A DNA stretch of 64,000 nucleotides, taken from NCBI GenBank assembly GCA_965224085.1, contig CBDCYI010000005.1, forward strand, positions 1,760,001 through 1,824,000, given 5' to 3'. Source of the DNA: Candidatus Marinacidobacterales bacterium. GTDB lineage: Bacteria; Acidobacteriota; Vicinamibacteria; Marinacidobacterales; SMYC01. This document shows positions 1 through 64,000 of this stretch, one piece after another. How positions within the stretch are numbered: the stretch's first letter is position 1; each line of letters begins with the position of its first letter. A model generated the notes under the pieces. It saw nothing but the letters and a program-made list of their open reading frames with translations. It ran no database searches and was not told the origin of the DNA. The position numbers and the translations under genes are program-made.

Positions 1-17
1 ACGGGAAGACTCGGAGC

Positions 18-1346
18 TTGACGAGCCTTCTTTTTCTTCTGGGGCGAGGTCTTGCGGACGCCGTTGTGATCTATGCGCCGTCCGTCATACTCGCCATCGT
101 CTTCGGCATCGATGAAAAGGTCATCATCATCGCGATCGGTCTCGGCGCCACAATCTACACAACGCTCGGCGGCATGCGCGCCGTCATGTGGGTCGAGATG
201 TGGCAGATGTTGATCATTTTTATCGGGATCTTGTTCTGCCTCGGCTCGGTCATCGTGGGCCTTCCCGACGGGGTCTCGCTCACGGACGCGATCCAGATCG
301 TCGGGGCTACCGGCCGCGCGGAGACGGTGGACTTCAATCTGGACCCCAACGTCAAATATACCTTTTGGACCGGCGTCTGTGGCGGTATCTTTCTCATGCT
401 CTCCTATTTCGGGACCGATCAGAGTCAGGTGCAGCGCTATCTGACGGCACGGTCGCTCACCGAAAGCCGGCTCGCGCTTTTGTTCAGCGCGCTCGTCAAG
501 ATCCCGATGCAGTTCGTCATCCTTCTCACCGGCGCGCTCTTGTTCGTCTTCTATCAATTCGAAAAACCGCCGGTCGTTTTCAATCCTGTAGCGCTCGAGC
601 GGCTCGCCGACACTCGGCCCAGGGATGTGTCGCAGCTCGAGTCCGATTACGACGCGGCTTTCGAGATCCGCAAAGAGGCCGCGCAAAACTTCGCCGACGC
701 GCTCGGAGGTATCCGCGAAGACGAGATGCGCAGAATTTTCCTCCAAGCGGATGCGAAGCTCGGCGGGGTTCGTTCCGGGGTGCTCGGGCTCATCCGGGAG
801 AGCGAGCCTGGTTTCAGCGACACGAATTACGTGTTCCCGACCTTTGTTCTCACGAAGCTTCCTGTCGGGCTCGTCGGGCTCATCCTCGTCGCGATTTTCG
901 CGGCCGCCATGTCCACCGTGGAGTCTGAGCTCACATCCTTGTCGACAGCGACGGTCGTGGATTTTTATCGGCGCTACGTCCGAAAAGAGGCGGAAGACAG
1001 CCACTTCCTCGTTGTTAGCCGCGTTGCGACGTTGTTCTGGGGAGGCTTCGCGACTTTTTGCGCGCTCTACATGGGCCGGCTCGGCTCTGCCATCGAGGCC
1101 GTGAACCGTATCGGATCTAACTTTTACGGCCCCATACTCGGTGTTTTCGTCCTCGCCATCGGGGCGCGGCGGGCGAACGGCCACGGCGCTTTCGCGGGTG
1201 TTCTGCTCGGCATCGTCGCCGTACAGCTAACGGCCCGCTATTCCGGGATCTCCTATCTCTATTACAACCTCGTCGGGACCGCTGTTTCAGTCGTTTTTGG
1301 CTACCTAATTAGCCTTGTCTTTGCATCGTCTGAGCGGTCTGTATAA
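18..1346 (+). CDS. Sodium:solute symporter family protein (5' end probably outside window)
   Basis: Multi-TM protein with SSS motifs YTTLGGMRAV, GTDQSQVQRYL and AAAMST. Confidence 0.9.
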   Translation: MTSLLFLLGRGLADAVVIYAPSVILAIVFGIDEKVIIIAIGLGATIYTTLGGMRAVMWVEMWQMLIIFIGILFCLGSVIVGLPDGVSLTDAIQIVGATGRAETVDFNLDPNVKYTFWTGVCGGIFLMLSYFGTDQSQVQRYLTARSLTESRLALLFSALVKIPMQFVILLTGALLFVFYQFEKPPVVFNPVALERLADTRPRDVSQLESDYDAAFEIRKEAAQNFADALGGIREDEMRRIFLQADAKLGGVRSGVLGLIRESEPGFSDTNYVFPTFVLTKLPVGLVGLILVAIFAAAMSTVESELTSLSTATVVDFYRRYVRKEAEDSHFLVVSRVATLFWGGFATFCALYMGRLGSAIEAVNRIGSNFYGPILGVFVLAIGARRANGHGAFAGVLLGIVAVQLTARYSGISYLYYNLVGTAVSVVFGYLISLVFASSERSV

Positions 1347-1511
1347 TGGAAGTACACGAAACGGCCAGGTCTTAGCTCCATCCAGCCGGCTACACTGTCC
1401 GAGTACGTCTTGAGCAAGTTCATTTTTTCCGTCGAGAGTCTCGAGCCCCTCGTTCTTCTGACGACGCTCGTCCTTATGGGGGTGGCCAAGGGCGGTGCGG
1501 GGTGGAAAAAG

Positions 1512-2844
1512 ATGTTCGGGCTCGGCAAGAAAGAAAAGAGCCCGGCTTCTGGTGCGGACCCTGCGCTCGCCGCGGGCGATTGGGAGCGGGCCGCCAAGAT
1601 ATTCGAAAAAGACGGACGTTATCGTGATGCGGCCAAGCTTTATCGAGGCAAGGGGCAGAACCACGAAGCAGCGCGTCTTCTCGTGCGCGCTGGAGCGCTT
1701 ACGGAAGCAGCGTCCATCTTCGAGCGGGTCGGACATTATCAAAAGGCTGCGGAGGTGTGCGCGCAGTCCGGGGACAACAAAAGAGCGGGCGAGAACTACC
1801 GGCACTACCTCGAAGACCGGTTCGGCACCCTCGCCCTCGCGCGCTCTCCGGCGGACCATGCGGAGTTCACGAAATATTGCCGGCTTGCCGGGCAAGCCTT
1901 CGAGCGCGCCGGACTTCTCGATCAAGCTGCGGAAGTGCTCGAGCGTGGCGAGCAGTGGGAGGATGCGGCTGCGCTGTTCCTCAAGCTCAATCGTCACGTG
2001 AAAGCCGCCGATCTCTATGAGCGTGCCGGAGCGGTGGACCACGCTGCCGACGCCTACGCGCAAGCGGGCGACCGTGTGCGCGCCGCGCAAATGCGAGGCG
2101 AGCATCTTTACAAGCAAGATCAGAAAAACGAGGCGGCGGTGCAGTTTCTCCTCGGTGGCGATCCGCTTCGAGCTGCCGAAGTCTACGAAGAAGCGGGAAA
2201 TTATCTCGACTCCGCACGCTGCTACGAGCATTGCGGCGCCCACCGTCAGGCCGCCGAGGCCTATGAGCGCGTGGAGCAATTCGGCCGCGCGGCGGAAATG
2301 TACGGACGGAGCCAGGACTATAAGAAAGCCGCGGCGCTCTACGAGAAGGCCGAAGACTGGGGCCAGGCGGCGCGGATGTTCGCCGAGTCAGGCGACTATT
2401 ATCGCGCCGCGAAGAACGCGCGCAAAGAGGGACTCACCGAGTTCGCCATCGACTGCCTCCAGAAGATCGAGACAACGAACCCCAATTATCAAGAATCCCT
2501 CGTCGAGCTCGGGCAGAGTTTCATGGAGCGGGATCTGCCGGGTGTCGCCGTGGAGAAGTTGAAGAAGGCGCTTCACGATCAGCCACTCGCGGCCAAGAAT
2601 CTCGACATCTATTACACGCTCGCGGTCGCTTCCGAGCAGATGGGTAGCTACGAAAAAGCTGTGGAGATCCTCAAGCAGATCGTCGCGGAAAACTACAGCT
2701 ATCGGGACGCCGTCGGGCGGCTCCAGGAGCTCCAGAAGAAGCCGGCGAAAGGGGCCACCGAGCCGTCACGCCATCAAGCCGCCAAAGAAGAGCTCGGTGG
2801 CAAGCGCTATGAGTTCATTGAGAAACTCGGCGCCGGCGGGATGG
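1512..2844 (+). pseudogene. N-terminal part of a TPR/helical-repeat Ser/Thr protein kinase, interrupted by IS110
   Basis: Many AAxxYExAG helical repeats, then RYEFIEKLGAGGM (kinase subdomain I), broken at 2844. Likely ATG at 1512. Confidence 0.9.
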
Positions 2845-2859
2845 ACTCCCCACGCCGGA

Positions 2860-4155
2860 TCAAGAGAAAACCTTCTTCGTAGGAATCATCGTCGATTCGC
2901 TTTTTGTTGTGGACGACCGCGAGGGGTCGTAAAGAGTTCTTTGTCGAAGCATCGCCATGGCGATGGGTAGAATGCGGTCCATGACGCCTCTGAGAGCTCT
3001 GGCATGGCTGTGGCCCGCGTCGCGAAGCCGATCGTAGTGCTTTTTAAAGTGTGGGTCGCGAAGCACGGCAGTGCTGGCCCAATGATGGAGAGCGTTATTG
3101 AGGGGCAAAGAGCGAGCTCTCCTCATCAGGATAGTTGGTCGCAACTGACCGCGCTTGCCGCTTTTTTTCGTGACGGGTGCGATGCCGCTGAGAGTCCTGA
3201 AGGCTTTGAGATTTCGTAGCCGAATGGGGTCGTGGGCATAGCAGAGCACGGAGGCGAGCACGTAAGCACCGACGCCGGGCAAAGAGGCAAGAATGGCAGC
3301 GTCGGAGCACTGCTTGTCGTTTAGTGCTTGCAAGCGCTTGAACCACTTCTCGAGATGCTGGTCGGAGGCACGACGATGTTGTCGAACGAGGAGCAACTGC
3401 TGAAGGAGCAGTTCGAGATGCTCAGAAGTAGCTTTGGTGGTTGCATGCGCGACTCGGAGTGGTTTTTGATTGAGGGTATCGAGGATCTGCTCGGGTTTTA
3501 CGCGTCGGATGCGGTGTTTTTTAACGAGCGTCTCGATGGTGTGGCGGCTAAGAGAGTTGGGGCTGGATTCGAAGAAGAGTTTTAGGAGCTCGCAGAAAAA
3601 CGCGTCGAGAGCCTTATTCTTTGGCGCGAGCGAGACGAGGTGAGGCCAACAGCGAGTAAGGAGTTCTCGGATCTGCGAGCTGAGGGCAACGTGGTTTTTG
3701 ACAAGTTGGTCGCGGGTGCTCAACAGCCCGCGCATAGCAAGGATCTCCGGAGGTGGAAGTTGCAAGCGCTGAAAGCGGTGACCGTCGGTTCTGAGCGAAT
3801 CGGCGAGAACGAAGGCGTCGCGCCGATCATCCTTGGCGCCGCTCATAGAATGCCGGTCGCGGAAACGGTCGACCTGCTTGGGATTGATGGAGAAAATGGC
3901 GATGGCGTTGTCAAGAAAGAGCTCGACGACGGCTCCATGAGGCTTTTCGATCGCCACTGCGATGCGCTCGGTGTCTTGCGTGGTCAGTTCCAGAAGCCAG
4001 CCGATCGTTTCTGAAAGTCCTTCGCGGCTATGAGGAAAGCCGCGCTCCCCCATAAATTGTCCCCTGGTATCGACCACGCTGGCCAAGTGAAGCCATTGGC
4101 CCAGGTCGACACCGACGAAGAAGTCGTAGTCGAGCTGATTCCTGGAAGAACTCAT
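2860..4155 (-). CDS. IS110-family DEDD recombinase (transposase)
   Basis: VGVDLG, VAIEK and KDDRRDA (DEDD residues), SLPGVG, GIAPVTKKSGK (catalytic Ser region). ATG at 4155. Confidence 0.95.
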   Translation of the reverse strand: MSSSRNQLDYDFFVGVDLGQWLHLASVVDTRGQFMGERGFPHSREGLSETIGWLLELTTQDTERIAVAIEKPHGAVVELFLDNAIAIFSINPKQVDRFRDRHSMSGAKDDRRDAFVLADSLRTDGHRFQRLQLPPPEILAMRGLLSTRDQLVKNHVALSSQIRELLTRCWPHLVSLAPKNKALDAFFCELLKLFFESSPNSLSRHTIETLVKKHRIRRVKPEQILDTLNQKPLRVAHATTKATSEHLELLLQQLLLVRQHRRASDQHLEKWFKRLQALNDKQCSDAAILASLPGVGAYVLASVLCYAHDPIRLRNLKAFRTLSGIAPVTKKSGKRGQLRPTILMRRARSLPLNNALHHWASTAVLRDPHFKKHYDRLRDAGHSHARALRGVMDRILPIAMAMLRQRTLYDPSRSSTTKSESTMIPTKKVFS

Positions 4156-4158
4156 TGC

Positions 4159-4313
4159 CGTCAGCGCATGTGATGTTTCATCGGCCCCTGTACCGGCGCT
4201 CGAAGCGCAACTCCCCATTGGATGTCCATCACAAGAAAATTGCCGGCACGCGTGTCCATACCGGGCGCTCGGAGCGCAGGGCGAAGTATGGCGTTGCCGG
4301 CAAGCTGCTGACG
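4159..4313 (-). ncRNA. Predicted bridge RNA (target-binding loop plus donor-binding loop)
   Basis: Closing stem 4159-4165/4307-4313. Target arm stem 4240-4248/4295-4303 with guides 4279-4287 and 4256-4262. Donor arm stem 4169-4175/4227-4233 with guides 4210-4217 (identical to end 2845-2852) and 4187-4193 (reverse complement of 5440-5446). Confidence 0.88.
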
Positions 4314-4350
4314 AAATCGAAAATAGTTCAAGCTCATCGTGAGATTTGCT

Positions 4351-4767
4351 CTACCACTGCAATCGAAGCTGGCGCGCGATGCCACCAGCTCGTGCTGGTT
4401 TTTTTCTCGGTTGTTTCGGGCGAAGCACGTCTGCGAGTTTTTCTCGAAGGTAGCGAACATAAGGCGGGTCTAGATATTCACTTCGCACTTCCTCGAGCAC
4501 AGGTGAAAAATAGCGAAGGGAGCGAATGGGTTGTAGTGGCTCCTCATGCTCTTGTAGCTCCCGACGAGCGCAACCCAGAAGTAGGGCGCACTCGAATTCG
4601 TATAACGGGACGCCCTGGCGGTAGAGTCGCGTCGCCATGAAGCGATCGTCGCGCCGTGGTCGCTCAGGTGTGTTCGGAATAGAAACATAGATATCCAAAA
4701 CCGCCCGGACATAATCGTTTTCTGTTAGAGCGTCGCTCGTGAGCGGTTTATCACTGAGCTTCGACAT
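4351..4767 (-). CDS. IS110 accessory helical protein (about 138 aa), function unknown
   Basis: GGAGG RBS before ATG 4767; overlaps the upstream ORF stop. Motifs YVRAVLDIY, QGVPL and PIRSLRYF. Confidence 0.75.
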   Translation of the reverse strand: MSKLSDKPLTSDALTENDYVRAVLDIYVSIPNTPERPRRDDRFMATRLYRQGVPLYEFECALLLGCARRELQEHEEPLQPIRSLRYFSPVLEEVRSEYLDPPYVRYLREKLADVLRPKQPRKKPARAGGIARQLRLQW

Positions 4768-5156
4768 CCATCCACCTCCCGCGTCCGCCGCAGATACAGC
4801 ATTTGGCATATCCGAAACTGTCAAGCTTCGTTTTCATTGAAAGAACCATCGAGCTCCGTGACCGGATCTGTTCTCTGATTCCTACATTGCCCGAGTTACC
4901 GACGTGAATGGAACCATGATCCGTTACTTTTTCTTGGTGTCGTCGATACTCACGTTGCCGGTCCGCACAATCTCGACTGTCCTTCGACACTTTCTCGATC
5001 TTTGCGGTTGTAGCCGCGACACTTTATTAGGCCGGCATGATAAGAGCACGCTTTACCGCAGTAGCAGTGTCCACGGTCACAGCTCTTGCAGATGTAGAAG
5101 GCCTCTGAACAGTTACGACAAAAACGCTGGTACACAACGACTGGTTTGGTGGCCAT
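4751..5156 (-). CDS. IS110 accessory Cys-rich Zn-finger protein, with a 1-nt frameshift near 4978
   Basis: CRNC..CKSCDRGHCYCGKAC in one frame, continuing as DRQREYRRHQEKVTDHGS...CCICG in the next frame. Confidence 0.72.
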
Positions 5157-5444
5157 TTGAGACTCAGCAAGCGCTGGACTATGGCCGCCCGTCTGTGAGA
5201 GGCTAGCTTCCACCTGTACTGGAGCGCCTCCTTCGGGGGGCCATCCAAACATCAGAGCCCCGGTCGTTTCTGGCGGCCGGGGCTCGCTATTGTTGCACAG
5301 CAGGCTCACCCTTATCTCGCCGGGGCGAGACGATCTGACTGCCTCGCGCCTACGGCGCGAGATGATGCCTTGTGCATACACATTTTGGTTCGACCTTCCG
5401 CGTAGCTCACGCTTTCGCTGTTCTGACGCTTCCGCAAGCGTACA

Positions 5445-6183
5445 GGGCGTCGTCTATCGCGCCAAAGACACGCGGCTCAATCGCATCGTGGCCTACAAGA
5501 TGCTCATGGAGCAGTTCATGGAGGTCAAAGAGGTCCGGGAGCGCTTCTTGCGCGAAGCACAATCGGCAGCGCAGCTCAATCATCCGAATATCGTCACGGT
5601 GTTCGACGTGGACGTCGACTCGGAGCAGAACCGGCTCTTCATCGCTATGGAGTTCGTCGCGGGTGAAAGCTATTTCGACATCCTTCAGCGTGAGACGAGA
5701 CTCTCGATCCAGCAGACCGTTCAGTTCATCGGAGGCGTTCTCAAAGCGCTCGCCCACGCGCATCGCCACGGCGTCCTCCACCGCGATATCAAGCCTTCGA
5801 ACGTGATGCTCTCGAAACAGCGCGTCGTCAAGATCATGGATTTCGGCCTCGCCAAGATACTTCGAGACGCGAAAGCGCAGGGCAGTGAGAAGGCGAGCGG
5901 GACGCCGCTCTACATGTCTCCAGAGCAGATTCTCGGCAAGGCACTCGACTTCCGCACGGATATCTACGCCTTTGGAGGGACCGTGTATCACCTCCTCGCG
6001 GGCGAGCCACCTTTCGTTGATGGCGAAGTGCTCTACCATCACGTGCACACACCCGCGCGCTCGCTGAAAGACTTGCGGCCGGACGTTCCGAAGGTGCTCT
6101 GCAGCATCGTTATGGCTTGTCTCAACAAGGAGCCCGCCGACCGGCCGACCTCCGACCAAATCCTGAAAATGTTGAAGAAGTAG
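5445..6183 (+). pseudogene. C-terminal part (catalytic domain) of the interrupted Ser/Thr kinase
   Basis: GVVYRAKD, VAYK, HRDIKPSN, DFGLAK, GTPLYMSPEQ. Confidence 0.93.
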
Positions 6184-6188
6184 TCACT

Positions 6189-6280
6189 ATTCAGCATCCA
6201 GCATTCACGAGCTCTCAGGATTGGCGATTTCGTGCCCGTAGTCCTGAGAGTTCCTGAATGCTCATTACTGAAAGCTGAAT
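6189..6280. repeat. Long imperfect palindrome with heptamer-like (CAGCATT/GCTGAAT) units; REP/MITE-like
   Basis: ATTCAGC..AGCATTCA.GAGCTCTCAGGATT pairs with AGTCCTGAGAGTTC.TGAATGCT..GCTGAAT. Confidence 0.6.
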
Positions 6281-6314
6281 GCTGGTTCCGCGCTATAATG
6301 CTCGGCCGCACGAC

Positions 6315-8087
6315 ATGAGCCGACTCTCGGACATCACGCACCGCATTCAGGAGCGTGTCCGCGGGTCGATGGCGCAAAACGAGAACCAGGTTTTCATGGG
6401 GCTCACGTTCGTCATCGGCGCGGCCGTGGGACTCGTAATCGTCGCTTTCATTGTCGTCACCGATAGTCTCGAAGCGTGGCTCTATGCCGAGGGCACCGCG
6501 CGGTGGCGTCGTCTCGTGACGCCGATCGCGGCGACGCTCTTTGTGGGCTACCTTCTGTATCGATTTTTTCCCGACGCGCGCGGGAGCGGTGTCCCGCAGA
6601 CGAAAGCGGCCATGTTCGCGCGGCGCGGGCTCATCCCGGGGCGAACGGTGGTAGGCAAGTTCATCGCCTCGTCGGTGACTCTCGCGAGCGGAATCGCTCT
6701 CGGCCGTGAGGGCCCTTCGGTACAGATGGGCGCGGGACTCGCTTCGAGTATCGGACGCGGGCTCGGGCTGAGCGGCGACAAGCTTCAAATGCTCCTCCCC
6801 GTCGGCGCGGCCGCCGCGCTCGCCGCCGCCTTCAATACGCCTCTCGCCGCGATTCTCTTCGCGCTCGAAGAGATCATGGGGAACTTGCACGCGCCGATTC
6901 TAGGCTCGGTCGTCGTCAGCGTCTTTACGTCGCTCTTCGTGATGCGCCTCTTGCTCGGAAACGAGCCTCTTTTTCACGTTCCCGCATACGAAACGGTGCA
7001 CCCGGCCGAGTTCATCGTTTACGCGCTTTTGGGTATCGTGGGCGGCCTCGTCTCCGTTTTCTTCGTCAAGCTCATGCTGCGCATGCGCGAGAAGTTCTTG
7101 AGCATGCCGCGCAGAACGCGCTGGCTGCATCCGGCCGCCGGCGGCGTGGTCGTGGGCGTTCTCGCGTTCACTCTCCCTGGAATTTTTCGTTTTGGACATC
7201 ACACCGTAGGCGAGGCGCTCAACGGCTCGCTCCCGCCTTCGCAGATGGTCATTCTTCTCGTGCTCAGCGTCTTCGCGACCGCCGTGTGCTACGCCTCGGG
7301 AAATGCGGGAGGCATTTTCGGGCCGAGTCTTTTCATGGGTGCTATGGTCGGTGGCAGTCTCGGGAGCATTGCGCAAGCTTATTTTCCCGATATGACCGCG
7401 AGCCCTGGCGCCTATGCGCTCGTCGGGATGGGGACGGCTTTCGCCGGGATCTTGCGTGTGCCGATGGTCTCCGTGATCATGATCTTCGAGCTCACGCACG
7501 ACTACGCCATCGTCGTGCCACTCATGATCTCGAACCTCATCAGCTTTTTCGTTTCGTACAAGTTTCAGAAGACGCCGCTTTACGAAGCACTCGCGCTTCA
7601 AGAAGGCATCCACCTTCCGACCTCAGAAAGTGAGAAGCGCCACCTCCAGGTGCGGCTCGCCATGCGTCCGCCCCACGAGACTTTTTCGTCGGACATGACG
7701 GTTGCGGATTGTATCGAGCGAGTCGGCCATAGCAGCATGCGCGCGTGGCCCGTCACCGACAAGAACGGGGTATGGGGTGTGGTGTCTCTCGAGCAGCTCG
7801 AAAAAGCCCACGACGAGGATCGGGGCGACGCCAAAGTCGGTGACCTTCTGGACTCTCGCGCGTTTCCTCATTTGCACGCCGACCATTCGCTCGACCTCGC
7901 ACTCGAGCGCATGGGCAAAGAGGGCTACGATCTCTTGCCCGTGGTGAGTCGAGCCAACGTTCACGAGATGGAAGGGGTTTGCTCGCTTCTCGATGTGCTC
8001 CGCGCGTTCGGCGTTCATGGACGACCGCCGGGTGCGCCTCCCGACGCCAACGACGTCGACGTCGACGTCGGTGAAGGCCGCTCGTGA
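6315..8087 (+). CDS. ClC chloride channel/H+ antiporter with CBS domains
   Basis: GSGVP, GREGP and GGIFGP motifs; C-terminal CBS pair. Confidence 0.93.
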
Positions 8088-8524
8088 AAGCCGTAGTGCA
8101 ACGCGTCAGCAACGCGGGCGTCGAGGTCGACGGTGAGCGCGTGGGCGCGATTGAAGCGGGGCTTCTCGTGCTGCTCGGCGTGGCCGACGGTGACACCGAG
8201 GACGACGCTCGGTGGATGGCTGAGAAGATCGTCTCGCTGCGCATCTTCGAAGACGAGGACGGTAAAATGAACTTGTCAGTCGCCGATGTCGGCGGGTCGC
8301 TTCTCGCTGTGTCCCAGTTCACGCTGCTCGGCGATTGTCGTAAAGGCCGGCGGCCGTCTTTCGTAAAAGCCGCGCTGCCCGAGCTTGCGGAGGAGCTATA
8401 CGAGCGCTTCGTGCGCGTCGTGGACGAGTGCCGTATCCCGACCGCGAAGGGAAGGTTCCAAACCCACATGGCGGTGTCTCTCGTGAATGACGGGCCCGTC
8501 ACGATATTGGTGGAGAGTCCGTAA
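8084..8524 (+). CDS. dtd: D-aminoacyl-tRNA deacylase
   Basis: [19 protein letters not shown]. Confidence 0.97.
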
Positions 8525-9510
8525 TGTCGGCGTGGGCGCTCGTTTTGGTCCTCGCAGCTTGGCAGCCAGAGCTCGCCCAGTCGCGGCTTTTTGCTGCGAC
8601 GACGGAGGGCGCGTTCGTGACCTACAGTTGGGGAGAGCACTGGATTCGACTCCGCCCGGATCTGCGTGGCTTCTCGGGTGAGATCCGCGCCTTCGCCTGC
8701 CTCGGGTCGAACGTCTTTGCCGGTGGCTCGGACGGGATCTTCGTCTCCGACGATTTTGGAGAAAACTACCGGCCCGTCGAAGCCTTCGAAGGCAAGAGCG
8801 TGACGACTTTTCAGGCGGCGCGCCTGTTCGCGCTCGAGCCCACACTGTTCGCAGGCACTGCGAAAGGACTCTATCGATCGAAAAATGCCGGAGTCGAATG
8901 GGAGCGGATCGGAACGGATATGATTCGAACCGCCGTCCATGCTTTGGTTTGGCCAGGGCCCGAGCTCTTCGTCGCGAGCGACAGTGGGCTTTTCGTCTCG
9001 GATGACGCCGGCGATAATTGGGAGCCCGTCGAAGAGGGGCTTCCTCGAGTCCCGATTCTCTCGATAGCGCTGTCTCAGCTGTACGGGCTCGACCCTACGA
9101 TCTTCGTCGGGACACGCGACGCGGGACTCTACCGCAGCTCTGACGGCGGCGCGACGTTCGAGCTCCTCGAGCACGAGGTGCTCGAGGACAAGGCGATCGA
9201 CGCTCTTTTCTGGTGGGGCGAGCTCTTGTTGATCGGGACGGAGGAAGGACTGCTGCTTTCGAACGACGGCGCGGAGACGCTGCGCGAAGTCGAAGCGTTG
9301 CGAGGGCAAGCCGTTCTGACCATCAACGTGCCGTCCCCGGAAGGATTTTCGCAGAGCGACGTTATCGTCGGCACGGATGCGGGCGTCTTCAAGAGCTCGG
9401 ACGGCGCCATGAGCTTTCGTCTGGTGAGCGAAGGTATCGGGACCACGCGCGTGCTTGAGCTCGCGACGTTTCCCCAACCTCGGCAGAGCTCTGAGCCCTC
9501 AAATCGCTGA
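8524..9510 (+). CDS. Secreted BNR/Asp-box beta-propeller protein
   Basis: Signal peptide; repeated SxDxGxxW/F Asp-boxes. Confidence 0.8.
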   Translation: MSAWALVLVLAAWQPELAQSRLFAATTEGAFVTYSWGEHWIRLRPDLRGFSGEIRAFACLGSNVFAGGSDGIFVSDDFGENYRPVEAFEGKSVTTFQAARLFALEPTLFAGTAKGLYRSKNAGVEWERIGTDMIRTAVHALVWPGPELFVASDSGLFVSDDAGDNWEPVEEGLPRVPILSIALSQLYGLDPTIFVGTRDAGLYRSSDGGATFELLEHEVLEDKAIDALFWWGELLLIGTEEGLLLSNDGAETLREVEALRGQAVLTINVPSPEGFSQSDVIVGTDAGVFKSSDGAMSFRLVSEGIGTTRVLELATFPQPRQSSEPSNR

Positions 9511-9516
9511 CACGTC

Positions 9517-10065
9517 ATGGGGCTCCCTCTGCGATGGCTGGTCTTGGCCGAGGCAGGGATGGCTCTCGCCACGCTCATATGGGTGCGCTTGAGTGTTACC
9601 GCGCTGCCATATGCACTCACCGCCCGTGCCGTCTCACTTGCTCTCGGCATCACGTTCGTTTTCACGCTCTGCAACTACAGCTTGTTCCGCGTCAGCACGC
9701 GGTTCGCGTTCACGCGACCGGTGCGGGCGTTCTTCGAGGAGGAAATCTTCCCGCTGGTGCGGCAGGCGAGCTTCTTAGATATCGTTATCGCCTCGGCCGC
9801 CGCAGGTTTTGCCGAAGAACTCTTGTTTCGCGGCATGCTCATGCCGCGTATGGGACTCGTGGCGTCGAGCTTACTTTTCGGTTTTCTCCATGGTCCCGAA
9901 TACAAGCTCTGGCCGATGGCGCTCTGGGCGTCGATTGTGGGGCTCGGCTTCGGTGCTCTGTACGCCGAAACGTCTAATCTCGCGATCCCGATGATGGTCC
10001 ACGGCGTCTATGACGCGTTGGCGCTGACCTATATCCGCTTGACGCCCGCGAAGAGAGGTGGCTAG
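9517..10065 (+). CDS. CPBP (CAAX/Abi) intramembrane glutamic protease
   Basis: EELLFRG, FGFLH, HGVYD. Confidence 0.9.
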   Translation: MGLPLRWLVLAEAGMALATLIWVRLSVTALPYALTARAVSLALGITFVFTLCNYSLFRVSTRFAFTRPVRAFFEEEIFPLVRQASFLDIVIASAAAGFAEELLFRGMLMPRMGLVASSLLFGFLHGPEYKLWPMALWASIVGLGFGALYAETSNLAIPMMVHGVYDALALTYIRLTPAKRGG

Positions 10066-10879
10066 TGTGGCGGAGATGCCGCCCCTCGCTTTCGCGAAGA
10101 CCGAAGCGCACGGAAACGACTTCATCGTCGTCTCGGAGAAACGTGTTCGAGAAGCCGCGCCCGATCTCGCACGTGCGATATGCGACCGCCGGCGCGGCGT
10201 CGGCGGTGACGGACTAATTTTGTTTCGCGCCGACGGCGAGCGCTTCGCGATGACGATCATCAACAGCGACGGCACGGCGGCCGAGATATCCGGGAACGGG
10301 CTCCGCTGCCTCGGCGCCTATTTGAGCTATGCGGGCCTCGCAACCGGTCCGGAGATCGAGGTATCGACCGGCGCGGGCCTCTTAAAGCTGACGGCGCTGG
10401 GACAGAACGGCGCGACGTTTCGTTTTCGCGCCGACATGGGGCCGCCGCGAGAGATTGCGGTTGGGGTAGAGCTCGATGTCGGCGGCGAGACGCTCGTGGC
10501 GACAACGCTATCGATGGGGAACCCACACTGCGTCGTGTTCACTGAGCGCTCGAGACTTCGCGACATCGGTCCGACCCTAGAGAGCCATCGGCTCTTTCCC
10601 AACAAAACCAATGTGGAGCTCGTCGAGCCGATCGATGGCCGCGCGATCCATATGGCCATCTGGGAGCGAGGCGCGGGTGAGACGGCATCCTCAGGGACAG
10701 GCTCAGCGGCAGCCGCCGTCGCGTCGATCGTAAATGAACATGTAGAAAGCCCGGTCCAGGTGCACTGTCCTGGAGGCATGATCGAGGTCGCGTGGACGGA
10801 AGGTGAGAGCGTTACCGTCACCGGAGATGCGTCGGTCGTTGCCGAAGGGCACTACCTCATAGATTGGAGAACACCATGA
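10058..10879 (+). CDS. dapF: Diaminopimelate epimerase (both catalytic Cys positions appear as Ser)
   Basis: GNDF, GVGGDG, AEISGNGLRC, MGNPH, ERGAGETASSGTG. Confidence 0.9.
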   Translation: MASVAEMPPLAFAKTEAHGNDFIVVSEKRVREAAPDLARAICDRRRGVGGDGLILFRADGERFAMTIINSDGTAAEISGNGLRCLGAYLSYAGLATGPEIEVSTGAGLLKLTALGQNGATFRFRADMGPPREIAVGVELDVGGETLVATTLSMGNPHCVVFTERSRLRDIGPTLESHRLFPNKTNVELVEPIDGRAIHMAIWERGAGETASSGTGSAAAAVASIVNEHVESPVQVHCPGGMIEVAWTEGESVTVTGDASVVAEGHYLIDWRTP

Positions 10880-10959
10880 AGAAACTTCGTCACGGCTGGC
10901 ATCGCGCAGGGCCTCTTGATGGACTGGAATATCTCGAAGCTGAGCTACTTGAAGGAACG

Positions 10960-11487
10960 CTAGCCTGGCGATCGATGATCTCTAAATCTTTGTTCGAACA
11001 AAAGAAGCTCTGGCTTCAAAACTTGCGCTTCCGCGATCGCGGCCAGGAGCTCGCCCCTCTCGCCCAACGTTCTCACGCTTTGATAACGAAGCTGGAAGGG
11101 CGCGAGCTCTTCGGGCATGGCGCCACGGGATTGCGCGATCGCGATCAAGCCTTCGAGCTCGCCGAGACAGCGCGTGAGCCTTCTGAAAACGATCCTCTTC
11201 GTCATTGTGGATTGTCTGAAGGCGTCGTCCGCGTGCTCAACAGCTGCGCCGGCAACGAGGATGGCCGCGCGGTACGCCTTCTCCTCTTCCGCGAGGCGCC
11301 GGGCTTCCGCGAGCGCGGCCTCGGCACTCGCGAGCGGCAGAGCGGCAAACACGGCAGCTTCCGACGCCCGAGCGACTTCGATCCTTGCCGCGGCCATGTC
11401 CAGCTCCTGACTAGGTGGCTGCGCGCATCCGGCGGCTGATACGATCCACGCAAAGGCGCAAAGTCGCGAAGGTGTTCTGAGAAGCAT
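10960..11487 (-). CDS. Helical lipoprotein (DUF4398-like)
   Basis: Lipobox AAGC followed by AQPPSQEL; Ala-rich helices. Confidence 0.6.
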   Translation of the reverse strand: MLLRTPSRLCAFAWIVSAAGCAQPPSQELDMAAARIEVARASEAAVFAALPLASAEAALAEARRLAEEEKAYRAAILVAGAAVEHADDAFRQSTMTKRIVFRRLTRCLGELEGLIAIAQSRGAMPEELAPFQLRYQSVRTLGERGELLAAIAEAQVLKPELLLFEQRFRDHRSPG

Positions 11488-11686
11488 AATTAACCCTAAT
11501 CGCAAAATCTTCGAAGCACGAAAACGCGAAACAGCCGCACTGGGCGCAGGCGAGAAGCTCGTGCTGGGGCACCCGCTCGCCGCCACTATAGGTGATTCTG
11601 CACGGTGTATGCAGAACCTGGAAAAGGTGCTATTCACGGGGCCAAAGACCTCAGACACGGTGACGTTTATTTGCGATTAGGGTTAA

Positions 11687-13051
11687 TTAGCTTTTGCGTC
11701 GAAGCGTCTTGCGGTAATTCGCGATTACACGATTGACGAGCGTCTTCGTCTCGCCTAGATAAGCGCGGTAGTTGACGCAGTCGTCGATTTCTTTTAGGCG
11801 GAGGTGCTTCCGCACGATCGGGTGCGCTCGCACGGCGTCGGAAAAAGAGGTTTCGTTTCGTCGCGCTTCGTCCGAGAGCTCTTTCACAACGGCATGCGCG
11901 CGGTCTCTTCCAACCGCAATGGCGAGCTTCATGAGCAGCGCCTCCGAGCACACGAAACCTCCGGCGCGCTCGAGATTGCGCTCCATGTTCTCCGGTTTGA
12001 CGATCAAGTTCGCGAGAACGCGTTCGGTGAGCTCGAGCTGCGCGTCGACGAGCAAGCAGCTTTCCGGCACGAACTTCCATGCCGTCTCGCCCTGGCGATG
12101 GTCGTCCTCCCACTCCGCGTGAATGTAGTCGAGTGCGGAGAGCACGTTCGAGCGCAATAGCCGTCCGAGAAAAACGACCGAGCCTGAAGCGACGGGGTTT
12201 TGCTTGTGGGGCATCGCCGAGCTTCCAACCTTGCCTTCGGTAAACTCCGTCACTTCATCGACGTCGGTTTGCTGCAAGTTGTAGATGTTCTGCGCGATCT
12301 TGCCGAGGGTGGCGGAGAGCATCCCGAGGTGGACGACGAACTCGGCGAGCCGATCGCCCGCCGTTTTGACGGGGATGGCGGCCACGCCGAGCCCTAGGCG
12401 GTTCATCAGTTCTTTATGGATGCGCAGTCCTTTCGGGCCGAGCGAGGCGAGTGTGCCCACGGCGCCGCCGAACTCGCCCACGAGAACGCGTTTCTTGCCT
12501 TCTCGAAGCCGGTCTTGTTGGCGCAGGATCTCGTCGAGCCAGACGGCCGCTTTGAAGCCGAAGGTCACCGGTAGCGCGTGCTGTCCGTGCGTACGTCCCG
12601 CCATGATTGTGTCGCGATGTTCCTCTGCTAGGCCTGCGAGCAAACGCGCCACGGATGCGAGGTTGTTCTCGATGATCGCATAGGCATCTTTGACCTGGAT
12701 GGCGATACCCGTGTCGAAGATGTTCTTGCTCGTCGCGCCCCAATGCACGTAGCCGGCCGATCGCGAGGACAGCCTGCGCCTCAGGCCGTCCACGAGTGGG
12801 ACGACGGGATTCCAGGTCTGGTCGAAGGTTCGCTTCAGAGCACGCAGATCGAGATTCTCGATCCGTGCTTGAAGCTTTATCTCTCTCGCGGCTTTCTTGG
12901 GAACGATGCCGAGATCCGCTTCGACTTCGGCGAGCGCGATCTCGACGTCGAGCCAGCGCTGGAGGGTGACGCGATCGTTCCAAAGCTTCCGCATCGCGGC
13001 GCTTCCGAAGCGATCCTTGAAATAGAAAGAGTCGAAGACAGTCGATGGCAT
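11687..13051 (-). CDS. Adenylosuccinate lyase / 3-carboxymuconate cycloisomerase (PurB/PcaB) family lyase
   Basis: HWGATS, GRTHGQHA, GSSAMPHKQNP. Confidence 0.9.
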   Translation of the reverse strand: MPSTVFDSFYFKDRFGSAAMRKLWNDRVTLQRWLDVEIALAEVEADLGIVPKKAAREIKLQARIENLDLRALKRTFDQTWNPVVPLVDGLRRRLSSRSAGYVHWGATSKNIFDTGIAIQVKDAYAIIENNLASVARLLAGLAEEHRDTIMAGRTHGQHALPVTFGFKAAVWLDEILRQQDRLREGKKRVLVGEFGGAVGTLASLGPKGLRIHKELMNRLGLGVAAIPVKTAGDRLAEFVVHLGMLSATLGKIAQNIYNLQQTDVDEVTEFTEGKVGSSAMPHKQNPVASGSVVFLGRLLRSNVLSALDYIHAEWEDDHRQGETAWKFVPESCLLVDAQLELTERVLANLIVKPENMERNLERAGGFVCSEALLMKLAIAVGRDRAHAVVKELSDEARRNETSFSDAVRAHPIVRKHLRLKEIDDCVNYRAYLGETKTLVNRVIANYRKTLRRKS

Positions 13052-13074
13052 CGAGCCAATCCTAGTAGGTCTCC

Positions 13075-13368
13075 TCAGGACTCTTGCTCGCGCACTGCGG
13101 AAACTTTCGTCTCCACCTCTCTCTCGAGGCGCTCTTTCTCTTGGGACACCTCGGCGCGAAGCAGTTCGAGCTCTTCCATCGAGCCGACGGCCTGCATCTT
13201 GGCCTCCTGCTGGATCTCGAACTCCGCGATTTTCGCGCGACAACGGCTGCGGATGTCGGCTATCTCGGCCTTCTGGTCGTCCGTGAGCTTCTTTTCTTCG
13301 AAGCCGTCCGCGCGAAGCTTCTCCATAGCGAGCTCGACGGCGGATTTGGGTGCTTCGTCGTCTGACAT
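13075..13368 (-). CDS. Small coiled-coil hypothetical protein
   Basis: AGGAG RBS; KSAVELAMEKL-type N-terminus; host-like codon usage. Confidence 0.75.
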   Translation of the reverse strand: MSDDEAPKSAVELAMEKLRADGFEEKKLTDDQKAEIADIRSRCRAKIAEFEIQQEAKMQAVGSMEELELLRAEVSQEKERLEREVETKVSAVREQES

Positions 13369-13438
13369 GTCGTGTGTCTCCTGATCTGGTTGATTCGGCC
13401 CGATGATATACTACCGTCCCCTCGAAGGGAGACACTGG

Positions 13439-13660
13439 ATGGTCGAAATCACTGTGCTCAACAACGGACCTTTGCGGGTGAAGGGTGACGTGACCGTGAA
13501 GGACGCGCAGGGGAACAGCTACGACCTCAAGGGCCGCGATGCGATCTCGCTTTGCCGCTGTGGGCGCTCCGGGAACAAGCCTTTTTGCGACGGATCGCAT
13601 AACCGGCAGGGCTTCGTGCACGCATCTGAAGCGTTCGACCTTCCCGAGCCCAAAGCCTGA
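13439..13660 (+). CDS. CDGSH iron-sulfur domain protein
   Basis: LCRCGRSGNKPFCDGSH. Confidence 0.95.
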   Translation: MVEITVLNNGPLRVKGDVTVKDAQGNSYDLKGRDAISLCRCGRSGNKPFCDGSHNRQGFVHASEAFDLPEPKA

Positions 13661-13672
13661 AGGGAGCTGACC

Positions 13673-14068
13673 ATGGTAGACATTCCGTCGGACTATCACG
13701 ACATACTGGACAAAAAGGCCTTCGTGCATCTCGCGACGAAGATGAAAGACGGAAGCCCTCAAGTGAGCCCGGTATGGGCCGAGCGTGACGGCAACACCAT
13801 CATCATCAACTCGGCCAAGGGCCGTCTCAAAGACCGGAACATGCGCGCGGATGATCGCGTAGCGCTCTCGGCAACGGACCCCGATAATCCCTACCGCGCG
13901 ATCATGATCCGCGGCCGTGTCACGAACGTTACCGAACAAGGCGCTGACGAGCACATCGATGCTCTGGCGAAGAAATATCTCGACAAAGACAAGTACCCTT
14001 TTCGACAGTCGGGTGAAGTCCGGGTGAAATATTTCATCGAGCCCGAAAAAGTCGCAACGATGGGGTAG
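13673..14068 (+). CDS. PPOX-class F420/FMN-dependent oxidoreductase
   Basis: LATKMKDGSPQVSPVW, K.RN...D.RV, LAKKYL. Confidence 0.88.
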   Translation: MVDIPSDYHDILDKKAFVHLATKMKDGSPQVSPVWAERDGNTIIINSAKGRLKDRNMRADDRVALSATDPDNPYRAIMIRGRVTNVTEQGADEHIDALAKKYLDKDKYPFRQSGEVRVKYFIEPEKVATMG

Positions 14069-14070
14069 GC

Positions 14071-14364
14071 GTGATGCGATGGGTTTGGTTCGCCGCAAGC
14101 TTGCTCGTGGCCGCTTCGGCGGGCGCCCGGACCATCGTTCTCACGAACGCGAACGTCATCGACGGCATCAGTGATGCGCCTGCGATGGGGCGCGCCGTCG
14201 TCATTCGTGACGGTCGCATTGCTGCTGTCGTTTCGGCACCCGAAGGCGATCTCATCGTCGTCGATCAGAGCCCGCTTGAGAACATCCTCTCTCTTCAGGA
14301 TGTGCTCATGGTCGTGAACAACGGCAAAGTCGTGCTCGACCGTTTGAGCTTCGCTCTCGAATAA
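14071..14364 (+). pseudogene. Amidohydrolase remnant: N- and C-terminal beta-sandwich strands fused, catalytic barrel missing
   Basis: IVLTNANVIDG..VVIRDGRIAAV joined directly to GDLIVVDQSPLENI..VLMVVNNGKV. Confidence 0.7.
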
Positions 14365-14366
14365 AG

Positions 14367-15722
14367 ATGCGGGGCCTATCCCGCATCGAAGAGCCTTTTG
14401 TCCTCAACGGGATGCTGTCGCTGCTCGTGGCGACGGTCTGGCTATTCTGGCGTCATGACCTTCTGCTGCAATATTTCTACTTCGACCAGCTACTCGCGCT
14501 GACTCATCTAGTAACTCTCGGCTTTCTTTCGTCGCTCATGATGGGGGTGCTCCATCGGTTCGCGCCGACTTTTCTTCACGTGGAGCCGGCGTCGCTCCGC
14601 GTTGCGCGCTTGCAGCTCGTCTTCTACTCCATCGGCAGCTGGGGAATGATCACGCATTTCTGGATGGGCGAATCGAAGGGCGCGAGCTGGTCGACTTTTC
14701 TCGTCTTCTTCGCGAGCGTTCTCCAGATCTGGAACTTCCGTGCGCTTTTCCGCCTATCAGGAAAGTCCAGAAACTCGAGAACGTCCGGAACAAAGATCTG
14801 GGTTGGGCGCTTCGTGGCGTCTGCGCTCGTCTTCTTCCTGCTCGCGGCGAGCATGGGCATTCTGCTTGGCCTACTCAAAGCCTATGACGTGAGGACGCCC
14901 GGGCTCTCGACGCAATTCATAAATAATGTCTTCGCCCACGCGCACCTCGCAGCGATCGGCTGGGTGCTTGCGATGATCCTAGGCATCGAGCTCCAGCTCG
15001 TCCCGTCCACCGTCGGCGACCCGCGGAGCTTACCGATACGCTTCACGCTCTTTTGGGTGGGCGCGCTCGGCGTGGCCTTTGCTTTTCTCACCGGGCGAAG
15101 TGTTTTGCCCTTTGCCGTGATGCTCGCGATCGTCTGCGGCTGGCACATATGCGGCCCACTACGTCTTTTTTGGACGGGCAAGTCCCGTGAGTGGGAGCTT
15201 CTGCCGTTGACGCTTCTCATGACCGCCGCCGGCTTGGGGGTAGCACTCGCTTCCGGCTGGCCGTCGCCGACCGATCCGCTCCGCGGCCGTGTCCAGCTCG
15301 CTTACGGCTTTCTCGGCATCATTGGCTTCATGGTGCTATCCGTCGTTACCGTTGCCTTCAAGCTCTTCCCCATGTGGGTTTGGAAAGAACGCTTCCAGAA
15401 AGAGTTCGGAAAACGGCCGGTCCCCGGGATGAAAGAGCTTCATAGTGAGCGCCTTCGCATCGCCGCCAACATTGCGGTGTTCACCGGAGCTCTGACCACC
15501 GCCATCGGCATCTACCAGGCCAACGAGAACCTGCTCGTCCTATCGACGTCGCTCATTCTGGCAGGCGTTGCCTGCTTCCTGGCCAACTTCGCAAGAGTCG
15601 CCCGCTGGGATCTCCTAAGAAAGGACTACGAACCCACCGAAGCCGATTGGACCAAATTCAAGAAGATGTTCCCGAAGGCAAGCTCTTCAAAAAGTCCGCA
15701 CGGAGACTTGCGTTCTCGCTGA
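14367..15722 (+). CDS. Polytopic membrane protein with conserved His (heme-copper/NnrS-like fold suspected)
   Basis: About 12 TM segments; THLVTLG and HAHLAAIGW motifs. Confidence 0.65.
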   Translation: MRGLSRIEEPFVLNGMLSLLVATVWLFWRHDLLLQYFYFDQLLALTHLVTLGFLSSLMMGVLHRFAPTFLHVEPASLRVARLQLVFYSIGSWGMITHFWMGESKGASWSTFLVFFASVLQIWNFRALFRLSGKSRNSRTSGTKIWVGRFVASALVFFLLAASMGILLGLLKAYDVRTPGLSTQFINNVFAHAHLAAIGWVLAMILGIELQLVPSTVGDPRSLPIRFTLFWVGALGVAFAFLTGRSVLPFAVMLAIVCGWHICGPLRLFWTGKSREWELLPLTLLMTAAGLGVALASGWPSPTDPLRGRVQLAYGFLGIIGFMVLSVVTVAFKLFPMWVWKERFQKEFGKRPVPGMKELHSERLRIAANIAVFTGALTTAIGIYQANENLLVLSTSLILAGVACFLANFARVARWDLLRKDYEPTEADWTKFKKMFPKASSSKSPHGDLRSR

Positions 15723-16260
15723 ATTTGCCGGTGAAGTGCTGGCTCACGGCACGAGCACCGATGCGCGTAACGCCTCTCGCCGTCATGCAGGTTTGATCGG
15801 TGTCGAGCATGACCGCGGTGCCGGCCGCGTCGAGATGTTCCATGAGAGCCTCCGCGATCTGCCGGGTGACGGTCTCCTGGATTTCCAGCCGATGGGCGAA
15901 ACAATCCACGAGCCGGGCGAGGCTCGAAAGCGACGCGAGCTTCGGTCCGGGAATATAAGCGACATGCGCGCGCCCGTGGAAGGGAAGCAAATGATGCGGG
16001 CACATCCCGTGAAACGGGACGTCCTTCACGAGCACGGTCTCGGTGGCGCCGGCAACGCCTTTGGACGCGTAGGCCGTCTTCATAATCTCGGCAGGATCGG
16101 CGTTGTAACCGTCGATGAAGGATTCGCTCCACGCCCTAGCGACGTTCTCCGGCGTCCTTTCGAGCGCGGTGCCTTCCACGTCGAGGCCGCAAGCGTCCAG
16201 GAAAGAGCGGATCGCTTGGCGCATCGCCGAGAGGCGATCAGTTGGATCCGTTTTCGCCAA
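15658..16260 (-). CDS. folE: GTP cyclohydrolase I
   Basis: TPENVA, CPHHLLPF, RLEIQE, CMTARG. Confidence 0.92.
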   Translation of the reverse strand: MAKTDPTDRLSAMRQAIRSFLDACGLDVEGTALERTPENVARAWSESFIDGYNADPAEIMKTAYASKGVAGATETVLVKDVPFHGMCPHHLLPFHGRAHVAYIPGPKLASLSSLARLVDCFAHRLEIQETVTRQIAEALMEHLDAAGTAVMLDTDQTCMTARGVTRIGARAVSQHFTGKFSENASLRADFLKSLPSGTSS

Positions 16261-16609
16261 GGGGCTCTCCGTGATAGATCACGGCGCTGTCATTCGTCTC
16301 GTAGAGCTGCATTTCCTTGAGACCTGGAAGTCGGGGCGCCAGTCGATCCCACATCCACATGACGACGTTCTCCGCGGTGGGGTTATCGAGGACCTGGTTG
16401 AGATCGTTGTGGTCGATGTTGCGAAGCACGTGCTCTTGGACGAGCTCTTTCACTTTGCCGAAGTCGATAGAGAGCCCGGTTTTGGGATCGACGGGCCCTT
16501 CGGCGAAAACGAGGAGCTTGTAGTTATGCCCATGCGTGTGGAAGCACGGGCCCCCGTAATAGGGAAGTCGATGTGCGGCGGTGAACTGAAACTCGACGCG
16601 AAGGATCAC
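16238..16609 (-). CDS. queD: 6-carboxytetrahydropterin synthase
   Basis: FTAAHRL, C..HGHNY, PTAEN, LYET. Confidence 0.93.
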   Translation of the reverse strand: MILRVEFQFTAAHRLPYYGGPCFHTHGHNYKLLVFAEGPVDPKTGLSIDFGKVKELVQEHVLRNIDHNDLNQVLDNPTAENVVMWMWDRLAPRLPGLKEMQLYETNDSAVIYHGEPLGENGSN

Positions 16610-16623
16610 GTTCGCGCGACGTC

Positions 16624-17250
16624 TCAGACGCCGATGACTTGGGCCGTGACGCTGCGCTCACGTGGCCCGTCGAGCTCCGCGAAGAGGATGCTCTGCCATT
16701 GACCGAGATGAATTTTTCCTTCTTGGATCGGGAGCGTGACGTTGTTCCCGAGTACGAGCGCCCTTATGTGGGCTTCCGCGTTCTTGCGCTCACAATCCGA
16801 GCAATCCTCGCAATTGTGGAGGTAGCCATGGTCGCGGTTCGCGATCCGCTCGAGGAAATGCTTGACGTCGGCCATGAGCGCGGCCTGGAACTCGTTGATG
16901 AAGACGGCTGTCGTCGTGTGGAGCGTCGAGATGATGAGGAAGCCCGCTTTGACGCCTGAAGACTTCACGAGGTCTTTGATGCGGTCGGTGACGTTGAAGA
17001 GTTCAACTGGGGAGTTGGTGGCGACCTTCAGCGTGCGAGATAGCATTTTCAGCGAGCCGTTGAGCTCCTGTACGGAGTCGTCCGTCGACCGGAACGCGTC
17101 AACCTCGAGGGCGTAGCTCACGCTGCCTGAACCATTGGCTCCGTTCGATCCGTTGGAACGATTGGATGTTGGGGCGGATGTCGGGGCGTTCATAGTGTGC
17201 TCATCGCTGATGTCGGTGCCCGGCCCGTTTTCGACGTAAAATTCATTCAT
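16624..17250 (-). CDS. yjbQ: YjbQ/UPF0047 family protein with N-terminal extension
   Basis: HTTTAVFINE, NAEAH, LGQWQSILFAELDGPR. Confidence 0.88.
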   Translation of the reverse strand: MNEFYVENGPGTDISDEHTMNAPTSAPTSNRSNGSNGANGSGSVSYALEVDAFRSTDDSVQELNGSLKMLSRTLKVATNSPVELFNVTDRIKDLVKSSGVKAGFLIISTLHTTTAVFINEFQAALMADVKHFLERIANRDHGYLHNCEDCSDCERKNAEAHIRALVLGNNVTLPIQEGKIHLGQWQSILFAELDGPRERSVTAQVIGV

Positions 17251-17272
17251 TAGTCATTCCACTCACTAGTTA

Positions 17273-17590
17273 CTATTCGGGAAACGGGAGAGTTTCGCAA
17301 GCGAGATCTCGCGCGAGCGTGAAACCTTCAGTTCCATAGTCGAGGGTGCTGTCCTGGGCGATCTCGAGCGTTTTCAAGTCGGTAACGACATCGACGCCCT
17401 CCAGGGACAAAGAAACGTCCTGGTCGCGAGGTCTGTCGAAGGCCAATCCCACGTCGAGCACTCCCTTGGCACTTCGCTCCGCGAAAACCCGGACCGTGCT
17501 ACTGTCGTGATCGCTGGATTTCAGGAGCTGTCGAATCTTGGCTTGGGCGCGGTCGGAGAGCCGCAGGCAGTCGTGGCTCATTGGAGTCAT
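17273..17590 (-). CDS. Degenerate HesB/IscA-like protein
   Basis: LRLSDRA..KI..LL, VRV, D....EGV.VV.D, LDY..EGF pattern; the conserved Cys motifs are absent. Confidence 0.6.
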   Translation of the reverse strand: MTPMSHDCLRLSDRAQAKIRQLLKSSDHDSSTVRVFAERSAKGVLDVGLAFDRPRDQDVSLSLEGVDVVTDLKTLEIAQDSTLDYGTEGFTLARDLACETLPFPE

Positions 17591-17760
17591 GAGTTGGGGG
17601 TTTCGGTACCTGTTTCGCTCGAGATCGAGGCTACCAAAACGATTACTCTAATACAGCAGCGTCCCCGGCGCAAGGCCGTCCGCGCCATCTTCGTGACAGA
17701 AAGGAAGATACGGTGCCACCTCTTGTCTTGACGAATCCGCCCGTGTTAGCGTCGGCTCCC

Positions 17761-19203
17761 ATGCTGAGCGCGTCCTTCCTCGAGAGACTTACGGGCTGCC
17801 TCCGCTCAGAGTCCGTTCTCGTCAAACCGCACCACGTGCTCGTTTACGAGTGCGACGGCAGCACTGCCTTCAGGTCGACGCCCGATGCCGTCGTGCTTCC
17901 GCGCACGACTGAGGAGGTCGCCGGCGTCGTCCGGCTCTGCTCTGAGGAGAAGGTTCCCTTCGTGGCTCGCGGCGCGGGGACGGGCCTGTCGGGCGGCGCG
18001 ACCCCGAGCGAAGGCGGTGTCGTCCTATCGCTTGCAGGGATGAACCAGTTCCTCGAGATCGACCTCGACAACCGGGTCGCTCTTTGTCAGACGGGGATCG
18101 TCAATCTCGAAGTTTCTCGGGCCGTGGCCTCGCACGGGCTGTATTTCGCACCGGATCCCTCGAGCCAGTCTGCGTGTACGCTTGGCGGGAACATCGCCGA
18201 GAACTCCGGTGGACCTCATTGCTTCAAATACGGCGCGACGACCGCGCACATTCTCGGGCTGACGATCGTGATGCCCGATGGTGAGATTACGAATCTCGGC
18301 GGACCGCGGGATACGGTCGGCTACGACCTGGTGGGTCTGTTCGTGGGCTCCGAAGGAACCTTCGGGATTGTGACCGAGGCGCTCGTCCGCTTGATGCCGG
18401 TGCCCGAGACCTTGAAGACCTTCCTCGCCCCCTTTCGCAGTATGGAGTTCGCTTGCGAGGCGGTGTCGGACATCGTCGCCCTCGGGATTACCCCCGCGGC
18501 GCTCGAGATGCTCGACCGTCCGACCATCGAAGTCGTGGAGGCGAGTGTTGTTGCGGCCGGCTATCCCACGGATGCGGAAGCGGTCCTCCTCGTCGAGCTC
18601 GACGGCGCCGCGCACGGGATGGAGCGCATGGAGCGCGAGATTCGAGACATTTGCATGGGCCGGGGCGCGGTGTCTTTCACGGTGGCGCGCGACGAAGACG
18701 AACGCGCGCGTCTTTGGCGCGGGCGCAAAGCCGCTTTCGGCGCGATGGGTCGTTTGTCGACGGACCTCTACGTTCAGGACGGGGTCGTCCCGCGCTCGCG
18801 GCTACCGGAGGTGCTCGTCAAAGTCGGGGAGATTGCGAAGCGCCACCGCATTCGTGTGGCGAACGTGTTCCATGCGGGCGACGGGAACCTCCATCCATGC
18901 ATCCCCTATGACGGCCGCGACGCCGATGAGCGCGAGCGCGTGCTCGAAGCGGGGCGCGAGATTCTCGAGCTCTGTGTCGCGGTCGGGGGATCCATCAGCG
19001 GCGAGCACGGTATCGGGACGGAAAAGTCGAGCTACATGGGGCTCTTGTTCTCGGAGCACGACCTCGACCTCATGAGCGCCTTACGCGACGTTTGGAATCC
19101 CGAAGGCCTCTGCAATCCTGGAAAGCTTTTTCCGACCTCCCATGGATGTGGCGAGGCGGCGAGCCTTCCGAGCGTCGCTGCCACGCCCGGGGCATGGATT
19201 TGA
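17761..19203 (+). CDS. glcD: Glycolate oxidase FAD subunit
   Basis: ARGAGTGLSGG, PDPSS, GSEGTFG, HAGDGNLHP, GEHGIG. Confidence 0.92.
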   Translation: MLSASFLERLTGCLRSESVLVKPHHVLVYECDGSTAFRSTPDAVVLPRTTEEVAGVVRLCSEEKVPFVARGAGTGLSGGATPSEGGVVLSLAGMNQFLEIDLDNRVALCQTGIVNLEVSRAVASHGLYFAPDPSSQSACTLGGNIAENSGGPHCFKYGATTAHILGLTIVMPDGEITNLGGPRDTVGYDLVGLFVGSEGTFGIVTEALVRLMPVPETLKTFLAPFRSMEFACEAVSDIVALGITPAALEMLDRPTIEVVEASVVAAGYPTDAEAVLLVELDGAAHGMERMEREIRDICMGRGAVSFTVARDEDERARLWRGRKAAFGAMGRLSTDLYVQDGVVPRSRLPEVLVKVGEIAKRHRIRVANVFHAGDGNLHPCIPYDGRDADERERVLEAGREILELCVAVGGSISGEHGIGTEKSSYMGLLFSEHDLDLMSALRDVWNPEGLCNPGKLFPTSHGCGEAASLPSVAATPGAWI

Positions 19204-20414
19204 ACAAGCTTCCCGAAACGCTCGGCGCGCGTGCGCCGAACGGGAGCGACCCGCGGATCGACGGTCTCGTCCCTTCCCTCGTGCTCGAGCCCGAGGATGC
19301 CGCTGCGACGGCCGAAGCCTTAGCACTTTGCCATCAAGAGTCGATGGCAGCGATCCCGATAGGAGGCGGAACGCGTCTCGAGCTCGGCAACGTTCCCACC
19401 AGGCTGGACGCGTACCTCAAGACATCGGCTCTGACGGGGATCGAGGATCACATTCCAGGAGATCTAACCGCCGTTGCGCGCGCCGGCACAACGCTCGGCG
19501 AGACCCAGAAACAGCTGCGCGAGGCGCAACAGTACCTCCCACTCGACGTGCCGCATCCCGACGACGCCACCATCGGCGGCATCTTCGCGCTCGGCGAGCC
19601 AGGGCTTCGCCGGAGGCCAGGCGCCCGCCCGCGCGATCTCCTGCTCGGCTTCGAGGGCGTTCTCGCCAATGGCACGCCTTTCAAGGCGGGCGGCCGGGTC
19701 GTCAAGAATGTTGCTGGCTACGAGCTGACGAAGCTCTTCGTCGGCTCCGCCGGCACGCTCGCCGTCATGACGCGGGCATTTCTCCGGCTCCGGGCGTTGC
19801 CGGAGGAAGTCACAACCGTGACGATTCGAGCCCGCCGCCCGCGCGGCATCGCCGCTGCATGGCGCGAGCTTCGAAGCTTGCCGCTCCCGCCAGAAATTGC
19901 CGTGGCCTTGAACCCGACCTATGCCGAGAGCCACGGTTTGCACGAGTGGAATCTTCTTCTTCGCTTCGAGGGGCTTCACGAAGAGATGCGCGGCGTGCAG
20001 AAAGACGTTCGAGAACGATTCCACGCCGAAGTCTTGCCGGACGACAAGAATCCTTGGAACGCGATACGTGATTTCCCGAAAAGCGACGCCGCACTCGTGC
20101 TGCGTGGCCAAGCGGCACCCGCACGGACGATCCCGCTCGCAGAAAGCTGGCAAGATGGAGGTGCGCTCATTGCTTATCCGGATTCGGGAATCGTCTACAG
20201 CCACACGGCGGACCCAGAGGCGCTTTCCGACCGGCGCGAACGAGCGGAGGAGAATGGTGCCGCGGTCGTGATCGAAAAAGCGCCGTTAGAGATGAAACAA
20301 GAGCTCGATGTCTACGGAGAAACGCCAGGAGGCTATGAGCTCATGAGACGTATCAAGGAGAAGCTGGACCCGAAGGGTATTCTTTCTCCTGGGCGCTTCG
20401 TTGGCAGAATCTAA
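19194..20414 (+). CDS. glcE: Glycolate oxidase FAD-binding subunit
   Basis: GGRVVKNVAGYEL, GSAGTL, DPKGILSPG. Confidence 0.9.
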   Translation: MDLNKLPETLGARAPNGSDPRIDGLVPSLVLEPEDAAATAEALALCHQESMAAIPIGGGTRLELGNVPTRLDAYLKTSALTGIEDHIPGDLTAVARAGTTLGETQKQLREAQQYLPLDVPHPDDATIGGIFALGEPGLRRRPGARPRDLLLGFEGVLANGTPFKAGGRVVKNVAGYELTKLFVGSAGTLAVMTRAFLRLRALPEEVTTVTIRARRPRGIAAAWRELRSLPLPPEIAVALNPTYAESHGLHEWNLLLRFEGLHEEMRGVQKDVRERFHAEVLPDDKNPWNAIRDFPKSDAALVLRGQAAPARTIPLAESWQDGGALIAYPDSGIVYSHTADPEALSDRRERAEENGAAVVIEKAPLEMKQELDVYGETPGGYELMRRIKEKLDPKGILSPGRFVGRI

Positions 20415-21664
20415 TGATTGAAACCTCTCTCTACAACAAGACGCTCTCCTGCGTCCATTGCGGCTTGTGTTTGCCGGCGTGTCCGGCATACGAAGCCCAG
20501 CCGCGCGAGTCGCTCGCGCCACGGGGACAGGTCTATAACGTCCGCGCGCTGCTCGAAGGCCGCCTGGCTTTGACGGAGGATCTCGCGGCGGAGGTCTACG
20601 GGTGCCTCGCCTGCCGCGGGTGCGAGACCGTCTGTCCCGCCGGCGTTCCTGTCGGCGCGATCATGGAGGAGGCGCGTGGGCTGATTACCGAACAGGCGAA
20701 AGAAAGCCCGTGGCTCCGTTGGTCCAAACGGATTTTGCTCGGCGGCGTGCTGGCCCATCCGTGGCGCCTTTCGTTGTTTATGACTCTCGCCCGACTCGGC
20801 GAAGCGCTTGGGGCGAGGCGGCTCGTCGCGATGTTGTCGCCGGCACTGGCGGAGCGGCAAGCTCTGCTCCCCGCGATTCCGAAACGTACCGTTTTGCCGG
20901 AGCGCCTAATGCTGTCGGGCGAGCCGCGCGGGCGGGTGGCACTGTTTTCTGGCTGCATCGCTGCTCATCTGTTCGGTGACGTCAACGAAGCGACGGCGCG
21001 CGTGCTTCAGCGAAACGGCTACGAGGTCGTCGTGCCCAAGGCGCAGACGTGTTGCGGCGCGCTACATCTTCATAACGGCCTTCCGAATACCGGCCGCGAG
21101 CTTGCGCGGAAGAACATCGAAGCCTTCGGCGACCTTGAGGCGATTGTCGTGAACGCCGCAGGGTGCGGTGCCGCGCTCACGGAATATGGCGAGCTTCTCG
21201 AGGGCGACGCGCGCGCGAAAGATTTTGCCGCGCGCGTGGTCGACGTTTCGGCTTTCCTCGTCCGCGAAGGATTCGAAGCGCCGAAGCCGTCGCCATCGAC
21301 GCGCGCAAAGCGAGTCGCCTATGACGCACCGTGCCATCTCTTCCATGCGCAAGGTGTGAAGAGCGAGCCGAGAGAGCTTTTGTCGCAAGTACCTGGCGTC
21401 GAGCTCGTGGACTACCCAGATTCGGAGCGTTGCTGCGGGAGCGCGGGCATCTACAACGTCACGCATTACGACATGTCGATGGATGTGCTTGAGAGCAAGA
21501 TGAAGGACATCATTCCCGCGCGACCGGACGTCATCGCTACGGGGAATCCGGGATGTCACATGCAGCTTTCGGAAGGCGTGCGTCGGGCCGCGCTGCGTAC
21601 GGAGGTCGTGCACCCGGTAGTTCTCTTGGATCGTGCCTACGCGGAAGAGGAGCCAACCTACTAG
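20414..21664 (+). CDS. glcF: Glycolate oxidase iron-sulfur subunit
   Basis: CVHCGLCLPAC, CLACRGCETVCP, two CCG domains. Confidence 0.92.
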   Translation: MIETSLYNKTLSCVHCGLCLPACPAYEAQPRESLAPRGQVYNVRALLEGRLALTEDLAAEVYGCLACRGCETVCPAGVPVGAIMEEARGLITEQAKESPWLRWSKRILLGGVLAHPWRLSLFMTLARLGEALGARRLVAMLSPALAERQALLPAIPKRTVLPERLMLSGEPRGRVALFSGCIAAHLFGDVNEATARVLQRNGYEVVVPKAQTCCGALHLHNGLPNTGRELARKNIEAFGDLEAIVVNAAGCGAALTEYGELLEGDARAKDFAARVVDVSAFLVREGFEAPKPSPSTRAKRVAYDAPCHLFHAQGVKSEPRELLSQVPGVELVDYPDSERCCGSAGIYNVTHYDMSMDVLESKMKDIIPARPDVIATGNPGCHMQLSEGVRRAALRTEVVHPVVLLDRAYAEEEPTY

Positions 21665-21833
21665 AGCTCGTCGAAGGGCCAACGCTCGCCGAAAAGATCG
21701 CGCAGGGACCGGTCACCGGATGGACGCGAGTTGTTCTTCCAGCCCGCAACACCAGCTCCCGACCGTTGCGGTTCATACGGACCCCCCCTTCGCGGTAGGA
21801 AAGTCCGAGGTCTTGTTCGAGACAACGTATTAC
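21661..21833 (+). pseudogene. Collapsed remnant of a Ser/Thr kinase-PD40 propeller gene
   Basis: LELVEGPTLAEKIAQGP (21661-21711), SPDGRELFF (21713-21739) and VAVHTDPPFAVGKSEVLFE (from 21765) in three frames. Confidence 0.7.
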
Positions 21834-21907
21834 AGGTGCTCAAAAACGGACGCGGTTGGGACGAGAACGCTGCCTCGATCAGGGTTCGCTGATGGTACAC
21901 TATACAC

Positions 21908-22147
21908 ATGAAACGTACGAATCTTGTGCTTGATGAGGAGTTGTTAGAGGAGGCCACTCGGCTGAGCGGTGAGAGAACTTACTCTGCTGCTGTGAATCAG
22001 GCGCTTCGAGACTATGTTCGGCGGGCGAAGGCGAACCGCATCCTGGAGCTTGCTGGAACCGGCTTGTGGGAAGGTGATCTTTCGGAAATGAGGCGTGACA
22101 GGGGCTCGGCTTCGAAGTCACGAAGACCGCGTCGTGGTACTCGTTGA
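21908..22147 (+). CDS. VapB-family antitoxin
   Basis: MKRTNLVLDEELLEEA RHH-type N-terminus; overlaps a PIN gene. Confidence 0.88.
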   Translation: MKRTNLVLDEELLEEATRLSGERTYSAAVNQALRDYVRRAKANRILELAGTGLWEGDLSEMRRDRGSASKSRRPRRGTR

Positions 22148-22523
22148 CACGTCGATCTGGATCGAAGTCTTCAAGAAACCGCCCGGGCTGGATCTGACAG
22201 CGTTGGTCGACATCGACGAAGTGGCGGTCTGCCTCCCGGTGATTCAGGAAGTGCTTCAGGGGTTCCGTGAAGAACGCGCGTTCGACGTAGCGCGCGAAGC
22301 CATGCTCTCTTTTCTCATCGTGGAATCTCCGTTGGTCGAGACCGTTTTTCTCGAGGGCGCTTCACTGTACCGGAGCGCGCGACGCCACGGCAAGACGATT
22401 CGCTCCGGCGTGGACTGCCTCATCGCTGCCTGCGCGATTCGAAACGGCCTCGAAATCCTGCATCGCGATCGAGACTTCATCGCGCTCGCCGAAGTCTCCG
22501 CTCTGAAGGAGCGTTCACTGTGA
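22134..22523 (+). CDS. VapC-family PIN toxin
   Basis: VLVDTSIW, QEVLQG, DCLIAA, HRDRDF. Confidence 0.92.
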   Translation: MVLVDTSIWIEVFKKPPGLDLTALVDIDEVAVCLPVIQEVLQGFREERAFDVAREAMLSFLIVESPLVETVFLEGASLYRSARRHGKTIRSGVDCLIAACAIRNGLEILHRDRDFIALAEVSALKERSL

Positions 22524-22797
22524 GCGAGTGGTACGACTTCTTGTCCTCGCTGCTGTTCGAAGGAGAACTTTCGCGGACACGGTCGGCGGAACACCGGTGC
22601 TGGTCCATCTTCTCTTTGCCGTAGTCCATCTCTGCCTATAGAGGTTATGGGCTTGCAGAGAGTCTGATATTAGTGGCGCTTCGATCGCCGCCGAGCCCGT
22701 AGGGGTCGGCGTGATGAAACGGCAGCCCACGACGCTTACTCCTCACCGTGAAGCGCCGCGGATCGATGGTTTCGGCAGCTCTCGCCATACGTTCCTC

Positions 22798-23766
22798 CTA
22801 CGGCTTCAGAATCAGCTTCCCGCTCGTCTTTCTCCCCTCGAGCAAGCGATGCGCCTCCGCCGCTTCCGCGAGCGGGAGCTCGCGATCGATGGCGACGTCG
22901 AGCTCGGCCCGCTCGACCCAACGCAGGACGTCACCGGCGCGCTGGAGAAGCTCTTCACGGTCGAGCATGTAGTGCGCGAGCGTCGGCCTCGTGATGAAAA
23001 GCGACCCTCCCGCGCCGAGCTTGGTGAGATCGAAAGGCGGGACCGGGCCGCTAGACTGGCCGTAGAGCGCGAGCACTCCACGCGGGCGCAAACAGCGCAA
23101 ACTCTTCTCGAAAGTCGTTTGCCCGACCGAGTCGTAGACCGCGTGCAGACCTTCTCCATCGGTCGCGTCGCGAACAGCCTCCTCGAAATCCTCGTCCGTA
23201 TACCGAATAACGACGTCGACCCCGGCACCCTTGGCCGCTTCCGCCTTGGCTTCCGTTGACACCGTGCCGAAAACCCTAGCGCCGCGCCGTTTCGCCATCT
23301 GCGCAAGCAGTAGCCCGACCCCTCCCGCGGCCGCATGCACGAGCACACTGTGGCCGGCCTCGATAGGAAACGTGGTGTGCGAGAGATAGTGGGCGGTCAT
23401 CCCTTGAAGCGTGATCGCGGCGCCAAGCGAGCTCGAAACGCTGTCCGGGACTGGCACGAGCTTCCACGCCGGTACGACCGCCATCTCGGCATAGGCCCCG
23501 GGCGTCATGGCATATGCGACGCGGTCGCCCGACCGCACTTCGCGGACACCCGAGCCCACGGATTCGACGAACCCCGCGGCCTCTCGCCCGAGGGTAAACG
23601 GAGTCTTCTGCGGATAGAGCCCCGTCCGAGTATAGATATCGATGAAGTTGACCCCAATCGCCTCAACCCGCACGAGCGCTTCGCCCGCCCGCGGCTCCAC
23701 CAGAGCGATATCCTCGTACTGAAGCGCCTCCGCGCCCCCCGTCTGATGCACCCGAATAGCTTTCAT
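22798..23766 (-). CDS. qor: NADPH:quinone oxidoreductase (zeta-crystallin family)
   Basis: GVNFID, HAAAGGVG, YDSVG, GRKTSGKLIL. Confidence 0.92.
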   Translation of the reverse strand: MKAIRVHQTGGAEALQYEDIALVEPRAGEALVRVEAIGVNFIDIYTRTGLYPQKTPFTLGREAAGFVESVGSGVREVRSGDRVAYAMTPGAYAEMAVVPAWKLVPVPDSVSSSLGAAITLQGMTAHYLSHTTFPIEAGHSVLVHAAAGGVGLLLAQMAKRRGARVFGTVSTEAKAEAAKGAGVDVVIRYTDEDFEEAVRDATDGEGLHAVYDSVGQTTFEKSLRCLRPRGVLALYGQSSGPVPPFDLTKLGAGGSLFITRPTLAHYMLDREELLQRAGDVLRWVERAELDVAIDRELPLAEAAEAHRLLEGRKTSGKLILKP

Positions 23767-23907
23767 AGCGCACGAGTATATCAATGACCCCCAGCAGGAG
23801 GCCGAAAGCAGGCGGCCGCTCCCCCCGCACAAGTTGCTGCATCCGGGCCAGTTTGCTAGCATGACCTGTTTGGGCTGGCCGAGAGGTATGCAAACGAAAG
23901 ATCCAGC

Positions 23908-25014
23908 ATGGCGAATCTTCCTCTGGCGAACATCTTCAACCGCAAAACCCGCACCACGGTCGGTATTCTTGCGGTAGCTCTAGGTGTGGCGCTTTTGCTC
24001 GTGCTCGTGGGACTGGCCACGGGCAGTCTCAATGAGACGGCCGAGCGCATCATGAATGTCGGAGCCGATGTTCTCTTTCAGCCTCCGGATTCTTCGCCGT
24101 TTCTCGCTTTGAGCGCCGGTGTTATCGCCGAGCGCCTTTCTGAGCGGCTTCTCGAAGTAGAAGGAGTGGCTTCGGTGGCGCCGGTACTCGTCGGTTCGCT
24201 CACCAGATTGAAGGGGCAGAGCAAGGTCGTCATGATGTTCGGCGTGGACGAGGCGTCGTATAACCAAGTTGGCGTGGGCTTAGAGATTTTGGAGGGCCGC
24301 GGCCTTTTAAGACCGCTGGATCTCGTCATCGACACCGTGTTAGCCGAGGCGGATAACATTGTGGTCGGTGAGAAGATCAGAATCATGAACCGGGAGTTCG
24401 AAGTCTCCGGCATTTGTCGGGCGGGCGCGGGCGTACGCGTTTTCATGGCCATTTCCGACATGCAAGAGGCGACGGCACAAGCCGGAAAAGCTTCGTTTTT
24501 CTTTATCAAAGCCGCCGAGGGTGTCGTGGTGGACGACGTGAGCGTGTCGCTCAAAGAGCGCTTCGAAGGCTACAAAGTAACCGCGCTCGCGGGTTTTTCG
24601 GAAGCGATGAGGGAGAACGCGCTCGGGCTCAGAGAGTTCATCCGCGCGCTTTCGATCTTCGCAGCGCTCATCAGCTATCTAGTGATCCTGCTCGCAATGT
24701 ATACGACCATCATCGAGCGCACGCGCGAGATCGGGATTCTCAAAGCGCTCGGGGCGAGCAAGACCTACATCATTCGCCTCGTCATGGTGGAGTCGTTCTT
24801 CATCTGCGTGATGGGCGTCATTGTCGGCTTTTTGTTTTCCGTTCTCGGCCGCTGGGCCATCATTACGTCTTTTCCCACGCTTTCCGTGGATTTGATTCCT
24901 CAATCGTTCGCGATGTCAGCTATTCTAGGCATCACCGGAGGGCTCTTGGGGGCGCTCTATCCCGCCTATCGAGCGGCGAAGCTCGATCCGGTGGAAGCGC
25001 TAAATTTTGAGTAG
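23908..25014 (+). CDS. ABC transporter permease (MacB/FtsX family)
   Basis: ERTREIGILKALGA, PAYRAAKLDPVEAL. Confidence 0.92.
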   Translation: MANLPLANIFNRKTRTTVGILAVALGVALLLVLVGLATGSLNETAERIMNVGADVLFQPPDSSPFLALSAGVIAERLSERLLEVEGVASVAPVLVGSLTRLKGQSKVVMMFGVDEASYNQVGVGLEILEGRGLLRPLDLVIDTVLAEADNIVVGEKIRIMNREFEVSGICRAGAGVRVFMAISDMQEATAQAGKASFFFIKAAEGVVVDDVSVSLKERFEGYKVTALAGFSEAMRENALGLREFIRALSIFAALISYLVILLAMYTTIIERTREIGILKALGASKTYIIRLVMVESFFICVMGVIVGFLFSVLGRWAIITSFPTLSVDLIPQSFAMSAILGITGGLLGALYPAYRAAKLDPVEALNFE

Positions 25015-25033
25015 ACTCAACATCCTTTCATCC

Positions 25034-25768
25034 ATGTCGCAACGCGCCGCCGTCCTGAAGACCATAGCCCTCCGGAAAGTCTACCGGACCGGCTCCCTCG
25101 AAGTGCCTGCTCTTCAGGGCATCGACATCGAGATCAAAAAAGGCGAGTTCGTCTCGATCATGGGTCCTTCCGGCTGCGGCAAAACGACTTTGCTTCAGAT
25201 TCTCGGCGGATTGTCGAGCCCCACTTCGGGGCAGGTCTTCGTGGATGGCGTCGACCTTGCCGGCGTGTCCGATTCCGAGCGCACGCGACTTCGCTGCAAG
25301 AAGATTGGCTTCGTCTTTCAACGGTTCAACCTTCTTGCGACGCTCACCATCCAGGCGAATATCGAGATCGCGAGGCAGATTTATGGCGGGCCTTCGGTAA
25401 GCCGCGAGGAAGTAGGTGATCTGCTCGAAATCGTGCACTTGCGCCACAAGCTCGACTACAAACCGCTCGAGCTTTCGGTAGGCGAGCAGCAGCGCGTGGC
25501 GATTGCCAGAGCACTCGTGAACAATCCGGCCATGATTTTTGCCGACGAGCCCACCGGCAATCTCGACTCTCGCAACTCGGAGCAAGTGCTCCGGCTTCTC
25601 TCGGATTTGAATCGCGAGAAAAAGCAGACGATCGTCATGATCACGCATAATCCCGCGGCAGCGGAGATGAGCAACCGCATCATCGAGATGCTCGACGGGC
25701 AAGTCAAGAGCCAGGGCACCGTGGCCGAGCTCGTAGAGCCGGAACAAGCGCACTCTCAAGCGCGGTAG
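25034..25768 (+). CDS. ABC transporter ATP-binding protein (LolD-like)
   Basis: GPSGCGKT, LSVGEQQR, ADEPTGNLD. Confidence 0.93.
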   Translation: MSQRAAVLKTIALRKVYRTGSLEVPALQGIDIEIKKGEFVSIMGPSGCGKTTLLQILGGLSSPTSGQVFVDGVDLAGVSDSERTRLRCKKIGFVFQRFNLLATLTIQANIEIARQIYGGPSVSREEVGDLLEIVHLRHKLDYKPLELSVGEQQRVAIARALVNNPAMIFADEPTGNLDSRNSEQVLRLLSDLNREKKQTIVMITHNPAAAEMSNRIIEMLDGQVKSQGTVAELVEPEQAHSQAR

Positions 25769-25788
25769 ACTGCGTTCGGGGCAAGCTG

Positions 25789-26457
25789 ATGCCGAAACTC
25801 TGGTTGGTGCTCTTGTCGCTAGCGGCCGCGCCTGCTGCAGCCAATACAGCCAATACAGCCAGTACAGGTCGTCTCGATGAGATCCTCTACGAAATGCAGA
25901 AAGCGGGTGCCGAGCTCAAGACCCTTGCGGCCAATTTCGAGCAGACGGATCACGATTTCGTCCTCGAAGAACAGGAAGTCAGCCAGGGCCGCCTCTATCT
26001 GCGCCTTCCCGGACGCATCCGCTTCGAGCACCTTTCGCCGGCTCCCAAGGTCCTTCTCGTACGGGACGAGCGCGTGCGCCTCTACAACGCGACTTCCAAT
26101 CAAGTGATGGAGTTCGACCGGGGGAAAGGCGGCGGCTCGAGCGGCGCTGACCTTCTCGTCGGCTTCGGCACGAGCAACGACAAAATCGGCGAGAACTACG
26201 ACGCGAGCCTCGTCGAAGAGACCGATGACGCCGTCGTCTTGAAGCTCTTGCCCAAACCCGGTTCGGCCGCGTCGATGTTCGCGTCCCTCGAGCTCACGGT
26301 CGCCAAAAAGACCTGGACCCCGATACGCTCCGTGTTTCACGAGCACAACCGGGACCACACGGTCATCCGCTTCGAGAATACAATCATTAATGGCGTGCTT
26401 CCGAACGGCGCCTTCGAGCTCGACCTTCCGTCCAATGTCGAGATCATCCGGAACTGA
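25789..26457 (+). CDS. LolA-family outer membrane lipoprotein carrier
   Basis: Signal peptide; A.FEQ, G.LYL..PGRIRF pattern. Confidence 0.82.
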   Translation: MPKLWLVLLSLAAAPAAANTANTASTGRLDEILYEMQKAGAELKTLAANFEQTDHDFVLEEQEVSQGRLYLRLPGRIRFEHLSPAPKVLLVRDERVRLYNATSNQVMEFDRGKGGGSSGADLLVGFGTSNDKIGENYDASLVEETDDAVVLKLLPKPGSAASMFASLELTVAKKTWTPIRSVFHEHNRDHTVIRFENTIINGVLPNGAFELDLPSNVEIIRN

Positions 26458-26460
26458 ACA

Positions 26461-27496
26461 ATGAAGTGGAGCAACAAGGCAAAGATCCGGGTGCACGAGC
26501 TCTGGAAAATTGGGAGCGGTCTTATCTCGACGAAACATCCGGTGCTCGCGCACATCGTTCCGATGCGGCGCTGCAACTTGGCTTGTACTTATTGCAACGA
26601 GTACGACGACTTTTCCCCGCCCGTTCCGATCGAAGAGATGCTGCGCCGCGTCGACAGCCTCGGGGATCTCGGGCGTCTATCGTCACCATCAGCGGTGGAG
26701 AGCCGACGCTCCACCCCGAGTTCGATGCGATCATCGCGCGCATCCGAAAGCGGGGCATGATCGCCGGGCTCATCACGAACGGCTACTTTCTGACGCCCGA
26801 GCGCATCCAGAGCTCAACGCCGCCGGGCTTCAGCATCTTCAGATCAGCATCGATAACGTCCAGCCGGATCCAGTTTCGAAGAAGTCCTTGAAGGTCCTGG
26901 AATCCAAACTCCGCAATCTCGCCGAACATGCCGAGTTCTTCGTGAACATCAACTCGGTCATCGGCAGCGGCATCGACCAGCCCGAGGACGCTGTGGAGGT
27001 CGCGAACCGCGCCGTGGAGCTAGGCTTTTCGACGACACTCGGCATCATTCATGACGGCGCTGGCAAGCTCGTTCCTCTCAGCGCTCGCGAGATGTTGCTC
27101 TACGATCGGCTGCGCCAGCAGGGAAAGAAGAGCTACGCGCGCTTCATGGGCTTTCGTAAGGATCTCGCCCACGGCAAACCCCATAGCTGGCGGTGCCGTA
27201 CCGGCGGGCGCTATCTCTACATTTGCGAGGACGGTCTTGTCCACCTCTGCTCCCAACAACGCGGTTATCCCGGGACAGGGCTCGCGGAGTACACGAAAGA
27301 AGATCTCTCGCGCGAGTTCGACAAGCCCAAGACGTGCGCGCGCTACTGCACCGTCGCTTGCGTCCAGATCGTCGGCTTGTTCGATAATTGGCGCGCCCCG
27401 CAAAAAGGCGATCCTTACATGTCTCGACGCGCGGAAGATCCCAAGCCCGCGATGGCGGCGCCCTTGCCGGCCGAACGAGAGCACCAGCAAGTCTAG
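26461..27496 (+). pseudogene. Radical SAM protein with two apparent 1-nt frameshifts (about 26672 and 26810; possibly assembly errors)
   Basis: CNLACTYC, then [14 protein letters not shown], then LQISID..C-terminal Cys cluster, in three successive frames. Confidence 0.8.
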
Positions 27497-27530
27497 CCTC
27501 CGTTTCCGCGGCTATACTGGATGGTCAGAA

Positions 27531-29336
27531 ATGGACTTCCAGAAAAAGGTCGATGAGCTCCCCCAAAGCTCGGGCGTCTACATGTTCCGTGGACAAGGTG
27601 GCGAGATTCTCTATGTCGGCAAAGCCCGCTCGCTTCGAAGCCGGGTGCGCTCGTACTTCCAGGTCGCGCGGGTCGAGAGCCCGCGTCTCGACCGCCTCGT
27701 GGAGCGCGTTGTTGATGTCGACGTCGTCGTCACAGATACCGAGCGCGAGGCACTCGTGCTCGAGAACAGCCTCATCAAGACGCACAAGCCGCGCTACAAC
27801 GTTCTTCTTCGCGACGACAAGAACCATCCTTACTTGAAGCTCACGCTGGACGAAGGTTACCCGCGTCTCTATATCGTGCGCCATCCCGGCTCGGACGGCG
27901 CGGTCTATTCCGGGCCCTACGTTCCCGCGAGCCTCGCCCGCAAGACCGCGAATCTCGTCCACCGGCTCTTCGGCATACGCAACTGCCGGGAGAAGCTGAA
28001 CGGAAAGAGGCCGCGGCCCTGTTTGCAATATCAGATCAAGCGGTGCATCGCGCCTTGTGTCGACGACATCGTGAGCCTCGAGACCTATCGCAACGCTGCC
28101 GAGGACGCCAAGCTCTTTCTCGAAGGCAAGAACGACGATTTGATCGCCTCGCTCAAAGGGAAGATGTATGCCGAGGCGGAGGTGGAACGTTTCGAGGAAG
28201 CGGCGCGGCTTCGCGACAACGTGAGCATGCTCGAGGATCTCGGCATCCGCCAGAAGATGGCCGGTGTGCGCGGGAGCGAAAGCGACGTCTTCGGCCTCTA
28301 CCGAGAGGGTGAGAACGCCGTGCTACAAGTTTTTTCGGTGCGCTCGGGGAAAGTCGTCGATCGCGACAGCTTTCTTCTCGAGGAGCTCGAATTGCAGGAG
28401 GACGCGGAGCTCGTCGAAGCATCGCTGAAACAATATTACGAGCTTGGCCGGTTCCTTCCTTCTACGATCCACCTTCCGTACGATTTCCCCGAGCGCGCGC
28501 TCGTGGCGGACTGGCTGAGCTCAAAAAAGGGCGCGAAAGTGGAGGTCCTCGTTCCGAAGAAAGGCGGCAAGCGAAGGCTCGTCGAGCTCGTCAACAGGAA
28601 CGCGCGGCTCGCCTACGAGCTCGATTTCCGAGAAGAAGGCCGTCAGACCAACCGACGGCTCGAAGCCCTCCGCGACTTGCTCGAGCTCGTGGACAAGCCC
28701 GAGCGTATCGAAGGCTTCGATATTTCGAACATCCAGGGAAGCGAGGTCGTGGCCTCGATGGTTACTTTCGAGCGCGGCCAGCCCAAGAGGAGCGATTACC
28801 GGAAATACAAGATCCGGTCGATCGAAAAGGGCAAGCCCGACGACTTCGCTGCGATGCGCGAAGTAGTGCTAAGGCGTTACCGCCGGGTGCTCGAGCAAGG
28901 TGACGAGCTTCCCGACCTCGTTTTGATCGATGGAGGTAAAGGCCAGCTGAGCGCGGCTCTCGACGCGCTCGAGGAGCTCGGCCTCTCCCATTTGCCGATG
29001 GTGAGCCTCGCCAAGAAAGAAGAGCGGATTTTCCGGCCCGAGGCGCCCGAGCCGATCGTGCTCGACCAGCATTCGCCGGCGCGGCAGCTTCTCCAGCGCG
29101 TCCGCGATGAAGCGCATCGCTTCGCGGTCACCTTCCACCGGCAGCAGCGGAAAGCTCGCGACATGAGCTCGTCACTCGAGTCCATCCCCGGTGTGGGCCC
29201 CAAAAAACGCCGACGGCTACTAACGCGGTTCAAAAGCCTGAAGGGTGTGAAAGCGGCAGAACTCGAGGAACTTCAAGAGCTTCTCGGTGAAAGACTAGGC
29301 GCCCAAGTACACCAAAACCTCCGCGAACTGCTCTAG
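27531..29336 (+). CDS. uvrC: Excinuclease ABC subunit C
   Basis: GVY..YVGKA GIY-YIG, FDISN, DGGKGQ, RDEAHRFA, HhH. Confidence 0.97.
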   Translation: MDFQKKVDELPQSSGVYMFRGQGGEILYVGKARSLRSRVRSYFQVARVESPRLDRLVERVVDVDVVVTDTEREALVLENSLIKTHKPRYNVLLRDDKNHPYLKLTLDEGYPRLYIVRHPGSDGAVYSGPYVPASLARKTANLVHRLFGIRNCREKLNGKRPRPCLQYQIKRCIAPCVDDIVSLETYRNAAEDAKLFLEGKNDDLIASLKGKMYAEAEVERFEEAARLRDNVSMLEDLGIRQKMAGVRGSESDVFGLYREGENAVLQVFSVRSGKVVDRDSFLLEELELQEDAELVEASLKQYYELGRFLPSTIHLPYDFPERALVADWLSSKKGAKVEVLVPKKGGKRRLVELVNRNARLAYELDFREEGRQTNRRLEALRDLLELVDKPERIEGFDISNIQGSEVVASMVTFERGQPKRSDYRKYKIRSIEKGKPDDFAAMREVVLRRYRRVLEQGDELPDLVLIDGGKGQLSAALDALEELGLSHLPMVSLAKKEERIFRPEAPEPIVLDQHSPARQLLQRVRDEAHRFAVTFHRQQRKARDMSSSLESIPGVGPKKRRRLLTRFKSLKGVKAAELEELQELLGERLGAQVHQNLRELL

Positions 29337-29380
29337 CTTTTGTGCTAGTGTCCAACATTAACAGTGCATCTCAGCACATT

Positions 29381-30385
29381 ATGACGACGAAGAAACGTGT
29401 TTTATCTGGAATGCGTCCAACGGGCCCCGCCCATCTCGGCCATCTACTGGGGGCGTTCGAGAACTGGGAGGCGATGCAGGACGACTACGAGACGTTCTAC
29501 CCCATCGTCGATTGGCACGCGCTCACGACGGATTACGCCGATACTTCGGAGCTGAAGGCGAACACCCACGAGCTCGCCCTCGATTTTCTCGCGGTTGGGC
29601 TCGACCCGGAACGCTCGACGCTCTTCGTCCAGTCCCACGTCCCGCAGCACGCCGAGCTTCATCTTTTGTTGTCGATGGTAGTGCCGCTCCCGTGGCTCGA
29701 GCGCGTCCCCACCTACAAAGAGCAGATGACGCAGCTTCGCGAGAAGGATCTGACGACCTACGGGTTTCTCGGCTACCCGCTTCTTCAATCCGCGGACATC
29801 CTCATTTATCGCGCCGACACGGTTCCGGTCGGGGTCGATCAAGCGCCTCACATTGAGCTCACTCGTGAGATTGCGCGCCGCTTCAACAATTTCTACGGGC
29901 ACGTGCTCCCTGAGCCCGAGGTCAAGCTCACGCCCACCCCGAAGCTTCCTGGGACCGACGGCCGTAAAATGTCGAAGAGCTACGGCAACACGATTGGGCT
30001 CGCGGAAGACGAAGCTTCGGTGCGGAAGAAGCTGAAGACGATGGTCACCGATCCGGCCCGAAAGCTGCGGACAGACCCGGGTGACCCGGCCATCTGTCCC
30101 GTTTTCGATCTGCACAAAGTCTTCTCCAGCCAAGAGACTCGAGATTGGGCCGCCGAGGGCTGCCGCACCGCCGGCATTGGCTGCGTCGAGTGCAAGAGCG
30201 CCCTTGCCGACGCGCTCGTGCCGCGCCTCGAGCCCATCCGCGCTCGCCGTGAAGCGTTCGAGAAGCGTCCCGACGACGTACGGGATATCTTTCGCGAAGG
30301 CGGACGGAAGGCACGCGAGGTTGCCGAGTCGACGATGGTCGATGTGCGCGCCGCGATAAAGCTTCCAACCGAGGACGATTTATGA
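29381..30385 (+). CDS. trpS: Tryptophanyl-tRNA synthetase
   Basis: SGMRPTG, HLGH, KMSKS. Confidence 0.97.
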   Translation: MTTKKRVLSGMRPTGPAHLGHLLGAFENWEAMQDDYETFYPIVDWHALTTDYADTSELKANTHELALDFLAVGLDPERSTLFVQSHVPQHAELHLLLSMVVPLPWLERVPTYKEQMTQLREKDLTTYGFLGYPLLQSADILIYRADTVPVGVDQAPHIELTREIARRFNNFYGHVLPEPEVKLTPTPKLPGTDGRKMSKSYGNTIGLAEDEASVRKKLKTMVTDPARKLRTDPGDPAICPVFDLHKVFSSQETRDWAAEGCRTAGIGCVECKSALADALVPRLEPIRARREAFEKRPDDVRDIFREGGRKAREVAESTMVDVRAAIKLPTEDDL

Positions 30386-31191
30386 GTCTGACAGAGCTCT
30401 ATCTCAGCGCGAGCACGGACGAGAGCGGCGATGTCGAACAAAAGTATCACGTACGACTCCCGATTTTCAAAGGATCGCTCGATCTGCTGCTACATCTGAT
30501 TCGAAAGAGCGAAGTCGATATCCACGACATCCCGATTGCCGAGATCACGAAGCAATATCTCGAGATTATCGAGCTCATGGAAGAGCTCAACCTCGACCTC
30601 GACCTTGCCGGCGAGTTCCTCGTTATGGCGGCGACGTTGATTCACATCAAGTCGAAGATGCTGTTGCCGCCGCCGCACGAGGACGGCACGCAAGACGAAG
30701 AGAGCCAGGATCCTCGGGCCCAGCTCGTCGCGCGGCTGCTCGAATATGAGCGTTACAAAGAAGCCGCGCAGCAGCTACACCAGCACGAAGAGATCCGAGA
30801 CGCGACTTTCGTTCGGCCTGATTCCGTCATCGAGAATCTGACTCCCGGCAACGGTCAGGAAGCTCCGGCGCATGAAACTTTGATCGATGTCGACTTGTTC
30901 GAGCTTCTGAGCGCGTTCCGCGAAGTGCTCTCTCGTGTCCGACAGCGGACCGATCTCGTTTTCGAGCGCGAAACGATCTCGATGGAGGAGATGATCCGAA
31001 AGCTCGAGGCGCGCCTCAACGCCGACGAGCCATGCTCTTTCGTCGACCTCTTCGATGACGCGACGGCTCGCAGCGATGTCATCGTAACCTTTCTCGCTAT
31101 CCTCGAAATGGTTCGCCTTCGGAAGCTGAAGATTTATCAGAAGGAGCTGTTCGGAACCATCCACGTCATGCGGCACCCGGATGCCGGATAA
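30382..31191 (+). CDS. scpA: Segregation and condensation protein A
   Basis: F.G.LDLLLHLI, FLVMAATLIHIKS, TFLAILEM. Confidence 0.95.
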   Translation: MSLTELYLSASTDESGDVEQKYHVRLPIFKGSLDLLLHLIRKSEVDIHDIPIAEITKQYLEIIELMEELNLDLDLAGEFLVMAATLIHIKSKMLLPPPHEDGTQDEESQDPRAQLVARLLEYERYKEAAQQLHQHEEIRDATFVRPDSVIENLTPGNGQEAPAHETLIDVDLFELLSAFREVLSRVRQRTDLVFERETISMEEMIRKLEARLNADEPCSFVDLFDDATARSDVIVTFLAILEMVRLRKLKIYQKELFGTIHVMRHPDAG

Positions 31192-31963
31192 CAAAAATAA
31201 CAGGGAGAACGACGTGCCCGTCAACGGAAGTGGGGAAACCATACCGAATACCGCGGAGCCTGCTCTGCCGCTCGAAGAGGTGCAAGCGAGCGTCGAAGCC
31301 CTCCTATACGCCTCGGGCGAGCCGATTTCCGTGCGCCATTTGAAAAAAGCAATTCCCGAAGCCCCCGAGCTCATCGCAGAAGCGCTCTTAAGCTTGAAAG
31401 AGCTCTACGACCAAAGCGGCCGTGGCCTTCAGATCGTCGAAGTCGCCGGCGGCTGGCAGATCACGACCCGGCCGGAACTCCACGAACGTGTCGGCCGCCT
31501 ATTCGATAGCCCCCGTCCCGCACGCCTTTCAATCCAGGCGCTCGAAACCCTCGCCGTCATCGCCTACCGCCAACCAACGACAATCCCCGAGATTATGGAG
31601 CTCCGTGGCATCCACTCCGCCGGCGTCGTAAGAACCCTCCTAGAAAGAAAACTCGTCAAGATCGTCGGCCGCAAAAAAGTAGTCGGCCACCCACTGCTAT
31701 ACGGCACCACAAGGGATTTTCTAGTCCGCTTCGGCCTAAAGAACTTGAAGGACCTCCCCCAACTAAAAGACATGTCCGAAGTCTTCGGCGACGAAGTAGC
31801 CCAACAACTGGAAACCCTGGAAACCCTGGACCAAGCAAAAGCAGAAGTAGAAATAGAACCGCTACAAGAAGAAACAAACCCCGAGCCACCAAGCCAATCA
31901 AAGCCCGCAGAACAAGGACCAGATAGCCGCCAGATAGCCGATAGACTCGACCAACGGAAATGA
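31181..31963 (+). CDS. scpB: Segregation and condensation protein B
   Basis: EALLYAS, ALETLAVIAYRQP, YGTT..FL..FGL. Confidence 0.95.
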   Translation: MPDNKNNRENDVPVNGSGETIPNTAEPALPLEEVQASVEALLYASGEPISVRHLKKAIPEAPELIAEALLSLKELYDQSGRGLQIVEVAGGWQITTRPELHERVGRLFDSPRPARLSIQALETLAVIAYRQPTTIPEIMELRGIHSAGVVRTLLERKLVKIVGRKKVVGHPLLYGTTRDFLVRFGLKNLKDLPQLKDMSEVFGDEVAQQLETLETLDQAKAEVEIEPLQEETNPEPPSQSKPAEQGPDSRQIADRLDQRK

Positions 31964-32724
31964 AGAAACGCCTCCAAAAAATTCTATCCCATGCCGGCAT
32001 CGCGTCTCGTCGTACGGCTGAGCAGTTGATGCTCGAAGGGCGAGTCCAAGTAGACGGCGAAGTCATCACAGAGCTCGGAAGCGTTGCCGATCCGGACGCG
32101 CAAGAAATCCGAGTCGATGGCTCCCGCGTGCGTGCCCGCCTTACTCGGCGCTACGTCGCGATCAACAAACCGCCCGGCTATGTCACCACGAGGTCGGACC
32201 CGGGCCGGCGGCGGACGGTCATGGAGCTACTTCCCATCGCCTATCAGAGTTTGTTCCCGGTAGGCAGGCTCGACATGGCGACGAGCGGCCTCTTGGTCCT
32301 GACCGACGACGGCGAGCTGGCGCAGAGACTGACCCATCCAAAATATCGGGTCGACAAAATCTATCTCGTGACCGTCGTCGGGATTCCGGGAGCGAGCGTA
32401 TTTGAGAAGGCGGCGCGCGGCATCGTCGTCGAAGGCGAGCGTCTTTCGATCGAACACGTCCGTGTCCTTAGCTCGAGGCAAAGCAAGGATGCTTCCAGAC
32501 CACGAACCCGAATGCGGGTGACTTTGCGCCAGGGTAAGAACCGGGAGATTCGGCGTCTGTTTCGCGCTCTCGGCTATCCGGTCGTCGAGCTGCACCGCGA
32601 GCGCATCGGGCCGCTCTCCGTGCGAGGCCTCGCGCCTGGCGCTTTCCGGAAGCTGACCCCCGCCGAGGTCGCCACGCTAAAAAACGAAGCGCCGATGCGG
32701 GCGCGGCGGACAAAGGTCAAGTGA
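31960..32724 (+). CDS. rluB: rRNA pseudouridine synthase (RluB/RsuA family)
   Basis: S4 domain RLQKILS..SRR; GRLD catalytic motif. Confidence 0.88.
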   Translation: MKKRLQKILSHAGIASRRTAEQLMLEGRVQVDGEVITELGSVADPDAQEIRVDGSRVRARLTRRYVAINKPPGYVTTRSDPGRRRTVMELLPIAYQSLFPVGRLDMATSGLLVLTDDGELAQRLTHPKYRVDKIYLVTVVGIPGASVFEKAARGIVVEGERLSIEHVRVLSSRQSKDASRPRTRMRVTLRQGKNREIRRLFRALGYPVVELHRERIGPLSVRGLAPGAFRKLTPAEVATLKNEAPMRARRTKVK

Positions 32725-33395
32725 TCGCTCGAAACCGCCCTATCATCGCTATCGACGGGCCGGCTGGCGCGGGAAAGACCACCGCGGCCCGGAACATCGC
32801 CGAGCGGCTGTCATTGCTCTATTTGGATACGGGCGCTACGTTCCGGGCCGTCGCGCTCAAAGCGCTGCGCGAGCGCATCGATATGAGCGACGGCGCTGCG
32901 CTCGCTACTTTGGCGGCGAACTCTCGGATCGAGTTCGCGGGGGAGCGTTTCGAGCGCATCCTTCTCGATGGGGAGGACGTGAGCGAGGCCATTCGGGAGC
33001 AGCGCGTCGCGAACGCTTCGTCGAGAATCGCCGTCCACCCTGAGCTCCGGGCCCACCTCGTCGGCCTATGGCGTGCGATCGGAGCAAACGGCGGCGTAGT
33101 TCTGGAAGGGCGCGACATCGGAACCGTCGTCTTCCCGGACGCCGACGTCAAGTTCTTCCTCGATGCTCGCCCTGGCGAGCGCGCCAAACGCCGCTTCACC
33201 GAACAGGCCGAAAAGGAGTCCGTGACACTTCGTCGGATAACCCACGACCTCGAGGTCCGTGACGAATCCGACCGCAACCGCGCCCACTCCCCTCTCCGCC
33301 GCGCCGAAGACGCCATAGAAATCGACACCACCAACCGAACCCCCGAACAAACCCTGCAAGAACTCCTAAAAGCCGCCACCCAAAAACTAAACTAG
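32721..33395 (+). CDS. cmk: Cytidylate kinase
   Basis: IAIDGPAGAGKTT, EGRDIGTVVFPDA. Confidence 0.96.
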   Translation: MIARNRPIIAIDGPAGAGKTTAARNIAERLSLLYLDTGATFRAVALKALRERIDMSDGAALATLAANSRIEFAGERFERILLDGEDVSEAIREQRVANASSRIAVHPELRAHLVGLWRAIGANGGVVLEGRDIGTVVFPDADVKFFLDARPGERAKRRFTEQAEKESVTLRRITHDLEVRDESDRNRAHSPLRRAEDAIEIDTTNRTPEQTLQELLKAATQKLN

Positions 33396-33486
33396 CACCC
33401 AACCTGTCCCGAAGACTAAGATGGCCGTATACGCCCATCAGAGGCACCCACGCCACGTGCCCCTGAATGCTGCATGCTCAGGCCAC

Positions 33487-33516
33487 TTGACATAAACCAA
33501 TTAAATAGAGTAGGAT
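33487..33516 (+). promoter_or_regulatory. Sigma70-type promoter for rpsA
   Basis: TTGACA-18 nt-TAGGAT. Confidence 0.55.
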
Positions 33517-33631
33517 AACGGCTTGCAGGTTAAGCCCGCCCCGTTAAAAGCGAGCCCATCCAAAAAAGCAATCTCGGCCGTTTGCGTGCGCACCTGTAAA
33601 TCATCGAGTTCTAGGAGGAAACAAACCAGGC

Positions 33632-35416
33632 ATGGTGGAAACCAACAACGCAACGCAAAGCCTCGTCGAAGGAGGTGACGGGGAGCAAATCGAAGATTTC
33701 ATTCCCGCCGCGGAATACGAAAAGCTTTTGGACGCCTACAACAGCAACATCACCGAGGGCGAAGTCGTCTCGGGCAAAGTGCTGCAGGTTTCGGACAGTG
33801 AAGTGGTCGTCGATGTCGGCTACAAGTCCGAAGGCATGATCAACGTCAACGAGTTCCGGGACGAGACCGGAGCGATCACGGTAAAACCCGGTGACACCGT
33901 CGACGTTCTTCTGGAAAAGGCCGAAGACAAGAACGGCTATCTCGTGCTCTCGCGCGAGAAAGCCGAGAAGATGAAAGTCTGGGACGTCATCGAAGAGGCC
34001 TATAACACCAAAGCGATCGTCAAAGGGCGTGTCATCGAGCGCATCAAAGGCGGCCTCGCCGTCGATATCGGCGTGCGTGCGTTCTTGCCCGGATCTCAAG
34101 TGGATGTGCGCCCGGTACGTAATCTCGACAGCCTAAAAGGGCAAGAGCTCGAGATGCGGGTCATCAAAGTCAATAAGAAGCGCGGCAACATAGTTCTTTC
34201 CCGCAAAGTCGTGCTCGAAGAAGGTCTCACCGAGCGGAAGTCCGAAACGCTCGACGCGCTCGAAGAGGGCCGTGTCTTTCGCGGGGTTGTCAAGAACCTT
34301 ACGGATTACGGCGCTTTCATTGATCTCGGCGGCATCGACGGCCTTCTCCACATCACCGACATGTCCTTCGGGCGTATCCAGCACCCGTCGGAGCTGTTCA
34401 ACGTGGGCGACCAAACCGAGGTCGTCGTACTGAAGTTCGACCGCGAGCAAGAGCGTGTCTCGCTCGGCTTCAAACAACTCTCGGCCGACCCTTGGGAATC
34501 GGCGCAGTCTCGCTTTCCCACCGGGGAGCGCGTGAAAGGCAAAGTCGTCAGCCTCACCGATTACGGCGCTTTCGTCGAGCTCGAGCCAGGCGTCGAGGGC
34601 CTCATCCACGTCTCCGAGATGTCGTGGAGCAAGCGCGTGAAGCACCCTTCGAAAGTACTCACGGTCGGCGACGAAATCGAAGCCATGGTTCTCCAAGTCG
34701 ACAGCCAAGAGCGCCGCATTAGCCTTGGTCTCAAACAGATCGAGCCGAACCCGTGGCAGCAGCTCGCGGAAAAATATCAAACAGGTGCGCGCATCGAGGG
34801 CAAAGTACGAAACCTCACCGATTTCGGCGCCTTTGTCGAAGTGGCGGATGGTATCGACGGCCTCATCCACATCTCTGACATGAGCTGGAACAAGCGCGTG
34901 AGCCATCCCTCGGAAGTTCTCAAAAAGGGTGACACGGTCGACGCCCTCGTTCTGAACATCGACGCCGAGAACCAGCGCCTTTCGCTCGGTTTGAAGCAGA
35001 TGGGCGAGGACACGTGGGAAGAGTTCTTCAACCGTCATCAAGAAGGCGATGTCGTGGACGGCAAAGTGGTCCGGTTCACGAATTTCGGAGCCTTCATCGA
35101 GATCGAGGAAGGGATCGAAGGTCTCTTGCACGTCTCGGAAGTCGAGGACGAGCGCGTCGAACAAGCCGAGGACAAGCTCGTGGTCGGCGACTCCTACCGC
35201 ATGAAGATCATCAAGATGTCGCAGCAGGAGCGCAAGATCGGGCTCTCGATTCGAGCGGTCAACGTGGAAGACTACGAAGCGCATTACTCGAGCCAAGGCT
35301 CTCCCGATGCCACCTTGGGAGACGTCGCGGATTTCGGGGCGGACTGGGGCTCGAGCTCTCGAGCCAATCCCGAGACCGACGCGGCGGACAAGACGGAGAG
35401 CGAGTCGGAAGGATAG
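33632..35416 (+). CDS. rpsA: 30S ribosomal protein S1
   Basis: Six S1 repeats (YGAFV, GLIHVSE); AGGAGG RBS. Confidence 0.97.
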   Translation: MVETNNATQSLVEGGDGEQIEDFIPAAEYEKLLDAYNSNITEGEVVSGKVLQVSDSEVVVDVGYKSEGMINVNEFRDETGAITVKPGDTVDVLLEKAEDKNGYLVLSREKAEKMKVWDVIEEAYNTKAIVKGRVIERIKGGLAVDIGVRAFLPGSQVDVRPVRNLDSLKGQELEMRVIKVNKKRGNIVLSRKVVLEEGLTERKSETLDALEEGRVFRGVVKNLTDYGAFIDLGGIDGLLHITDMSFGRIQHPSELFNVGDQTEVVVLKFDREQERVSLGFKQLSADPWESAQSRFPTGERVKGKVVSLTDYGAFVELEPGVEGLIHVSEMSWSKRVKHPSKVLTVGDEIEAMVLQVDSQERRISLGLKQIEPNPWQQLAEKYQTGARIEGKVRNLTDFGAFVEVADGIDGLIHISDMSWNKRVSHPSEVLKKGDTVDALVLNIDAENQRLSLGLKQMGEDTWEEFFNRHQEGDVVDGKVVRFTNFGAFIEIEEGIEGLLHVSEVEDERVEQAEDKLVVGDSYRMKIIKMSQQERKIGLSIRAVNVEDYEAHYSSQGSPDATLGDVADFGADWGSSSRANPETDAADKTESESEG

Positions 35417-35514
35417 GATCTCTGTGGCGGCTCGGCATCGGCGCTCGCGACAAATAGCTATCGGGAGCTACCGGGCCGGGCCGCTCCGGTATTTGAGAAG
35501 GGAGTCTTTCAGTC

Positions 35515-35832
35515 ATGACGAAAGCGGAACTGATCGAAGAAGTGTCGCGAGTGTCGGATTTGACCAAAAAACACTCTGAGATCATCGTGGATACCGTTTT
35601 CAAGAGCATCATCAATGCTCTTCACCGTGGCGACAAGATCGAGCTTCGAGGCTTCGGTAGCTTTCGGATCCGGCAGCGCGAGTCCCGCAAGGGACGTAAT
35701 CCGAAGACGGGCGAGCGCGTCGATGTGCCCGCGAAGAAAGTTCCCTATTTCAAACCGGGCAAAGAGCTCAAAGAGCTCATCAACCAGACTCAGCAGGAAG
35801 AGCTCGCGCCGCCGCCTCAGGCTGAGCTCTAG
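35515..35832 (+). CDS. ihfB: Integration host factor beta / HU family
   Basis: MTKAELI, IELRGFGSF, GRNPKTG, PYFKPGKELKE. Confidence 0.9.
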   Translation: MTKAELIEEVSRVSDLTKKHSEIIVDTVFKSIINALHRGDKIELRGFGSFRIRQRESRKGRNPKTGERVDVPAKKVPYFKPGKELKELINQTQQEELAPPPQAEL

Positions 35833-35908
35833 CGACACCGTTCTTCGCTGCCCGTACACCGCTTTGTATTTACATGAGCTCCGCCCGGAGTAAACTGAGG
35901 CCAACGCC

Positions 35909-38900
35909 ATGACGACGTCCGTGACGCGGTACGAGCCCACTAATCCGGTGCGTTTCGTGACGGCCGCGTCGCTTTTTGACGGCCACGACGCTTCCATCAA
36001 CATCATCCGCCGCCTTCTCCAAGCGCGTGGCGTCGAAGTGATCCACCTCGGGCATAATCGCTCCGTCGCGGAGATCGTGGACGCCGTCATCGAAGAAGAC
36101 GCGCACGCGGTTGCGGTGAGCTCTTATCAGGGCGGTCACAACCAATATTTTCGCTATCTCGTCGACCGGCTTCGCGACGGCGGCGCGCCGCACGTCAAAG
36201 TGTTCGGCGGCGGCGGCGGCGTCATTATCCCGAGCGAGATTAGAGCGCTCGAAGCCTACGGCATAACCAAGATCTACTCTCCGGAAGACGGCTTGAGCCT
36301 CGGCCTAGCCGGCATTATCGACCATATGGTGCGAGAAGCGGACTTTACGCTCGCGCCCGTCTCTAGAAACGGCGACTTGTCCTGGCTCGAGGCGGGCGAA
36401 GTCCCTAAGCTCGCGCGTCTCATCACCCAAGCCGAGGCCGACGAACCCGGGCTGAGCGCCGAGCTCGACAAACGTGTCGGGAAGATCGCGGAGGAGCGGA
36501 GAGTGCCCGTCCTCGGCATCACGGGTACCGGAGGCGCAGGGAAAAGCTCTTTGACGGACGAGATCATACGACGGCTCGTCGCGGATGCGCCCGAGCTTCG
36601 GATCGGAGTCGTGTCGGTCGACCCGTCGAAGCGAAAGACGGGCGGTGCGCTTCTCGGTGACCGCATTCGCATGAACGCCATCGACCACGAACACGTTTTC
36701 ATGCGAAGCCTTGCGACGCGCGGCTCGGGCTCCGAGCTTTCCCACGCGACCGACGAAGCGATCCGGATTCTCAAAGCCTCCGGGTTCGACATCATTTTCG
36801 TCGAGACGAGCGGTATCGGGCAGGGATCGTCGGCCGTCGCGGACATCTGCGACGTGAGCCTCTATGTCATGACCCCGGAATATGGCGCGGCGTCCCAGCT
36901 CGAGAAGATCGACATGCTCGACTTTGCCGACGTGGTGGCGATCAACAAATTCGATCGTCGCGGCAGCGATGACGCGCTTCGCGACGTGCGCAAGCAGTTT
37001 CGCCGGAACAAACAAATCTTGCACGACTTGGCCCCAACCGATGACGCGCTGCCTATTTACGGAACCATCGCGAGCCAGTTTGGCGATCGCGGCGTCACCG
37101 CACTGTACCTGCATCTACTCGCTCGCATGCGCGCTCTCGTTCCCGAGCTGCCGGCATCGTCATTGAGCGTCCCTGCCGGTGTCTCGACTGGAGTGCGTCA
37201 TGCGCTCATCCCGGACAAGCGCGTACGTTATCTCGGCGAGATTGCGGAGCTTGCTCGGAGCGAGCGCGCCCGCGTCGAGGAGCAAGTGAGTATCGCCCGG
37301 CGCTTGCAACATCTCGATGGCGCCGCCAAAGAGTGCCGTGAGCCAGAGGTCGAGGCGGCCCTTCGCCGAAGGTATGATGAGCTTCGGAAGGATCTCGATG
37401 ATGAGAGCTGGCGGCTCATCGAGTCTTGGCCCGAGCTCAAGTCGCATTACGCTCGAGAGACGGTGGGCTTCGAAGTGCGCGGCCGCGAGGTCCGAGTCGA
37501 AGCTACGACGAAGACCTTGAGCGGGGGCGTCGTTCCCAAAGTGGCTCTCCCTCGATTCGAGGATTGGGGCGAGATCTTGCGATTTCGTTTGAATGAGAAC
37601 ATCCCCGGCGAGTATCCGTTCACTGCCGGTGTCTATCCCTTCAAACGCAGCGAAGAATCTCCGCGCCGCCAATTCGCCGGTGAAGGCGGGCCGCGGCGCA
37701 CGAATGAGCGCTTCCACTTTCTTTCACGCAACGACAAAGCGAAGCGTCTTTCGACGGCCTTCGATAGCGTGACCCTCTACGGTGAAGAGCCGGACGAGCG
37801 GCCCGACATCTACGGAAAGATCGGCGAGGGGGGCGTCTCGATCGCCACCCTCGACGACATCAAAGAGCTCTATGCCGGATTCGACCTCGGAGACTCGCGG
37901 ACGAGCGTGTCGATGACGATCAACGGCCCCGCGCCGACCATCCTCGCCATGTTTTTCAACACGGTCATCGACCAGCAGTTGGAGCGTTTCGAGCGCGAGC
38001 AGGCAAGGGCTGCGAGCGCCGACGAGCGCGAGCGTATCGCGAGCGACACTCTCCGTGTGGTCCGCGGCACCGTCCAAGCGGACATATTGAAAGAGGATCA
38101 AGCGCAGAACACGTGCATCTTTTCGACGGAGTTCTCGCTACGCCTGATGGGGGATGTACAGCAATATTTCATCGACAAAAACGTGCGGAACTTCTACTCG
38201 GTATCGATCTCGGGGTACCACATCGCAGAAGCGGGGGCGAACCCGTTAACCCAGCTCGCCTTCACCCTCGCGAACGGCTTTACCTATGTCGAGTATTACC
38301 TCGCTCGAGGCATGCCGATCGATTCCTTCGCGCCGAACCTGTCCTTTTTCTTCAGCAACGGGCTCGACCCGGAATACTCGGTGATGGGACGCGTCGCGAG
38401 GCGGCTTTGGGCGCGCGTTTTGAAGCACTGCTACGGTGCGAACGAGCGCAGCCAAAAGTTCAAATACCACATCCAGACTTCGGGCCGCACCCTTCATGCC
38501 CGCGAAATTCAATTCAATGATATCCGCACGACGCTCCAAGCGTTGACCGCGGTCTACGACAACTGCAACTCGCTCCACACCAACGCCTATGACGAGGCGA
38601 TCACGACGCCGACGGCGGAGTCCGTGCGCCGCGCGATGGCCATCCAACAGATCATTCACAAAGAGTTCGGTATCGTGAACAACGAGAACCCGCTTCAAGG
38701 CTCCTACATCATGGAAGAGCTGACCGACTTCGTGGAAGAAGCGGTGCTCGCGGAGTTCGACCGCATCAACGCGCGCGGGGGCGTCTTGGGCGCGATCGAG
38801 CTTCAATATCAAAGAAGCCGCATTCAGGAAGAGTCGCTTCACTACGAGCTCAAGAAGGACAGCGGCGAGCTTCCCGTCGTGGGCGTGAATTGTTTCCTCG

Positions 38901-39175
38901 ATCCCGACGCTGCCACTGCCGACGTTGAGCCGCCTCGCGAGGTGCAGCTCGCGCGCGCATCGGATCAGGAAAAGCGAGATCAGATCGATCGCCTGCGCGG
39001 CTTTAAGGCCCGTCATGAAGGAGAAACGGCGGATGCGCTCGCGCGTTTGAAGAAGGTGGCGCTCGCCGAGGAAAACGTGTTTGCGGAGTTGATGCACACG
39101 GTTCGGGTAGCGAGCCTTGGTCAAATCACCCATGCGCTCTACGAAGTGGGCGGGCAATATCGGAGAGCGATGTGA
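35909..39175 (+). CDS. icmF: Fused isobutyryl-CoA mutase / MeaI GTPase
   Basis: [10 protein letters not shown]12 domain, GTGGAGKSS GTPase, mutase RQFAGEG and ISGYH. Confidence 0.95.
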
Positions 39176-39579
39176 ACGCTTCCCCTCGGCCCCTTCGAAT
39201 CCTGGTCGCGAAACCCGGGCTCGATGGGCATGACCGCGGAGCGCTTGTTGTCGCGCGCGCGCTGCGAGATGCAGGCATGGAAGCGATTTACACGGGGCTT
39301 CGTCGGACGCCCGAACAGATCGTGGAGGCTGCGCTTCAAGAAGATGTCGATGCCATCGGCGTGTCGATCCTTTCGGGCGCGCATCAACATCTACTGTCCC
39401 GCATCCTGGGGCTCCTGAAAGAGAAGGAAATGAGCGACGTGCTCCTATTCGCGGGCGGCATCATCCCCGACCAGGACGTCTCCAGTCTTTTGGAAATGGG
39501 CGTGGCGGCGGTTTTCCAGCCGGCCTCGTCCACGTGTGAGATCACAGACTTCCTATTCGAGCGGCTAAAGCCTTCGTAA
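39172..39579 (+). CDS. Cobalamin-binding subunit of an acyl-CoA mutase
   Basis: [23 protein letters not shown]. Confidence 0.93.
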
Positions 39580-39604
39580 GGAAGGAATTATGATGTTGCC
39601 TCGG

Positions 39605-39633
39605 TTGACACGATCCCGCGCTGGTGCTACCAT
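39605..39633 (+). promoter_or_regulatory. Sigma70-type promoter
   Basis: TTGACA-17 nt-TACCAT with extended TG. Confidence 0.65.
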
Positions 39634-39719
39634 TTTCAAACTTGCGGAATCACGCTCTGTGATCGCGATTCGCACGTCCAAGATACGGCAATCGATCTCG
39701 GAATCCGGAAGGAGGGGCG

Positions 39720-41360
39720 ATGGGACATAAAATCCTGCTCGCCGACGACAGCATTACGATACAAAAGGTTATCGAGCTAACGTTTTCCGACGAGGATTTC
39801 GAGCTCCACACCGTTGGAAACGGACAGAAGGCGATGGACGAGATTCGTTCCGTCCGACCAGACATCGTTCTATGCGACATTATCATGCCGGAGAAGAACG
39901 GGTACGAAGTTTGCGAATTCATCAAGTCCAGCGACGACTTGAAGCAAATACCGGTATTGCTTCTGACCGGAGCATTCGAGCCTTTTGATCAAGAGCGCGC
40001 CAAGGCTGCCGGGTGTGAAAGCTTTCTCGCGAAACCGTTCGAGCCTCAAACACTCATTGCCAAGGTCAAGGAGCTTCTCACCGGAGCGACTGGCGACGTG
40101 GCACAAGCTGCGGCCCCGCCCGCACAGCCGCCTGCGCCCGTACCTCTTGCTCCGCCGCCACCCGCTCCACCACTAGCCGCTCCACCGCCAGCACCAGAGC
40201 CCGACTTCACCAACTTGCCCATCGAAGACGAGACCGTGCTCGTTCAGCCTCCTTCGTTAGGCACGCCCCCGCCCATGACTGGGCCGCAAATACCTGCGCC
40301 ACCGATGCCGCCGCCCATCGAGACGCCAGCCATCGATGATCTCGATGACGCCTTCGCCGTGGAAGCGGGTGAGCGTGAGCTCGCGATGGATCCCGGAGAC
40401 CATACGATGCTGCTCGCGGCTCCGGACGCCCCGGCGACGCCTCTGTCCACGAGCGGCGATGATATCTGGAGCGAAGTGCCCGAGGCACCGGCTGCGCCCG
40501 CCGCGCCGGCCTCCATGGAACCCGAGCCGCCAGCGATCGATGAGGAAGCACAGGCTGCCACGGTCTTCATGTCCCCGCCGCTCTCATCCGAGCCGGCCGA
40601 CGCTGGTATCGGCGAAACCATCGAAGAAGAGCTCGACAGGAGTGAAGCCGAAGACCCCGACGCGACGTGGCAAGTGCCGAGCGGAACAAAGGTGGTGATA
40701 CCGCAGGCCGATGGTGGGCTGAGTGATGTCCCGCCCGCGCCGGGTGGTTTCGAACCACCTCCGTCGCCGACGCCAGTGACCGATGCTGCCCCGCCGGACG
40801 AGCGGCCCACGATAGCGATGCCGATGGAGCCTCTACCCGGTGCGGACCTGTTCGTGGAGCCGACGGGCGATGATGTGGCTCCGCCCATCCCGTCGCCCAT
40901 CCCTTCGATCGACATGCCAGTGACGATGGAAGAGCTGGCTGCGGGAGCCGATGCTTTTTCGCCGGCACCACCGAGCTCCCCCGAGCCGAGTCCTCCCGAG
41001 TATCCACAACCTCCGGACTCGCCAAATATGCTAAGCGAGGTCGAAACACCTTTTGCTCCAGTAGCGTCGGTGACGCCTGAACCGCCCGCGCCACCCGTGG
41101 CTCCGCCCGCCGCTGAACCGCCTGTTCCCATAGACGTGACCCAACCCGCGCCCCCACCGGTCGCGAGCTCGGAGCCGGAGACGCCTACGCCGGGTGGCGT
41201 GGACGACGATCTCGTCGAGCGCATCGCGCAACGTGTCGTCGACAAGCTCTCTTCCAAAGTCATAAAGGAGATCGCTTGGGAAGTCGTTCCGGATTTGGCC
41301 GAGGGCCTCATCCAGAAGGAAATCGACGTGTTGAAGTCTAAGATGCCGAAATCGGGGTAG
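39720..41360 (+). CDS. RomR-like response regulator (receiver + Pro/acidic linker + conserved C-terminal helix)
   Basis: LLADDSITIQKV receiver; long Pro-rich linker; IKEIAWEVVPDLAE C-terminus. Confidence 0.8.
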   Translation: MGHKILLADDSITIQKVIELTFSDEDFELHTVGNGQKAMDEIRSVRPDIVLCDIIMPEKNGYEVCEFIKSSDDLKQIPVLLLTGAFEPFDQERAKAAGCESFLAKPFEPQTLIAKVKELLTGATGDVAQAAAPPAQPPAPVPLAPPPPAPPLAAPPPAPEPDFTNLPIEDETVLVQPPSLGTPPPMTGPQIPAPPMPPPIETPAIDDLDDAFAVEAGERELAMDPGDHTMLLAAPDAPATPLSTSGDDIWSEVPEAPAAPAAPASMEPEPPAIDEEAQAATVFMSPPLSSEPADAGIGETIEEELDRSEAEDPDATWQVPSGTKVVIPQADGGLSDVPPAPGGFEPPPSPTPVTDAAPPDERPTIAMPMEPLPGADLFVEPTGDDVAPPIPSPIPSIDMPVTMEELAAGADAFSPAPPSSPEPSPPEYPQPPDSPNMLSEVETPFAPVASVTPEPPAPPVAPPAAEPPVPIDVTQPAPPPVASSEPETPTPGGVDDDLVERIAQRVVDKLSSKVIKEIAWEVVPDLAEGLIQKEIDVLKSKMPKSG

Positions 41361-42148
41361 CGACCTCGAACGCGAAGCCTTCCCTCGCCGCGAGACTCAG
41401 AGCCCAAGGTGCCGGTTTCGGTGCCTTTATCCTTCACGTCGGCCGCTGCGTTTCGACGAACGACTTGGCGCTTCATTATGCGAAGCACGCGGCGCCTCAC
41501 GGAAGTCTCTTTCTCGCGAGCGAGCAGAGTGGCGGACGTGGACGTTGGAAACGGCGCTGGGAATCGGCCCCAGGTGGCCTCTATCTGAGCATTCTCCTTC
41601 GGCCCGAAGCTGACTTCGCGCCATCGCTCCTGCCTCTTCTCACTTCGGTCTCTACGGCGGAAGCGATTCACGACATCTGCGGGCTCGACGTGCGCTTGCG
41701 ATGGCCGAATGACCTCTATGTGAACGAGCGAAAGCTCGCCGGGATTCTGTGCGAAGGTTCTTACACAGGCTCGCGGGCGGAGGTCTTCGTCGTCGGCATC
41801 GGCATCAATGTGGGCCAGCCGCTGGAAAGCTTTCCGACGGACGTCCGGGATCGAGCGACGTCTATCCAAGGGGTTCATGCCGGAGCGCTCGAGACGGAGG
41901 CGGTCGCGGCTCGCGTCGTGTCGCGCTTCGAATATTGGTGGAGCGAGCGCGAAGCGGCGCGCGTTTTGGCCCGCTGCCGTGAGCTCGCGGCAGTTGATAC
42001 TGGACGGAGGGTTCTCGTGCAGCCGCGCGAAGGAGAGGGCTATCGTGCGATCATCCACGGTCTTGCCGATGATGGTGGGCTGGCGGTGGAGGTTGCGGAT
42101 GGGACGCGTCGCGTGCTTTATTCGGATGACGTTCTTTATCTGAAGTAG
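41357..42148 (+). CDS. birA: Biotin-[acetyl-CoA-carboxylase] ligase (start uncertain)
   Basis: STND, EQSGGRGR..R.W, RWPND, KLAGIL, GIGINV. Confidence 0.88.
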   Translation, partial: VATSNAKPSLAARLRAQGAGFGAFILHVGRCVSTNDLALHYAKHAAPHGSLFLASEQSGGRGRWKRRWESAPGGLYLSILLRPEADFAPSLLPLLTSVSTAEAIHDICGLDVRLRWPNDLYVNERKLAGILCEGSYTGSRAEVFVVGIGINVGQPLESFPTDVRDRATSIQGVHAGALETEAVAARVVSRFEYWWSEREAARVLARCRELAAVDTGRRVLVQPREGEGYRAIIHGLADDGGLAVEVADGTRRVLYSDDVLYLK

Positions 42149-42159
42149 GGGCGTTCTTT

Positions 42160-42798
42160 TTGGATGGCGAAGGACATTATTATGGGTTGGTCGCGGACTA
42201 TTTCGTCGAGTGCCGGGGAAGCCCGCTCTTCATCACTCCGGCGGAATGGTTTCTCATCTTTCGCTGGGAAGAGCAGAGGATACCGCTGTCGGTCGTCAAA
42301 GAAGGGATCGATCGTGTCTTCGAGCGGCCGAAAACACGCGCCAAGCCGCGTAAGCTCGGCTATTGCCGGCAAACAGTGGAAGCTGCCTTTCGTCGTTTTC
42401 GTGAAGTGAGTCTCGGAGGGGGGAAGCGCGAAAAAGACAGCGAGCCACCCTTCGACCCTAGCGGACATCTCGAAGCGATCGCTGCCGCGATCGAAGGCCT
42501 CGACGTCAAAACTGCGAGCGGTATCGCGTCACGAGTCCGTGACTTGATCGATTCGGACCAAAGCCTCGTCGGAATCGAAGACGACCTCACCGCCATCGAC
42601 AAAGAGCTCCTCGATGCCATCGAAGTCGAGCTCGAAGACGACGTGCGGAGCGAGCTGCTTCGCGAGGCTCAGGACTCGCTCGCCTCATATCGAGAACGGA
42701 TGCCGAAAAAGGTTTATGACGCGGCGGCGAGGAGCGCTTATCGCCGCAGATTGCGCTTGAGGCGCGCTCTGCCCCGAGTCACTCTTTTCGACGTCTAG
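42160..42798 (+). CDS. Conserved hypothetical helical protein (DnaD/DnaB_C-like pattern suspected)
   Basis: YF...RG......P.EW.LI..W....IPL.VV.EGID..F...L.YC...VE. Confidence 0.65.
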   Translation: MDGEGHYYGLVADYFVECRGSPLFITPAEWFLIFRWEEQRIPLSVVKEGIDRVFERPKTRAKPRKLGYCRQTVEAAFRRFREVSLGGGKREKDSEPPFDPSGHLEAIAAAIEGLDVKTASGIASRVRDLIDSDQSLVGIEDDLTAIDKELLDAIEVELEDDVRSELLREAQDSLASYRERMPKKVYDAAARSAYRRRLRLRRALPRVTLFDV

Positions 42799-42802
42799 CT
42801 AG

Positions 42803-44484
42803 TACCCGTCCTGACAGGTGTAAGAGGTTGAGAAAAAAGGGGTAATCGCAAATTTAGGGCTAGCCTTCTGAGGGAGTGTCGTTTAGTATCGAGTCGACAA
42901 AAACGCAGATTCTAAACGACTTAACTCCAAAGGAGACCAGCCCTAAATGCGAAAAACGATCAACCCACAACCAAGCCTTCGCGAGCCCTGGCTGGAGCTG
43001 GAGCACGCACGCGAACTCGAAACGATATCATCGCTGCTCGATGCCCATCCTAAGCTCAATGAGCTGGTACTGCAAGACCTGAGGTCGGTCACCCCATCGG
43101 CAGGGAGCGATGTTGGTCGTGGGGGAATGAGCGCGGAGCAGGTTCTCCGGGCGTTGTTGGTCAAGCAGCTGAATCAGTTCACCTATCGGGAGCTGGCGTT
43201 TCACTTGGCAGACTCTCGAAGCTATCGGACGTTTTGCCAGCTCGGCATCATAGAGCCGAGCCCGTCGAAGTCGACCCTAGCAGCAAACATCAAAGCCGTG
43301 AAGTTCGAAACGCTGGAGAAAATCAACCGAGAGTTGGTGAGTGTTGCCGAGAAGACCGCGATCGAAAAAGGAAGAAAAGTACGAGTGGACTGCACGGTAG
43401 TGGAGTCGAATATTCATTCTCCTACGGACTCCGAGCTTCTTTATGACTGCGTCCGAGTTCTCACTCGCCTCATGTGCCGAACTCGCGAACTGCTGGGTAC
43501 AGTAGTGGTCTTCGGCAATCGAACGCGTCGAGCGAAGAGACGTCGACTGGGAGTTCTAAACGCGAAGGATAAGGAACAAAGGCGTCGCGTCTATCGAGAT
43601 CTACTGAAGGTGTCGGAAGAAACCTATCGCTCCGCTCAACGCGTTGCAGACCAGTTGGACGAGTCCGGCTTGACCGAGCCGGTGAAGCGAGCGAGTGCGG
43701 AGAAGATCGCCGCGGATTTTAAGCACTTTCTCGTCCTCACCGAAAAAGTCATCAACCAAACTCGGCGTAGAGTGATTGATGAAGAGCGTGTGCCTGCGGA
43801 GGAAAAGGTCGTTTCGATCTTCGAAGAACACACCGACATTATTCGCAAAGACCGGCGCGAGACTCTCTACGGTCACAAGGTGTGTTTGACTGGTGGCTCG
43901 TCCTCGATGATTTTGGATTGCGTGATCTTGGATGGGAATCCGTCCGATTCAACTCTCGCGGAAACCATGATCGACCGTCAAGTCGAACTCTACGAACGGG
44001 CCCCGCGCCAGGTTGCCTACGATGGCGCGTTTTCTTCAAAGGCAAACTTGGAAGCCATCAAAGGCAAGGGAGTTGAAGATGTTGCCTTTACCAAGGCTCA
44101 CTTCGCGGTGACCGATATGGTCAAGAGTTCCTGGGTCTATCAACGCCTACGGCGATTTCGCTGCGGAATCGAAGGCGTCATTTCGTTCTTGAAACGAGTC
44201 TTTGGTCTCGACCGATGCACATGGCGCTCATTGCCTTCTTTCAAATCCTACGTATGGAGTTCCATCATCACCTGCAACCTGTTGGTAATGGCAAGGCACC
44301 TATTACGATAATAATGATTACTCTTACTGCGTTTATAGCCATGGATTGCTGACGATTCGCCTCTCGTTTCGTCCAAGATTTTCATTCGCTTCCGAGCCTA
44401 CGAGGTGCCGACTGAAAACGTATAATACCCACATCTTCGATAGGCCTCTCGTACACCACAAGTTATGGTGTTTCTGGACAGGAA
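42803..44484 (+). mobile_element. IS5/ISNCY-like insertion sequence flanked by CTAG
   Basis: Imperfect IRs CTAGTACCCGTCCTGACA / TTTCTGGACAGGAACTAG (14/18 including CTAG). Confidence 0.88.
42947..44311 (+). CDS. IS5/ISNCY-like DDE transposase
   Basis: RVDCTVVESNIHSPTDSELL, YDGAF, FRCGIEGVISFLKR. Confidence 0.92.
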   Translation: MRKTINPQPSLREPWLELEHARELETISSLLDAHPKLNELVLQDLRSVTPSAGSDVGRGGMSAEQVLRALLVKQLNQFTYRELAFHLADSRSYRTFCQLGIIEPSPSKSTLAANIKAVKFETLEKINRELVSVAEKTAIEKGRKVRVDCTVVESNIHSPTDSELLYDCVRVLTRLMCRTRELLGTVVVFGNRTRRAKRRRLGVLNAKDKEQRRRVYRDLLKVSEETYRSAQRVADQLDESGLTEPVKRASAEKIAADFKHFLVLTEKVINQTRRRVIDEERVPAEEKVVSIFEEHTDIIRKDRRETLYGHKVCLTGGSSSMILDCVILDGNPSDSTLAETMIDRQVELYERAPRQVAYDGAFSSKANLEAIKGKGVEDVAFTKAHFAVTDMVKSSWVYQRLRRFRCGIEGVISFLKRVFGLDRCTWRSLPSFKSYVWSSIITCNLLVMARHLLR

Positions 44485-44571
44485 CTAGCTAGAGCTGTTG
44501 CAAAAGCCCGTTTAGCGTCAAGGCGTTCATTTGTTTGAGCACAGGAGTGAGGCCGTTGGTTGTACTGCTTG

Positions 44572-44917
44572 TTAGGAACGCGCCTGTCGGGCACGGTCGA
44601 GCGTATTTTGCTTGTTGATGTCCGCGAGTTCTCGCAGACAATCCTGCAAGCTCTGCCATGCGGCGACGCCTTCGCGGATACGCTTGTGTGCGGCTTGGGG
44701 CACATAGTAGCCGGTAGTCTTGCCGTGCTTGCCACGAAAATTGATATAGAGGTGAGGGCCATGCTTTGGCCCGGGCCCGTGGCACCGACAAGTGGGCGTA
44801 CCGCAGGTACGATAGGTTTCGGAGGGTGTGCCGAAGATCGCCCTTCGCGCATATTGTTGAATCTGTTGTAGGAGCTGGTCCCGACGTTTACGTGGATCGG
44901 AATGAAGGGTTCGGCAT
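44572..44917 (-). CDS. DUF6788-like small protein (frameshift near 44893)
   Basis: GTPSETYRTCGTPTCRCH..PKHGPHLY motif. Confidence 0.75.
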
Positions 44918-46340
44918 TTTCGCTGTCCTTTCTTCGCCGCTTGACTCGAGCGATCGATATGAGGTTTTGGCTGATAACGCACCACCCGACGTAACGCTTG
45001 AATCCTCGGTCGCCCTTGTAGGTGGCGCGAAGCATAGCGAAGCGGTGCTTGAGGGTGCTGATGCGGGACTCGACGCCCCCGCGCCACTTGAGGGCTCGAC
45101 GGAACCAGCGCTTTTTTTGAACCTTGGCTCGTTTTTTCGAGGGTCGTCCTCGAGCCGGCAACACCACTTTCTTTACACCGAGATCTATGGCCTTGCGTTC
45201 ATTGTCTGCCGAAAAGAATCCGCGGTCAGCGGTCGCCATCTCCGGCGCACGAGCGAACTGTTTTTTGTGTTGCTCCAGCGCGGGCATCCACTGAGTTTGG
45301 TCCGCCGGATTGCCTGCGGCAACTTCGTAGTGGCTAACAATGCCGTTCTCCACCTCATCAATTCGCACGAGTCGTCCAAACTCGGTCGGCTTCCATGTTT
45401 TGCCTTTTCGGATCACGGCCGTATGCTCCTCGAACAGGCTGACGATCTTGTCCGGATGGTGACGATGGCCCCCTAAAACACGGGCCTTTGTCTGAGCTAA
45501 CACCTTTTTGCACAGTGGCAGATAATGTTCGAGTTGGCTCTGATTGCTTATGATGCTCACCAGCGAACCCACGACCGGAAGCTTTCCGCTCTTGAGCGAC
45601 TGAATAACCTCGTCGGCTTGCCGGACCACGCTGCGCGCCGTGCCCATGAGCTTGCGATAACTTTGCTTGAACTTGACTTGGCTCGATTCGGTGAACGACT
45701 TGCTGGCGCGGTCGATCTCAAGCTGCCTGTTTTTCGTTGATCGGCTGTGGTCCACCACCTTGAGCGCACCTTGAGCACAAGCCTTTGCAATACACTTCAG
45801 ACTACGGGTGAGCACCCGGATGCCATCGGCAAGCAGTGAGCTATCTGTGGGGTAATGGATGTTGCTCTCCACTACCGTCGTATCCGTGCGTAACTTGCGT
45901 CCCGTAGCCACCTTTTCGTCTCGAGCCTGAGCGACCACACGGGCATGGATTTTCTCTACGAACGCATCACCGAGTAGGGAAAAGTTGCGACTGAATGTGG
46001 AGTAGTTGGGAATCGAATCGTCGTCGAAGCGAGTGAAGCGCCGATACACGAGGCTAGAACGGATCTCCCGCTCGAGGACTCGGAAGGACCATCCTTTGAT
46101 GTGCTTGAGTACACAGCTGCGGAGCAAGCGGTCAGGCGCGATACTCACCCGGCCGGTACGCGGTGAGAGCGGGAAACGACCAGCGAGCGATTCTCTCGTC
46201 AGTTCTATCAGCTCGGGGTCCTCGAGGAGCGTGTCGACGGGTTCGAGTAGATCATCCTTGATGAGCGACGCCTGTTTGGAGAAGTTGACGTAGAAGAGGG
46301 CGGACTGCCTGGTAACGGTCCCTATAACGCCTAATAAATA
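44888..46340 (-). CDS. IS5/ISNCY-like DDE transposase (start and stop both affected by apparent indels)
   Basis: RTDTTVVESNIHYPTDSSLL, TADRGF, WRGGVESRISTLKH. Frame is open up to about 46340. Confidence 0.85.
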
Positions 46341-46540
46341 TCATCCCTTAGGCTACAAGTCAAGAAAAAAACGACCAAATACAAAATAGTTGGGAAAATT
46401 CTTGCGGATCGATCCAGGCGCGTTTGGCGCCGGCAAATCACAGATCTGTCAGCTGCCCGATTGGACGCGGATTGAAACCAACGGTGAAAGCGGTTACGTT
46501 TTGCAACAGGCTCTAGCTAAGCTAGAGAGAGAGACTTCAC

Positions 46541-47896
46541 TTGAAGCGTTTCGAGCTCGAGATCGAGAAAATTGTCGCGGGCGGCGACGGTCTCGCCCGC
46601 CACGAAGGACGCGTGGTCTTCGTTCCCGGGACCGTACCCGGTGAGAGACATCAGGTCGAGACGATTAGCGAAAAGAAAAACTTCATCAGAGCGAGAAGCG
46701 TCGCGCTCCTGGAATCGGCGGAGCACCGGCGTGAGGCTCCGTGTCCTTATTACGGACGGTGTGGTGGGTGCTCCTTGATGCATCTCTTACCCGCGGCTGC
46801 GCTCGAAGCGAAGCGCGACATCCTGCTCGAAAGCCTCGCGCGCGAGCGCATCTCGCACCGCACCGTCACGGCGACGCCATTTCCGGAAACGGGCTATCGC
46901 ACCCGAATGCGACTGCATCTCTCACGAAGTGGAAACGAGCTCGTTATGGGATTCCGCGGTCGCGCGAGCCACGCGGTGCACGACATCGAGCATTGTCTTC
47001 TCGCTTCGGGGCCCCTGAACGCGACATGGCGCGCCATCCGCTCTTGGTTCCACGAGGATACGACGCGAGCACATGGATTGAAATCGATCGAGCTTCAAGA
47101 ATCCAGCCATCAGCCAGGGAGGATTATCGGTCGATTTCTCGTCCAATCTAGTCATGGCGTACGTGAATTCGAAAAGCGTGATTCTTTTGAGCTCCTCGAG
47201 CACGCGGGGCTTCAAGGCTTCATCGTGGAGGCGGAACGCGGCGGCGGGCGGGAGCTTCGCGTCGGGAGCCCTATCGTGGAGCATCGTGTGGGCGAGCTCA
47301 TGCTTCGGCAAACCGCCGGCAGCTTTTTTCAAGCGAATCGGTTCGCTCTCGACCAGCTCGTCCAGATCGTTGCTCCGAAGTCGGCGGTGGCGCGATGGAT
47401 CGACCTCTATTGTGGCGTCGGTCTTTTCTCGCTTCCCTTCGCTTCCGCAGCGGGAGAGCTCTTCGGGGTCGAGAGCGCATCGCGATCACTCTCGGACGCC
47501 AAGGCCAATGCGAAAGCTGCCGGACAACAGAGCGTGCGGAACGTGCGCTTCATCCAGCAAGACGCTGCGGCCTTCGCGGAGGCGTTTTCGTTCAAACCGG
47601 ACGATATCGTCATCCTCGACCCGCCGCGTGGCGGCCTTCCACGGGCCCTCTGCGAGCGCCTTGTCGCGAGTTCGGTCGAGCGCCTGCATTATGTCTCCTG
47701 TGATCCCCCGGCTTTCGCGAGGGATGCGCGCTTACTCGTTGCGGGCGGCTTCGAGATCAAAGCACTCGAGCTCGTCGATCTCTTTCCAAATACCCATCAC
47801 TTCGAGACCATCGCGTCCTTCATCCGTCGCCCTGCACTCTCCAGACTTGATTCTGTGCCCGCCACCTCATCATCCGAAAGACCTGCAAACAGTTGA
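46541..47896 (+). CDS. TrmA/RlmD-family RNA m5U methyltransferase
   Basis: TRAM domain, CPYYGRCGGC, FFQAN, DLYCGVG, DPPR, YVSC, FPNTHHFE. Confidence 0.93.
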   Translation: MKRFELEIEKIVAGGDGLARHEGRVVFVPGTVPGERHQVETISEKKNFIRARSVALLESAEHRREAPCPYYGRCGGCSLMHLLPAAALEAKRDILLESLARERISHRTVTATPFPETGYRTRMRLHLSRSGNELVMGFRGRASHAVHDIEHCLLASGPLNATWRAIRSWFHEDTTRAHGLKSIELQESSHQPGRIIGRFLVQSSHGVREFEKRDSFELLEHAGLQGFIVEAERGGGRELRVGSPIVEHRVGELMLRQTAGSFFQANRFALDQLVQIVAPKSAVARWIDLYCGVGLFSLPFASAAGELFGVESASRSLSDAKANAKAAGQQSVRNVRFIQQDAAAFAEAFSFKPDDIVILDPPRGGLPRALCERLVASSVERLHYVSCDPPAFARDARLLVAGGFEIKALELVDLFPNTHHFETIASFIRRPALSRLDSVPATSSSERPANS

Positions 47897-47926
47897 CGTT
47901 CTAGATCGAAATCGGCGCGGGTTTTT

Positions 47927-50114
47927 GTGAGAGCGCCGGCGCTTCTACCGTGTCTTGCGCTCGTATCCGGCGTCCTGCTGGCTCCTTTCGAAAGCCCCGG
48001 GCCTCCTCTGTGCACGGCGGCTATCGTCCTCGCGGCCGCGACGGTCTCGGCACGCCGCGGTTGGCTGCGCACAGGCTCGGCCTCGGTCGCCGTGGCGTTC
48101 TTTCTCATGGGGAATGCGGCCGACGCGCTGCGAGGGACAACGAGTTCCACGCTTCGCGATCTCTATCGACGCGAGGGCGCGCGCGCCTTCGTGTCTCCGC
48201 GTCGCGTCGAGGGCCGGCTGCGTCGCGAGCCCGAGCGCGCGCGCGCCGCGACACTGCTTGCGTTGGACGTCCGACGCGTCGATGTCGCGGGCCAAGAGGT
48301 CCGCGTCCAAGGTGGCTTGAAGGTGAGTGTTCGCGGGGTCCATCGAGGCCGCCTCGAGGCACTCGCGGCCGGCGATCGTCTCGTTTTCTGGACGCGCCTC
48401 CGCCTGCCCTCCTATTTTCGTAACGGGGGCGGCTTCGACGGGGCGGCGTATCTCGCCCGCCAAGAGATCGAGCTTCTTGGCTCGACCAAGAGTGGACTTC
48501 TTGTGACGCTCGACGAAAAAGGGTCGTTTTGGTCATCCTTCATCTCGCGGCTTCGTCTTCGCGCTCAAAGACGCCTCGAGCGTCGGCTCTCCGAAGAAAC
48601 CTTCGGGGTGGTCGCGGCGCTCGTCACGGGTGAACGTGCAGGGCTCTCGGCTGAGCTCGAGCGCCTCTACCAACGTGCCGGCATTTATCACGTCATGGCC
48701 ATCAGCGGTGCTCATGTTGCCCTTTGGATCCTCTTTCTCCATGCGCTCATGCGTCGCTGCGGTGTGAGCTCATCGAGCTCACTCCTCGTTCTTCTTGCCC
48801 TGTTACCGCTCTATGCCGCGTTTTGCGGGGATGGACCCGCTTCACTCGAGGCTCGCATTCGCGGGCAGGCTTGCACTGCCACTCGCGATCTCCATCGCCG
48901 CGCAGCTCGGTGTCGTGCCGGTCGCGGCGTGGCATTTTCATCGCTTGAGCCCCGTCGCGCCGATCGCGAGCCTCGCCGCCATGCCGGCCGCAGCCATCGT
49001 CTGCATTCTCGGCGTGGCACTTATCGCCTTTTCGGAAGTTTCCCTCGTCTCGGGGCTTGTCGCTTTTGCGACGACGCAGGCGGTCGCGGTGTTGAACTTC
49101 ATCGCTGTGCTCGCCGCGCATCTTCCGGTCGCCTCGCTGCGCGTCGGGGCGCCGTCTCCGACTTGGGTCGTGTTTTACGCGCCGGCGCTCTTACTTGTCA
49201 TCTCGCCCTCGCGGCGCCGCTTCGGCGCCGGTGCCTGTATCCTCGTCGTCTTGGTGGCGTCGCTGGCCTTTTCGTGGCCGCACTGGCCGCACAAGGGCGA
49301 CGTGCTCGAAATGGCCGTTCTCGACGTCGGCCACGGTGATGCCATCGTGCTATCCCTTCCCGACGGCAAAAACGTGCTGGTGGATGGCGGTGGACTGGGC
49401 CACTCGTCGCTCGATATCGGTGAAAGCGTTCTCGTTCCCTATCTTCTCAATCGTGGTGTTCGAAAGTTGGACGCGGTGATCGTGACGCATGCGGATTTCG
49501 ATCACGTGGGAGGGCTCTTCACGGTGATGGAGGAGCTCGAGGTCAATGCCCTCTGGGAAGGAGATCCCGAGTGGGCCTTGTCGCATCGCCCGGCTTATCG
49601 CGCTTTACATGAGCGTGCTGCTGGGGCCGGGATAACGGCCCATGTGCTGACGAGCGGCGAAAGCTTTTCTTGGGGCGGCGTGCAATTCGAAGTTCTGGCG
49701 GCGTCGCACTCGGGATTCGAGAGATCGAACGATCGCTCCGTGGTTCTGCGGATCACCTATGGAGGCCGGAGCCTCTTGCTTACCGGAGACGCGGAGCGAG
49801 CGCTCGAGGCGGCGCTCGTTCGATCCGGAGCGGATTTACGCGCGGACGTTCTCAAGGTCGCCCATCATGGAAGCCGAAGCTCGAGCACCGAACCCTTTCT
49901 CGACGCTGTGCGCCCGCAGCTAGCCATCATCTCTGCCCGTCGCGCTCCATCACGTCCCCTGCCGTCTGCCCGCGTGCTCCACCGGTTGAGGGAGCGCGGG
50001 ATCGAGTATCTTCGCACCGACCATAACGGTACGGTGACCGTCCGCATCCGCGAGGATGGGCAGATGAGCGTTTCGACCTATCGGGGCGGATCAGTTCTTG
50101 GCTTCCGCCCATAA
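47927..50114 (+). pseudogene. comEC: ComEC/Rec2 DNA uptake channel with an internal deletion and frameshift near 48840
   Basis: HVMAISGAHV, then the frame changes. The MBL domain (DVGHGD, THADFDH, KVAHHGS) follows in the second frame. Confidence 0.85.
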
Positions 50115-50861
50115 TCGCTCCAGCTCTGCCATCGTAACGGACTCGACGGATTTGCCGTCGGCCGCGAGCCGCTTTTCCATGAACCGAAAACGCTTGGAGA
50201 ACTTCTCGTTCGCATCCAAGAGTGCCACCTCGCCGTCTGTTCTCGAAAGCCGCGCAAAATTGACGATCGCGAAGAGTAAATCGCCGAGCTCTTCGTGAAC
50301 CGAGGATTCGTTTCCCGCGCGCACGGCCTCTTTCAGCTCGAGAACCTCTTCATCGATTTTTTTGAGAACTTGCTCGCGAGAGTCCCAGTCGAAACCTGCG
50401 TGGGCGGCCCGCTTCGAGAGCTTGGCCGCACGTCCCAGGGCGGGGAGCGAGTGTTCTACGCCGTCGAGATGCGATGTGGGCGAGGGCTTCTCCTTGGCTT
50501 TGATGTCTTCCCAGTGTGCGAGCGCCGCTCCCGCGCCGTCGGCGGTCTTGGACTCGAAGACGTGTGGATGACGCCGGATCAGCTTTTCTCGGATCCCACG
50601 CACGATCTCGGGCATCGTGAACGCCCCCGCTTCAATCCCCACTTGAGCGACGAAAACGACTTCGAGGAGAAGGTCGCCGAGCTCTTCGCAAACGGCTTCC
50701 GTGTTGTTTTGTCCGATCGCGTCCACGAGCTCGTAGGCTTCTTCGAGTACGAAGGACCGCAAAGACGCCATCGTTTGCTCGCGATCCCAAGCGCATCCAT
50801 CTGGAGCGCGAAGCCTCGCCATCAGTTCAATGAGCATTTCGAACTCTTCACCTGCGCTCAC
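50091..50861 (-). CDS. mazG: Nucleoside triphosphate pyrophosphohydrolase
   Basis: LRAPDGCAWDREQT, EEAYE, EELGDLL (twice), RRHPHVF. Confidence 0.95.
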   Translation of the reverse strand: MSAGEEFEMLIELMARLRAPDGCAWDREQTMASLRSFVLEEAYELVDAIGQNNTEAVCEELGDLLLEVVFVAQVGIEAGAFTMPEIVRGIREKLIRRHPHVFESKTADGAGAALAHWEDIKAKEKPSPTSHLDGVEHSLPALGRAAKLSKRAAHAGFDWDSREQVLKKIDEEVLELKEAVRAGNESSVHEELGDLLFAIVNFARLSRTDGEVALLDANEKFSKRFRFMEKRLAADGKSVESVTMAELERLWAEAKN

Positions 50862-50995
50862 GTTCCTTCATGCCTTTCTTTCGCTTCTTTGGTGGGGTAT
50901 CGTCTGTAAATTCTTGAAAAAATTAGAGATATAGTAGCGTCCGTCTGTTGATCCGCCTATCTCGCTATGCTATTTTCGGGAATTATAAGAAACGA

Positions 50996-51024
50996 TTGAC
51001 AAGGCACCCGTGATCGTGTATTCT
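50996..51024 (+). promoter_or_regulatory. Sigma70-type promoter of the IS1595 transposase (probably leaderless mRNA)
   Basis: TTGACA-17 nt-TATTCT with ATG 7 nt downstream; GATCGT/ACGATC inverted repeat across the -10. Confidence 0.6.
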
Positions 51025-51030
51025 ACGATC

Positions 51031-52011
51031 ATGATGACGCGATACAACTCCCCAGGGCGAGGGCACCGGGAAGGCATAACCGTTGTTCAGCTCATGGACA
51101 TGTTCCCGACCGATGAAGCGGCAACCAAATGGTTCGAGGCTGCAATCTGGCATGGCACTCGGTGCTGCGGACATTGCGGTAGCCTCAGCACCAGCGAAGT
51201 CCCGAACGAAAAGCCGATGCCCTACTGGTGCTCCACCTGCCGGAGCTACTTCAGCGTTCGCACGGGCACCCCTATTGCCCATTCTAAGATCGCGCTCCGC
51301 AAATGGGTTATCGCCATCTACCTCTGCTTGACTAGTCTCAAAGGCGTCTCGAGCATGAAGCTCCACCGAGACATCGGCGTCTCACAGGCCGCGGCTTGGT
51401 TCATGCTCCATCGGATTCGAGAAGCGTGGAGCGGTCCTAACGGCAAATCGTTCGCCGGGCCTGTCGAGGTAGACGAAACCTTCTTCGGCGGGAAGGCTCG
51501 CAACATGCAGCACGCCCACAAGCGCGAGCAGGCTATTAAGGGCCGAGGATCCGCAGGGAAGACGGCCGTCATCGGCGCGAAGGACCGCCGGACGAACCGT
51601 GTCAGCGCCGAGGTCATCGGCAACACCGACCAACCGACGCTCCAAGGCTTCGTCGCGAAGAATGTCGATCCTAGCGCGAAGCTCTACACCGACGACCACA
51701 GAGGCTATGTCGGTCTACCCAATCACGAGACGGTGAAGCACAGCGTCAAAGAGTACGTCAACGGAATGGTGCACACCAACGGGATTGAGAGCTTCTGGTC
51801 GATGCTCAAGCGGGCGCACAAGGGGGCGTTCCACAAGATGAGCCCCAAGCACTTACAACGCTACGTTAATGAGTTCGCTGAGAAGCACAACATCCGCGAC
51901 CTAGGAACTCTCGACCAAATGCTCGACACCGTCGCTCGGCTTGTCGGACACCGACTTCTCTACCGTGACCTCGTCGCCAAGAACGGGCTCAGTTCGATGG
52001 CGAGGTCGTAA
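51031..52011 (+). CDS. IS1595-family transposase
   Basis: Zn ribbon CGHC..CSTC, VEVDETF, YTDD, HTNGIESFWS, YVNEF. Confidence 0.95.
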   Translation: MMTRYNSPGRGHREGITVVQLMDMFPTDEAATKWFEAAIWHGTRCCGHCGSLSTSEVPNEKPMPYWCSTCRSYFSVRTGTPIAHSKIALRKWVIAIYLCLTSLKGVSSMKLHRDIGVSQAAAWFMLHRIREAWSGPNGKSFAGPVEVDETFFGGKARNMQHAHKREQAIKGRGSAGKTAVIGAKDRRTNRVSAEVIGNTDQPTLQGFVAKNVDPSAKLYTDDHRGYVGLPNHETVKHSVKEYVNGMVHTNGIESFWSMLKRAHKGAFHKMSPKHLQRYVNEFAEKHNIRDLGTLDQMLDTVARLVGHRLLYRDLVAKNGLSSMARS

Positions 52012-52158
52012 GGGACTCAGCAACGCGCGGGCCAATCTCTCCGGCGTGGCGCCGGCCAGGTCGCGCTCGGGGATGATCATCGGTGGTCTCATAGCTTCAC
52101 CTTGATGTTACCGACCCGGTCCTCTACGCGTTCGAGCCGCTTATCCATCTTCTCGGTC

Positions 52159-52443
52159 CTACGGCCCAATGAGGTCTAGCTTCTGACCGAATACTCCAAA
52201 ATTGTGCTCAAGGGTGCTGAACCGGTGACCCATCGCGTCGAGCTTTGACGACAGCCCGTCGATTTTACCCGACACTTTTTCGATGTCGTCGATTATCTCT
52301 CCTTGCCTGAACCCGTACTTCTCGTCGAGCCTCGTCGCGATTGCGTCTGCCAGTTCATGCGCGAACTTAGGGTCTTTTGCCATCAGAGCCGCAAGCCTTT
52401 CAATGTCTTGATCCGATAGACCGTCTGCATTATAATCCAGCAC
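52159..52443 (-). CDS. Small coiled-coil hypothetical protein (IS cargo)
   Basis: 94 aa with heptad pattern IEKVSGKIDGLSSKLDAM. Confidence 0.5.
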   Translation of the reverse strand: MLDYNADGLSDQDIERLAALMAKDPKFAHELADAIATRLDEKYGFRQGEIIDDIEKVSGKIDGLSSKLDAMGHRFSTLEHNFGVFGQKLDLIGP

Positions 52444-52486
52444 AGAAGTTCTCCCTGTCTCCGCGCTGTCACGCGGTGATGATTTA

Positions 52487-52523
52487 AAAGCCCCGGGGGT
52501 AATTCCCCGGGGCTTCTGCTTTT
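52487..52523. terminator. GC-rich hairpin, possible bidirectional terminator
   Basis: AAGCCCCGGGG-GTAATT-CCCCGGGGCTT flanked by A/T runs. Confidence 0.55.
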
Positions 52524-52859
52524 CAGGCTCTACTCTATCACTACCTCGGCGGATTGGTGTAGAACCTCACAATCCCTCTGTTTCTGAGGTCGTCTGTATA
52601 TCCGATAGCGATGTAGAAGCCCAGCTGTGCGCTGAATGTGAAGCTTTTAGTGCTGCCAAGCCTCCAGCCTGTTGTTACCGAACGCATTGACAAAATGATC
52701 CGCGCCATACTCCCATATTGGCTCGAAGTTTCGATTCTCGCCTCGGATGAAGTTCAAATTGGCTCCCACGCCCCCCGTGTTCGAACATCCTCGCGGTCAT
52801 CAGGCTGCAACGTCAATGGAATCCGGCCTGGATCGCGTGCTACGTCCTCACGGCGGGCC

Positions 52860-53529
52860 GCTCTCGTTTGGCTGCGCTTCTATATCTTTTATGCGACGTT
52901 GGCCGCGGCCGTAGTGGGTCTGCTTGTTGGGAATCGGAGGAATCCCATCTTGGGGCTTGTCACGCAATTGAGCCTCGTCTTCGCCGTCCTCTTTGCTCCT
53001 GACCTACACACCGGTCGGGCAGGAAGTGCTACTTAGAAGCCGTTTCCTGGATTTGGGGCTCCTTCAGTTCTCCCGAACCGACCTCTCGCGCGCGGCAAGC
53101 GGCTATGGCAGCGACGCGGATATCTCCACTGTGGCTGGCTTGCTCAGCGCCCTGCCGATCGGCATCATGCATTTGCTGTTTGGACCTTTTCCGTGGACGG
53201 TGAGCAATCTGCGCCAGACCTTGGCGCTCCCCGACGTGCTGGCTTGGTACGCGCTCACACCGGCGCTCATCGCCGGTATCGGCCTGGCTTTGAAGCGGCT
53301 CCGACAGACGATGCCCATCCTCGTCTTTACAACTGCGCTGACGCTTGCCTATGGTGCCTTTCTCGGCAATGTCGGCACCGCCTACCGGCAGCGAACCCAG
53401 ATCATGATGTTCTACTTTCTGTTCGTCGCGGATGGTCTGCACCGCAAACGCCGGATGGCCGGAAGCGAGGAGCCGAGTGCGACACAGTCCGCTCGAAATC
53501 AGACCTTGAATCCGATCGCGCACCAATAG
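52860..53529 (+). pseudogene. 5'-truncated polysaccharide polymerase-like membrane protein
   Basis: LRFYIFY..TM segments, frameshift near 52993, then LFGPFPW..NVGTAYRQRTQ. Confidence 0.6.
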
Positions 53530-54344
53530 GGCGGTCCGCTCGAAAAACGAATATCCATGAGACCAGCCTCGAGCAACATAACTTCGATCTGTCGAGCTGT
53601 GAACCGCTGCTCGAGCGGTGTTCCGAAACGATCGCGCGCGTCCGTTCTCATCGTATACAGGCTTCGATCGCGATAGGCCGAAAGGGGCCATTGGGAGACG
53701 TCGATGCCCAGGGCTTGTGTAAATCGCGCGGCCTGTGCGAGGGGCCAGTAAATCGATAGGGCGAGAGCGTCACAGCAAAGATCTTTGATTCGAGACGGCA
53801 AGCTAGCGACAACAAGCCGGACAGCATCCGATCCGCGCCACAAGCATCGAAACCACAACGGCCGATTGTCGAAGGCGTAGTAGAGATAGACGAGAAAAGG
53901 CGCTCCCTTTTTGAGCACTCGCACCGAGCTCGCGAGCGCTGCCGCAGGGTCCGGGACGTGGTGCAAGACGCCGAGCGCATAGGCGAAGTCCAGCGAGTTG
54001 TCTTCGAAGGGCAACGCGTCGACGCTCGCATGGTGAAGAATGACGTTGTCGTAGCGGTGGAGCTTCACCCGGGACACTTGAAGCGCTTCCTCGCTAGGAT
54101 CCACGCAATGCAGCTCGCCGACGTTTCGGCGCGCTACGAAGTGCGCCCACCGTCCGCTGCCGCAGCCGATATCGGCGCCCCGCGCTCGTTGCGGGAGCGA
54201 TTCCCAGGGAAAGATTGCAAAATATTCCTCAAATAGACGCTCGAGCTCGTCGACGTCGACGTCTTCCTGGTCGAATCGCGACCACTCTTGCGAGAACGAT
54301 TCCACCGTTCTGTGATGGACGTTGTCGAGTATTAGCCTCTTCAT
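53499..54344 (-). CDS. Class I SAM-dependent methyltransferase
   Basis: DIGCGSGRW, LPFEDNSLDF, GVLHH. Confidence 0.9.
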   Translation of the reverse strand: MKRLILDNVHHRTVESFSQEWSRFDQEDVDVDELERLFEEYFAIFPWESLPQRARGADIGCGSGRWAHFVARRNVGELHCVDPSEEALQVSRVKLHRYDNVILHHASVDALPFEDNSLDFAYALGVLHHVPDPAAALASSVRVLKKGAPFLVYLYYAFDNRPLWFRCLWRGSDAVRLVVASLPSRIKDLCCDALALSIYWPLAQAARFTQALGIDVSQWPLSAYRDRSLYTMRTDARDRFGTPLEQRFTARQIEVMLLEAGLMDIRFSSGPPYWCAIGFKV

Positions 54345-56336
54345 TCGCCGTGCTTGCTTCCCGACGCCCGATAGCGCGCGAGAGCCGATTCGGCTTCAGA
54401 TCCCGAGCCGGCCGCGCGCCGCATCATCAACGGGTCGTCGTCGACATAAGGGGCGATAACGCTGATCGCGTCGAAAGGGGTGAGCCCCGGCTCGAGCTCG
54501 CGCCCGCGTTCGAGCTGCTCGAGTGCTTCGTCAAGACGGCATCTCGACGCGAGGTAGAGAGCGTAATTGGCGCGCAGGCTCGAATGGTGGGGCTCGAGCT
54601 CGAGCGCGCGTTCGAACAGCTCGTCGGCCAGCGCGTCGTTGCCTCGGTTCGCTTCCGTCCATGCGAGCTCGAACCAGTAGCGGCCGCGGGCTGGCGCGAG
54701 GCGAATGGCTTCGCGAAAGGATAAGGCGGCTTGCTCGAGCCTTATCTCGCGAAAGCGTGCGGCATCTCGAGGCCGAAACGCGTCCTCGTTGTAGAGCCGT
54801 CCGATGAGGAATACGGTCTCGGCGTTTTGAGGAACACGCTTGCGCGATCGCGCGAGCTCTTGAATCAGATCCATAAACTCGGCCGGATCCGTCAAGAGAG
54901 GATCGATCCGTCGCGCCAGCCGCCGGCTCTGGCCCGCATCCACGGTGAGGATCGTCAGCCCGAGACAGATGACGGCGAGCGGTGCGGCGGCGAGAACGTG
55001 AAGACGGCGAGGCTTCCATCGGCGGGGAGGCCCGTCCGCGTGCGCGGCGATGAGGCCGACCATGCTCGCAAACAGCAGGGTGTTCGAGGGGATGTGTAGA
55101 TTGAAATCGTAGAGACCGTGAACCAAGAGCGCAGCCACCCCCGCGATGAGCCCCGAGAGCAGCCCCCGGGCTCGTTGCGACCTTTCCCCTTCGATCGCTC
55201 TCGAGGCCACGCGCCCGATCGCGCCAAAGAACGCAAGTGCTATTAGGATGCCGAGAATGCCGGTCTCGCACAGGAGCTGGACCCAGTCGCTCTCCGCATA
55301 TTCGGCCCGCATCTCCGCACGCCCGCTGCGATAGCCCGGAATTACCGCGGCATAAGTCCCGAGGCCGGTTCCCAAAGCCGGCGCGTCGAAAGCGATGCCC
55401 AAGGAGTCGTACCAGAGGTCCAAACGGAACTGCACCGAGTCGTCGGTACCCGGATCCTTGAGCGTCGAGAACCGATCGGCAAGACTCGATGGCGCGGAGG
55501 CTGCGAGAAAGAGCGCCACCGCGACGGCCCCGGCGAGGATGAGTGCCTGTCGTCTCGAGAGCCAAGCAAGCACGGTGAGGCCCACGCCCGCTGCGATGAG
55601 ACCGCCGCGGGAATGGGACAAAAAGAGTGAGATCCCCATGAGGCCCGATGTTCCGCCGAGAAGAACCGCCAGCGCCGCGTTGCGGCGCAAGGTTCCGAAC
55701 GCGGCGCCGAGGGTCAAGAGTCCGCAAGCCTCGGTGAAACCAGCGAAGTGATTGTGGTTCACGAACGGGCCATAGGGCGTTCCCGAAGGGACGGGGAATC
55801 GTCCGTAGAGAACCGTTCCGTAGCGCGCCTTTTGGAACACGGCAAAAAGTGCGAGCGCCACACCGAGAAATGCCACGGTATAGACGAGGACCCGTCTCTC
55901 GGCGCCGCAGCGAAAGAGTTGGCTCGCAAGCCAGAAAGCGGCGAGAAAACCCGCGAGCTGAAGAAAGCCGGAGCGTGTCTGAAAAGTCTCGAGAGACATC
56001 GGATGCCAGGCACGGTCGCCGGTGACCGGTCCTTGCCGCATCGTAGTCGCGAGCGATCGCGGGCGCCAAAGTTTCGCTGAAACTCGAGGGGAGCGGCACT
56101 TGCTGGACCGCTACGAGAGCAAGGGCCGCTGCGAGCCATTGCCACCCCGGGGTCCGATAGGCGCGACCGAAATAAAGACGGCTCAGAAGAAACAACCCCT
56201 CGAGCAGAAGGAGTGCGGAAGCCAGAGCGGCTGCGGGGCCGGGCGTCACCGAGCCGAAAGGCCATGGGGCGACGACGATGAGCAGAAGAAGGGCGAGGCG
56301 AAACGCCCAGTCGCAGGCCCGCTCGCATGGGCTCAT
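54341..56336 (-). CDS. O-antigen ligase family protein with C-terminal TPR (frameshift near 56040)
   Basis: PWPFGSV N-terminus in one frame; GPFVNHNHFAG, SRGG, GTGLGTY, DFNLHIP and TPR in the next. Confidence 0.82.
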
Positions 56337-56648
56337 GCGAGCGGTCGCAGATAGAGTTCTGCATGATAGCGGCGGAGAGTCCGCGTCGCTCCTGCTCTAG
56401 TGATTAAAATGTTGGCTGTCGAAAGTACTTAGAAAGATCTTAGCACACGGCTTAGGACAGCCGTCCGACGTGAGGGTAAAACCACCTCGAGCTGTGGGGC
56501 CCTCAAAAGGGTTTTGAAGGGATTCGCCCACGTACCCATGCGACCACGCGTCTCGAAGCTGATCGCGCTCGGGCTCAAGTGTTTGTGGAAACTCTTTGGG
56601 TGGAGCGTTTATCGACCTTCTCGTTCGAGTGCTCGCTCCGTCAGAGTT

Positions 56649-56664
56649 TGGCAAAGCTCTTGCT
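56649..56664 (+). promoter_or_regulatory. Sigma54 (-24/-12) promoter
   Basis: TGGCAAAGCTCTTGCT: GG-N10-GC. Confidence 0.65.
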
Positions 56665-56674
56665 ATAGACACCC

Positions 56675-56890
56675 CGTATTGAGAACAACGCAAACACGCT
56701 GCTGCCACCTAGCAATTCTTGGGTTTGCCGCTCGGCCATGTGAACCGCGCGGCGTCAGAGCGAGGTGGGGTCGGAGTGGGTGTGAAGGTCGATTCCGGTA
56801 ACGGTCCCGGGCTTCGGTTTTGCGCATCCAAGTTGGGGGCTCCGACCCCGCCCGCCTTTCAAAATTCACGATCGGCATCAGGGCCGTGAT
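56675..56890 (+). ncRNA. Structured sRNA candidate (long irregular hairpin)
   Basis: Nested stems from 56733 to 56886 with many G-U pairs that work only on the + strand. Confidence 0.6.
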
Positions 56891-56910
56891 CTATCCCTTC
56901 CTTGCCTCAC

Positions 56911-57834
56911 TCAACTCCTTGCGGCTTGCCAGATGTCTACACAGCCTTTGTAATTTTGGGCGATGGCATCGATCGCGGCCGACTCCTCCATCGAGTTGTC
57001 CAGGTAGCCTTTGAGCGCTTCACTGAAGTTAGTGCGGCCGACGGCGAAGCCGATGAAGCCATCGACCGGCGCCGAGACTTTCAGCCACTCATGGACTTTC
57101 TCTTTGCTGGAGCCGCGCCCGAGGAGGATTGAGCCGCACTTGGCGCGCTCGTCGTTCGAGCGGACTTGGGCGGCGACGGCCTCGGCGTGCTCGCGCTTGT
57201 CGAGCCCTTCGATCTTCCAGATATCCGGCTCGATGCCGAAATCCTGGATTTCCTGGATCGCCTGGACCATGTGCTTGGGACGGATTTCCGAATCGTAGCT
57301 CTCGCCAGCGGCTTTATCGTCGTCGGACGTCGCCGGGACGAGGAGCTCGAACATGTAATAGTGGTCGTCGTTCGCGTGGATGTAATCCGAGAGAAGCTTG
57401 AGCCGTGTCAGCTGCTCGCGGTTCATCAAAGCGTCGTCTTCGGGATGGTAACGGACGAGAACTTTCACGATTTTCGGCGACAAGTAGCGCAGGTGATCTT
57501 CCCAACGCGCGCCATATTCGAAATCGAAGACCGATTGACCGCTCTTTTCGACGCAGACGGCCGCAGGGATGCCGCGGGAGAGCGCGTCACTCAGGATGTG
57601 GCTGCCGAATTGCGCGTCGACGAGGATTCCGACTTGTTCCTTCGGTACGCCCATCTCAATCGCTCTTAGAAGGCCGCGATAGATGAGGGTTTTCCCGCCG
57701 GAGACCTGCACGAATTGATCCTGCTCCGGGTCGATGGTGGGTGCTCCTTTGAAATCGTAAAACGTTTTCGTGAAGCTGCCCCGATGATCAAAAGGTTGCA
57801 CGAAAAGGGGCTTATCGTATCCAATGGCTTTCAT
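56911..57834 (-). CDS. DUF2090 / 2-deoxy-5-keto-gluconate-6-phosphate aldolase-like protein
   Basis: PFDHR, PDIWKIEG, LLGRG, GFAVGRT. Confidence 0.85.
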   Translation of the reverse strand: MKAIGYDKPLFVQPFDHRGSFTKTFYDFKGAPTIDPEQDQFVQVSGGKTLIYRGLLRAIEMGVPKEQVGILVDAQFGSHILSDALSRGIPAAVCVEKSGQSVFDFEYGARWEDHLRYLSPKIVKVLVRYHPEDDALMNREQLTRLKLLSDYIHANDDHYYMFELLVPATSDDDKAAGESYDSEIRPKHMVQAIQEIQDFGIEPDIWKIEGLDKREHAEAVAAQVRSNDERAKCGSILLGRGSSKEKVHEWLKVSAPVDGFIGFAVGRTNFSEALKGYLDNSMEESAAIDAIAQNYKGCVDIWQAARS

Positions 57835-58011
57835 CTAGATGGAACCTCCAATCGCGCTCGCGCGCGGTCGAGCGGGCGGCTAGTCTACTGCGGGCCCTCG
57901 CCGCGAAGCAACTCGCATCGGACGGCGAAAGCACGGAACCTTTTCCCGCCACGTCCGACAAAGATTGTGTATGAGAGCAACGGCCTCTAGGTGAGGGCCC
58001 GAAAGGGACTA

Positions 58012-59120
58012 GTGGACTGTAACAAATAAGCATTTAGTGATATACTTCTCTCATGCAAGAGAGGACCAGCGTTGTTTTGACTCGAGCGGAACGTAGGGAA
58101 CTTGGCAAACGAGTTTCGAGCCGTAGCGGTCGTGCTGACGACGCGCGGATTGCTCGCGTGTTGCTCTTGTTGGACGAAGGTGCGAGCTACACGCAGGTGC
58201 AGCAGTGGGTAGGCTGCACGGCGCCTTTTGTCAGCAAGTGGAAGCGCCGATTCTTGGAGGAGCGGCTGGCAGGTCTGTACTCGCGTCACGAGGGACGTCC
58301 GGTTCAGGTGCTCACGCCTCGGATGGAAGCACGGATTCTTTCGTGGACTCAAAAGAGCCCGACCGACGGCTCGACTCACTGGAGCACGCGCCGACTTGCG
58401 AAGAAACTGGGAATCCATCACATGATGGTGGCTCGTACTTGGAAAAAACACGGTCTACAGCCACACCGAATTGAATATTACAAAGCGTCCAACGACCCGG
58501 ATTTCGAGAAGAAGGCAGCGGATGTCATCGGTCTCTATATGAATCCGCCTCAGCACGCTGCGGTGTTTTGTATTGACGAGAAAACGGCGATCCAAGCCCT
58601 GGATCGACGGGACCCGATCTTGCCGTTGTCTCCCGGGCGGGCCGAAAGACACGGTTTCGAGTACGTCCGGAATGGAACGCTTTCTCTCTACGCCGCCTTT
58701 GACACGAAGACGGGGGAAGTTTTTGGCAAGACCGTCCGCCGACATACCAGCCAGGAGTTTGTCGCCTTCTTGGAGCAGCTGGTTGCGAGCCACAAGCGAA
58801 AGCGTGAAATTCACGTCATCCTCGACAATCTCTCGGCCCACAAAACTGCCAAGGTCACCGAGTTCCTCCAGGCCAATCCGAAACTCCAATTGCACTTCAC
58901 ACCCACCTACTCCTCCTGGCTGAACAAAGTCGAGCTCTGGTTCTCCAAGATCGAGCGCGACCTGATCCATCGAGGAGTGTTCACCTCCACCAAAGACCTA
59001 ACCCGCAAGATCATGCGCTACATTCGCAAGTACAACAAAGACCCTAAGCCCGTGAAGTGGACCTACAACGATCCGTCACGGCGCATCAAAACTACTAAAC
59101 GTTCAGCTGTTACAGTCCAC
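58012..59120 (+). mobile_element. IS630-family element with TA duplication inside CTAG
   Basis: Perfect IR CTAGTGGACTGTAACA (58009-58024) / TGTTACAGTCCACTAG (59108-59123). Confidence 0.95.
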
Positions 59121-59123
59121 TAG
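58053..59123 (+). CDS. IS630-family transposase
   Basis: THWSTRRLA, IDEK, LDNLSAHK, PTYSSWLNKVE. The stop codon is supplied by the target TAG. Confidence 0.95.
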   Translation: MQERTSVVLTRAERRELGKRVSSRSGRADDARIARVLLLLDEGASYTQVQQWVGCTAPFVSKWKRRFLEERLAGLYSRHEGRPVQVLTPRMEARILSWTQKSPTDGSTHWSTRRLAKKLGIHHMMVARTWKKHGLQPHRIEYYKASNDPDFEKKAADVIGLYMNPPQHAAVFCIDEKTAIQALDRRDPILPLSPGRAERHGFEYVRNGTLSLYAAFDTKTGEVFGKTVRRHTSQEFVAFLEQLVASHKRKREIHVILDNLSAHKTAKVTEFLQANPKLQLHFTPTYSSWLNKVELWFSKIERDLIHRGVFTSTKDLTRKIMRYIRKYNKDPKPVKWTYNDPSRRIKTTKRSAVTVH

Positions 59124-59266
59124 AGGTCGTTCGGAAGTCAAGGCCAACAGCAATACCTGCCACATAGCGGCCTCTCGGGCTTCGGCTCGGGGGGCGCTCC
59201 CACTAAGAGCCCGCGCAAGAATAACTACCGAAGGCGTCGGGATAAGCGCGCGTCGCCCTTGTCGTT

Positions 59267-60673
59267 TTGGTACGATGGGACACTATCGAGAGAAAGGTGG
59301 TTCTCGTTTTGCCGCTCAAGGACAAGATGGCTTGGGTCGTTGGCTTTATCCTTGTGACGCTCGTTGCGGGTAACGGTTCGGCCCAAACGCTCCAGGAACA
59401 AATTCTCGAAGCGCGGGATAAAGTCACGCCGGCGCTCGTCAATGTGCAACCCATCACCGACGTCTTCTCCTCGGGAGAGCGCCGAAGCTCGACAGGCGTG
59501 GGAAGCGGCTTCATCTTCGACGCGAATGGGCACGTCATTACGAACTACCACGTGGCAGGTAAGGCGAAGCGTCTCATCATTACCTTGAGCAACAAGCAAC
59601 GTGTTCCCGGTGTTCTCATAGGCGAAGATCCGCTGACCGATATCGCCGTCTTGAGACTCGAGCTCGACGAAGGTCAGAGCATGCCGGCGCACGTGGCGCT
59701 CGGGGATTCGGACGAGCTATCCGTCGGTGAATATGTGATGGCGCTCGGAAGCCCGCTCGCATTGCAGCGCTCGCTTTCGTTCGGCGTCGTCAGCAGCAAG
59801 GACCGTTATTTGTCCGATTCCTTCAAGCTTCCTACCGGGGAGAAGACCGGATCGTTCAACACGTGGATCCAGACGGATGCGGCGATCAATCCCGGCAATA
59901 GCGGCGGCCCCCTCGTGAACTTGAAGGGGGAGGTCGTGGGGGTCAACGCGAGAGGGGCTTTTGGCGCCTCGAGCATTGGCTTCGCAATCCCCGTAAACAT
60001 TGTCAGAGAGGTCGCCGCACAGCTCATCGAGACGGGCCACGTGGAACGCAGTTGGCTCGGTCTGACCTTTCAGCCGCGCGAGGAGCTCGCGCAGTATTTC
60101 GAAGCAGAGTCCGTACCCGGCGTCGTCATCCGCAGCGTCGATCCCGACTCGCCTGCCGAGCGCGTCGGCATCCGCGCGGGCGACATGCTTCTGGCTTATC
60201 GAGGCGAGCGCACGTCAGCCCAGTTCACCGAAGAGCTTCCTCTGATCTACAAGAAGATCGCCGACACGCCCATCGGATCCGAAGTTGCGGTCGCCGTGGC
60301 TCGTGGAGGCGACGTTCTTGAGTTCACGGTCACGACGGAAGAACGGGGGGCATCGAGCGCGGACGAGACGGAATTCGAGAGCTGGGGGTTTACGGCGCGC
60401 GGCATTACCCGCGAGCTCGCGCTCGAATTCAGCTTGCCGGACAATCTCGGCGTCATGGTCGCGGGCGTAAAGCCCAACGGCGCGGCCTTCCACGGGCAGC
60501 TCTTTCCTGGGGATCGTGTCGTGGCCGTCGAAGACGAGTTCGTCGGCGACCTCGACGAACTCCGTGAGATCTATCGGAGCTTCAACGACGCGCGCACCGA
60601 TGCCGTTCTTCTCACCGTTATGCGACGCCACTCGCGGCGTTGGATGCTCATCGAGCCAAGCTATGAGAACTGA
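59267..60673 (+). CDS. HtrA/DegP serine protease with two PDZ domains
   Basis: GSGF, TNYHV, TDIAV, DAAINPGNSGGPL. Confidence 0.93.
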   Translation: MVRWDTIERKVVLVLPLKDKMAWVVGFILVTLVAGNGSAQTLQEQILEARDKVTPALVNVQPITDVFSSGERRSSTGVGSGFIFDANGHVITNYHVAGKAKRLIITLSNKQRVPGVLIGEDPLTDIAVLRLELDEGQSMPAHVALGDSDELSVGEYVMALGSPLALQRSLSFGVVSSKDRYLSDSFKLPTGEKTGSFNTWIQTDAAINPGNSGGPLVNLKGEVVGVNARGAFGASSIGFAIPVNIVREVAAQLIETGHVERSWLGLTFQPREELAQYFEAESVPGVVIRSVDPDSPAERVGIRAGDMLLAYRGERTSAQFTEELPLIYKKIADTPIGSEVAVAVARGGDVLEFTVTTEERGASSADETEFESWGFTARGITRELALEFSLPDNLGVMVAGVKPNGAAFHGQLFPGDRVVAVEDEFVGDLDELREIYRSFNDARTDAVLLTVMRRHSRRWMLIEPSYEN

Positions 60674-62120
60674 GTTTTTCTGCGTGGCGCTTTTGGCGCT
60701 GGCCGCCTCCGTTAGTGTTGCCCAAAACGAGACCGCGCAAAAGATCCGATCGATCGAATCCCGCTACAGAAAGAGCGTCGTGCAAGTGCGCTACCGCCAA
60801 CAAGTCAGCCGCTCGACCGCCGAGCCGCCGGCCGAGGAAGAACTCACGACGACCGGCGTCGTCGTGACCGCCGACGGCCTCGTGATGGTGAGCGCGATCA
60901 TTTACGAGCCGTTCAACCAAGTGCCGCACGGCGTCGGGATTCGTTTTCCCGGCTCTGTCAATCGCGTCGAAGCCGCGATTCCGGAAGCGCATGTCCGATT
61001 CATGAATGGCAACGAATATTCGGCCACGCTCTTAGGACGCGATCCCGAAGCCGATGTTGCTTTTTTTCGCATCGACACGGGTGCGGAGGACGCGGCGTTC
61101 GTACCTGCCGTCTTCGAAGCCGGCACCGACGTCACCGTGGGCGAGGAGGTTTTTGTGGTGAGCCTTTTGAGGGAGCCTCTCGGCCCGGCTGTCGCGGTGG
61201 AGCTTTCGCGTGTTCAGGCTATGACGATGCGGCCGCCCTCAGGCTTCATTGTCGCGACAGGCGCCTCCGATCCCGTCGGATCGCTCGTCGTCTCGCGGGA
61301 AGGCGCCATCCTCGGTTATCTGGACGCGCTCACCGTGCCAGTGCCGGATACGCGTAGCCGGAATCCCTTGGCCTTTCTTTCGATCATGCGCGACCTTCCC
61401 AAAGGTGTGGGGCGCGGCTTCGCGCGTCCCGCGCGGGATTTCGTCGATGCGGGCGTCCGCGTTCCCGAAGCGGCGCCGGTTCGGCGCGGCTGGCTCGGCG
61501 TGGAGATGCAGCCGGTGACACAAAAGCTCGCGAGCCACATGAACCTTCCTGTGGATAAAGGCATTCTTCTCGGCTATGTCTATCGCAACTCGCCCGCCGA
61601 AAGCGCGGGCCTTGAAGTCGGTGACGTACTCATCGAGCTCGAAGGCGAGCTGGTCGACGTGAATCGTGACGAAGACCTTGGAACGTTTGCGGAGAAGTTG
61701 CTTCGCGCTGGCGCCGGCGCCTCTCTCGAGATCGGCTACCTTCGAGAGGGGGCTCCGACCACGACGACCGTCCGTCTCGCGCCCGCGCCGCGCTCAGCTC
61801 GTGAGGCGGAGACGATCAAAGTCGGAGAGCTCGATCTCACAGTCCGGGAACTCACCTATGACTATCGGGCCACACGCTTTCTCGAGCCCGAGCGCCAAGG
61901 CGTCGTCGTGGTGCAGCCTCCGGTCGCGGTGAGCAGCAACCCGAACCGAGTAGCCCCCGGCGATTTGCTCGTCCGCTTCGACGATAAGCCCATCGAAGAT
62001 CTCGAGAGTTTCCGGGCTGTGCTCGCGAACGTGCGCGAGCGGCAGCCGGACGAGGTCGTGCTCTTCGTCGAGCGCGGGCGGGAGAGCTTCTTCTTTGCCG
62101 TCAAGCCTGATTGGGATTAG
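60663..62120 (+). CDS. HtrA-like PDZ protein lacking the catalytic His and Ser
   Basis: Signal peptide, TTGVVV..DG, GRDPEADVA, RGWLGVEMQ PDZ; SDPVGSLV in place of GNSGGPL. Confidence 0.8.
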   Translation: MRTEFFCVALLALAASVSVAQNETAQKIRSIESRYRKSVVQVRYRQQVSRSTAEPPAEEELTTTGVVVTADGLVMVSAIIYEPFNQVPHGVGIRFPGSVNRVEAAIPEAHVRFMNGNEYSATLLGRDPEADVAFFRIDTGAEDAAFVPAVFEAGTDVTVGEEVFVVSLLREPLGPAVAVELSRVQAMTMRPPSGFIVATGASDPVGSLVVSREGAILGYLDALTVPVPDTRSRNPLAFLSIMRDLPKGVGRGFARPARDFVDAGVRVPEAAPVRRGWLGVEMQPVTQKLASHMNLPVDKGILLGYVYRNSPAESAGLEVGDVLIELEGELVDVNRDEDLGTFAEKLLRAGAGASLEIGYLREGAPTTTTVRLAPAPRSAREAETIKVGELDLTVRELTYDYRATRFLEPERQGVVVVQPPVAVSSNPNRVAPGDLLVRFDDKPIEDLESFRAVLANVRERQPDEVVLFVERGRESFFFAVKPDWD

Positions 62121-62284
62121 GCCCGCGATCACAGAAAAAAAGCGTAGGACACCGCTCTCAAGACGCAAGAAAAGACGCGGAAGGGCTGCAGGTACCGGAT
62201 GCTTGATTTGCTGGGCGGGGGTTACGAGAACACTCCGTCGCTCCCTCGTTGACGGATGGTGCGGTTCGGGCTAGATTTCCCGAC

Positions 62285-64000
62285 GTGGAACCGGATCGCA
62301 TCGTTGTGCGCGGGGCGCGCCAGCATAATCTGAAGAATATTACCGTCGAGTTTCCGAAGAAGAAGCTTGTCGTTTTTAGCGGGGTGTCGGGCTCGGGGAA
62401 GTCGTCCCTTGCGCTCGACACGCTCTACGCCGAGGGCCAGCGGCGCTATGTCGAGTCGCTCTCTAGCTATGCTCGGCAATTTCTCGGGCAGATGGACAAG
62501 CCGTTCTACGACACGATTCGCGGCTTGTCGCCGACGATTTCCGTCGACCAGAAGTCATCGAGCCACAACCCGCGCTCGACGGTGGGAACGATCACGGAGA
62601 TCTACGACTATCTTCGGGTGCTCTTTGCGCGGATCGGAAGACTCTTTTGTCATCAATGCGGCCGCGCGGTTGCTCGGCAGACGCCGCAGCAAATCGTCGA
62701 GGAAATCGCTCGTCTTCCCGAGGGCTCCCGTTTTCACATCTTGGCGCCGCTCGTGAGCACCCGTAAGGGCGAGCACAAATCAGTGCTCGAAAAAGCACGT
62801 CGGAGCGGCTTTTCCCGGGTGCGCGTCGACGGGAAGATCTACTCGCTTGAGGATTTGATCGAGCTCGAAAAGAACAAAAAGCACGATATCGAGATCGTCG
62901 TCGATCGATTGGTCCGCAAAGCGAATTTCTTGGAGAAGTCGCGATCCCGTTTGACGGACTCGGTCGAAACGGCGCTTCGTTCCGGGGCGGGTGTTCTCAT
63001 CGTGCACCGCGACGGTATGGACGATTTGCTTCTTTCCGAGCATCAAGCGTGTCATCACTGCGGGATCTCCTTTCCCGAGCTGTCCCCGCAACTGTTCTCG
63101 TTCAACTCGCCGCAAGGCATGTGCTCTGAATGTAACGGCCTCGGCACAAAAGCGGAGATGGACGAAGAGCTCATGGTGCCGGACCCGTCCTTGAGCATCA
63201 ACGATGGTGCGGTAAAACCTTGGGGCGCCATCGAGGACAAAGGAGGATGGCGCGCTGCTGTGATCCGTTCGCTCGCTCGCCATCACAAGATTGATTTGAC
63301 CAAGCGCTGGACCGCGCTCAGCGCGAGTTCCCGTCGCGTCATTCTGCACGGCAACAACAAAGAGAAGATCACAGTCAGGCGCGGTCGCCGCTCGTTCAAA
63401 ACGCGCTTCGAGGGGCTCGTCCCGATCATGATGCGGCGCATGAAAGAGACCCAATCGGAAGCCGTTCGCAAGCACTACGCGCAGTTCATGTCGAGCAAGC
63501 CGTGCTCGAGCTGCGAGGGCGCGCGCCTGCGTCCGGAGGCGCTTTCGGTTCGTATCGATGAGAAGTCGATCGCCGCGCTCGCGGGGAGCGCCATCGACGA
63601 CGCCTTTCTCTTCGCCACGACCGTCGAGCTTGCTGGAACGGACGCGCTCATCGGCTCGGAGCTGTTGAAGGAGATCGTCAACCGTCTCCGATTCTTGCGA
63701 GATGTCGGGCTGGGCTACTTGACGCTCGACCGGCTCGCCCCGACGCTCTCGGGGGGGGAGGCGCAGCGGATCCGGCTCGCGAGCCAGATCGGCTCCGAGC
63801 TCACTGGGGTGGTTTACATTCTCGACGAGCCGTCGATTGGGCTACACGCGCGCGACAACGCACGTCTTCTCGGCGCGCTCTGTCACTTGAGGGACATGGG
63901 CAACACGGTGGTGGTCGTCGAGCACGACCGGGACACGATCGAAGCGGCCGACTATGTCGTCGATTTTGGCCCTGGCGCCGGGGTTCACGGCGGGGAGGTC
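62285..64000 (+). CDS. uvrA: Excinuclease ABC subunit A (runs off the window end)
   Basis: VRGARQHNLKNI, GVSGSGKSSL, EGQRRYVES, LSGGEAQRIRLA, LDEPSIGLH. Confidence 0.97.
   Translation, partial: MEPDRIVVRGARQHNLKNITVEFPKKKLVVFSGVSGSGKSSLALDTLYAEGQRRYVESLSSYARQFLGQMDKPFYDTIRGLSPTISVDQKSSSHNPRSTVGTITEIYDYLRVLFARIGRLFCHQCGRAVARQTPQQIVEEIARLPEGSRFHILAPLVSTRKGEHKSVLEKARRSGFSRVRVDGKIYSLEDLIELEKNKKHDIEIVVDRLVRKANFLEKSRSRLTDSVETALRSGAGVLIVHRDGMDDLLLSEHQACHHCGISFPELSPQLFSFNSPQGMCSECNGLGTKAEMDEELMVPDPSLSINDGAVKPWGAIEDKGGWRAAVIRSLARHHKIDLTKRWTALSASSRRVILHGNNKEKITVRRGRRSFKTRFEGLVPIMMRRMKETQSEAVRKHYAQFMSSKPCSSCEGARLRPEALSVRIDEKSIAALAGSAIDDAFLFATTVELAGTDALIGSELLKEIVNRLRFLRDVGLGYLTLDRLAPTLSGGEAQRIRLASQIGSELTGVVYILDEPSIGLHARDNARLLGALCHLRDMGNTVVVVEHDRDTIEAADYVVDFGPGAGVHGGEV

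Follow-up and report, generated by a model that had tools for sequence, protein, structure and literature searches.

The closest described systems are IS621 and other members of the IS110 group. According to the main report on them (Durrant et al. 2024, PMC11208160; structures 8wt6 and others), the recombinase carries the domains PF01548 and PF02371, and a non-coding RNA with two internal loops lies upstream of its gene. The 5' side of each loop corresponds to the left top strand and the 3' side to the reverse complement on the right. The left target guide has 9 nt, including a 2-nt core, the right end is very short, and -35- and -10-like hexamers meet across the joined ends. The element described here is alike in these respects. 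It differs in targeting a protein-coding paralogous family, whereas theirs target REP or other intergenic repeats, and in having the core CC, where IS621 has CT. It further differs from IS621 in its right target guide of 7 nt, like that of the 'extended' forms, and in the position of the RNA, ~1.13 kb from the left end and behind two ORFs (PMC11208160).

Repeat-targeting IS110/IS1111 elements include ISPpu9/ISPpu10 and ISPa11 at REP sequences, ISKpn4/ISPst6 at attC, and IS4321/IS5075 at Tn21-type inverted repeats (PMC11187229 and other literature). Our element likewise has a many-copy genomic sequence as landing site and a fixed orientation, but those repeats are non-coding or structural and alike at the nucleotide level. 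Cargo-bearing 'expanded' IS110 loci share with it a size above the canonical ~1.5 kb and the presence of extra genes, but carry adaptive cargo, e.g. resistance and metal detoxification genes, and the word 'kinase' is absent from the text on them (bioRxiv 10.64898/2026.08.14.744561). A literature search found no paper describing the glycine-rich loop of kinases as the target of such an element. Inteins, homing endonuclease genes, and group II introns settle in conserved gene motifs and are removed by splicing of the RNA or the protein, so that the host gene still works. The element resembles them in its selfish use of a sequence that cannot drift, coding for a conserved protein motif, but it disrupts the gene and relies on many paralogues.

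Location and gene content of the element

The window, i.e., the whole stretch of 64,000 nucleotides that we analysed, contains what is very probably a cargo-bearing, bridge-RNA-guided element of the IS110 group whose natural programmed target is the DNA coding for the glycine-rich loop (GxGGMG-E/D-V) of Hanks-type Ser/Thr kinases. The features are as follows, with their basis in brackets.

1410-2844, plus strand: 5' part of the interrupted gene, with TPR repeats and the kinase start to GAGGM and the first G of the next codon (ORF list, Pfam TPR families, sequence)
2843-2844: core dinucleotide GG (CC on the element strand), right-end side (sequence)
2845-5446, minus strand: IS110-family element, 2602 bp with one copy of the GG/CC core (copies in the same genome end at exactly the same letters)
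2858-2863, minus strand: -35-like hexamer TTGATC, 13 nt before the right end, overlapping the recombinase stop codon (sequence)
2860-4155, minus strand: putative recombinase gene, 431 aa from the ATG at 4155 (PF01548, PF02371, match to 8wt6_A)
4150-4330, minus strand: bridge-RNA-like region with outer stem, stem 1, target-binding loop, donor-loop stem, and donor-binding loop (fold and covariation)
4187-4193, minus strand: right donor guide GTACAGG, reverse complement of the left-end terminus CC-TGTAC (sequence)
4210-4216, minus strand: left donor guide GGGGAGT, same letters as the right-end terminus (sequence)
4256-4262, minus strand: right target guide GGTATGG, specifying CC-ATACC (sequence; guide comparison)
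4279-4287, minus strand: left target guide ACTTCGC and core CC (sequence; register by the IS621 rule in PMC11208160)
4351-4767, minus strand: accessory ORF2, 138 aa, with an invariant RSLRYF motif (conserved in relatives)
4751-5156, minus strand: accessory ORF1, Cys-rich, ~130 aa in relatives (three-frame translation; family alignment with conserved Cys columns)
5437-5442, minus strand: -10-like hexamer TACGCT in the left end (sequence; related left ends start CCTG-TACNNT)
5445-5446: core dinucleotide GG, left-end side (sequence, ends in the same genome, empty-site contig)
5447-6183, plus strand: remainder of the interrupted kinase gene on the 3' side, from (G)VVYRAKD... through the stop (Pkinase, E 4.8e-53)

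The plus strand reads GGC GCC GGC GGG ATG G (2829-2844), then ACTCCCC...GTACA (2845-5444), GG (5445-5446), and GC GTC GTC TAT. The gene is thus interrupted at GAGGM|GVVY with GG on each side, as the initial annotation had stated. Pfam places TPR families on 1410-2845 and Pkinase on 5446-6183, the latter from profile position 13. On the element strand, the left end (core CC, then TGTAC) lies at 5446 and the right end (GGGGAGT) at 2845, and the same core flanks every element end in this genome. The empty site occurs in contigs of a ~90% identical relative, present in runs of two studies: 2842 is joined to 5445, skipping 2602 letters, with a joint ambiguous by 2 letters. The run data examined were contigs, in which starts, ends, and rare junctions are not visible.

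Judged by its domains, DEDD_Tnp_IS110 (PF01548, E 6e-30) and Transposase_20 (PF02371, E 2.7e-11), the element encodes a recombinase of the DEDD/Ser type. Its similarity to IS621 is remote: the match to the transposase 8wt6_A (E 4.3e-7) covers the C-terminal domain only. A second ATG lies upstream of the start, at 4218, within the RNA region. The kinase-targeting elements stand apart in a quick tree of 48 recombinases, on one side of a branch of length 0.9 that has support 100.

Only the kinase-targeting lineage has conserved accessory ORFs, one or two in number; both are absent from the first reading of the window. ORF2 is 39-88% identical to the window copy in 11 relatives, has no family in Pfam, NCBIfam, or PHROGs, and is modelled as five helices (pLDDT 77.8). 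ORF1 (model pLDDT 76.4) has a +1 frameshift in the window, with the N-terminal half at 4950-5156 and the C-terminal half in another frame down to 4751; it is also frameshifted in copy F of the same genome. Being specific to the lineage and conserved with the element, the two small ORFs look more like accessory element genes.

In 46 of 52 related loci, a TTGA[C/T]N motif precedes the right end by 13-14 nt. If the two ends meet in a circle, the -35- and -10-like hexamers of the window copy would be 17 nt apart. Within the element, a search of the element strand gave no sigma-70-like site. The bridge RNA lies ~1.13 kb from the left end, and the junction promoter may therefore not be what expresses it.

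Guides of the bridge-RNA-like region

Directly upstream of the recombinase gene lies a predicted two-loop RNA structure whose stems covary. Across 70 relatives, its 31 pairs are paired in 87.3% of cells, against 34-43% with the partner slid, and 26 of them show double (compensatory) changes; the observed values were reached by none of 500 shuffles. The call of an RNA structure is made on this covariation and not on the single-sequence minimum-free-energy fold, which is no better than shuffles (z -1.1). A search of the region against Rfam gave no family match.

The donor loop matches the element's own ends, and the target loop matches, in antisense, the kinase P-loop codons. On the element strand, the donor loop reads GGGGAGT, hairpin GCGCT-TCG-AGCGC, GTACAGG. 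Compared with the ends, GGGGAGT|CC|TGTAC, the left guide matches 7/7 without the core and the right guide 7/7 including it, i.e., 12/12 flank letters (chance 6e-8 in fixed register). No CC is seen after the left donor guide, so the core pairing of the published IS621 scheme is not evident there (PMC11208160).

The target loop reads ACTTCGCCC, hairpin GCGCT-CCG-AGCGC, GGTATGG. We confirmed from the sequence that it specifies a 14-mer antisense to GGT ATG GGC GAA GT (G-M-G-E-V), as initially proposed together with the two-loop architecture, which the covarying stems bear out. A recount also gave the same 11/14 match to the occupied site, ACGACGC-CC-ATCCC (chance of at least 11/14 in fixed register, 4e-5), and the description as a '3-mismatch insertion' holds as a count. 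The mismatches comprise a wobble position, a third-codon position with a differing residue, and the second position of a codon, giving Val instead of Glu. IS621 strongly prefers perfect target matches (PMC11208160), whereas the window copy has these three to its own guide.

Copies and relatives at kinase sites

The genome, which has 46 Pkinase matches, contains 12 copies or fragments of two subfamilies (85% identical to each other), with 10 full right ends, one 27-bp right-end fragment, and 9 left ends. Kinase P-loop halves clearly adjoin eight copies. Right-end flanks read ..G(G/C)M in 8/10 and left-end flanks G(E/D/V)VY in 5/9; two of the four tested flanks of the other copies match Pkinase from profile position 13. 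Copies D and J have a kinase-like flank on the right side only, and three of the 12 have none (B, in an amidohydrolase gene, I, and K). Termini and donor guides are common to both subfamilies. The window copy is the only full-length member of its subfamily, whose right guide matches 5/5 at its two other right ends and whose left guide matches 6/7 at its one other left end. The second subfamily has the guides ACGTCGC-CC and GGAATGG, which give GGA ATG GGC GAC GT (G-M-G-D-V), and its sites are 1, 1, 2, 2, 3, and 5 letters off the predicted target. Three of its five full sites with at most 3 mismatches have kinase on both sides (p 1.5e-4); among unoccupied 14-mers within the same distance, 15/713 (~2%) have a kinase context.

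The same site is taken by relatives in many metagenome contigs as well as in three genomes, the present one and two others of Acidobacteriota. We scanned metagenomes with the donor-loop pattern, which holds no information on the target. At least 120 stretches match; among the matches listed are 80 loci, of which 23, and one incomplete locus, show the stem-1 motif typical of this lineage (contigs that are related do not count as independent). All 24 have guides reading GGN-ATG-GGN-(GAN or CAA)-GT, with variation almost only at third-codon positions. We parsed 27 elements: 23 metagenome loci, one element from each of the two other genomes (L018 and L044), and our genome's two subfamilies. All 27 have guides of the form AC-N-T-[C/G]-N-C followed by CC (CT in one), and GG-N-ATGG. 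The eight left and four right target guides among them all antisense-translate to G-M-G-(E/D/Q)-V; the differences are at third-codon positions, except for a single first-position change that gives Q.

The initial annotation had predicted that other copies and homologues would be inserted at GGM|GEV kinase codons, and this is what the flanks give. In the two other genomes and the metagenomes, 13/13 distinct left flanks have the reading G[E/V]V[Y/F/W], with only GE or GEV visible in two before a contig end or stop codon, and 13/13 right flanks read ...G[G/A]M. There, all 7 left flanks of at least 40 aa match Pkinase from profile position 13; of the nine flanks with this match (7 elsewhere and two in our genome), two are short and below the Pfam cut-off, one of them among the 7. 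L018, with a recombinase 61-62% identical to that of the window, has the guides ACTTCAC-CC and GGGATGG and sits at ACTTCGC-CC-ATCCC in AIGAGGM|GEVYRARD. In L044, from a genome of the same genus, the left target guide is ACCTCTC-CC and the left flank ACCTCAC reads GEVYRARD.

Guides also track their own targets. Non-wobble guide positions match the element's own site in 163/166 cases. Wobble positions do so in 31/55, against a mean of 18.7 with guides shuffled among sites (0/20000 shuffles as high). Flanks and guides of the relatives thereby support the earlier proposal of a conserved kinase motif as programmed target, with paralogues as repeated landing sites.

The 56 other loci among the matches listed (L114-L193 without the kinase lineage) have a related recombinase, the RNA scaffold of the kinase lineage, and donor guides and termini (GGGGAGT-CC-TGTAC) identical to those found there. 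Most of them differ in the target loop, and their sites are REP-like palindromes or lie close to a tRNA 3' end; one reads like a tRNA T-arm followed by the 3' end. The left ends of these loci have 113-308 nt and lack ORF1, ORF2, or any extra ORF. Relatives of 40% identity in the same order are located in palindromic repeats.

Alternative readings and proposed mechanism

Some of these data would fit other accounts. The family may target the P-loop while the window copy was placed by something other than its current guide, i.e., by the RNA of the second subfamily in trans, by an earlier version of the guide, since changed, or by half-match recombination. The occupied site is indeed 2 letters from the predicted target of the second subfamily and 3 from that of the window copy, the shared termini and donor guides would permit placement in trans, and half-match substrates are reported in a 2026 preprint to be enough for a large share of the off-target insertions of IS621 (10.64898/2026.08.31.748434). 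However, lineage elements elsewhere sit 1-2 mismatches off their own guides, so the three mismatches fall in the tail of the same distribution, and nothing singles out which RNA acted on the window site. We regard this account as possible, though rather unlikely. We are similarly doubtful that the window copy, perhaps with its whole subfamily, is a fossil, inserted once by the guided mechanism and no longer mobile. The frameshift of ORF1 in the window copy and copy F and the truncation of the three other members point that way, and the insertions look stable, since contigs from runs of three studies show the flanks of the same other copies. Yet the recombinase frame is open, with a protein 100% identical in three copies, the RNA region and both termini are intact, and the 99.8-99.9% DNA identity of the copies points to recent movement.

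It seems very improbable that the kinase association arose mainly from selection, with loose insertion at ...ATGG-like sites, survival only in dispensable kinase paralogues, and the guide match secondary. Non-kinase sites within 3 mismatches are far commoner (432 sites for the guide of the window, 15 of them kinase-like), and some copies lie elsewhere, e.g. in the amidohydrolase gene. Against this, non-wobble positions match almost throughout and wobble positions track each element's own site; guides of diverged elements keep within the G-M-G-E/D-V codon space; and in sister groups, a different target loop goes with a different, matching site. Nor would selection alone explain why both the phase (Pkinase profile position 13) and the orientation are exactly the same in every case.

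We therefore favour a target programmed by the guides, and by analogy with IS621 propose the following. The element would excise as a circle, closed at the CC core between its right and left ends, and this would unite the -35-like TTGATC with the -10-like TACGCT; transcription from the junction would pass ORF1, ORF2, the bridge RNA, and the recombinase gene. In a complex of recombinase and RNA, the donor loop would then pair with the junction, and the target loop with a kinase P-loop. Strands would be exchanged at the core, which on the kinase strand would be the last G of ATG and the first G of the next Gly codon, so that insertion would always be antisense to the kinase, with the cut after GxGGM. 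The window copy would be one such insertion into a paralogue, with 3 mismatches.

The guides of the element and its relatives complement glycine-rich-loop DNA, and a whole gene family thus appears to serve as landing site. Since these targets are kept alike only by selection on the protein motif, the guides of this lineage face synonymous variation. Of the 14 nt of the target, 11 positions are fixed by the motif and 3 are third-codon positions, and one guide may therefore find many paralogues at 0-3 mismatches.

The element and the kinase that it interrupts

Read directly on the plus strand, the sequence runs to ...GGC GCC GGC GGG ATG G at 2844, continues with ACTCCCC...GTACA (2845-5444) and GG (5445-5446), and resumes with GC GTC GTC TAT. 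The GG core is present at both borders of the element, and removal of 2,602 nt from the window restores the motif GAGGMGVVY. The target gene is a Hanks-type Ser/Thr kinase: the upstream ORF of the split gene, which is rich in TPR repeats (ORF list and Pfam), carries GAGGM, and the downstream part is a Pkinase domain (PF00069, E 4.8e-53) that starts from profile position 13, right behind the Gly-rich loop. The features are as follows.

2845-5446, minus strand: IS110-family element, 2,602 bp with one copy of the core
4751-5156, minus strand: accessory ORF1
4351-4767, minus strand: accessory ORF2
about 4150-4330, minus strand: bridge-RNA-like region, directly 5' of the recombinase gene
5290-6183, plus strand: open frame from the left end of the element into the 3' part of the kinase

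An empty site gives independent support for the limits of the element. Contigs from public runs of two studies join 2842 to 5445 and skip 2,602 nt, with 2 letters ambiguous. With about 90% identity to the unique flank upstream of the element, they represent the uninterrupted gene of a relative, a scarless empty site. Loose contig ends in the same runs match the flanks of other copies of the element. On the plus strand, the frame at 5290-6183 begins within the left end of the element and continues stop-free into the 3' part of the kinase; its translation could in principle yield a truncated kinase devoid of the Gly-rich loop.

The recombinase, encoded on the minus strand, has 431 aa and the two Pfam domains of IS110 proteins, DEDD_Tnp_IS110 (PF01548, N-terminal, RuvC-like; E 6e-30, residues 14-171, full profile) and Transposase_20 (PF02371, C-terminal; E 2.7e-11). 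The solved bridge recombinases are remote relatives (IS621 transposase 8wt6_A, E 4.3e-7; ISCro4 transposase 9t56_A, E 1.6e-6). The initial annotation had described the insertion site, its GG core and the recombinase correctly.

A predicted two-loop RNA and its guides

The fold predicted for the region upstream of the recombinase gene has an outer stem and a long stem 1, and each of its two internal loops surrounds a hairpin of the form GCGCT-NNN-AGCGC. This two-loop structure, proposed in the initial annotation, was borne out by covariation among 70 distinct relatives, although the folding energy of the single sequence is unremarkable (z -1.1). The four specified helices are 87.3% paired across these relatives, compared with 34-43% when the partner is slid, and 26 of the 31 pairs show two-sided changes; none of 500 shuffles reached the observed values. 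The alignment omits exact duplicates, loci clipped by a contig end and three loci in which the target-loop side is non-homologous (L168, L169, and L173). We rejected the RNAalifold consensus of the 70 sequences, in which the donor guides were falsely paired, and scored the structure that we had specified instead. An Rfam scan of 2700-5600 with E up to 1 returned no family, a result that carries no weight for or against a bridge RNA.

In the IS621 rule, the left guide is the same sequence as the left flank plus the core, and the right guide the reverse complement of the core plus the right flank (PMC11208160). Read in this way, the donor loop GGGGAGT / GTACAGG is an exact fit to GGGGAGT-CC-TGTAC, the ends of the element itself: GGGGAGT is the terminus of the right end and GTACAGG the reverse complement of CC-TGTAC. 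The window's element differs from the IS621 scheme in that no CC follows its left donor guide, so that no core pairing is visible there. In the same register, the target loop ACTTCGC-CC / GGTATGG specifies ACTTCGC-CC-ATACC, whose reverse complement is GGT ATG GGC GAA GT. Both this antisense reading and the 11/14 matches to the occupied site (three differences) were confirmed as annotated. Ten full sites of relatives outside the source genome have 12-14/14 matches to their own guides. Two other ways of delimiting the guides were rejected: CATAC/GTATG as a stem, since the pairing is missing in the relative L018, and guides longer than 9+7 nt, since the adjacent letters agree with the site in just 3/13 and 3/12 cases.

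TTGATC is found 13 nt ahead of the tip of the right end, and CC-TG-TACGCT opens the left end. A -35-like hexamer lies at the same place in 46 of the 52 related right ends. Joining the ends would bring together putative -35 and -10 hexamers separated by 17 nt, which agrees with the junction promoter known from IS110 elements (PMC11208160). The predicted RNA lies about 1.13 kb inside the element, behind two ORFs, and a consensus promoter scan of the element strand inside the element found none nearer to it. By analogy with IS621, the element would leave as a circle and its RNA would direct recombination at the CC core; among the joins listed for contigs of public runs there was no circle junction. 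Contigs of a public RNA-library run (X19), compared with 2600-5700, are 90-95% alike and cover parts of the recombinase gene and ORF2 of a relative, none of them extending over 4264-4471; these are assembled contigs from a library that may contain DNA, and such matches are read neither as expression nor as its absence. One of them continues into a flank encoding LGPYEILAPI, the kind of sequence that usually precedes a kinase P-loop.

Insertion sites in the source genome and in relatives

The source genome (6.87 Mb in 12 contigs) contains 10 full right ends, one 27-bp right-end fragment and 9 left ends. They belong to two subfamilies, 85% identical and with common termini: that of the window, with one full and three truncated copies, and a second one with five full or near-full copies (one lacking about 170 nt), one copy with a large internal deletion and two fragments. 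The target loop of the second subfamily, ACGTCGC-CC / GGAATGG, reads GGA ATG GGC GAC GT, i.e., G-M-G-D-V. The initial annotation had expected the other copies to lie at GGM|GEV codons of kinase genes. Within this genome the expectation holds for most ends: ...G(G/C)M precedes the element at 8 of the 10 right ends, mostly after a kinase YEIL-type context, and G(E/D/V)VY... follows at 5 of the 9 left ends. It fails for copies B, I and K, which have no kinase-like flank, and copies D and J are kinase-like on the right side only. Mismatches to the subfamily's own guide number 0-3 at kinase sites and up to 5 at copy B.

Only 15 of the 713 unoccupied GG-core 14-mers within 3 mismatches of the second subfamily's target are in a kinase context, compared with 3 of the 5 full sites that this subfamily occupies within the same limit (binomial p 1.5e-4), and the concentration in kinases therefore exceeds what is expected from sequence similarity alone. 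In the genome, 46 Pkinase matches reach E 1e-10 or better, and a strict motif scan gave 27 intact P-loop kinases, of which 11 differ from the window's guide by no more than 3 letters. Insertions have struck at least 8 kinase genes out of roughly 50, plus one scarred kinase. The latter lies outside the window, at 655150-655260 of contig C11, where ...YEILEPIGK is followed by CGTACAGG and then by GT GAG GTC TAT (GEVY); the GGM codons are replaced by the final left-end letters and the core, and the gene is out of frame at this point. A deleted element seems to have left this scar, at which kinase and left end overlap by the five letters GCAAG. Two kinase fragments begin at profile position 13 with no adjoining element, and one of these is merely a GGIGIV variant.

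Several copies of the source genome are rearranged or decayed. Copy F (C11:764578-766945, window's subfamily) stops 260 nt before the left end and adjoins the 27-bp right-end fragment, which is inverted and has its own GGAATGG flank; either two elements were rearranged with each other here, or the event is a nested one. Copy G (C4:1482119-1483633) keeps its right end along with the recombinase gene and bridge-RNA region, and breaks off sharply some 90 nt upstream of the target loop; its right flank lies in a kinase (GAGGM) and matches the guide at 5/5 positions. Copies B (C11:626418-629058) and E (C9:115784-118249) have one additional C early in the recombinase gene, and their protein match starts only at residue 39. 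The site of copy B is in an amidohydrolase gene (SGDM|GYYV), off the guide at 5/14 positions; copy E lacks about 170 nt internally, and past GDVYRAK its left flank is no longer kinase-like. In copies D (C5:801192-803830) and J (C5:333088-334698, about 1 kb of the interior missing), the right flanks end in ...GGM and the left flanks are not kinase-like, which would be compatible with a deletion or an inversion running from an element end to a half-matching site.

We searched for relatives of the element in genomes and metagenomes. A scan of a genome collection with the recombinase returned 60 loci, just 2 of which belong to the kinase lineage, here defined by a stem-1 motif outside all guides. 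In one of them, L018 (Acidobacteria MAG), the recombinase is 61-62% identical to the window's, and the guides ACTTCAC-CC / GGGATGG face the site ACTTCGC-CC-ATCCC within AIGAGGM|GEVYRARD. The other, L044 (same genus as the source), has the left target guide ACCTCTC-CC, the left flank GEVYRARD and an incomplete recombinase gene. A scan of metagenome contigs, with a pattern built from the donor loop only, matched at least 120 stretches; the 80 loci listed include 23 members of the kinase lineage plus the incomplete L191.

In all 27 parsed elements of the lineage (the 23 metagenome loci, the two subfamilies of the source genome, L018 and L044), the left target guide is AC-N-T-[C/G]-N-C and the right one GG-N-ATGG. 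The 8 left-guide variants differ at the third bases of the Gly and Glu/Asp codons, with one exception (Glu to Gln), and the 4 right-guide variants solely in the third position of the Gly codon before ATG. Insertion into the P-loop recurs, exact in phase and fixed in orientation. Among the matches listed and the two other genomes, all 13 distinct left flanks and all 13 right flanks are kinase P-loop halves, which is what the initial annotation had anticipated (on the left side, the site of L182 is that of L133 and was entered once; two left flanks show GE or GEV only, because of a contig end or a stop). Left flanks of at least 40 aa start at Pkinase profile position 13 in 7/7 cases, as do 2 of the 4 own-genome flanks tested; of the nine flanks placed there, two are short and below the Pfam cut-off. 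Identical guides are found in different kinases (L125/L185, L127/L160, and L159/L184). The comparison of guides with targets that the annotation had proposed showed that guides track their own sites: agreement is 163/166 at non-wobble positions, and 31/55 at wobble (third-codon) positions, where random reassignment of guides to sites gave a mean of 18.7 and in none of 20,000 rounds a value as high, the wobble test being somewhat inflated by the relatedness of the elements and by common host codon usage. The left flank of L139 reads GEV*RACDERLNRDVAIKAL, with a stop codon in place of the usual Tyr, as if the split kinase gene were decaying.

The other 56 of the 80 loci listed share the donor loop and RNA scaffold of the kinase lineage. 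Most have different target loops, again in agreement with the flanks of each locus, for example in REP-like palindromes or at a site resembling a tRNA T-arm and 3' end; the target-loop side is non-homologous in three loci and lost at a contig end in another. With scaffold and donor specificity unchanged, the target loop has thus been retargeted many times in nature, and the kinase P-loop is among the resulting targets. In L175, L121, L193 and L114, the target loop matches ...GGTTCGAATCTCC-CC-TCGCTCCGCCA or similar, which resembles the end of a tRNA gene (T-arm and 3' end). L124, L148, L149, L180 and L190 lie within palindromic AGGGGGA...TCCCCCT repeats, with matching target loops; for L148 and L149 the target loop has no obvious flank match. 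Relatives with about 40% identity occupy palindromic REP-like repeats; 7 copies were compared in one genome of the same order and 5 in another, and a further genome from elsewhere in the phylum shows the same. When 401 genomes of the phylum were searched at the DNA level with the RNA region, the sole match outside the source genome was weak and belonged to an element in a REP-like repeat of one other genome. In a tree of 48 recombinases (quick maximum-likelihood search, midpoint root only), a branch of length 0.9 and SH-aLRT 100 separates the kinase-targeting elements from the others.

Accessory genes and significance of the target class

The left ends of the sister loci measure 113-308 nt, a usual length for IS110. 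Long left ends, of about 710 or about 1,190-1,260 nt, are found only in the kinase lineage. ORF1 (about 127-135 aa, with conserved N-terminal Cys columns and a C-terminal CxxCGR motif) is present in every member with sufficient left-end sequence, and ORF2 (124-138 aa, RSLRYF invariant) in the long left-end forms. Their conservation down to about 30-45% identity indicates that they are real genes. In the window's copy, ORF1 is broken by a +1 frameshift; it is intact in the second, more numerous subfamily. Neither protein matched a family in Pfam, NCBIfam or PHROGs, and the protein atlas returned unnamed clusters only. Structure models of moderate confidence (pLDDT 76-78) gave nothing below E 1 with Foldseek against the PDB. 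In a wide structural search neither protein had a convincing relative: the best scores were Z 7.4 for ORF2 (AAA+ lid-like helical bundles, under the tool's meaningful level for helical proteins) and Z 3.7 for ORF1. Because both ORFs co-occur with the kinase lineage, we lean towards accessory functions of the element rather than cargo.

Bridge RNAs are known as programmable guides that in nature are directed at repeated non-coding DNA, and scarless excision of IS110 elements has been reported. The reading of the initial annotation, an IS110 guide aimed at the P-loop codons of a kinase family, is supported by the guides, the flanks and the contrast groups. A bridge-RNA IS110 element as such is known; the target class appears to be new, and beyond it there are the lineage-specific accessory genes and the unusual internal position of the RNA. 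A literature search, with most subscription journals and supplementary target tables outside its scope, found no IS110 element aimed at kinase genes or at a protein-coding motif. The word 'kinase' is absent from the texts of PMC11208160, PMC11187229, 10.64898/2026.08.14.744561 and 10.64898/2026.10.21.760802.

One can join these observations in a bolder account, which we consider unlikely: a lineage specialised on a protein motif, with guides moving in the synonymous space of G-M-G-E/D-V and so following host codon usage, ORF1 (Cys-rich and probably zinc-binding) and ORF2 as enabling factors, and reversible switching of kinases if excision is scarless. If this were true, the two proteins might, e.g., give access to transcribed coding DNA, control the junction promoter or set the direction of recombination; insertion and scarless excision would turn single kinase paralogues off and on, which would make the element a natural, RNA-guided editor of a family of signalling genes.

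The supported reading is that of a guide tuned by evolution to a protein-coding motif common to dozens of paralogues per genome. The lineage offers a natural series of reprogrammed guides on one scaffold (8 left and 4 right variants), with sister groups aimed elsewhere, and its guide-site pairs are data on tolerated mismatches. The two conserved accessory proteins raise the question of their part in bridge recombination. In surveys of IS110 targets it is worth translating the flanks, as other lineages may aim at other protein motifs. For the transposon, gene-family redundancy represents a new route to many safe landing sites.

What the first reader, a model, noticed from the sequence alone, without database searches (positions are those of the whole stretch)
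4159..4313. Complete bridge RNA readable by eye, located inside the element rather than at its end
Seen: donor-loop guide ACTCCCCA (4210-4217) is identical to the terminus 2845-2852. CCTGTAC (4187-4193) is the reverse complement of the other terminus plus core (5440-5446). Together they specify the circle junction GGGGAGT-CC-TGTAC. Both arms are closed by 7-9 bp stems, and an outer stem (4159-4165/4307-4313) ends 3 nt before the recombinase ATG. The RNA lies about 1.1 kb from the left end, behind two ORFs, whereas the model IS621 RNA lies in the non-coding left end. Inference: it is processed from a polycistronic transcript or has its own promoter, and its fold may control recombinase translation.
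Basis: partly seen in the sequence, partly recalled or inferred. Interest (0 to 1): 0.85.

Follow-up and report, generated by a model that had tools for sequence, protein, structure and literature searches.

The report
Internal bridge RNA in kinase-targeting IS110
A real bridge (guide) RNA sits 1.1 kb inside a 2.6-kb IS110-type jumping gene, because this lineage picked up two extra genes of unknown function, and its guides aim the element at a conserved coding motif of protein kinase genes.

Summary
Window 2845-5444 (minus strand) is a 2600-bp IS110-family element flanked by a duplicated CC core. It splits a Ser/Thr kinase gene in its glycine-loop codons.

The 155-nt RNA (4313->4159) lies directly 5' of the DEDD recombinase. 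It has a target loop and a donor loop. In 27 distinct homologues the stems are kept and almost only the guide positions vary. The right donor guide changes together with the left end (29 of 29 rows).

The variable target-guide positions are the third-codon positions of the kinase motif G-M-G-E/D-V.

A covariance model of the RNA finds it in 24 of 24 distant, compact IS110 relatives (1.6-1.8 kb). There it lies 33-203 nt from the left end. Here it lies 1125 nt from the end, behind a conserved structured leader and two unannotated ORFs.

That leader-ORF1-ORF2 cassette also occurs in IS21-type and IS256-like elements.

A promoter-like motif spanning the RE-LE circle junction is conserved. This suggests the RNA is made from a long junction transcript, but no transcript data could test it. 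Verdict: a new variant of a known kind.

The parts
2845..5444 (-). Whole IS110-family element, 2600 bp. Gene order on the minus strand: LE, leader, ORF1, ORF2, bridge RNA, recombinase, RE.
   Evidence: Ends shared by the copies in the own genome. Empty-site joint 2842->5445 in run X1.
5445..5446 (-). Core dinucleotide CC (GG on the plus strand), copy at the LE side.
   Evidence: CC flanks both ends in all copies. 2-nt ambiguity of the empty-site joint.
2843..2844 (-). Core dinucleotide CC, copy at the RE side.
5440..5444 (-). LE terminus TGTAC (right donor half), paired by the right donor guide.
   Evidence: RDG and LE agree in 29 of 29 rows, including 4 rows with GTATAGG / TATAC.
5437..5442 (-). 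-10-like hexamer TACGCT of the putative circle-junction promoter.
   Evidence: TAC[G/T]CT lies 17-18 nt from the RE hexamer in 21 of 21 rows with both ends. Function is inferred.
5157..5436 (-). Non-coding structured leader. It includes the conserved hairpin at 5255-5285.
   Evidence: Conserved with compensatory changes and non-triplet indels in 19 IS110-type rows. The same hairpin and leader precede ORF1 in IS21-type and IS256-like elements.
4751..5156 (-). ORF1: Cys-rich zinc-ribbon protein with a helical hairpin and a C-terminal CxxCGRRG motif. It is broken in this copy by a 1-nt insertion near 4977.
   Evidence: No Pfam, NCBIfam or PHROGs family at curated cut-offs.
4351..4767 (-). ORF2: 138-aa helical protein of a large unannotated family.
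4159..4313 (-). Bridge RNA, from outer stem to outer stem.
   Evidence: Alignment A2, pair counts and covariance model.
4279..4287 (-). Left target guide ACUUCGC-CC (core included).
   Evidence: Same sense as the left target plus core at the insertion sites.
4256..4262 (-). Right target guide GGUAUGG (core included).
   Evidence: Complementary to CC-ATACC, which is the flank of own-genome copies G and H. The window's own flank is CC-ATCCC.
4210..4218 (-). Left donor guide AUGGGGAGU.
   Evidence: 8 of 9 identical to the RE end GTGGGGAGT; 9 of 9 in the B-type copies.
4187..4193 (-). Right donor guide GUACAGG (core included).
   Evidence: Reverse complement of CC-TGTAC.
2860..4155 (-). IS110 DEDD recombinase, 431 aa.
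   Evidence: PF01548 at 6e-30 and PF02371 at 2.7e-11. NF033542 at 162.8 bits against a cut-off of 140 for the B-type copy.
2858..2863 (-). -35-like hexamer TTGATC in the RE. It overlaps the recombinase TGA stop codon.
   Evidence: TTGA[C/T][A/C] in 29 of 29 right ends, 13-14 nt from the end.
2845..2853 (-). RE terminus GTGGGGAGT (left donor half).
1410..2844 (+). 5' part of the interrupted host gene: TPR repeats and the start of the kinase domain up to G-A-G-G-M.
5445..6183 (+). 3' part of the interrupted Ser/Thr kinase gene.
   Evidence: Pkinase at 4.8e-53, starting at profile position 13.

Best explanation
The 155-nt structure is the bridge RNA of a 2.6-kb IS110-family element.

Its 5' module is the target-binding loop. 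The left guide AC-N-UC-N-CC-C has the same sense as the left target plus core. The right guide GG-N-AUGG is complementary to the core plus right target.

Its 3' module is the donor-binding loop. (A/G)UGGGGAGU has the same sense as the right end. GUACAGG is complementary to CC plus the left end. Together the guides specify recombination of the circle junction GGGGAGT-CC-TGTAC with the antisense strand of the kinase glycine-loop codons (G-M-G-E/D-V).

The RNA has kept its ancestral place directly 5' of the recombinase gene. It is 'internal' because this lineage acquired about 1.08 kb between the first ~15 nt of the left end and the RNA. That insert holds a structured leader and two ORFs.

Inferred, not shown:
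- In the excised circle a promoter is rebuilt across the junction (-35 in RE, -10 in LE). It would transcribe leader, ORF1, ORF2, bridge RNA and recombinase as one RNA.
- The bridge RNA is then released by processing, or works as part of that RNA.
- Its outer stem lies over the recombinase translation start and may damp translation.
For: Family. The recombinase matches PF01548 and PF02371 and the NCBIfam model 'IS110 family RNA-guided transposase' above its cut-off.

Ends.
- 12 full or partial copies in the own genome share the termini, each flanked by CC.
- An empty-site joint skipping 2602 nt exists in run X1.

Structure.
- In 27 distinct homologues (A2) 93.9% of cells pair in my two-module structure. 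Only 24-41% pair when the partners are slid.
- 6 of 40 pairs show changes on both sides. 0 of 500 shuffles reach the observed covariation score.

Donor guides.
- RDG and LE agree in 29 of 29 rows: GTACAGG with TGTAC in 25, GTATAGG with TATAC in 4.
- The LDG 9-mer equals the RE 9-mer in 22 of 29 rows. It differs at one position in 6 rows and at two positions in 1 row.
- The GGGAAGT variant of the LDG is mirrored in the RE in 2 of 3 rows.

Target guides.
- Invariant RTG positions match the flank at 155 of 156 cells. Invariant LTG positions match at 169 of 182.
- The variable RTG base matches in 13 of 26 sites, or 16 with G-U (permutation p about 0.009).
- LTG position 3 matches in 13 of 26 sites, or 21 with G-U (p 0.014 and 0.003).
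- Within the genome, the A-type guide GGUAUGG goes with CCATACC flanks in 2 of 3 copies. The B-type guide GGAAUGG goes with CCATTCC in 3 of 5 copies whose right flank was read (B, D, E).

Same RNA in compact relatives.
- Model R1 hits 24 of 24 IS110 loci whose recombinases are 34-44% identical. It hits 0 of 16 IS21, IS256 or other loci at E < 0.1.
- In those 24 loci no ORF2 lies within 1.5 kb.
- In 23 of the 24 a CCTGTAC lies 33-45 nt (14 loci) or 149-203 nt (9 loci) before the RNA. Estimated element lengths are 1.61-1.83 kb.

Internal position. The distance from LE to the target loop is 1015-1190 nt in all 29 rows with a visible LE.

Junction promoter.
- TTGA[C/T][A/C] is present in 29 of 29 right ends.
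- It lies 17-18 nt from TAC[G/T]CT across the junction in 21 of 21 rows with both ends.

The guide rules and the junction-promoter paradigm come from Durrant et al. 2024 (PMC11208160, passages read).
Against: - Rfam 15 has no match in 2700-5600 at E <= 1.
- The single-sequence fold is only z = -1.98.
- The RNA is so conserved that most stem pairs never vary: 20 of 40 pairs are invariant.
- Durrant et al. state that the core is included in all four guide pairings. Here the left donor guide does not pair with the core: UG or UU stands where CC would be expected.
- At the variable guide positions 10-13 of 26 insertion sites are mismatched. Only 1 of 26 left targets is a perfect 9/9 match, and 10 of 26 are fully paired with G-U allowed.
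- L091 has a right end that disagrees with its LDG at two positions. L107 and L110 disagree at one position.
- Copies of one subfamily share a guide, and metagenome contigs of a multi-copy element can be chimeric. L076 and L077 share one insertion site but carry different guides. The permutation p-values therefore overstate independence.
- No transcript start, end or processing site was observed. The RNA-library runs held only contigs of relatives.
- The sigma-70 consensus scan found no promoter on the minus strand of the linear element.
- ORF1 is frameshifted in this copy, so the extra genes may not be needed in cis.
Confidence: 0.85

Rival explanations
1. Same bridge RNA, but made from its own promoter in the ORF2 3' end or the 38-nt ORF2-RNA spacer. 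It would then be a primary transcript starting near 4313, independent of the junction transcript.
For: In the window copy a TAnnnT hexamer (TATTTT, 4325-4320) ends 7 nt before the outer stem (read). The integrated element needs some promoter to make recombinase and RNA for excision, and the junction promoter exists only in the circle. Own-genome copy H begins 38 nt before the RNA and is 99.9% identical over RNA and recombinase.
Against: The consensus scan found no promoter-like site on the minus strand. The TATTTT hexamer has no recognisable -35. The spacer upstream of the outer stem is not conserved among lineages and shrinks to about 25 nt in L086-L091.
Confidence: 0.3
2. The leader-ORF1-ORF2 segment is a separate mobile element nested by chance in the left end of an ordinary IS110. 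It is not part of the IS110 unit.
For: The same cassette occurs with IS21-type and IS256-like transposases. Compact relatives lack it.
Against: The cassette encodes no recognisable transposase of its own. It lies at the same place in 29 of 29 typed metagenome loci with an IS110 recombinase and in all full own-genome copies. ORF2 and recombinase identities fall together, from 89%/93% down to 42%/65%. The guides match the outer ends at 5444 and 2845, not ends near the RNA. The empty site lacks the whole 2.6 kb.
Confidence: 0.05
3. The structure is only a 5' leader that regulates recombinase translation. The word matches to the ends are chance.
For: The start codon is 3 nt after the outer stem. 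The 7- and 8-mers recur elsewhere in the window.
Against: Guide positions vary while the stems are fixed. The RDG changes together with the LE. The target guides match the insertion sites. The architecture follows the published LTG/RTG/LDG/RDG strand rules.
Confidence: 0.03

Closest known systems
IS621 and the IS110-subgroup bridge RNA (Durrant et al. 2024, PMC11208160; passages read)
   Same: DEDD recombinase with the RNA directly 5' of it. Two loop modules in the order target then donor. The left guides have the sense of the top strand and the right guides are complementary to it. A 2-nt core is duplicated at both ends. A promoter-like motif is split between RE and LE.
   Different: The RNA is 1125 nt from the left terminus instead of inside a short non-coding end. 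The element is 2.6 kb with three ORFs. The core is CC. The left donor guide does not cover the core. The target is a coding motif of a gene family, not a REP-type repeat. Rfam has no model that matches.
Compact Acidobacteriota IS110 relatives found here (L049-L075, 8 genomes)
   Same: The same RNA family (24 of 24 hits). The same donor ends, TGTAC... and ...GTGGG(G/A)AGT.
   Different: Length 1.61-1.83 kb with no ORF1 or ORF2. The RNA lies 33-203 nt from the LE. In 5 of 9 same-genome copy groups the flanks are short palindromes rather than kinase codons (my reading of the junctions).
Expanded, cargo-bearing IS110 loci (Hu, Xie, Yang, Rubin, bioRxiv 10.64898/2026.08.14.744561; abstract, sections 5 and 8 and term passages read)
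   Same: An IS110 element larger than 2 kb carrying extra genes within guide-matched boundaries. The whole unit is mobile.
   Different: In the sections read, that paper describes variable, largely plasmid-derived cargo and DNA acquired downstream of the transposase module. Here the extra DNA is one conserved cassette upstream of the RNA, kept through recombinase divergence down to about 64% identity. The terms 'kinase' and 'hypothetical' do not occur in its main text. Its supplements could not be seen.
IS21-family elements (IstA/IstB)
   Same: A lineage of them carries the same leader-ORF1 and ORF2 (9 metagenome loci plus L036 with the full order). In 2 of 8 loci tested, inverted repeats of 11 nt or more lie outside ORF1 and ORF2.
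   Different: A DDE transposase plus AAA+ helper, and no bridge RNA (0 hits). ORF1 and ORF2 flank the transposase genes instead of both preceding them.

Membership tests
IS110 family (IS110 subgroup) RNA-guided insertion sequence | DEDD (RuvC-like) N-terminal domain plus the Tnp C-terminal domain | tested here: met
   PF01548 at 6e-30 and PF02371 at 2.7e-11. NF033542 at 162.8 bits against a cut-off of 140.
IS110 family (IS110 subgroup) RNA-guided insertion sequence | Short core sequence present at both junctions | tested here: met
   CC flanks both ends in all full copies. The empty-site joint has a 2-nt ambiguity. Terminal inverted repeats were not searched for with a tool.
IS110 family (IS110 subgroup) RNA-guided insertion sequence | Non-coding RNA with two internal-loop modules 5' of the recombinase | tested here: met
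   Structure counted on 27 sequences: 93.9% of cells paired, 6 covarying pairs.
IS110 family (IS110 subgroup) RNA-guided insertion sequence | Donor-loop guides match the element ends and change with them | tested here: met
   RDG and LE agree in 29 of 29 rows, including one variant class. LDG and RE are identical in 22 of 29 rows. The variant LDG is mirrored in 2 of 3 rows.
IS110 family (IS110 subgroup) RNA-guided insertion sequence | Target-loop guides match the insertion sites | tested here: met
   Invariant positions match at 155 of 156 (RTG) and 169 of 182 (LTG) cells. Variable positions match above permutation.
IS110 family (IS110 subgroup) RNA-guided insertion sequence | Core dinucleotide included in all four guide pairings (Durrant et al.) | tested here: not met
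   LTG, RTG and RDG include the core. The LDG is followed by UG, UU or CU, not CC.
IS110 family (IS110 subgroup) RNA-guided insertion sequence | RNA encoded in the non-coding left end next to the terminus; compact single-ORF element | tested here: not met
   The RNA starts 1131 nt from the LE, behind a leader and two ORFs, and the element is 2600 bp. Relatives with the same RNA meet this feature.
IS110 family (IS110 subgroup) RNA-guided insertion sequence | Promoter rebuilt across the RE-LE junction of the circle | tested here: inconclusive
   A conserved -35-like and -10-like pair with a 17-18-nt spacer is present. Neither promoter activity nor a circle was observed.
IS110 family (IS110 subgroup) RNA-guided insertion sequence | Recombinase binds the RNA and the RNA directs recombination | not testable with these tools
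   Needs biochemistry or a genetic assay.
Any Rfam family | Match to a curated covariance model | tested here: not met
   0 matches at E <= 1 in window 2700-5600.
Cargo-bearing expanded IS110 (2026 preprint) | Extra genes inside boundaries recognised by the resident guides, with no other transposase | tested here: met
   ORF1 and ORF2 lie inside the guide-matched ends. No other transposase family was found in them.
Cargo-bearing expanded IS110 (2026 preprint) | Variable cargo acquired stepwise, mainly downstream of the transposase module | tested here: not met
   One conserved cassette sits upstream of the RNA in 29 of 29 typed loci.

The most novel reading that the evidence does not exclude
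The leader-ORF1-ORF2 cassette is a portable accessory module that unrelated transposase families (IS110, IS21, IS256-like) have each recruited. In the IS110 lineage it sits in the junction-promoter transcript ahead of the guide RNA. The bridge RNA would then be matured from the 3' part of a protein-coding polycistronic RNA, and ORF1/ORF2 (a zinc-ribbon protein plus a helical protein, fused in some genomes) would regulate or assist circle-stage recombination.
Probability: 0.3. Interest if true: 0.8.

Novelty: new variant of a known kind. Interest (0 to 1): 0.6.

Why it matters
Three points go beyond a routine IS110 annotation.

1. A bridge RNA can work from a place more than 1 kb downstream of the junction, embedded after two translated ORFs. 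This bears on how these RNAs are made. It also bears on annotation pipelines that look for them only in non-coding ends.

2. The target is a conserved protein-coding motif of a paralogous gene family, the kinase glycine loop, not an intergenic repeat.
   - The naturally variable guide positions are exactly the third-codon positions of that motif.
   - U and G at those positions would tolerate synonymous codons by wobble pairing. This pairing is an inference.
   - Read from the flanks, at least 7 of the own-genome copies lie in kinase glycine-loop codons. Thirteen strict target-like sites remain empty, 10 of them in G-x-G-G-M-G-E-V kinases.

3. The two extra genes belong to a large family with no annotation: 1403 representatives at E <= 0.001. 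The family travels with at least three transposase families, so it is a candidate general accessory function of insertion sequences.

Tried and rejected
- Rfam scan of 2700-5600: no match.
- ORF1 and ORF2 against Pfam, NCBIfam and PHROGs: nothing at curated cut-offs.
- 30 of 30 distant ORF2 representatives had no Pfam family above cut-off. The best was RepB_primase_C at E 8e-4 and 19.7 bits, against a cut-off of 26.1.
- ORF2 model (pLDDT 78.6, five helices):
  - Foldseek against the PDB gave no match at E <= 0.001.
  - VIA wide gave a best Z of 7.0 to AAA+ lid domains and 5.4-5.5 to DnaD-like domains. This is within the range the tool calls common for helical models. No fold assignment is made.
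- ORF1 model (pLDDT 69.3): no PDB match.
- ESM Atlas: only clusters named 'hypothetical protein'.
- ORF1-ORF2 complex job: no verdict, score 0.00. It is not used either way.
- Sequencing runs:
  - The three runs labelled as metatranscriptomic hold only Logan contigs of relatives at 88-95% identity.
  - They show no starts, ends or strand, so nothing can be said about transcription.
  - Parts without cover are not interpreted.
- A second bridge RNA in the 288-nt left-end leader was considered, because CCTGTAC also occurs at 5213-5219. It was rejected. That word is not conserved (CCACTACAAG or CCAGCACAAGG in relatives). It stays GTACAGG or ATACAGG in the rows whose LE is TATAC.
- The 452-aa ORF starting at the ATG inside the left donor guide (4218) was considered as the true recombinase start. 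It was rejected because five relatives carry an extra T that closes that frame.
- The words at 17008 and 17067 are unrelated sequence.
- Literature searches found no description of an IS110 that targets kinase genes or of this accessory cassette:
  - 'bridge RNA' + IS110 + passenger
  - IS110 + 'bridge RNA' + 'protein kinase'
  - IS110 / 'accessory gene' / IS21 / 'zinc ribbon'
  - 'bridge RNA' / IS110 / 'insertion sites' / 'coding regions' / 'gene family'
  - Only listings were seen for the hits not named elsewhere, and supplements are closed.

Full report
**What is at the locus**

The plus strand of the window carries a gene for a TPR-repeat protein that continues into a Ser/Thr kinase domain. 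It is cut between ...K-L-G-A-G-G-M and G-V-V-Y-R-A-K-D.
- The 3' half matches Pkinase at 4.8e-53, starting at profile position 13. The 5' half holds TPR repeats.
- The intervening 2600 bp (2845-5444) read on the minus strand as: LE TGTACGCTTGC..., a 288-nt non-coding leader, ORF1, ORF2, a 155-nt structured region, a 431-aa recombinase, and RE ...GGCGTGGGGAGT. CC lies on both sides.
- The recombinase carries the DEDD_Tnp_IS110 and Transposase_20 domains. Its B-type paralogue passes the NCBIfam model 'IS110 family RNA-guided transposase'.

**Checking the observation**

The two words are not rare enough to prove anything alone: 4 and 5 occurrences in the window against 0.85 and 1.64 expected. One such pair, at 17008/17067, lies in unrelated sequence.

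The ends they match are real.
- The genome (6.87 Mb, 12 contigs) holds 12 full or partial copies, of two main sequence types. A-type copies are 99.8-100% identical to the window copy. B-type copies are about 80-87% identical (five of them full length). Two further copies, F and L, are about 90% identical.
- All copies that keep an end carry the same termini and the CC flanks.
- Contigs of one public run join 2842 to 5445, skipping 2602 nt with a 2-nt ambiguity. This is the uninterrupted kinase allele.

**Anatomy of the RNA**

Read 5' to 3' on the minus strand:
- outer stem (4313-4307 with 4165-4159)
- module 1: a 9-10-bp stem, an internal loop and a GCGCU...AGCGC hairpin
- a U-rich linker
- module 2: stems GUGAUG/CAUCAC and CAUC/GAUG, an internal loop and a near-identical hairpin

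In module 2 the 5' side of the loop is (A/G)UGGGGAGU, the sense of the RE end. The 3' side is GUACAGG, the complement of CC+TGTAC.

In module 1 the 5' side is ACUUCGCCC, the sense of the left target plus core. The 3' side is GGUAUGG, the complement of core plus right target.

These are the strand rules published for IS621. There the left guides pair with the bottom strand and the right guides with the top strand, and the target loop comes first (PMC11208160, passages read). One departure: the left donor guide does not extend over the core.

**Comparative test**

I used ORF2 as a handle. A scan of metagenome contigs returned 66 loci, typed by tblastn as follows:
- 29 have ORF1, ORF2, a 182-252-nt gap and an IS110 recombinase 58-94% identical to the B-type one.
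- 5 end after ORF2.
- 21 are IS21-type.
- 11 could not be typed.

All 29 gaps contain the RNA. After removing 4 identical rows, 27 distinct sequences including two from this genome were aligned (A2).
- The RNA is more conserved than the proteins around it (86% mean column identity).
- Inside the two modules the variable columns are mostly the guide positions.
- On my structure 93.9% of 1079 cells pair, against 24-41% when partners are slid by 1-3 columns.
- 6 of 40 pairs show changes on both sides. 0 of 500 column shuffles reach the covariation score.
- The outer stem is the weakest helix (76% paired).
- RNAalifold on its own proposes a different pairing inside module 2. I prefer the two-module fold because it is symmetrical and fits the guides.

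**Donor guides against ends**
- The right donor guide is GTACAGG where the LE begins TGTAC (25 rows) and GTATAGG where it begins TATAC (4 rows). That is 29 of 29 concordant. L086 and L087 are probably one element, so this is likely one or two events.
- The left donor 9-mer equals the RE 9-mer in 22 of 29 rows. It differs at one position in 6 rows and at two positions in L091.
- Its GGGAAGT variant is mirrored in the RE of L088 and L090 but not of L091.
- The GTAGGGAGT variant (L107, L110) faces an unchanged RE.

**Target guides against insertion sites**

All readable insertion sites are the antisense strand of kinase glycine-loop codons, with consensus AC-N-TC-N-CC|C-AT-N-CC.
- Invariant guide positions match at 155 of 156 (RTG) and 169 of 182 (LTG) cells.
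- The three variable guide positions are the third positions of the codons GGN, GAN and GGN of G-M-G-E/D-V.
- They match the actual site more often than permuted pairings:
  - RTG: 13 of 26, p about 0.009.
  - LTG position 3: 13 of 26, or 21 with G-U, p 0.014 and 0.003.
  - LTG position 6: 13 of 26, p 0.09.
- They are often mismatched all the same. I dropped L077 from the RTG count, and L077, L087 and L101 from the LTG count, as duplicates of the same site or element.
- Copies of a subfamily share a guide, so these p-values are generous.
- Within the genome the two subfamilies differ at the RTG base. The A-type U goes with an A in the flank in 2 of 3 copies. The B-type A goes with a T in 3 of the 5 copies whose right flank was read (B, D, E).

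**Why the RNA is 'internal'**

A covariance model built from A2 finds the RNA just 5' of the recombinase in 24 of 24 IS110 loci. These come from 8 other Acidobacteriota genomes whose recombinases are only 34-44% identical. It finds nothing at E < 0.1 in 16 IS21-type, IS256-like or other loci.
- Those 24 loci have no ORF2 within 1.5 kb. One weak opposite-strand ORF1 hit was seen.
- In 23 of them CCTGTAC lies 33-45 nt (14 loci) or 149-203 nt (9 loci) before the RNA.
- Element lengths come out at 1.61-1.83 kb.
- In the ORF-bearing lineage the LE lies 1015-1190 nt before the target loop in all 29 rows with a visible LE.

So the RNA did not move. About 1.08 kb was placed between the first nucleotides of the LE and the RNA, and the target loop was re-aimed from palindromic repeats to kinase codons.

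**The inserted cassette**

ORF1 is about 137 aa.
- Six N-terminal cysteines are conserved, followed by a basic helical hairpin and a C-terminal CxxCGRRG motif (A3; model pLDDT 69).
- In the window copy it is broken by a 1-nt insertion near 4977.

ORF2 is 138 aa.
- It has the motifs PRRDDR, ALLLGxARR and PIRSLRYFxP (A1). The model shows five helices (pLDDT 78.6).

Neither ORF has a Pfam, NCBIfam or PHROGs family. The ORF2 profile finds 1403 representatives at E <= 0.001 and 650 at 1e-10 in the 50%-identity library. 30 of 30 sampled representatives have no Pfam family above cut-off. Fold searches were inconclusive.

The leader is non-coding: it has indels that are not multiples of three. It holds hairpins with compensatory changes, for example GAGCCCCGG...CCGGGGCUC against GAGCCUCGG...CCGAGGCUC.

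The same hairpin, leader and ORF1 precede IstA-IstB, with ORF2 after IstB.
- This order is seen in 9 metagenome loci and in L036.
- Four named MAG contigs, labelled Gemmatimonadota, Acidobacteria, Pseudomonadota and Acidimicrobiia, show IstA-IstB-ORF2.
- In 2 of 8 loci tested, inverted repeats of 11 nt or more lie outside ORF1 and ORF2.

In G029 the ORF1 and ORF2 parts precede a Mutator-family transposase. In the unpublished genome G027 the two are one 320-aa protein before such a transposase. That last statement rests on G027 alone.

**Expression (inferred)**
- Every right end carries TTGA[C/T][A/C] 13-14 nt from its tip, overlapping the recombinase stop codon (29 of 29 rows).
- In the circle this hexamer would stand 17-18 nt from TAC[G/T]CT in the LE (21 of 21 rows with both ends).
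- This mirrors the junction promoter described for IS110 elements.
- Transcription from it would run through leader, ORF1 and ORF2 before reaching the RNA and the recombinase.
- No sigma-70-like site was found on the minus strand of the linear element. The spacer before the RNA is not conserved.
- I therefore favour a long transcript from which the RNA is cut, or within which it acts. An own promoter is not excluded.
- The recombinase start codon lies 3 nt after the outer stem here. In some relatives it appears to lie inside the 3' part of the RNA (my reading). Occlusion of translation by the fold is therefore geometrically plausible but untested.

**Comparison and verdict**

The element is an IS110-subgroup member by its recombinase, core, RNA architecture and guide logic. 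It fails two descriptive features of the family as published: an RNA next to the terminus in a non-coding end, and a compact single-ORF element. It also fails one pairing detail, the core in the left donor guide.

IS110 loci with cargo were reported in an August 2026 preprint. In the sections read, that cargo is variable and lies mostly downstream of the transposase module. Here it is one conserved upstream cassette that co-diverges with the recombinase.

Four literature searches found no report of an IS110 aimed at kinase genes or of this cassette. Supplements could not be opened.

I rate it a new variant of a known kind, of moderate to good interest.

Noticed in passing
window 4751-5156 (-), near 4977: ORF1 of the window copy carries a 1-nt insertion relative to L078 and L080. 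This splits it into the 143-aa and 79-aa ORFs. The B-type copies in the same genome have an intact ORF1. The A-type is nevertheless present in near-identical copies, and the empty site also exists.
   Followed up: partly
G000 C4:1482120-1483633 (L007): A 1514-bp copy, 99.9% identical, begins 38 nt before the bridge RNA. It keeps the RNA, the recombinase and the RE but has no LE, leader or ORFs. Its left flank reads like a kinase hinge motif on the same strand (my reading), which suggests a rearrangement. The same junction appears as a loose end in run X1.
   Followed up: no
G000 C11:766919-766944 (L017), next to copy G (C11:764579-766918): A 26-nt inverted fragment of the RE abuts a copy that starts at element position 262. 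This may be a head-to-head rearrangement or an assembly artefact.
   Followed up: no
window 5255-5285 (hairpin) and the rest of the leader, 5157-5436: A GC-rich hairpin with compensatory changes is conserved upstream of ORF1 in IS110-type, IS21-type and IS256-like elements. In the IS110 type it is followed by UGAUGUUUGG and is listed as terminator-like on the plus strand. Its role is unknown.
   Followed up: partly
L113, L115-L117, L120, L123, L127, L128, L134, L036; L037, L038; L041: The ORF1/ORF2 cassette travels with IstA/IstB, with a Mutator-family transposase and, as an ORF2-like domain, with a DUF4372 + DDE_Tnp_1 transposase. The ORF2 family has 1403 representatives and no annotation.
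   Followed up: partly
whole genome G000: 13 empty sites fit AC.TC.CCCAT.CC (about 5 expected from base composition). 10 of them lie in G-x-G-G-M-G-E-V kinase loops. Read from the flanks, at least 7 kinase genes carry an insertion, always antisense to the kinase.
   Followed up: partly
window 4243-4264 (-): The 3' half of the target module followed by CAAUUUUCUU scores as an intrinsic-terminator-like site. The linker between the two modules is U-rich in only some relatives.
   Followed up: no
window 4224-4347 (+): The covariance model gives a weak antisense hit (21.3 bits, E 4.8e-4). It probably reflects the palindromic stems.
   Followed up: no
L076 and L077: Two metagenome contigs share the same insertion flanks but differ at the variable LTG and RTG bases. 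This may be assembly mixing of copies or guide turnover in place.
   Followed up: no

Follow-up and report, generated by a model that had tools for sequence, protein, structure and literature searches.

Within the 64,000-nucleotide stretch of a Candidatus Marinacidobacterales genome analysed here (the window), an IS110-family element carries, ahead of its bridge RNA and recombinase, a structured leader RNA, a Cys-rich zinc-ribbon-like ORF (ZnF) and a 138-aa helical ORF (Hel). Judged by comparison with their homologues, ZnF and Hel are real, conserved genes, and with the leader they make up a three-part cassette. This cassette stands at the front of the transposition operon in insertion sequences of two unrelated kinds, in the order leader-ZnF-istA-istB-Hel in a four-gene IS21 clade and in the order left end-leader-ZnF-Hel-bridge RNA-recombinase in two separate IS110 lineages. 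Because ZnF and Hel also occur in the unrelated IS21 family, the impression is of a control or helper unit that is portable, and not of a bridge-specific part. We give a probability of roughly 45% to the reading that this portable leader RNA and its two proteins, which are putatively nucleic-acid-binding, control or assist the operon downstream, and do not serve the bridge recombinase as partners in catalysis or directionality. A preliminary description of this DNA had reported two accessory genes in the element, and that observation stands, as do their overlap and their conservation within the recombinase clade; the bridge-specific role that it proposed for them is not supported, nor, in HMM and profile tests, is the DnaD likeness that it suggested for Hel.

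The element and its two accessory genes

The features referred to below are, in window coordinates:

1410..2844, plus strand: interrupted TPR-Ser/Thr kinase gene, 5' part, ending ...EKLGAGGM-G
2845..5446, minus strand: whole IS110-family element, 2,602 bp, all genes on the minus strand
2860..4155, minus strand: IS110-family DEDD/Ser recombinase, 431 aa, ATG at 4155
4169..4303, minus strand: bridge RNA core, between Hel and the recombinase
4285-4256, target-binding loop: LTG-like UUCGCCC 4285-4279, hairpin 4277-4265, RTG-like GGUAUGG 4262-4256
4217-4187, donor-binding loop: LDG-like UGGGGAGU 4217-4210, hairpin 4208-4196, RDG-like GUACAGG 4193-4187
4351..4767, minus strand: Hel, 138 aa, ATG at 4767, predicted five-helix bundle, dN/dS 0.30
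4751..5153, minus strand: ZnF, broken by one extra base at about 4976-4978
5154..5446, minus strand: left-end leader, non-coding and structured, about 290 nt, fold z-score -3.86
5161..5292, minus strand: conserved RNA motif R1, 132 nt, stopping 7 nt before the ZnF ATG and also preceding ZnF homologues in IS21-family elements
5447..6183, plus strand: same kinase gene, 3' part, resuming (G)VVYRAKDTRLNRIVAYK..., Pkinase PF00069, E 4.8e-53

That both ORFs belong to a mobile unit, as previously proposed, is borne out by the other copies in the source genome. Similarity among the full-length copies (n = 5) ends exactly at 2845 and 5446, and the same two ends are common to these five and to several truncated copies. 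Both junctions (2843-2844 and 5445-5446) carry the core dinucleotide, CC on the minus strand and GG on the plus strand. Joining 2844 to 5447 restores the kinase frame (...LGAGGM/G-VVYRAKD) with exact borders, and places the insertion point in the glycine-loop codons of the TPR-Ser/Thr kinase gene. One loose contig end from sequencing run X1 joins glycine-loop sequence straight to 5445 onward, in the manner of an empty site; its flank differs from that of the window at two bases, and we therefore read it as a paralogue or strain variant and not as proof of excision.

The recombinase has both IS110 domains (PF01548, E 5.7e-30; PF02371, E 2.9e-11) and scores 161.8 bits against NF033542 (cut-off 140). 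A 452-aa form starting at 4218 would run over the donor-binding loop and was rejected. The bridge RNA lies where it had been placed earlier, in the Hel-recombinase interval (4303-4169), and starts 1,143 nt from the left end. It folds into four helices (98.3% of cells paired across 24 sequences, with five compensatory-change pairs) and has the two internal loops of an IS110 bridge RNA, with guides matching the flanks and the element ends, the core being absent from the LDG. The guide is set to the kinase glycine-loop codons; between two subfamilies guide and target covary (GGTATGG with CCATACC, GGAATGG with CCATTCC), and RDG GTATAGG pairs with left end CCTATAC. ZnF and Hel stand between the left end and the bridge RNA, co-oriented with the recombinase on the minus strand, in agreement with the earlier account. 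A compact single-gene element would measure about 1.2-1.6 kb and hold its bridge RNA in the left non-coding end, whereas this one has 2,602 bp and three genes. An Rfam scan over 2700-5600 returned nothing relevant, and a promoter scan returned a single plus-strand site, no more than expected by chance.

The element is in several respects like the IS621-type IS110 elements as described by Durrant et al. (2024, PMC11208160): the recombinase domains are alike, the bridge RNA lies upstream with the target loop before the donor loop, each loop has a 5' guide in top-strand sense and a 3' guide that is its complement, and the core is found at both junctions. In contrast to that description, the present element is 2.6 kb long with three genes, its bridge RNA is separated from the left end by 1.1 kb that contain a further structured RNA and two protein genes, its core is CC instead of CT, and what it targets is a protein-coding motif belonging to a gene family.

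Hel has a GGGAGG ribosome-binding site 7 nt upstream of its ATG, and its 5' end overlaps the 3' end of ZnF by 17 nt, consistent with the coupled pair and strong ribosome-binding site noted before. A longer, 157-aa form from a TTG start is an over-extension, and the 138-aa form from ATG 4767 was taken. The conserved pattern of Hel is PxRPRRDDR...ALLLGxxRR...PIRSLRYFxPVLEE, its homologues share invariant Arg residues, and its dN/dS of 0.30 compares with 0.24 for the recombinase (two subfamilies of the source genome).

ZnF runs from ATG 5153 (MATKPVVVYQRFCRNCSEAFYICKSCDRGHCYCGKAC...) to 4751 (...KCCICGGRGRWMDVEAQ), with a change of frame at about 4976-4978. Its intact relatives are 133-137 aa long and combine six Cys at the N-terminus with a long Arg-rich helix and a CxxCG at the C-terminus; the Arg-rich helix that accompanies the Cys clusters spans 45 residues. 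The predicted structure is a poor model (pLDDT 52), and a complex prediction of ZnF with Hel scored 0.00, which we count neither for nor against. The preliminary description had inferred that one base near 4978 must be removed to open the frame, and alignment with the intact homologues P0006-P0009 (...SVEGRRDYADRQREYRRRQ...) identifies the extra base as the T of GGACAG[T]CGAGAT. It is real: contigs of all four sequencing runs cross 4600-5265 with no gap and no differing letter, and the same 68-aa truncated product is found in all three window-type copies that hold the site (L001, L002 and L009), so the base is not an assembly slip. These three copies are 99.4-100% identical and only one is complete end to end; a frameshift common to all of them suggests that full-length ZnF was not needed in cis for their recent spread. 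In a sister subfamily of the same genome, ZnF is broken or altered in three of seven copies.

Conservation and sharing with IS21

Loci were gathered by a pattern search with two Hel motifs, so that the Hel family, which comprises 1,413 clusters at 50% identity in the representative protein library, was sampled only near the query. Among 85 Hel-profile loci, 41 have the ZnF-Hel-IS110 arrangement; 36 of the 41 include ZnF, and in the remaining five at most 281 nt of upstream sequence is available. Across 37-90% identity the matches in related IS110 loci run in single open frames (ZnF 36/36, Hel 41/41), with invariant Cys, Arg and aromatic columns kept. The pair is thus conserved with its recombinase clade in all 36 loci that have enough upstream sequence, which speaks against a one-off capture. 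In the L064 group the cassette proteins are about 39% identical and the recombinase 72-75%; there the leader has diverged too, and the bridge RNA has not.

The textbook IS21 layout has two genes. Most Hel relatives are the last gene of IS21-type operons (IstA DDE transposase plus IstB AAA+ ATPase), many of which have ZnF as their first; the window element itself has neither istA nor istB. IS21-family loci account for 34 of the 85, with istB directly upstream of Hel, and in a phylum sample of 23 other genomes istB directly precedes Hel in 25 of 28 loci. ZnF overlaps the istA start in L017, L058, L068, L093-L096, L170 and L171, and Hel starts 4-7 nt downstream of istB. One genome, G385, has a four-gene IS21 element of 3,362 bp in 10 copies that are 99.9-100% identical and have unrelated flanks; the IS21 literature searched contained no such four-gene 3.36-kb form. 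In the 250-aa IS21 forms, an HTH_36-like domain (E 0.0015, below cut-off) takes the place of ZnF, and half of the long family members sampled (5/10) are ZnF-Hel fusions. Single-copy chromosomal proteins adjoining birA/coaX have a Hel domain as well (hhalign 96.5%). A tblastn search of a plasmid collection with Hel and the 250-aa form gave no match.

The proposal that the pair is a part specific to bridge recombination does not survive this distribution, since the same pair serves IS21 elements and the cassette is found in none of 27 loci of the closer IS110 relatives (25-43% identity). In the recombinase tree the two cassette-bearing groups fall into distinct clades (100% support for each), relatives that lack the cassette branch between the two, and the Hel tree requires at least three IS21/IS110 changes. 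These trees suggest that two separate IS110 lineages took up the cassette, in two acquisitions.

The leader appears to have travelled with the two genes: R1, ZnF and Hel share one operon with the transposition genes in the window, and all three have homologues in IS21 loci. The window leader folded better than all shuffled versions (0/200 as good), and leader nucleotide identity within the IS110 clade is 72-90%. The window leader opens with CC-TGTAC, the right-donor site that the bridge RNA recognises, and the start of the left end covaries with the RDG. Over 22 sequences, 93.9% of R1 cells are paired, 16 of 29 pairs are changed on both sides and 0 of 500 shuffles score as high, in an alignment (A8) that was fitted to the R1 model and so leans toward its structure. 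R1 ends 7-20 nt 5' of ZnF in IS110-type loci. A covariance model search matched it in L017, L058, L094, L095, L096 and L159, and in all IS21 copies of G385 (13 matches) and G015 (10 matches); it lies at the same distance of 7-20 nt from ZnF in six of the seven IS21-type loci that have both ZnF and upstream sequence. R1 was not found in the six IS21-type loci without ZnF (0/6), nor in G250 and G309, both of which have winged-helix-Hel forms. The covariance model alone detected the likeness, as BLAST of the window leader against IS21 upstream regions gave no match, and R1 has no Rfam match. Conserved unpaired leader segments are alike in the IS21 and IS110 forms.

Family and fold searches

Neither ZnF nor Hel matches any known family. 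Pfam, NCBIfam and PHROGs scans of ZnF, Hel, the fusions and the IS21 forms gave below-cut-off matches only (NinG, Rhodanese_C, RepB_primase_C, HTH_36 and PRK00420), and domain scans of ZnF and Hel found no enzymatic domain, ZnF having no nuclease domain. PDB sequence-profile searches with the Hel profile A1 and with A2 and A6 returned nothing relevant, Foldseek of Hel against PDB gave no match at E 0.001 or better, and ESM Atlas matches were to unnamed clusters only. Comparison of ZnF with the N-terminal Cys motif of lambda NinG/Rap reached an hhalign probability of 6.7% (E 0.0055, 40 columns), and P0121 has a below-cut-off match to PF05766 (NinG; E 0.0092). Nor does the pair resemble a TniQ/TnsD-like selector: neither protein has a Pfam match, and the G385 copies have unrelated flanks.

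The likeness of Hel to DnaD/DnaB_C domains that had been suggested from its sequence pattern received no HMM or profile support. Hel has no Pfam match at E up to 1, PF07261 included, and a six-frame search of the whole genome with PF07261 found none despite its 10 Hel copies, with Bacillus and Lactococcus controls positive. In hhalign, the Hel profile A1 matched the phi11 replisome organiser (DnaB_2, E 1.3e-10) at a probability of 0.2%, with a single-sequence template that limits sensitivity. The best wide VIA-align score (Z 7.0) went to AAA+ lids and is within the tool's stated noise for helical bundles, a level below which 2zc2 (Z 5.6, rmsd 3.1, 72 aligned), 2i5u (Z 5.3, rmsd 2.8, 66 aligned) and the loader G39P (Z 5.0) also fall. 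The DnaD/phage replisome-organiser C-domain (PF07261) is, like Hel, a small bundle of helices that in some cases follows a winged helix and adjoins a DnaC-like ATPase, but Hel differs in having no HMM or profile match to it and a fold similarity at noise level.

Possible roles of the cassette

We suggest that ZnF and Hel may act jointly as a nucleic-acid-binding pair, in which ZnF, or in some IS21 forms the winged-helix domain standing in its place, would supply the binding and Hel would add a second conserved basic surface. The ZnF-Hel fusions and the HTH_36-like domain in the position of ZnF speak for joint action, and the Arg-rich helix and Cys clusters of ZnF and the invariant Arg residues of Hel for nucleic-acid binding. 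The pair would target leader RNA or left-end DNA of the element that encodes it and would set the output of the downstream operon, namely istAB in IS21 and bridge RNA plus recombinase here, working regardless of transposase chemistry. A further speculation, possible if doubtful, is that insertion sequences exchange a ribonucleoprotein switch made up of leader RNA, ZnF and Hel, perhaps an RNA-bound attenuation or antitermination gate on the downstream transposition genes that passed from IS21 to IS110 at least twice. Were this true, some natural bridge systems would have a protein-plus-RNA expression gate built in before the bridge RNA.

Several observations count against the cassette as a control or helper unit. 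Winged-helix-Hel IS21 forms have neither ZnF nor R1, which suggests that Hel can work without both, and Hel stands at the far end of the IS21 operon, unlike what a simple leader-binding regulator would need. We also count here the poor ZnF model, the negative promoter scan, a leader helix 1 that is intrinsic-terminator-like in some IS21 forms only, and L068, in which ZnF is present yet R1 has no match at E up to 1.

Perhaps, instead, ZnF and Hel are cofactors that attach to the IS110 recombinase or to its synaptic complex, where they would govern directionality, excision or integration. Their position upstream of the bridge RNA and recombinase, with which the gene layout suggests co-transcription, and their retention throughout the recombinase clade would fit. 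We nonetheless consider this distinctly unlikely, as IS21 elements use the same pair with a DDE transposase and an AAA+ partner, two separate IS110 lineages have it while closer relatives do not, and ZnF is frameshifted in all three near-identical copies holding the site. It seems quite improbable that the pair is a replication or repair helper, in which a DnaD-like or replisome-organiser-like Hel, with a DNA-binding ZnF or winged helix, draws host factors for replication or restart to the transposition intermediate. A winged helix plus helical domain following the DnaC-like IstB is an architecture that we take to resemble that of phage replisome organisers, the DnaD-like 2zc2 and 2i5u and the loader G39P appear in the Hel fold list, and P0087 has a weak, below-cut-off RepB_primase_C match (E 8e-4). 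Against these stand the negative Pfam, genome-wide PF07261 and phi11 comparisons, and the fact that AAA+ lids outscore folds that are themselves below the noise level.

It is unlikely that the genes are cargo with a role outside transposition, such as counter-defence, addiction or a ribonucleoprotein with an activity of its own, kept for its benefit to element or host. The cassette moves between IS families as a unit with its own RNA, the Hel domain is found beside birA/coaX, and cargo pick-up by IS110 elements has been reported (Hu et al., bioRxiv 10.64898/2026.08.14.744561); however, the ZnF overlap with istA and the close spacing of Hel behind istB point to co-expression with the transposition machinery, and no enzymatic domain was detected. 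Finally, we find it barely credible that ZnF and Hel are decaying hitch-hikers, that is, non-functional remnants of a piece of IS21 that became caught inside an IS110 element. The frameshifted ZnF of the window and the broken or altered sister copies would suit such an origin, but it is contradicted by the 36/36 and 41/41 open frames, and the dN/dS of 0.30 and the retained Cys, Arg and aromatic columns also oppose it.

The expanded IS110 loci of Hu et al. likewise exceed the 1.5-kb model and have extra genes between their ends. The cargo described there is variable and adaptive (resistance, metal detoxification, plasmid DNA), whereas the extra genes here form a constant cassette that is retained throughout a recombinase clade and found in IS21 as well; neither 'zinc' nor 'IS21' is mentioned in the main text of Hu et al., the supplements of which may list such elements. 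We found no description of a leader-ZnF-Hel cassette in the main texts of the literature on IS110 and IS21 accessory or passenger genes. TnpB with its omega-RNA is an accessory unit shared by IS200/IS605 and IS607. The cassette is comparable in that it, too, joins protein and RNA in an accessory unit used by elements whose transposases are unrelated, but unlike TnpB/omega-RNA it shows neither a nuclease domain nor a guide-like variable segment.

Bridge recombinases are viewed as one-protein, one-RNA systems, and throughout the natural clade described here two additional proteins and another structured RNA are retained before the bridge RNA. That the cassette also serves IS21 suggests that different bacterial transposition systems have in common a layer of control or help, as yet undescribed, one of whose proteins belongs to a large family with no name, Pfam model or solved relative. 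The cassette offers a testable handle on bridge RNA production 1.1 kb inside a transcript, on element self-limitation and on accessory units that move between transposase families. The bridge RNA of this clade is itself of interest as a natural RNA guide whose target, the kinase glycine-loop codons, encodes a protein motif conserved in a multigene family.

The IS110 element and its bridge RNA

The two ORFs of the preliminary description are both present, and lie inside a single mobile element of 2,602 bp (window 2845-5446, minus strand) inserted in a TPR-Ser/Thr kinase gene. The 5' ORF of the kinase ends ...YEFIEKLGAGGM, the 3' ORF continues (G)VVYRAKDTRLNRIVAYK, and the ATG-GGC-GTC of the kinase is regained when base 2844 is joined to base 5447. 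Elsewhere in the same genome, which is 6.87 Mb in 12 contigs, are four further full-length copies of about 85% identity, here called the sister subfamily, as well as several truncated or rearranged copies, some of them 99.4-100% identical to the window's. In all five full copies sequence likeness ends at identical bases, and both junctions carry GG (CC on the element's strand). The features of the element are:

5446, minus: left end
Between left end and Cys-rich ORF, minus: non-coding leader, 290 nt
5153-4751, minus: Cys-rich ORF (ZnF)
4767-4351, minus: helical ORF (Hel)
Between Hel and recombinase, minus: non-coding spacer, 195 nt, holding the bridge RNA
ATG 4155 to 2860, minus: recombinase with both IS110 domains, above the cut-off of the NCBI IS110 model
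After the recombinase, minus: right end, 15 nt

The window's copy is the sole complete member of its subfamily in this genome. Among its near-identical relatives, L002 (C11:764560-766953) breaks within the leader and adjoins an inverted right-end fragment, L007 (C4:1482103-1483633) retains only bridge RNA and recombinase, and L009 (C9:747925-748786) only the left end to mid-Hel. A low-depth contig (runs X1 and X3; depth 3.7 vs ~30-40) fuses glycine-loop sequence directly to 5445 onward, resembling an empty site; because its flank and the one left of the window's copy differ at two bases, a paralogue or strain variant is a likelier explanation than excision.

The bridge RNA lies where it was first placed, in the 195-nt spacer, where the two subfamilies share 93.5% identity, compared with 85% for the whole element. 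A GCGCUYCGAGCGC hairpin closes each of its two internal loops. In the first, the 5' strand UUCGCCC is the sense of the left-end-adjoining flank plus core, and the 3' strand GGUAUGG the complement of the core plus right-end-adjoining flank; in the second, UGGGGAGU is the sense of the right-end tail and GUACAGG the complement of the left-end start, CC-TGTAC. This layout of guides and loops is that of IS621, in which, according to PMC11208160, the target loop comes first, 5' guides pair with the bottom strand and 3' guides with the top strand. Guides and sites covary: window-type copies carry GGTATGG and two of three lie at CCATACC (the window's copy lies at CCATCCC), the sister subfamily carries GGAATGG with CCATTCC in three of four full-length copies, and metagenome relatives with GTATAGG have a left end beginning CCTATAC (3/3). 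Pairing in the four helices reaches 98.3% over 24 diverse sequences, and both sides have changed in five of the pairs. A 452-aa recombinase form starting at 4218 was rejected as over-extended, since it crosses the donor loop, which is within the bridge RNA.

The bridge RNA of this clade is aimed at the codons that encode the glycine loop of Ser/Thr kinases, GxGGMG/xVY (window 2827-2844 and 5447-5470). When flanks of the window copy, L003, L004, L007, L013 and 15 metagenome loci were compared, the opposite strand read ...G(E/D/V)VY in three of the five full copies in the window's genome, the right-end flank of L007, L013, and 14 of the 15 metagenome left-end flanks. Such targeting amounts to an RNA guide directed at a protein motif conserved within a multigene family.

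A structured leader and two coupled ORFs

The leader is 72-90% identical across the clade and folds far more stably than its shuffles (z -3.86). A covariance model, R1, built from its 3' 132 nt, matches the window at 5292-5161, ending 7 nt 5' of the ZnF start, and matches IS110 relatives of the element. It also matches directly 5' of ZnF in IS21-type loci L017, L058, L094, L095, L096 and L159 (E 1e-8 to 1e-5); R1 is present in six of seven IS21-type loci having ZnF and upstream sequence, and absent from all six without ZnF. Matches are weak in a second IS110 group (L078, E 0.002; L071, E 0.008). Genome-wide, R1 marks IS21 copies in G385 (13 matches) and G015 (10), and finds none in G164 or in G250 and G309, both of which hold winged-helix-Hel forms. 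In a 22-sequence alignment, itself fitted to the model, 93.9% of cells are paired and 16 of 29 pairs are changed on both sides; none of 500 shuffles reaches these values, and slid controls are 30-51% paired. The motif has no Rfam match.

The sister-subfamily leader (L003:3838-4155 vs window 5154-5446) carries a 30-nt insert duplicating the CTCGCGCC...GGCGCGAG hairpin. In several IS21 forms (L017:189-232 and relatives) leader helix 1 is followed by a U run, resembling an intrinsic terminator; the window's tail here is CUGAUGUUUGG, and G385 is without a U run.

Hel starts at ATG 4767 with GGGAGG upstream, overlaps the ZnF end by 17 nt, and is complete in 8 of the 10 copies in the window's genome. 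Pfam, NCBIfam, PHROGs and the solved chains gave no match to either protein; a word-indexed search gave unnamed relatives (14 for ZnF, 72 for Hel), and the Hel profile retrieved 1,413 representative clusters with E of 0.001 or lower. The N-terminus of ZnF is like that of lambda NinG at the level of a motif only (probability 6.7%).

The cassette in IS110 and IS21 elements

The combination of leader RNA, ZnF and Hel stands at the front of transposition operons that use two unrelated chemistries. Among 85 loci with a Hel relative (5 genomic, 80 metagenomic), a set found by two peptide patterns and therefore skewed towards the query, the gene order is ZnF-Hel-IS110 recombinase in 41, with ZnF seen in 36 and 281 nt or less upstream in the other five; it is istA-istB-Hel in 34, and 10 end too early to classify. 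In the IS110-type loci all ZnF and Hel matches are in a single open frame (37-90% identity to the query). Of 401 sampled genomes of the phylum, 24 have the Hel domain, counting the window's own and G049, an unpublished genome with one match, L115; outside the window's genome, istB and/or istA adjoin Hel in 25 of 28 loci, and IS110 in none. Co-occurrence with the IS110 clade holds within that clade's loci but is not specific to IS110, as IS21-type loci also carry the genes.

The four-gene IS21 form (ZnF, istA, istB, Hel) is a true insertion sequence, since G385 has ten 3,362-bp copies of 99.9-100% identity whose ends are TG...CA and whose flanks are unrelated; roughly half of the sites show 6-7 bp duplications. 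ZnF and Hel appear to be one functional unit: among ten long family members retrieved, five are single-chain fusions with the Cys-rich part N-terminal and the helical domain C-terminal, and 250-aa IS21 forms have a winged-helix-like domain (HTH_36, below cut-off) in place of the Cys-rich protein.

The cassette has moved between IS families. It was found in none of 27 loci of IS110 recombinase relatives (25-43% identity) from 12 other genomes. In the recombinase tree the window's 21 cassette-bearing relatives form one clade (100% SH-aLRT), and L070, L071 and L078 (25% identical) a second, among cassette-less elements. The Hel tree, which is short and poorly resolved, sets the two IS110 groups apart with IS21-type rows between, requiring at least three context changes. 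Read without a root, these trees are most simply explained by two acquisitions by IS110 lineages, with losses a possible alternative. In metagenome loci L064, L072, L076 and L077 the recombinase shares 72-75% identity with the window's and the bridge RNA is almost the same; ZnF and Hel there reach only 37-39% identity, and the leader has diverged and is shorter. The left half (leader, ZnF and Hel) seems to be exchanged as a block. Five of the 27 cassette-less relatives (L135, L145, L156, L157, L158) have IS21 gene fragments within 1.5 kb; at L157 these include, on the opposite strand, a homologue of ZnF. The cassette could have been picked up in neighbourhoods of this kind.

Cargo-bearing IS110 elements are reported in general by Hu et al. 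2026 (bioRxiv 10.64898/2026.08.14.744561), whose main text contains neither 'zinc' nor 'IS21', and the text of Durrant et al. 2024 (PMC11208160) does not contain 'accessory'. Full-text literature searches gave no description of the cassette or the four-gene IS21 form; supplements, including those of Hu et al., may list such elements.

Possible roles of the ZnF-Hel pair

We put at roughly 45% the possibility that ZnF and Hel are a nucleic-acid-binding pair that would bind the leader or left end of the element itself, and by doing so gate or assist expression of the downstream genes. An unrelated cargo, or a ribonucleoprotein in its own right, is a less likely alternative. We consider a bridge-specific cofactor, as first proposed, somewhat less probable again; the pair accompanies the bridge RNA throughout one IS110 clade and is also carried by IS21-type elements. 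Slightly more doubtful still is a DnaD-like replication helper. The likeness of Hel to DnaD/DnaB_C raised by the preliminary description found no support in family and profile comparisons: a PF07261 search of the window's genome finds none while controls score, and the probability from hhalign with a verified DnaB_2 protein is 0.2%. DnaD-domain fold matches (Z 5.3-5.6) fall below both AAA+ lid matches (Z 7.0) and the tool's noise level.

Decay of the two genes is very improbable, even with a broken ZnF in the window. As suspected, ZnF reads like its intact relatives with one base fewer at about 4976-4978. Contigs of four runs from four studies, one of which may be the source sample, span 4600-5265 with no gap or differing letter, and an identical 68-aa truncated product is found in all three window-type copies holding the site; for both reasons the extra base is real. 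ZnF is intact (137 aa) in four of seven sister-subfamily copies, and dN/dS between the two subfamilies is 0.30 for Hel and 0.24 for the recombinase. The cassette is under purifying selection, and the loss of ZnF does not halt short-term spread of the element.

Single-copy chromosomal proteins of ~230 aa, named hypothetical and without a Pfam or NCBIfam match, lie beside birA/coaX in Thermoanaerobaculia (L120:1460-2197, L121:1432-2157). Their N-terminal domain is homologous to Hel (hhalign 96.5%, E 9e-10, 82 columns) and is followed by a coiled-coil tail; the Hel domain is therefore not confined to insertion sequences.
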